Below are positions 1 to 19,637 of a DNA stretch of 19,637 nt, in pieces. Location of the stretch: positions 1-19,637 of the forward strand of contig NW_021824415.1 in the NCBI RefSeq assembly GCF_006345805.1, given 5' to 3'. The position numbers and the translations under genes were made by a program. The DNA comes from Octopus sinensis (taxonomy: Eukaryota). How positions within the stretch are numbered: the stretch's first letter is position 1; every line of letters starts with the position of its first letter. The notes under the pieces are model-generated. The model did no database searches and had not been told where the DNA came from. It worked only from the letters and a program-made list of their open reading frames with translations.

Positions 1-45
1 ATATATACACGTATATATTTATATACATATACATATATTTTATAA

Positions 46-94
<49 letters not shown>

Positions 95-280
95 ACACAT
101 ATATATACATACATGTATATATATGGAAAAAGTCAAGGTTCCTTTTCAACCTTCTACACCCCCCCCCACACACACACACATATATATATTTATATATATA
201 TATACACACACAACCATACACATGCATAACTTATTTATACATACTTGAATATTAGTATATATACATATATCTCTGTATTT
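1..280. repeat. Compound microsatellite (TA)n/(TACA)n/(CA)n
   Basis: Directly visible runs of ta, cata and ca. Confidence 0.95.
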
Positions 281-499
281 ATATGCAGGTGTCTCTGTCT
301 GTCTTTTATATATTCCTGTTTATGCCCGTAGATACATATATTTTCCTAATAGAAATTTATATGTTAACGAGCACTCACATGTATACACAAACGCGCGCAC
401 ACCGACACACCCACACACCTTCGCAGACCAACACAGACAGGCTACATACACAGACATACATACAGACCTCGTTCTTTCCTTTTCTTTCTCTCTGAGTGT

Positions 500-534
500 T
501 TATCTGTCTGTCTATCTGTCTGCTTGTCTCTGTC

Positions 535-574
<40 letters not shown>

Positions 575-575
575 C
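500..575. repeat. (TCTG)n/(TC)n microsatellite
   Basis: Visible tctg and tc runs. Confidence 0.9.
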
Positions 576-782
576 ATACATACACGTATTTAGATTGTTG
601 GGATGAGATTTCTCCGTTTCTACTCTGAGCTTCGTAAAAATCGCCGATAATGTAACTGATTTTTATATTTTATATGTGATCTTTGTAATAAAATCGATAT
701 GTTGGGCAATCATTGATAAAAAAGAAAAAAGAAAAAAGAAAGAATATGAAGAAAAATAGAGTAAGTACACATATAACAGAAT

Positions 783-786
783 ATTA

Positions 787-869
<83 letters not shown>

Positions 870-896
870 TATGTGTGTATGTGTTTGTGTGTATAT

Positions 897-930
<34 letters not shown>

Positions 931-950
931 AATGTCACACACACACACAC
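783..950. repeat. (TA)n-(TG)n-(TA)n-(CA)n microsatellite
   Basis: Visible dinucleotide runs; they explain the YIYI/CVCV ORFs. Confidence 0.95.
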
Positions 951-2337
951 GTATTTATATTTGCACATGCATTTACATAAAGATAATGCACAGCTATGTT
1001 GAAATATCCCTTTTACATATTCTAACCATCTTCACATTTATTACATAGTTTCATATTTAGTACCAATCACGACTAGTTAACACTCTGGCAGCTATTGGAG
1101 GAGAATGAGTACTTTATTTTTTAAGTATATTTTTTAAAAAAATGTTAGTTTACAACGCTTATCTTTTTATAAAAGTGTTTTTTGATAACAATTGTATATT
1201 AATCAAATAGTTTATATTAATCAAATGTTTAAATGTAGTTTATATTTCTTAATAAATTGCTTTTTATTCTCATGTAATCATTGTTGCTGTGGTTGAATCT
1301 GAGCATTTATAAGATGGAGGTATATTGAAATTAAGTAGATTCATTCTTGCACATAAAATTTCTATATGTTCACTTAACAGAATTTTTCTGATATTTTCGG
1401 AATTGATTTTGTTGTCGCTGCAGTGTCATTCGTTTTCCTAGTTATGTATAGATTCTGTTATAGACAGCACATAGGTTGGGGAGGTCAGGTGTTACCCTGC
1501 ATGCAGGCCTCTTTTTCTGCTTCTGCTTTTAGTGTTGAATGTGTCTTTTCTAGTGTTAGTGTGGAGTGTGTCTCTTACGATCAGTCTACCCCAACAGCGA
1601 AGCCAGCAAAGTGAACTATAAGTAGTGAAATCTTTCACTCATGAAAATTTCATATTGCTCTTATTTAAACAAGCCTTTAGCTTGTCTTTGAAATTTTTCT
1701 TTGATTTATCAACAAGGTGTTGACCATTGTAAAGCTATTACTAAGCGATCCTACTAAAGAGATGTGACTGATAAATGGTTACTACATGTCATGGTAATAT
1801 AAAGTTTGATGCCTATATAAGTGAAGATTAAATGCGATTGGAGTTGGTTTGACGGTGGATTTGCAAGTGTGTAATTCTATTTCAGCAAATGACTGAAAGA
1901 ATCTTCTGGGTACCCTGGATATGAAAGATCTCTAGTGTCCGTTCTATCCATGTTCTACCCATACATGAGAGCAGAACCCCCCTAGTGTTCGGTAGATGAA
2001 AACCATGGCACGCAGGATGAAGTGGATGTTTTGAAGGACTCTTCTAACCCACTATACAGTGTCTGGAAAGGGTGTTGCCTTGGTATTTGGATTGTAAGAA
2101 TGTAGCTAGCTTTTAGTGCTGTGCTGAGCAATTGTGTAGATGAGAAAGCGTCGCGCAGTGTGTTGCTGACAGGGAATTTCAGGTCCAATTGTCTATTCGC
2201 TTATATGTTATAATGGCTACTGAAATGGTAATTCAAAGGGACTCCGGAGTGCAATCGTTTCTATCACACTCATTAAGATACTACAGTTCGATGGTCCGTT
2301 CAGATATGCACTCGGTTGTGGTTTGTAACTTTCTAAT

Positions 2338-2487
2338 GTTGAAGAGATGGGTTCCCGCCGAGTTTGAAGCTACGAGTGACCCTCACCTTCTTTTCCATCC
2401 ATTTGCTTAGCAATGTGATCACACACATAAGGAAGATACAGGGCCTGTGTGTCGCATTGTTACACTCCCATTTTTACATTGCGAACT
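2338..2487 (+). repeat. 150-bp segment duplicated at 3062-3211 (in-place copy)
   Basis: Identical to 3062-3211 except for 2 substitutions; offset 724 bp. Confidence 0.95.
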
Positions 2488-2760
2488 CAGATTTTTGTCA
2501 TCCAGTAACTCGACTACTACTTTTGTGTGGAGCTGACAGAAGAGAATCCTGAATGTAGGCAGGCAGCCAGACTTTCCAGGAAAATCCCACAGGAGATACC
2601 TTTTTTATGGTGTCAAAGGCTTTTGACAAATCTTCAGATGTAATGAACAGTTCCCGATGTTGCTCCTCGTATTTCCCTTGAAGCTGTTTTACAATGCTGA
2701 TTATGTTGACTATACCTCAGTCTTTGAAAAAGTTGCAATCAGAAAACAACAAACCGCCCT

Positions 2761-2812
2761 GATATTGATTAAGCCATCAGATATTGATTAAGCAATCTGA
2801 TATTGATTAAGC
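2761..2812 (+). repeat. Three copies of gatattgattaagc at a 19-bp period
   Basis: Copies at 2761-2774, 2780-2793 and 2799-2812, with 5-bp spacers catca and aatct. Confidence 0.95.
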
Positions 2813-3061
2813 CTGTCCTTTGAACATGACCTTGGCCAGGGCCTTACAAGCAATGGACAGGAGCGCTAACCACTCCTGTTGCAGCAAATAAATTTTTTTG
2901 AAAACGATGTTTTTATATGCTCCTCATTCAACACTGATTTAGTGATGAAAATGCTCTTGTGCAACTGTAATGCTCGCATTCAAAATCTCTGCTAAAATAT
3001 TGTCCGTTCTGGGAGATTTTCTAGATTGTTTTGGTGGCAGTACTAACTGCAACAAGAACTG

Positions 3062-3211
3062 GTTGAAGAGATGGGTTCCCGCCGAGTTTGAAGCTACGAG
3101 TGACCCTCACCTTCTTTTCCATCCATTTGCTTAGCAATGTGATCACACACATAAGGAAAATACAGGGCCTGCGTGTCGCATTGTTACACTCCCATTTTTA
3201 CATTGCGAACT
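3062..3211 (+). repeat. 150-bp duplicate of 2338-2487 (out-of-order copy)
   Basis: gttgaagagatggg...attgcgaact; it interrupts otherwise collinear RTE linker sequence. Confidence 0.93.
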
Positions 3212-3977
3212 TTAAGGAGAGGGATAATATGCATTTAACAAAACTCTTCCATGACTATAAATCTACTGGCTGAGACTGGCCAAGGAGCAGGTTGAAGTAT
3301 GTTTCCGAGTATTTTCCTGTTGCTGGTTTTTAATAAATAAATAAATACTATCTAATAACCTGAGAGTTTATCATAGAAGTTGTGCATATCATACCTGTCC
3401 CCAAGCATCTGGATATCTACAGTTTTTGCAATCCATCGTGCATTATTACGGGTGAGCAAGGTGGATATTGCCTCACTTCGAAGTGTTCGCCATTGTTCTT
3501 CCTTCTATTATCTGTGTGATGATAGATGTCCAGAGTAGCTCTGTAGGCCATGCGAAGGTCTTTCGGATGGTTTGTCGATTGTTCTCATAGAACCAGTGTT
3601 GATGTCTTTAGTTTTGGATTTGGATTTCCGAGTTGTTGACATCAAACATTGACTGCTTATTTCACATAAGAATACTGGGCAGTATGCAACGTTTCTGGCT
3701 TTTACGACCACAATGTTGAATGTCCTCACAACTACAGCTTCTTGTCCAATAACTGAAGTAAGGAGAGACCATTTTTAGGTTGAATTTTCTAAGCCTTTTC
3801 CTTACCAGAATGATCTGTTCGTTCTTAGATAAGATTGTTCAGTTTCTCGGGGGCTCAGTGCGGTGCAGTTGTAACGTAATCTCAAGGGCCTCTTTACTGT
3901 TATGCTGAAACGTAGACTTTTGACTAGGAGTTTCCAACACGTTCCAATGTAATTCTGTTTCTGGAGTCTCTGTCGGG

Positions 3978-4194
3978 TCTCTCTCTTTCTCTTTTCTCTT
4001 TTACTTGTTTCAGTCATTTGACTGCGGCCATGCTGGAGCACCGCCTTTAGTCGAGCAAATCGACCCCGGGACTTATTCTTTGTAAGCCCAGTACTTGTTC
4101 TATCGGTCTCTTGCCGAACCGCTAAGTGACGGGGACGTAAACACACCAGCATCGGTTGTCAAGCAATGCTAGGGGAACAAACACAGACACACAA

Positions 4195-4225
<31 letters not shown>

Positions 4226-4396
4226 CATATATACGACAGGCTTCTTTCAGTTTCCGTCTACCAAATCCACTCACAAAGCATTGGTCGGCCCGGGGCTATA
4301 GTAGAAGACACTTGCCCAAGATGCCACGCAGTGGGACTGAACCCGGATCCATGTGGTTGGTTAGCAAGCTACTTACCACATAGCCACTCCTGTGTC
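3978..4396 (-). mobile_element. tRNA-derived SINE, near full length (octopus-type family), with internal TA/TG microsatellite
   Basis: Minus-strand head GACACAGGAG with A-box-like TGGCTATGTGG (4376-4386) and B-box-like GGTTCAGTCCC (4333-4343). It ends in ...GGCCGCAGTCAAATGACTGAAACAAG plus an A/G simple-repeat tail. A second copy lies at 6098-6478. Confidence 0.9.
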
Positions 4397-4685
4397 TAAT
4401 TTATTTTTTTAGGGATACAAGATCTCAAATCTACGTTGCAGAAAAATACACTCGTCCTACGAAGTGCTTTCTATTTTGGAAAAAAAAAAAGATGCGCATT
4501 TATCAGTTTCAGTATTTTTGTAATGACGGAGATAGTCAGTGGGACTCTGTGTGCGTGTGTTGTGGTGGGGAGGGGAGGGGAAAAACGACCAGTAACTTCT
4601 CATAGCTGCACGACGCTACTGCAAATACATTATGTCGGAAATCAACTTAGCGCTGATCTTCGCAGCTTGTCGAGAACATTCAAAG

Positions 4686-4830
4686 ATGTGGTCTCTCACC
4701 ATTTTTCTTCTTCTTCTCTGGACTCATCCACAAAACAGCTGGGCAGTGATTGATAAGTGTCAGGGTTTATCTATCACGGTCAGTCAGCACAATCTATTCC
4801 TGGATTCTTCTGTTGCTTCGAGATCTCTTG
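4686..4830 (+). CDS. Candidate first coding exon of a secreted or membrane protein (signal peptide); product unknown
   Basis: ATG with A at -3 encodes MWSLTIFLLLLWTHPQNSWAVIDKCQGLSITVSQHNLFLDSSVASRSL. It is followed by a canonical G|GTAAGT donor at 4830/4831 (phase 1) and lies in non-repetitive sequence. No homology was recognised and no downstream exon was found. Confidence 0.35.
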
Positions 4831-5029
4831 GTAAGTTATCAAGGAAATGAAAAGAACAGAGTTAATATGTATGACCGAGGGAATGTTGGTGAAAACAAGG
4901 TGCTGTACAGACGGAGAAAATTCACGCACTGGACTGTTTTTTCATTACATACAAAAATCAATCTATAAGCAAGTTTGTTGTATTATTGTATTATTATACA
5001 AGATGCGATGAATCGCATCACACATGTCC

Positions 5030-5275
5030 ACATAAGTGTGCATATATGCACACATATATGTATGCACACACATAAAAACATACACACACACAAACATACC
5101 GGCACACACACACACACGCACACGCAAACATACCAGTACACACACGAATATATAAATTTAAAAATTCAAAAGAGTTATCACATAGTTGTGCCATACATAC
5201 ATACATACATACATACATACATACGTTATGTGTATATATATATATCTATGAATAATTATAGATGTATATATATAC

Positions 5276-5307
<32 letters not shown>

Positions 5308-5340
5308 GCATATATATGTGTGTGTATGTGTGTGTGTGTA
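5030..5340. repeat. (CA)n/(TACA)n/(TA)n/(TG)n microsatellite cluster
   Basis: Visible runs. Confidence 0.9.
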
Positions 5341-5459
5341 TTCGGTAAATTTGTCGACACATTTTTAATACATTGAATAAATTTATTGTTAGACATTATT
5401 TAAAGTTTTATTCGTTCACCAAACATGTCGCATTTTCAAATTATTAACAAATTTACACA

Positions 5460-5685
5460 ATATATGAATATATATGATATATACACATGAAAAACAAGAT
5501 ACAAAATACATATATGTATATATATATGCGTGTATATATACATGTATACATATATATATGTGTGTATATATATATATACATGTATATATATATATATAAA
5601 TGTATACCTCTATATATATATGTATACATGTATATATATATATGCATATATATGTGTGTATATATATATATACATGCATATATAT

Positions 5686-5730
<45 letters not shown>
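5460..5730. repeat. Degenerate (TA)n microsatellite
   Basis: Visible runs with interspersed tg/ca. Confidence 0.92.
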
Positions 5731-5731
<1 letters not shown>

Positions 5732-6097
5732 AGTGAAAAACAAATGAAATTTCCTTTCTAAAATAGAATCACGATACATACAAAGACTAAGGTAAACTGA
5801 AGGAAGAAATAATATTCTAAAATTAGAAATTTCAAGCAAAGACTTTGAAATAATCCACTGCTTCGCGATTTTGATATTCGCTAAAATTTTGAATTCTCGT
5901 AGCGCAATCTTTTTATTTCTTTCGTGGATGTGAAATCTTCTTTCTTAGGGACATATACTGCTCGATTATTTTGTCATTCTTCCTTTTTATTCTTTTCGTT
6001 ATTTCATTTCCTAAAATTTCCAGATAGTTGAATGAAAACACTCGTGTCTTTGAAATATTTTCTTCTCTGTCAATGTGATGGCGTATTTTTCTGTGTA

Positions 6098-6478
6098 TAC
6101 TCTTTTACTCTTTTACTTGTTTCAGTCATTTGACTGCGGCCATGCTGGAGCACCACCTTTAGTCGAGCAAATCGACCCCGGGACTTATTCTTTGTAAGCC
6201 CAGTACTTATTCTATCGGTCTCTTTTGCTGAACCGCTAAGTGACGGGGACGTAAACACACCAGCATCGGTTGTCAAGCAATGCTAGAGGGACAAACACAG
6301 ACACACAAACACACACATACATATATATATATACATATAAACGACAGGCTTCTTTCAGTTTCCGGCTACCAAATCCACTCACAAGGCATTGGTCAGCCCG
6401 GGGCTATAGCAGAAGACACTTGCACAAGTGGGACTGAACCCAGCACCATGTGGCTGGTTAGCAAGCCACTCCTGCGCC
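6098..6478 (-). mobile_element. Second copy of the same tRNA-derived SINE, with small deletions in the head
   Basis: Aligns closely by eye with 3978-4396. Its head is GGCGCAGGAGTGGC. It lacks the tacttaccacatag segment and part of ccaagatgccacgc. Confidence 0.92.
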
Positions 6479-6741
6479 TATAAAAACTTGAAAAAAACCC
6501 CAACATTTTTAGTGATGTATTGTCTCTGGCGATCAAATAGAAGAAACGACGTTTTTATTATTGTCTCTTGATATAATTACTTTACAATGAAATTATTAGG
6601 CAATAAAATCTAAATTACAAGCGATGAATTTATCGCAATATAATTATAGGTAAGAAAATATTCACCAAAGAATTCACAGGAAATCTCACACCTCACACTC
6701 ATACACACGCGAATATGTACGTAAATACTAACATAAATATA

Positions 6742-6744
<3 letters not shown>

Positions 6745-6786
<42 letters not shown>
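6745..6786. repeat. (TA)n microsatellite
   Basis: Visible run. Confidence 0.95.
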
Positions 6787-6790
<4 letters not shown>

Positions 6791-6884
6791 TTATGACTAA
6801 TGTAGGATAAAATTGTTTTTCACAAAAAAATTTTTTTTATCAATGGCCAGCATATCAAAAAATACCATTAAATGTTAAATTTAT

Positions 6885-7128
6885 AAATAATTTACAAAAA
6901 TAAGGGCAAAAGAAAAATTCTAATGCCAAATATGCCGAAAAAAAAGACAAAATTATCAATCACCATTTTAATTTATGCGTCTCGAAATAAACCGATAGAA
7001 ATTTCTAAAAATTCCGTTATTACCGTATAGGTCCCAATTTCGGGGTTAATTCATAAGAATTTTCCATTCTTCAGCAATAAATACGTGAGATATATATGAA
7101 ATAATTTACAAAAATAAGGGCAAAAGAA
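6885..7128 (+). repeat. Perfect 30-bp direct repeat pair (6885-6914 and 7099-7128)
   Basis: aaataatttacaaaaataagggcaaaagaa occurs twice, 214 bp apart. Confidence 0.9.
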
Positions 7129-7140
7129 TATTTATGTATA

Positions 7141-7345
7141 TCTTTTACCTTGTTTCAGTCATTGGACTGCGGCCGTGCTGGGGCACCGGTTTGAAGAACT
7201 TTTAGTCGAGTGAATCGATCCTAGTACTTATTTTTTGAAAAGCCTTAGTACTTATTATTCTATCGGTCTCTGTTTGCTGAACCGCTAGATAACGACGACA
7301 TGAACACACACCAACATCGATCGTCAAGCGGTAGTAGGGGACAAA
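7141..7345 (-). mobile_element. 3' part of a diverged related SINE, truncated by the satellite
   Basis: ttgtttcagtcattggactgcggccgtgctgg...gctgaaccgct...gtcaagcgg...ggggacaaa matches the SINE 3' half. It stops where cacagacaca would follow. Confidence 0.85.
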
Positions 7346-8474
7346 AAAATTTTCGGGAAAAATTTTCAAAAATTTTTGAGGAAGATTTCCCAAAAATTTT
7401 TCAAACATTTTTAGGAAAAATTTTCTAAAAATTTTTGGGTAAAATTTTCTAAAAATTTTTGGATAAAATTTTCTAAAAACTTTTGGTGAAAATTTTCGAG
7501 GAATTTTTGGGTAAAATTTTCTAAAAATTTTTGGGGAAAATTTTCGGTGAAAATTTTCTAAAAATTTTTGGGGTAAATTTTCTGTGAAAATTTTCTAAAA
7601 ATTTTTGGGGAAAATTTTCGGGAAAAATTTTCGAAAAATGTTTGGGTAAAAATTTTCGAACAATTTTTGGAGGAAATTTTCGGTGAAAATTTTCGAAAGA
7701 ATTTGGGTAAAATTTTCTAAAAATTTTTGGTGAAAATTTTCTATGAAAATTTTTATGTAAAATTTTCGGTGAAAATTTACAAAAATTTTTGGGTAAAATT
7801 TTCGGTGATAATTTTTGGTGAAAATTTTCGAACAATTTTTTGGTAAAATTTTCGAAAAAATTTTTGGGTAAAATTTTCGGTGTGAAATTAAAAAAAAATT
7901 TTTTGGTAAAATAAATTTTCGGGAAAAATTTTGTTGAAAATTTTTGAGGAAGATTTCCCCAAAAATTTTTAAAAAAAATTTTTAGGAAAAATAAAAAAAT
8001 TTGTGGGACTAACAAAACTCAAAAATTTTTGAGGAAAATTTTCAAAAAGTTTTTCAAAAATTTTTAAGAAAAATTTTCAAAAATTTTTGTGAAAAAGTTT
8101 CAAAAATTTTTGGAAAATTTTCAAAAGCTTTTTCAAAAATTTTTTCAAAGAAGTTTTCAAAAATTTTTGGGGTAAAATTTTTTCGGAAAATTTTTGGGTA
8201 AAATTTTCGAAAAATTTTTGGGTTAAAATTTTCGAAAAATTTTTGGGTAAAATTTTCGAAAAATTTTTGGTGAAAATTTTCGATCAATTTTTGGGTAAAA
8301 TTTTCAAAATATTTTTTGTTGAAAATTTTCGAAAAGTTTTTAGAAAAATTAAAAAAAAATTTTGTGGAGGAAAGTTTCTGGGAGAAATTTTCGGAAAATT
8401 TTTGATGAAAGTTTTCGAAAAATTTTTGAAAAATTTTTGGGGAAAATTTTCGAAAAATTTTTGGGTACAATTTT

Positions 8475-9085
8475 CGGTGCCAAAATCAAAAAGTATGGAA
8501 AGCCAGCGGTGCCAAAATCACAAAGTATGGAAAGCCAGTGGTGACAAAATCACAAAGTATGGAAAGCCAGCGGTGCCAAAATCACAAAGTATAGAAAGCC
8601 AGCGGTGCCAAAATCAAAAAGTATGGAAAGCCAGCGGTGCCAAAATCACAAAGTATGGAAAGCCAGCGGTGACAAAATCACAATGTATGGAGACCTAGCG
8701 GTGCCAAAATCACAAACTATTGCTTTCCATACTTTGTGGTTTTGGCACCGCTGGCTTTCCATACTTTGTGATTTTGGCAGCTGGCTTCCATACTTTTTGA
8801 TTTTGGCACCGCTGGCTTTCCATACTTTGTGATTTTGGCACCGCTGGCTTTCCATACTTTGTGATTTTGTCACCACTGGCTTTCCATACTTTGTGATTTT
8901 GGCACCGCTGGCTTTCCATACTTTTTGATTTTGGCACCGCTGGCTTTCCATACTTTGTGATTTTGGCACCGCTGGCTTTCCATACTTTGTGATTTTGGCA
9001 CCGATGGCTATCCATACTTGTGATTTTGGCACCGCTGGCCTTCCATACTTTTCCCCAAAAATTTTTTCAAAATTTTCACCGAAAA
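8475..9085. repeat. Palindromic module 1 (32-bp unit cggtgccaaaatcacaaagtatggaaagccag, forward then inverted)
   Basis: About 7.7 forward units, centre ttgctttcca at 8720-8729, then about 10 inverted units. Confidence 0.95.
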
Positions 9086-10296
9086 ACTTTCTAAAAATTT
9101 TTGGGTAAAATTTTCGTTGAAAATTTTCGAAAAATCTTTGGGAAAAATTTTCGGTGAAAACTTTGACAAAATTTTGGGTTGGTAAACTTTTAAGGTGAAA
9201 ATTTTCCAAAAAAATTTGGGAAAAAATTCCCGAAAAACTTTTGGGCAAAATTTTCGGTGTAAATTTTCGAAAAATTTTTGGGTAAAATTTTCTGTGAAAA
9301 TTTTCGAAAAATTTTTGGGTAAAATTTTCGAAATATTTTTGGGTAAAATTTTCGAAAAATTTTTGGGGAAAATTTTCGGTGAAAATTTTCTAAAAATTTT
9401 TGGGGTAAATTTTTGGTGAAAATTTTCTAAAAATTTTTGGGGAAAATTTTCGGGAAAAATTTTCGAAAAATGTTTGGGTAAAAATTTTCGAACAATTTTT
9501 GGAGGAAATTTTCGGTGAAAATTTTCGAAAGAATTTGGGTAAAATTTTCTAAAAATTTTTGGTGAAAATTTTCTGTGAAAATTTTTATGTAAAATTTTCG
9601 GTGAAAATTTTCAAAAATTTTTGGGTAAAATTTTCGGTGATAATTTTTGGTGAAAATTTTCGAAAAATTTTTTGGTAAAATTTTCGAAAAATTTTTGGGT
9701 AAAATTTTCGGTGAAAATTAAAAAAAAATTTTTGGGTAAAATTTTCGGGAAAAATTTTGAAAAATTTTTGAGGAAGATTTCCCCAAAATTTAAAAAAATT
9801 TTTAGGAAAAATAAAAAAAATTTGGGGACTCAAAAAATTTTTGAGGAAAATTTTCAAAAAGTTTTTCAAAAATTTTTAAGAAAAATTTTCAAAAATTTTT
9901 GGGAAAAAGTTTCAAAAATTTTTGAGGAAAATTTTCAAAAGCTTTTTCAAAAATTTTTTGAAAGAAGTTTTCAAAAATTTTTGGGTAAAATTTTCCGTGA
10001 AAATTTTCGGAAAATTTTTGGGTAAAATTTTCGAAAAATTTTTGGGTTAAAATTTTCGAAAAATTTTTGGGTAAAATTTTCGAAAAATTTTTGGTGAAAA
10101 TTTTCGATCAATTTTTGGGTAAAATTTTCAAAATATTTTTTGTGAAAATTTTCGAAAAGTTTTTAGAAAAATTTAAAAAAATTTTGTGGAGGAAAGTTTT
10201 TGGGAGAAATTTTCGGAAAATTTTTGATGAAAGTTTTCGAAAAATTTTTGAAAAATTTTTGGGGAAAATTTTCGAAAAATTTTTGGGTACAATTTT

Positions 10297-10815
10297 CGGT
10301 GCCAAAATCAAAAAGTATGGAAAGCCAGCGGTGCCAAAATCACAAAGTATGGAAAGCCAGCGGTGCCAAAATCAAAAAGTATGGAAAGCCAGCGGTGCCA
10401 AAATCACAAAGTATGGAAAGCCAGCGGTGACAAAATCACAATGTATGGAGACCTAGCGGTGCCAAAATCACAAAGTATTGCTTTCCATACTTTGTGGTTT
10501 TGGCACCGCTGGCTTTCCATACTTTGTGATTTTGGCACCGCTGGCTTTCCATACTTTTTGATTTTGGCACCGCTGGCTTTCCATACTTTGTGATTTTGGC
10601 ACCGCTGGCTTTCCATACTTTGTGATTTTGTCACCGCTGGCTTTCCATACTTTGTGATTTTGGCACCGATGGCTTTCCATACTTTGTGATTTTGGCACCG
10701 CTGGCTTTCCATACTTTGTGATTTTGGCACCGCTGGCTTTCCATACTTTGTGATTTTGGCACCGCTGGCCTTCCATACTTTTCCCCAAAAATTTTTTCAA
10801 AATTTTCACCGAAAA
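10297..10815. repeat. Palindromic module 2
   Basis: Centre at 10478-10487. Confidence 0.95.
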
Positions 10816-11331
10816 ACTTTCTAAAAATTTTTGGGTAAAATTTTCGTTGAAAATTTTCGAAAAAGCTTTGGGAAAAATTTTCGGTGAAAACTTTGACAAA
10901 ATTTTTGGGTAAACTTTTAGGTGAAAATTTTCGAAAAAAATTTTGGAAAAAATTCCCGAAAAACTTTTGGGCAAAATTTTCGGTGTAAATTTTCGAAAAA
11001 TTTTTGGGTAAAATTTCCGGTGAAAATTTTCGAAAAATTTTTGGGTAAAATTTTCGAGGAATTTTTGGGTAAAATTTTCTAAAAATTTTTGGGGAAAATT
11101 GTCGGTGAAAATTTTCTAAAAATTTTTGGTGAAAATTTTCGATCAATTTTTGGGTAAAATTTTCAAAATATTTTTTGTGAAAATTTTCGAAAAGTTTTTA
11201 GAAAAATTTTAAAAAATTTTGTGGAGGAAAGTTTCTGGGAGAAATTTTCGGAAAATTTTTGATGAAAGTTTTCGAAAAATTTTTGAAAAATTTTTGGGGA
11301 AAATTTTCGAAAAATTTTTGGGTACAATTTT

Positions 11332-11784
11332 CGGTGCCAAAATCAAAAAGTATGGAAGCCAGCGTTGCCAAAATCACAAAGTATGGAAAGCCAGTGGTGA
11401 CAAAATCACAAAGTATGGAAAGCCAGCGGTGCCAAAATCACAAAGTATAGAAAGCCAGCGGTGCCAAAATCAAAAAGTATGGAAAGCCAGCGGTGCCAAA
11501 ATCACAAAGTATGGAAAGCCAGCGGTGCCAAAATCACAAAGTATTGCTTTCCATACTTTGTGGTTTTGGCACCGCTGGCTTTCCATACTTTGTGATTTTG
11601 GCACCGCTGGCTTTCCATACTTTTTGATTTTGGCACCGCTGGCTTTCCATACTTTGGATTTTGTCACCGCTGGCTTTCCATACTTTGTGATTTTGGCACC
11701 GATGGCTATCCATACTTTGTGATTTTGGCACCGCTGGCCTTCCATACTTTTCCCCAAAAATTTTTTCAAAATTTTCACCGAAAA
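11332..11784. repeat. Palindromic module 3
   Basis: Centre at 11544-11553; it lacks the caatgtatggagacctag variant unit. Confidence 0.95.
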
Positions 11785-13014
11785 ACTTTCTAAAAATTTT
11801 TGGGTAAAATTTTCGTTGAAAATTTTCGAAAAATCTTTGGGAAAAATTTTCGGTGAAAACTTTGACAAAATTTTGGTTAAACTTTTAGGTGAAAATTTTC
11901 GAAAAAAATTTGGGAAAAAATTCCCGAAAAAATTTGGGCAAAATTTTTGATAAATTTTTGGGTAAAATTTTCGGTGAAAATTTTCGAAAAATTTTTGGGT
12001 AAAATTTTCGAAATATTTTTGGGTAAAATTTTCGAAAAATTTTTGGGGAAAATTCTCGGTGAAAATTTTCTAAAAATTTTTGGGTAAATTTTCGGTGAAA
12101 ATTTTCTAACAATTTTTGGGGGAAAATTTTCGGGAAAAATTTTCGAAAAATGTTTGGGTAAAATTTTCGAACAATTTTTGGAGGAAATTTTCGGTGAAAA
12201 TTTTCTAAAGAATTTGGGTAAAATTTTCTAAAAATTTTTGGTGAAAATTTTCTGTGAAAATATTTATGTAAAATTTTCGGTGAAAATTTTCAAAAATTTT
12301 TGGGTAAAATTTTCGGTGATAATTTTTGGTGAAAATTTTCGAAGAACTTTTTGGTAAAATTTTCGAAAAATTTTTGGGTAAAATTTTTGGTGAAAATTAA
12401 AAAAAAATTTTTGGGTAAAATTTTCGGAAAAATTTTCGAAAAAAATTTGGGAAAAAATTCCCGAAAAACTTTTGGGCAAAATTTTTGATAAATTTTTGGG
12501 TAAAATTTTCGAAAAAAATTTGGGAAAAAATTCCCGAAAAACTTTTGGGCAAAATTTTCGGTGTAAATTTTCGAAAAATTTTTGGTAAAATTTTTAAAAA
12601 ATTTTTGGTGAAAATTTTCTGTGAAAATATTTATGTAAAATTTTCGGTGAAAATTTTCAAAAATTTTTTCAAAAAAGTTTTTCAAAAATTTTTTCAAAAA
12701 TTTTTGGGTAAAATTTTCGGTGAAAATTTTCGGAAAATTTTTGGGTAAAATTTTCGAAAAATTTTTGGGTTAAAATTTTCGAAAAATTTTTGGGTAAAAT
12801 TTTCGAAAAATTTTTGGTGAAAATTATCGATCAATTTTTGGGTAAAGTTTTCAAAATATTTTTTGTGAAAATTTTCGAAAAGTCTTTAGAAAAATTTTTG
12901 AAAATTTTGTGGAGGAAAGTTTTTGGGGGAAATTTTCGGAAAATTTTTGATGAAAGTTTTCGAAAACTTTTGAAAAATTTTTGGGGAAAATATTCGAAAA
13001 ATTTTTGGGTACAA

Positions 13015-13614
13015 TTTTCGGTGAAAATTTTGGAAAAATTTTTTGGGAAAAGTATGGAAGGCCAGCGGTGCCAAAATCACAAAGTATGGAAAGCCAGCGG
13101 TGCCAAAATCACAAAGTATGGAAAGCCAGCGGTGCCAAAATCAAAAAGTATGGAAAGCCAGCGGTGCCAAAATCACAAAGTATGGAAAGCCAGTGGTGAC
13201 AAAATCACAAAGTATGGAAAGCCAGCGGTGCCAAAATCACAAAGTATGGAAAGCCAGCGGTGACAAAATCACAAAGTATGGAAAGCCAGCGGTGCCAAAA
13301 TCACAAAGTATGGAAAGCCAGCGGTGACAAAATCACAATGTATGGAGACCTAGCGGTGCCAAAATCACAAAGTATTGCTTTCCATACTTTGTGGTTCTGG
13401 CACCGCTGGCTTTCCATACTTGTGATTTTGGCACCGCTGGCCTTCCATACTTTGTGATTTTGGCACCGCTGGCTTTCCATACTTTGTGATTTTGGCACCG
13501 CTGCTTTCCATACTTTGTGATTTTGGCACCGATGGCTTTCCATACTTTGTGATTTTGGCACCGCTGGCCTTCCATACTTTTCCCCAAAAATTTTTTCAAA
13601 ATTTTCACCGAAAA
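13015..13614. repeat. Palindromic module 4
   Basis: Centre at 13375-13384. Confidence 0.95.
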
Positions 13615-14459
13615 ACTTTCTAAAAATTTTTGGGTAAAATTTTCGGTGAAAATTTTCGGAAAATTTTTAGTGAAAATTTTCGAAAAATTTTGGGTTAAAA
13701 TTTTCGAAAAATTTTTGGATAAAATTTTCGAAAAATTTTTGGTGAAAATTTTCTGTGAAAATTTTTATGTAAAATTTTCGGTGAAAATTTTCAAAAATTT
13801 TTGGGTAAAATTTTCGGTGAAAATTTTTGGTGAAAATTTTCGAAGAATTTTTTGGTAAAATTTTCGAAAAATTTTTGGGTAAAATTTTAGGTGAAAATAT
13901 GAAAAATTTTTGAGGAAGATTTCCCCAAAATTTAAAAAAAATTTTTAGGAAAAATAAAAAAAATTTGGGGACTCAAAAAATTTTTGAGGAAAATTTTAAA
14001 AAGTTTTTCAAAAATTTTTAAGAAAAATTTTCAAAAATTTTTGGGAAAAAGTTTGAAAAATTTTTGAGGAAAATTTTCAAAAGCTTTTTCAAAAATTTTT
14101 TCAAAAAAGTTTTCAAAAATTTTTGGGTAAAATTTTCGGTGAAAATTTTCGGAAAATTTTTGGGTAAAATTTTCGAAAAATTTTTGGGTTAAAATTTTCG
14201 AAAAATTTTTGGGTAAAATTTTCGAAAAATTTTTGTTGAAAATTTTCCATCAATTTTTGGGTAAAATTTTTAAAAAATTTTTGGTGTGAAAATTTTCGGA
14301 AAATTTTTAGTGAAAATTTTCGAAAAATTTTTGGGGAAAATTTTCGAAAAATTTTTGGGGAAAATTTTCGAAAAATTTTTGGTGAAAATTTTCGAAAAGT
14401 TTTTAGAAAAATTTTTAAAAAATTTTTGGTGAAAATTTTCGAAAAATTTTTGGGTACAA

Positions 14460-15055
14460 TTTTCGGTGAAAATTTTGGAAAAATTTTTGGGAAAAGTATG
14501 GAAGGCCAGCGGTGCCAAAATCACAAAGTATGGAAAGCCAGCGGTGCCAAAATCACAAGTATGGAAAGCCAGCGGTGCCAAAATCAAAAAGTATGGAAAG
14601 CCAGCGGTGCAAAATCACAAAGTATGGAAAGCCAGTGGTGACAAAATCACAAAGTATGGAAAGCCAGCGGTGCCAAAATCACAAAGTATGAAAGCCAGCG
14701 GTGCCAAAATCAAAAAGTATGGAAAGCCAGCGGTGCCAAAATCACAAAGTATGGAAAGCCAGCGGTGACAAAATCACAATGTATGGAGACCTAGCGTGCC
14801 AAAATCACAAAGTATTGCTTTCCATACTTTGTGGTTCTGGCACCGCTGGCTTTCCATACTTTGTGATTTTGGCACCGCTGGCCTTCCATACTTTGTGATT
14901 TTGGCACCGCTGGCTTTCCATACTTTGTGATTTTGGCACCGCTGGCTTTCCATACTTTGTGATTTTGGCACGATGGCTTTCCATACTTTGTGATTTTGGC
15001 ACCGCTGGCCTTCCATACTTTTCCCCAAAAATTTTTTCAAAATTTTCACCGAAAA
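14460..15055. repeat. Palindromic module 5
   Basis: Centre at 14815-14824; it has several shortened units. Confidence 0.95.
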
Positions 15056-15382
15056 ACTTTCTAAAAATTTTTGGGTAAAATTTTCGGTGAAAATTTTCGG
15101 AAAATTTTTAGTGAAAATTTTCGAAAAATTTTTGGGTTAAAATTTTCGAAAAATTTTGGGTAAAATTTTTAAAAAATTTTTGGTGAAAAATTTTCCATCA
15201 ATTTTTGGGTAAAATTTTCAAAAATTTTTTTGTGAAAATTTTCGAAAAGTTTTTAGAAAAATTTTTAAAAAATTTTGTGGAGGAAAGTTTTTGGGGGAAA
15301 TTTTCGGAAAATTTTTGATGAAAGTTTTCGAAAACTTTTGAAAAATTTTTGGGGAAAATATTCGAAAAATTTTTGGGTACAA

Positions 15383-15980
15383 TTTTCGGTGAAAATTTTG
15401 GAAAAATTTTTGGGAAAAGTATGGAAGGCCAGCGGTGCCAAAATCACAAAGTATGGAAAGCCAGCGGTGCCAAAATCACAAAGTATGGAAGCCAGCGGTG
15501 CCAAAATCAAAAAGTATGGAAAGCCAGCGGTGCCAAAATCACAAAGTATGGAAAGCCAGTGGTGACAAAATCACAAAGTATGGAAAGCCAGCGGTGCCAA
15601 AATCACAAAGTATGAAAGCCAGCGGTGCCAAAATCAAAAAGTATGGAAAGCCAGCGGTGCCAAAATCACAAAGTATGGAAGCCAGCGGTGACAAAATCAC
15701 AATGTATGGAGACCTAGCGGTGCCAAAATCACAAAGTATTGCTTTCCATACTTTGTGGTTCTGGCACCGCTGGCTTTCCATACTTTGTGATTTTGGCACC
15801 GCTGGCCTTCCATACTTTGTGATTTTGGCACCGCTGGCTTTCCATACTTTGTGATTTTGGCACCGCTGGCTTTCCATACTTTGTGATTTTGGCACCGATG
15901 GCTTTCCATACTTTGTGATTTTGGCACCGCTGGCCTTCCATACTTTTCCCCAAAAATTTTTTCAAAATTTTCACCGAAAA
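15383..15980. repeat. Palindromic module 6
   Basis: Centre at 15739-15748. Confidence 0.95.
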
Positions 15981-16306
15981 ACTTTCTAAAAATTTTTGGG
16001 TAAAATTTTCGGTGAAAATTTTCGGAAAATTTTTAGTGAAAATTTTCGAAAAATTTTTGGGTTAAAATTTTCGAAAAATTTTTGGATAAAATTTTCGAAA
16101 AATTTTTGGTGAAAATTTTCCATCAATTTTTGGGTAAAATTTTCAAAATATTTTTTGTGAAAATTTTCGAAAAGTTTTTAGAAAAATTTTTAAAAATTTT
16201 GTGGAGGAAAGTTTTTGGCGGAAATTTTCGGAAAATTTTTGATGAAAGTTTTCGAAAACTTTTCAAAAATTTTTGGGGAAAATTTTCGAAAAATTTTTGG
16301 GTACAA

Positions 16307-16908
16307 TTTTCGGTGAAAATTTTGGAAAAATTTTTTGGGAAAAGTATGGAAGGCCAGCGGTGCCAAAATCACAAAGTTTGGAAAGCCAGCGGTGCCAAAA
16401 TCACAAAGTATGGAAAGCCAGCGGTGCCAAAATCAAAAAGTATGGAAAGCCAGCGGTGCCAAAATCACAAAGTATGGAAAGCCAGTGGTGACAAAATCAC
16501 AAATTATGGAAAGCCAGCGGTGCCAAAATCACAAAGTATGGAAAGCCAGCGGTGCCAAAATCAAAAAGTATGGAAAGCCAGCGGTGCCAAAATCACAAAG
16601 TATGGAAAGCCAGCGGTGACAAAATCACAATGTATGGAGACCTAGCGGTGCCAAAATCACAAAGTATTGCTTTCCATACTTTGTGGTTCTGGCACCGCTG
16701 GCTTTCCATACTTTGTGATTTTGGCACCGCTGGCCTTCCATACTTTGTGATTTTGGCACCGCTGGCTTTCCATACTTTGTGATTTTGGCACCGCTGGCTT
16801 TCCATACTTTGTGATTTTGGCACCGATGGCTTTCCATACTTTGTGATTTTGGCACCGCTGGCCTTCCATACTTTTCCCCAAAAATTTTTTCAAAATTTTC
16901 ACCGAAAA
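16307..16908. repeat. Palindromic module 7
   Basis: Centre at 16667-16676. Confidence 0.95.
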
Positions 16909-17667
16909 ACTTTCTAAAAATTTTTGGGTAAAATTTTCGTTGAAAATTTTCGAAAAATCTTTGGGAAAAATTTTCGGTGAAAACTTTGACAAAATTTTTG
17001 GGTAAACTTTTAGGTGAAAATTTTCGAAAAAAATTTGGGAAAAAATTCCCGAAAAACTTTTGGGCAAAATTTTCGGTGTAAATTTCCGAAAAATTTTTGG
17101 GTAAAATTTTCGGTGAAAATTTTCGAAAAATTTTTGGGTAAAATTTTCCGTGAAAATTTTCGAAAACTTTTTGGGTAAAATTTTCGAAATATTTTTGGGT
17201 AAAATTTTCGAAAAATTTTTGGGTAAAATTTTCGGTGAAAATTTTCGAAAAGTTTTTAGGAAAAATTCTGAAAAATTTTCTGGAGGAAAATTTTAAAAAA
17301 TATTTGAGAAAAATTTTCAAAAAATTTTCGGGAAAAATTTTGAAATATTTTTGAGGAAGATTTCCCCAAAATTTTTCAAAAATATTTAGGAAAAATTTTT
17401 AATAATTTTTGGGAAATCTTCCTCAAACATTTTTGAGGAATATTTTCAAAAATCTTTCAAATACTTTTAGGAAAAATTTAAAAAAAGTTTTGAAGACATT
17501 TTTCAAAAAAGTTTGGGGAAAACTTTGAAAAATTTTGTGGGAACTTTTAAAAAACAAAAAAAAAATTTTTAGGAAGAATTTCGAAAAATTTTTGAGGAAA
17601 ATATTCAAAAAAGTATTCAAAAATTTTTGAGGAAAATATTCAAGAAATTTTGCCTCACCGCCTCACC

Positions 17668-18072
17668 AGCGAGGCGGTTACAATAGAATGTATTGACATT
17701 AGCTAAAAAGATGTCCTACTAACCATAGATGCTGTTCCAGACGGTTTCCCAGCCATCCTCCACAAAGCGTGTAAGCATGCCCTGGCAAAACCCCTCAAGA
17801 TTCTCTTCCAGAGCTTTCTTGCGAATGGCAAACTACCAAGCAAGCTGAAGGAGGGAATAATATGCCCAATACATAAAGGGGGAAGTAGAGCAGATGCCAA
17901 AAACTATAGGCCTATCTCTCTGACTTAACACATCAGCAAAGTCATGGAACGGATAGTCAGAAAGAAACTAATCGTATTCCTTGAGGAAAATAACTTGCTG
18001 AGTAATACCCAGCATGGTTTTCGACCAGGTAGGAGCTGCCTGACCCAGCCTTTACAGCATTATGACTGGGTG
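17668..18072 (+). mobile_element. CR1/L2/Jockey-group LINE ORF2 fragment (N-terminal RT region), inactivated
   Basis: Frame +1 reads PDGFPAILHKACKHALAKPLKILFQSFLANGKLPSKLKEGIICPIHKGGSRADAKNYRPISLT*HISKVMERIVRKKLIVFLEENNLLSNTQHGFRPGRSCLTQ. In-frame TAA codons occur at 17704 and 17926. Confidence 0.92.
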
Positions 18073-18097
18073 TTCGTCGTAATAACAGTGTAGCACA

Positions 18098-18150
18098 AAA
18101 CGGCGGTGCATCAGCATGGCCGCAGCTCTGAGCTGAAACTAGAAAAAAAA
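18098..18150 (+). mobile_element. 3'-terminal fragment of a related SINE
   Basis: ggcggtgcatcagcatggccgcagctctgagctgaaactagaaaa resembles the 3' end of the SINE at 3978-4396, in sense orientation. Confidence 0.7.
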
Positions 18151-18279
18151 TATATATGTATATATATATATATAATATATATATATATACGTATATATCA
18201 AATATATTTGTATCCATATATTACATCGATCCAGCCGTCCAATTTTCTTCTCTCCCGCTCTCTCATACACACACGCACA

Positions 18280-18311
<32 letters not shown>

Positions 18312-18365
18312 TTCACTCTGTCTATGTATCAATTTCTTTCTGTCTGTCTTTCCCTCCCTCCTTCT
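18151..18365. repeat. (TA)n, (CA)n, (CTGT)n and (CT)n microsatellites
   Basis: Visible runs. Confidence 0.85.
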
Positions 18366-18808
18366 TAGGAAATGAATTTCCAACGTTGCTTTGTGTACTC
18401 TTCGCGTTACTGTTTTTCTTTTTTTTTCTGTCTAGCCCAGGGCTTCATTATAAATTACAGGCTATATAAGTTTTTTAAAAAAATGTTCAAAGCTAGACTT
18501 AGATAAACTAAAATATTAACATTTAAACACAAATATGAGGCTTGAGAAGATATTGAAACGCGAGTGAATGATAAAATAAAACTAAACACAAAAACAATGG
18601 CGCGCACATATGAGGATGAAAGAGAATGAAAGAAGAGGATAGAAAGAGGAACGAATATATATTTAGAAAAATGTATTAATAAGTAAAACAAAATGTGAAG
18701 TATAAAATGGATGAAAATCTGATGGAAAAAAATGAACGGCTTAACTCACAGTTGAGAAAAATAGAGGAAGTTTATCTTGAATCCAGATTCTTGGTTAATC
18801 TGGCTAAA

Positions 18809-19189
18809 ATTTGGAAGCAATCCGTCGGTTACGACGACGAGGGTTCCGGTTGATCCGATCAACGGAACAGCCTGTTCGTGAAATTAACGTGTAAGTGGCT
18901 GAGCACTCCACAGACACGTGTACCCTTAACGTAGTTCTCAGGGATATTCAGCGTGACACAGGGTGTGACAAGGCCGGCCCTTTGAAATACAGATACAACA
19001 GAAACAGGAAGAGTGAGAGAAAGTTGTGGTGAAAGAGTACAGCAGGGATCACCACCATCCCCTGCCGGAGCCTCGTGGAGCTTTAGATGTTTTCGCTCAA
19101 TAAACACTCACAACGCCCGGTCTGGGAATCGAAACCGCGATTCTACGACCGCGAGTCCGCTGCCCTAACCACTGGGCCATTGCACCTCC
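18809..19189 (-). mobile_element. Full-length tRNA-derived SINE (second family) with a 10-bp target-site duplication
   Basis: Head GGAGGTGCAA, A box TGGCCCAGTGG (19169-19179) and B box GGTTTCGATTCC (19125-19136). The TSD tctggctaaa occurs at 18799-18808 and 19190-19199. Confidence 0.92.
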
Positions 19190-19196
19190 TCTGGCT

Positions 19197-19361
19197 AAAC
19201 TAACCTGTCTGACGACGGTCTAAACCCAGCTCACGTACCTTGTTAGTGGGTGAACAATCCAAGGCTTTGTGAATTCTGCATCGCAGTGATAGGAAGAGCC
19301 GACATCGCAGGCTAAAAAAAGCGACGTTGCTGCGAACGCTTGGCTGTCACAAGCCAGTTAT
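19197..19361 (-). pseudogene. 28S rRNA fragment (domain V, peptidyl-transferase centre/A-loop region)
   Basis: The minus strand reads ATAACTGGCTTGTG...CGATGTCGGCTCTTCCTATCA...GGATTGTTCACCCACTAA...GTGAGCTGGGTTTAGACCGTCGT.AGACAGGTTAGTTT. These are conserved LSU blocks, with scattered differences from the generic metazoan sequence as I recall it. Neither flank continues as rRNA. Confidence 0.92.
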
Positions 19362-19462
19362 TACAAAACAGTAATAAAATACGATTAAAGTTAGAATTAA
19401 AAAATAACATTCTGAGAACATTACTTTACATTTGATGGATATTTGTCCTCATCTTGTTTCTT

Positions 19463-19515
19463 AAGAACACTACGTTTCGGCTGACACTACGTTTCCAGCC
19501 TTCATCAGGTGTCTT
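19463..19515 (-). ncRNA. Minimal type I hammerhead ribozyme motif (Penelope-like-element type)
   Basis: Minus strand: AAGACAC-CUGAUGA-A-GGCUG(12-nt loop)CAGCC-GAAAC-GUA-GUGUUCUU. Stem I is ACAC/GUGU (extendable by AAG/CUU with a bulge), stem II is a perfect 5 bp, and stem III is the palindrome ACGU. Confidence 0.7.
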
Positions 19516-19562
19516 AGGGAAATTTCGAACCTGGGTTTTCATCCCTAAGGTATTTTTCGATA

Positions 19563-19568
19563 TTGTTG

Positions 19569-19637
<69 letters not shown>
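19563..19637. repeat. (TTG)n then (TTA)n microsatellite running to the window end
   Basis: Visible run. Confidence 0.97.

Follow-up and report, generated by a model that had tools for sequence, protein, structure and literature searches.

The array at positions 7346–17651 of the window, the whole 19,637-nt stretch of Octopus sinensis DNA that was analyzed, probably goes back to a single two-junction inverted duplication, which was amplified in tandem and whose copies later gained or lost whole repeat units; the modules are judged to have no sequence-specific function. The case is built on the anatomy of the array, the mirrored order of its units, variants private to one arm, shared junctions, and a relative that contains direct arrays only; how the duplication came about enzymatically, and in which order the events took place, is inferred from these features.

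A composite array of two repeats

The array is a ~10.3-kb non-coding composite tandem repeat (Tandem Repeats Finder, self-BLAST). Its components and surroundings are as follows:

7141–7345, + strand: left-edge context, 5′ half of a SINE-like dispersed repeat
7346–17651, + strand: composite array of an A/T-rich 12/24/37-bp satellite (AAAATTTTCGAAAAATTTTTGGG[T]) and seven interrupting quasi-palindromic modules of a 32-bp unit (Tandem Repeats Finder, GC skew, self-BLAST)
7346–8470, + strand: A/T-rich satellite block preceding module 1, G-rich orientation
9087–10292, 10817–11327, 11786–13014, 13616–14459, 15057–15382, 15982–16306 and 16910–17651: other A/T-rich spacer blocks, all G-rich and oriented as 7346–8470
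17700–18080, + strand: right-edge context, reverse-transcriptase fragment of a non-LTR retrotransposon with an in-frame stop (Pfam RVT_1, E = 1.8e-7)

On the left, the truncated SINE-like repeat gives way to the A/T-rich satellite at 7345/7346, exactly at the position of the internal CA/TA microsatellite of the full copies at 3989–4373 and 6100–6470; on the right, the satellite ends at ~17650, where it adjoins the reverse-transcriptase fragment. Among named proteins, this fragment is most similar to one from Octopus bimaculoides (66% identity). The limits proposed in the initial annotation (7346 and 17651) are right and match these two edges. All open reading frames of at least 80 aa within the array are repeat translations, no transposase-like frame was seen in the whole 19,637-nt window, and the array matches no Rfam family.

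The spacer satellite is oriented identically to the left and right of every module, with positive GC skew across all blocks and lengths between modules of 1206, 511, 1229, 844, 326, and 325 bp. In an orientation scan of the array, C-rich stretches are essentially confined to the seven right arms, and in each module the inversion is limited to the right arm together with about 50 bp. Self-BLAST reveals duplicated blocks as long as 1944 bp (94–98% identity), and modules 5–7 form a periodic block of ~925 bp (14115–16048 versus 15063–16976: 95.8% match).

Seven quasi-palindromic modules

8471–9086: module 1; left arm 8471–8720 (250 bp, head deleted), loop TGCTTTCC 8721–8728, right arm 8729–9086 (358 bp: 10 units plus head)
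10293–10816: module 2; left arm 10293–10478 (186 bp, head deleted), loop 10479–10486, right arm 10487–10816 (330 bp); arms 96.2% identical over 182 columns
11328–11785: module 3; left arm 11328–11544 (217 bp, head deleted, without the diverged X unit), loop 11545–11552, right arm 11553–11785 (233 bp)
13015–13615: module 4; left arm 13015–13375 (361 bp: full head, 9 units and 22 nt), loop 13376–13383, right arm 13384–13615 (232 bp: 6 units plus head)
14460–15056: module 5; left arm 14460–14815 (356 bp), loop 14816–14823, right arm 14824–15056 (233 bp)
15383–15981: module 6; left arm 15383–15739 (357 bp), loop 15740–15747, right arm 15748–15981 (234 bp)
16307–16909: module 7; left arm 16307–16667 (361 bp), loop 16668–16675, right arm 16676–16909 (234 bp)

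The modules span 458–616 bp, with arms of 186–361 bp, which fits the earlier estimate of ~200–350 bp. The same annotation had called the palindromes near-perfect, but they are quasi-palindromes: the arms are of unequal length in all seven modules (by 16–144 bp), the best arm-to-arm alignments are 93.1–96.2% identical, and the 64 bp next to the center contain 6–10 mismatches in six of the seven modules. Module 3 has the most nearly perfect center, with one mismatch within the first 64 bp. The predicted single-stranded DNA folds of modules 7 and 1 reach −299.2 and −286.5 kcal/mol versus about −85 and −84 for shuffled sequences (z-scores of −60 and −38, respectively).

Two junctions common to all modules

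Each module is turned around at the same motif, TTGCTTTCCA, whose seven exact matches (all on the + strand, at 8720, 10478, 11544, 13375, 14815, 15739, and 16667) compare with a chance expectation of 0.18 and were not equaled in any of 200 shuffles. To the left of each center lies the 32-bp unit CGGTGCCAAAATCACAAAGTATGGAAAGCCAG and to the right its reverse complement, with 92–97% matches (Tandem Repeats Finder), and the arms are separated by the unpaired 8-nt loop TGCTTTCC; the central T (GTAT-T-GCTTTCC) has no template in either arm. The initial annotation had located the seven identical centers correctly to the base, and the spacings it gave (1758, 1066, 1831, 1440, 924, and 928 bp) follow from these positions; the orientation flip of the 32-bp unit and the flanks it considered common to all modules are likewise borne out.

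8463–8479, + strand: left boundary motif GGGTACAATTTTCGGTG of module 1; identical copies of modules 2–7 start at 10285, 11320, 13007, 14452, 15375 and 16299
9077–9102, + strand: outer inversion junction of module 1, CACCGAAAAA/CTTTCT/AAAAATTTTT; identical 21-mers of modules 2–7 start at 10807, 11776, 13606, 15047, 15972 and 16900

The flank motifs GGGTACAATTTTCGGTG (left) and CACCGAAAAACTTTCTAAAAA (right) are each present in seven exact copies. At the left end, flank, head, and arm are in continuous satellite phase: in modules 4–7, GGGTACAATTTTCGGTG runs on into the head TTTTCGGTGAAAATTTTGGAAAAATTTTTGGGAAAAGTATGGAAGGCCAG, and in modules 1–3 the left head is deleted at a repeated CGGTG. The right end is a true strand switch, where the inverted satellite head passes into forward satellite again at the self-complementary decamer AAAAATTTTT.

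Mirrored unit order and arm-private variants

Both arms carry an identical head of ~50 bp, in which the A/T-rich satellite passes into the 32-bp array. In the unit map, the left arms of modules 5–7 follow the pattern head + n n A n T n A n X + 22 nt, and the right arm of module 1, once reverse-complemented, follows the pattern head + t n n A n T n A n c. The eight variant units follow a single order that is mirror-imaged between the arms, which requires the inverted duplication of a pre-existing array. The X unit and the outer t unit shift the arms against each other by one unit, so that the scenario has to allow for at least two additional unit changes before the amplification.

Some variants are private to one arm. 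The X unit, with five substitutions, occurs only in left arms (six of seven modules), and a center unit with A12C only in right arms (all seven). These arm-private variants are older than the amplification. Based on head and unit variants together with flank identity, the modules fall into two clades: modules 1–3, with a deleted left head and center unit c, and modules 4–7, with a full head, center unit c′ (additional A9G), and a g unit. The cores of different modules diverge by 1–7%, the modules also differ by whole units, and their 300-bp flanks show a mosaic of 69–96% identity. The common center, the flank motifs, and the arm-private variants support the earlier proposal that the modules were amplified with the satellite rather than inserted seven times, as do the mosaic flanks and the duplicated self-BLAST blocks of up to 1.9 kb.

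A relative with direct arrays in Octopus vulgaris

The family of 32-bp and A/T-rich repeats is also present in Octopus vulgaris in a direct-only form, an observation that goes beyond the initial annotation. A related array of ~8 kb on chromosome OX597819.1 (69.39 Mb; locus L005, 9240–17400) shares the A/T-rich 12/24/37-bp satellite with Octopus sinensis and has a 32-bp unit with 86–92% identity. Its five 32-bp arrays, each with 3.5–6.5 units, are all direct and on the + strand, and the locus contains neither palindromes nor long inverted repeats beyond the satellite's background of ~70–79%.

The head-to-array boundary AAAAGTATGGAAGGCCAG/CGGTGCC occurs in both arms of Octopus sinensis and in three aligned arrays of Octopus vulgaris. 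Because the relative has the same boundary but only direct 32-bp arrays, the comparison points to the palindrome as the derived state. The natural 3′ array end of the relative (GCCATTATTGGG, GCCAT/TATTGGG) is absent from the 19,637-nt Octopus sinensis window. The relative also differs in an extra component of ~230 bp with 12 repeats, and its different flanks and 81–92% identity mark it as a paralog or relative, not the orthologous pre-duplication allele.

Alternative explanations

The initial annotation noted a resemblance to Foldback (FB-type) elements. In one account of this kind, a non-autonomous DNA transposon whose inverted arms were made up of 32-bp subrepeats entered the A/T-rich satellite in a single insertion and later multiplied along with it; in another, an element of this type gave rise to the satellite as a whole. 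Long inverted arms with variable numbers of tandem subrepeats are a hallmark of foldback elements, which are known to seed satellites, as the Tetris element did in Drosophila virilis (PMC4079207). In addition, every module has one copy of the 15-nt direct repeat AAAAATTTTTGGGTA 3 nt to its left and another 6 nt to its right, and removal of the module with one copy would leave uninterrupted satellite. However, this repeat is the satellite's own unit and therefore uninformative, as no target-site duplication can be separated from the satellite period. The outer ~50 bp of the left arm are satellite in phase with the flank, which leaves the left side without a terminus. The modules have neither a distinct terminal flanking domain nor a middle domain, the spacer satellite keeps its orientation on either side, the flanks are common to all seven copies (none with independent flanks was seen), no transposase-like reading frame was seen in the window, and the head-plus-array of Octopus vulgaris sits in direct satellite, not as a transposon end. 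With the inverted, subrepeat-built arms as the sole common trait, a kinship is not supported, and a foldback origin appears unlikely.

Even less likely is that the modules are maintained for their dyad symmetry, either as non-B DNA that organizes (peri)centromeric chromatin or as a source of long hairpin RNA feeding a small-RNA pathway. The inversion sites are perfectly conserved in all seven modules despite variable arm lengths, a combination that led the authors of a study on Tribolium to suggest structural significance (PMC13081366), and the predicted hairpins are very stable. Nevertheless, recent amplification accounts equally well for the conserved junctions, the Octopus vulgaris relative has no palindromes, and the array has no match in Rfam. 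Moreover, it comprises just 10.3 kb between SINE/LINE debris at both edges and therefore does not belong to a large block of satellite within this window. The modules are judged to be without sequence-specific function. They would be expected to behave structurally, with a potential for hairpins or cruciforms, slippage during replication, and unstable arm lengths, and the copies are plausibly tolerated because the arms are unequal and mismatches lie near the center.

Long-read libraries are known to produce foldback chimeras, and the assembly of tandem repeats is difficult. Palindromes created by foldback or chimeric reads or by missed adapters and absent from the genome would be expected to show one perfect mirror at an arbitrary point and to continue in reverse for the remainder of the read, but a read or assembly artifact is very unlikely, as one junction is present in seven copies, the arms are unequal in length and 4–7% diverged, arm-private variants are common to most or all modules, forward orientation resumes after just 232–358 bp at a second, equally conserved junction, and the modules differ in their cores and by whole units.

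Proposed origin

The preferred scenario, a single inverted duplication followed by amplification, would start from an older family consisting of the A/T-rich 12/24/37-bp repeat and short direct 32-bp arrays, as still found on the Octopus vulgaris chromosome. In the lineage of this locus, about ten 32-bp units and the adjoining ~50 bp of A/T-rich satellite would have been duplicated once, back to back. The inner junction may represent a snap-back type join, with a stem from GTAT/ATAC and the 8 nt of TGCTTTCC unpaired, and the outer junction would have returned to forward satellite at the decamer AAAAATTTTT. Such a two-junction pattern may be the product of replication template switching or of fold-back priming at short inverted repeats. 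Palindromic duplications can be driven by short inverted repeats of 5–9 bp with spacers of 3–12 bp (reviewed in PMC7999016), and template-switch models yield inverted copies with short inverted repeats at their boundaries (PMC10766183). Unequal exchange in the A/T-rich spacers would then have raised the ~0.7-kb quasi-palindrome, along with its flanks, to seven copies, with later gain or loss of whole 32-bp units in the arms and, in three modules, a deletion between CGGTG repeats that removed the left head.

Comparison with known systems

With Drosophila FB, Galileo, and Tetris, the modules share long inverted arms with variable numbers of tandem subrepeats and, through Tetris TIR-220, a link to satellite formation (PMC4079207, PMC3573991). 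Unlike these elements, they lack a terminal domain, a middle domain, and an informative target-site duplication, and have a direct-only relative.

The inverted duplications of the fold-back/snap-back, template-switch, and ODIRA type (PMC7999016, PMC10766183, PMC11724301) resemble the modules in their head-to-head junction with a short unpaired spacer (8 nt in the modules), a second junction at a short self-complementary sequence, and the mirror-image order of variants. Most of the events described are kilobase- to megabase-sized rearrangements in somatic, experimental, or disease settings, whereas the event in Octopus sinensis comprised ~0.35 kb, was fixed in the germ line within a satellite, and was later amplified sevenfold.

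The repeated amplification of long palindromes had been considered unusual, which is overstated, as comparable satellites have been described in Tribolium (PMC13081366). This kind of architecture is already known from these beetles, and their satellites with long inverted subunits (segments of ~300–470 bp) are the closest cases: TmSat2 of T. madens has a palindrome-like monomer of ~600 bp with imperfect inverted repeats of ~300 bp, the 1061-bp satellite of T. brevicornis contains inverted segments of ~470 bp, and “macro-dyad” arrays have conserved inversion sites (PMC13081366). Like them, the Octopus sinensis array consists of a tandem module with two inverse segments, each built of shorter subunits, with a palindrome-like size of 0.5–0.6 kb, imperfect arms, a highly conserved inversion site, a large predicted hairpin, and an only putative function. 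By contrast, its arms are 32-bp minisatellite arrays in a cephalopod host instead of subunits of ~110 bp, its modules are set apart by 325–1229 bp of another satellite, which is A/T-rich and keeps the same orientation throughout, and the array as seen here comprises 10 kb compared to megabases in Tribolium.

Architecture of the array

The array (positions 7346-17651) is built from two repeats. An A/T-rich satellite (AAAATTTTCGAAAAATTTTTGGG[T]) with nested periods of 12/13, 24, and 37 bp extends from 7345/7346 to about 17650, filling the spacers between the modules and both outer sides, and a 32-bp unit (CGGTGCCAAAATCACAAAGTATGGAAAGCCAG) lies directly left of every centre, with its reverse complement directly right, in copies that match by 92-97% (Tandem Repeats Finder). 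The whole array measures 10.3 kb and has both ends inside the window. The 10-mer at the centres (TTGCTTTCCA) is present in seven exact copies in the window, exclusively on the + strand (starts at 8720, 10478, 11544, 13375, 14815, 15739, and 16667), where 0.18 copies would be expected by chance and none of 200 shuffles reached seven; exact counts of a left motif (GGGTACAATTTTCGGTG) and a right motif (CACCGAAAAACTTTCTAAAAA) are also seven each. The modules are arranged head-to-tail at spacings of 924-1831 bp (n = 7), and each consists of two arms in opposite orientations that hold 5-10 copies of the 32-bp unit (186-361 bp).

Coordinates and arm lengths of the seven modules
Module 1: 8471-9086, left arm 250 bp, right arm 358 bp
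Module 2: 10293-10816, left arm 186 bp, right arm 330 bp
Module 3: 11328-11785, left arm 217 bp, right arm 233 bp
Module 4: 13015-13615, left arm 361 bp, right arm 232 bp
Module 5: 14460-15056, left arm 356 bp, right arm 233 bp
Module 6: 15383-15981, left arm 357 bp, right arm 234 bp
Module 7: 16307-16909, left arm 361 bp, right arm 234 bp

Exact motif counts, Tandem Repeats Finder, and arm alignments reproduce all centre coordinates, spacings, arm lengths, and flank motifs of the initial annotation. Its description of the palindromes as near-perfect, however, goes too far. The arms of a module are 93-96% identical, unequal in length in all seven cases, and separated by 8 unpaired nucleotides (TGCTTTCC); the 64 bp adjoining the centre contain 6-10 mismatches in six of the seven modules and a single mismatch in module 3. 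The modules are quasi-palindromes, which fold as single-stranded DNA with energies of -299 kcal/mol (module 7) and -286 kcal/mol (module 1), compared with about -85 kcal/mol for shuffled sequences.

Evidence for an inverted duplication

GC skew is positive in all spacer blocks, and an orientation scan places C-rich stretches almost exclusively in the right arms of the seven modules, which means that the A/T-rich satellite runs in one direction to the left and right of each module. The inverted part comprises the right arm and its head, i.e., the ~50 bp over which the A/T-rich satellite passes into the 32-bp array, and nothing else. There is no discontinuity on the left side, where the flank (...CGAAAAATTTTTGGGTACAATTTTCGGTGAAAATTTTGG...) passes in satellite phase into the head and the outer ~50 bp of the arm show 2 mismatches to the consensus of the A/T-rich satellite. 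On the right side, the inverted head stops at ...CACCGAAAAA, followed by CTTTCT and then by forward satellite from AAAAATTTTTGGGTAAAATTTTCG; the strand switch therefore falls within the self-complementary decamer AAAAATTTTT. The inner junction reads ...CACAAAGTAT-TGCTTTCC-ATACTTTGTG..., with a stem that starts at GTAT/ATAC and a spacer of 8 nt. Of the eight loop bases, seven belong to the right arm and lack a left partner, and the T is templated by neither arm. Both the inner and the outer junction are identical in all seven modules.

Together, the two junctions are the signature of an inverted duplication, in which a snap-back join with a short spacer is followed by a join at another small palindrome that restores the forward orientation. 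According to a review (PMC7999016), palindromic duplications can be driven by inverted repeats of 5-9 bp separated by spacers of 3-12 bp, and PMC10766183 describes inverted copies that arise from replication template switching at short inverted repeats. In the present case, the duplication would have formed by fold-back priming or by template switching, between which we can choose only by inference. The centre 28-mer CACAAAGTATTGCTTTCCATACTTTGTG and the outer junction CACCGAAAAACTTTCTAAAAATTTTTGGG give two diagnostic sequences with which any octopus assembly or set of reads can be screened.

The order of the units leads to the same event. In unit maps, both arms were read from the outside to the centre in one orientation and divided into 32-bp units, with A denoting C15A, T denoting TGGTGA..., X a unit with five substitutions, and c denoting A12C. 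A full arm opens with the ~50-bp head TTTTCGGTGAAAATTTTG(G/A)AAAAATTTTTGGG(G)AAAAGTATGGAAGGCCAG, in which the A/T-rich satellite runs into the first partial unit. All seven right arms carry this head, as do the left arms of modules 4-7; it is missing from the left arms of modules 1-3, whose flank joins straight between ...TTTTCGGTG and CCAAAATCA, the head having been deleted between two copies of CGGTG. Modules 5-7 have the order n n A n T n A n X in their left arms, with a further 22 nt before the centre, and module 1 has t n n A n T n A n c in its right arm. The series n n A n T n A n, eight units long, is shared by the two strands and appears in mirror image in the right arm of module 1, which identifies one of the two arms as an inverted copy. 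Each side also has private variants, with X present only in left arms (six of seven modules) and the c unit only in right arms (all seven); these variants are older than the amplification.

A simple inversion is rejected, since the inverted segment repeats the head and the unit order of the left arm. A reciprocal inversion and the independent growth of two arrays were both set aside on the combined evidence of satellite orientation and junctions. A common origin of the 32-bp and 37-bp units was likewise discarded; their best alignment has only CGGTG..AAAAT in common and does not exceed those of shuffled sequences (p about 0.17).

Probable amplification and decay of the modules

Array self-BLAST reveals duplicated blocks of up to 1.9 kb with 94-98% identity, all in direct orientation: 14115-16048 versus 15063-16976 (1944 bp, 95.8%), 7465-8656 versus 9297-10478 (94.1%), 12696-13888 versus 15988-17184 (94.2%), and 12696-13753 versus 15063-16120 (97.7%). 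Compared between modules, the core regions at the centres share 93-99% identity, with modules 4-7 closest to each other (98-99%). The 300-bp flanks are 69-96% alike among the seven modules and form a mosaic, in which the right flanks group modules 1, 2, 3, and 7 and, separately, modules 5 and 6, and the left flanks group modules 1, 2, 4, 6, and 7. Such a mosaic would result from repeated unequal exchange inside the spacer satellite.

The unit maps separate two clades. Modules 1-3 have lost the left head and carry the centre unit c, and modules 4-7 retain the full head and carry the centre unit c', in which A9G is added; their right arms are cut to t n n g n c'. Differences in arm length amount to whole units, so that the arms shrink or grow while both junctions stay fixed. 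The locus thereby offers a clean, internally dated example of a palindrome history in three steps: a minisatellite nested in another satellite gains a long palindrome by a two-junction inverted duplication, the palindrome spreads within a higher-order repeat, and its arms erode by whole units around fixed junctions.

A relative with direct arrays in Octopus vulgaris

An exhaustive profile-free search with a junction-spanning ORF of the array gave one informative match (68% identity), a 78-aa "hypothetical predicted protein" of Octopus vulgaris (CAI9724350.1) without a match in Pfam. Its sequence reads as translated 32-bp units followed by A/T-rich satellite, and the underlying DNA (10001-13271 of the locus L005) reads as 32-bp units, A/T-rich satellite, and a repeated segment of ~230 bp. 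CAI9724350.1 is very probably an annotation artefact; at least one predicted protein of O. vulgaris thus appears to be, at least in part, translated satellite.

The locus (L005; OX597819.1:69,381,551-69,404,821) contains an array of ~8 kb (about 9240-17400) with the same A/T-rich satellite as in the window and five arrays of the 32-bp unit.

32-bp arrays of L005 (3.5-6.5 units each)
9381-9492, + strand
9993-10108, + strand
11539-11745, + strand
14010-14124, + strand
15566-15772, + strand

GC skew is positive throughout the L005 array, and no inverted repeat in this array rises above the background of 70-79% given by the quasi-self-complementary satellite itself. The head-to-array boundary, which runs from AAAA(A)GTATGGAAGGCCAG into CGGTGCCAAAATCAC, is common to the left arm of module 7, its right arm (as reverse complement), and the three O. 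vulgaris arrays aligned. Each O. vulgaris array has a natural 3' end, at which GCCAT is followed directly by TATTGGGTAAAATTTTCG; this end is absent from the window, where every forward 32-bp array runs into a fold-back centre. The units of the two loci are 86-92% identical, but their flanks differ, and L005 has the additional ~230-bp component in 12 copies. L005 is not the orthologous locus, but it shows that the composite satellite is older and more widespread than the locus in the window and has a form with direct arrays only. The direct-only state of L005 points to the palindromic modules as the derived state.

The ~230-bp component, which is not a simple repeat (9715-9935 and 11 more copies; marker CCATATAAYGAATATGCT), does not occur in the window. 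In L005, it runs without a break into the unique left flank of the array, which may accordingly have expanded by duplicating local sequence in tandem.

The sequence before the first 32-bp unit is TTTTCCCCAAAAA in the O. vulgaris arrays (L005 9370-9385, 9985-10000, and 11525-11540) and TTTTTGGGGAAAA in both arms of the window (heads, e.g., 16330-16345). The two are mutual reverse complements, give or take one base between copies, and look like a small inversion of the spacer between an A-run and a T-run, which would be a further footprint of strand switching in this satellite.

Preferred and alternative interpretations

Our best estimate is that the modules are neutral structural DNA and that the palindromes are tolerated because their centre is unpaired and has mismatches close by and their arms are asymmetric. 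Alternatively, the conserved inversion sites and the hairpin-forming modules might be functional in octopus chromosomes, either as a dyad-symmetric satellite nucleating (peri)centromeric non-B DNA, similar to a proposal for Tribolium, or as a long-hairpin locus feeding a small-RNA pathway. Such a role, structural or through small RNAs, is unsupported, and we regard this reading as improbable; if it were true, it would carry the idea that centromeric satellites are defined by "dyad symmetry rather than sequence" to the cephalopods.

Less likely still is that the modules represent a previously undescribed foldback-type element of cephalopods in the course of seeding a satellite, a kinship suggested by the initial annotation. 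Foldback elements have long inverted ends with outer flanking, tandem-repeat, inner, and middle domains and produce target-site duplications of 8-10 bp (PMC4079207). Long inverted arms built of tandem subrepeats are the sole such feature of the modules, which do not have distinct termini: there is no left terminus, and the outer ~50 bp of both arms are A/T-rich satellite. The + strand of the spacers is G-rich to either side of each module, so that the spacers are not inverted around an element, both flank motifs are shared by all seven copies, and the one external locus found (L005) has direct arrays only. A 15-nt direct repeat (AAAAATTTTTGGGTA) does lie to the left and right of every module, 3 and 6 nt away, but it is the satellite's own unit, expected without transposition, and therefore uninformative.

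A foldback-read artefact would consist of one perfect mirror at an arbitrary point, with reverse sequence for the rest of the read. An origin of the palindromes from long-read foldback or misassembly is very unlikely, given seven identical junctions, diverged and unequal arms that bear variants of their own, and a second junction, likewise conserved, that restores the forward orientation within 232-358 bp.

A coding function was also rejected, as the long ORFs of the array are frame-independent translations of the repeats. The junction-spanning ORF at 11219-11722 had no match among 5.8 billion proteins in the first protein search, and no product identical to a 231-aa ORF of the array is on record. 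Exact and degenerate scans for the 32-mer in metagenome, viral, and prokaryote-genome contigs, collections essentially devoid of cephalopod DNA, gave 0 matches. The search with ORFs of the A/T-rich satellite matched only two seawater-metagenome contigs (L001 and L002), which carry a 13-bp (GGTGAAAATTTTC)n minisatellite in otherwise unrelated sequence and were dismissed as relatives. The minisatellite (L001 930-1110, L002 1410-1625) resembles part of the A/T-rich unit, and the two contigs (~1.8 kb) share nearly identical sequence.

Genomic surroundings

The window is eukaryotic sequence, rich in microsatellites and retroelement debris.

Features flanking the array
17700-18080, reverse-transcriptase fragment (Pfam RVT_1), adjoining the right end of the array
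19202-19361, - strand, isolated 28S rRNA fragment of 160 nt (Rfam LSU_rRNA_eukarya positions 2826-2984, 148 bits)
1-124, microsatellite
781-930, microsatellite
5066-5728, microsatellite
6733-6794, microsatellite
18149-18352, microsatellite
19561-19637, microsatellite

The very dense microsatellites of the flanks are AT, TG, CATA, CTGT, and ATT runs and include an (AT)n of 223 bp and a (TAT)n at the terminus that extends beyond the window. A SINE-like repeat of ~380 bp with an internal CA/TA microsatellite is present in two full copies of 91% identity (3989-4373 and 6100-6470) and in a further copy (7141-7345) that comprises the 5' half only; the satellite array starts exactly at the position of the internal microsatellite. 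The retrotransposon matches are no more specific than octopus-like; the reverse-transcriptase fragment has its best named relative in a protein of Octopus bimaculoides (66% identity). An origin of the array in an rDNA intergenic spacer was rejected, as the 28S match is a 160-nt fragment beyond a retrotransposon fragment and does not amount to an rDNA unit. The 28S fragment directly adjoins a repeat at 18800-19200 (- strand), whose 5' part is tRNA-like by eye; ARAGORN calls no tRNA in it. Positions 18821-18932 match L005 2421-2532 (81%), which identifies the repeat as a dispersed element; together with the 28S fragment, it may represent a SINE that derives in part from rRNA.

A 150-bp sequence is duplicated at 2338-2487 and 3062-3211 (98.7% identity, 724 bp apart). 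It lies in a region (1400-3300, - strand) whose translation contains the RT-like motif DLSKAFDTI; one fragment of this region had no match in Pfam. The degenerate right edge of the array (17287-17490) contains a 100-nt inverted repeat (72% complementary, 4-nt spacer, including GAGGAAGATTTCCCC / GGGAAATCTTCCTC), which is weak and about at the background of the quasi-self-complementary satellite. The variant GAGGAAGATTTCCC marks both the right edge and the left edge (7378-7395), so that both edges of the array keep an older variant of the repeat.

Comparison with known satellites

Cephalopod satellites are almost undescribed. Literature searches returned no description of satellite DNA from octopus or other cephalopods, and a 14-mer of the 32-bp unit was found in no full-text paper, although an entry in the Dfam or Repbase repeat libraries may exist. 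The array also marks a stretch on which assembly and repeat-annotation programs may go wrong.

The initial annotation considered the amplification of long palindromes unusual, but satellites of the same kind have already been described in Tribolium beetles (PMC13081366), and these are the closest described architecture. TmSat2 of T. madens has a palindrome-like monomer of ~600 bp formed by imperfect inverted repeats of ~300 bp, the satellite of T. brevicornis contains inverted segments of ~470 bp, and the arrays of T. madens switch orientation at highly conserved inversion sites (PMC13081366). The octopus array resembles them in its head-to-tail modules, their size, the long inverted segments with a predicted large dyad, arms that are imperfect, and inversion sites that are conserved; neither system has a demonstrated function. 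It provides a second case, phylogenetically far from Tribolium, in which dyad symmetries of ~0.6 kb are tolerated and amplified in tandem DNA. It differs from the Tribolium satellites in that its arms are built of a 32-bp minisatellite, its modules are surrounded by another satellite that keeps one orientation throughout, and it is a small array in a cephalopod host.
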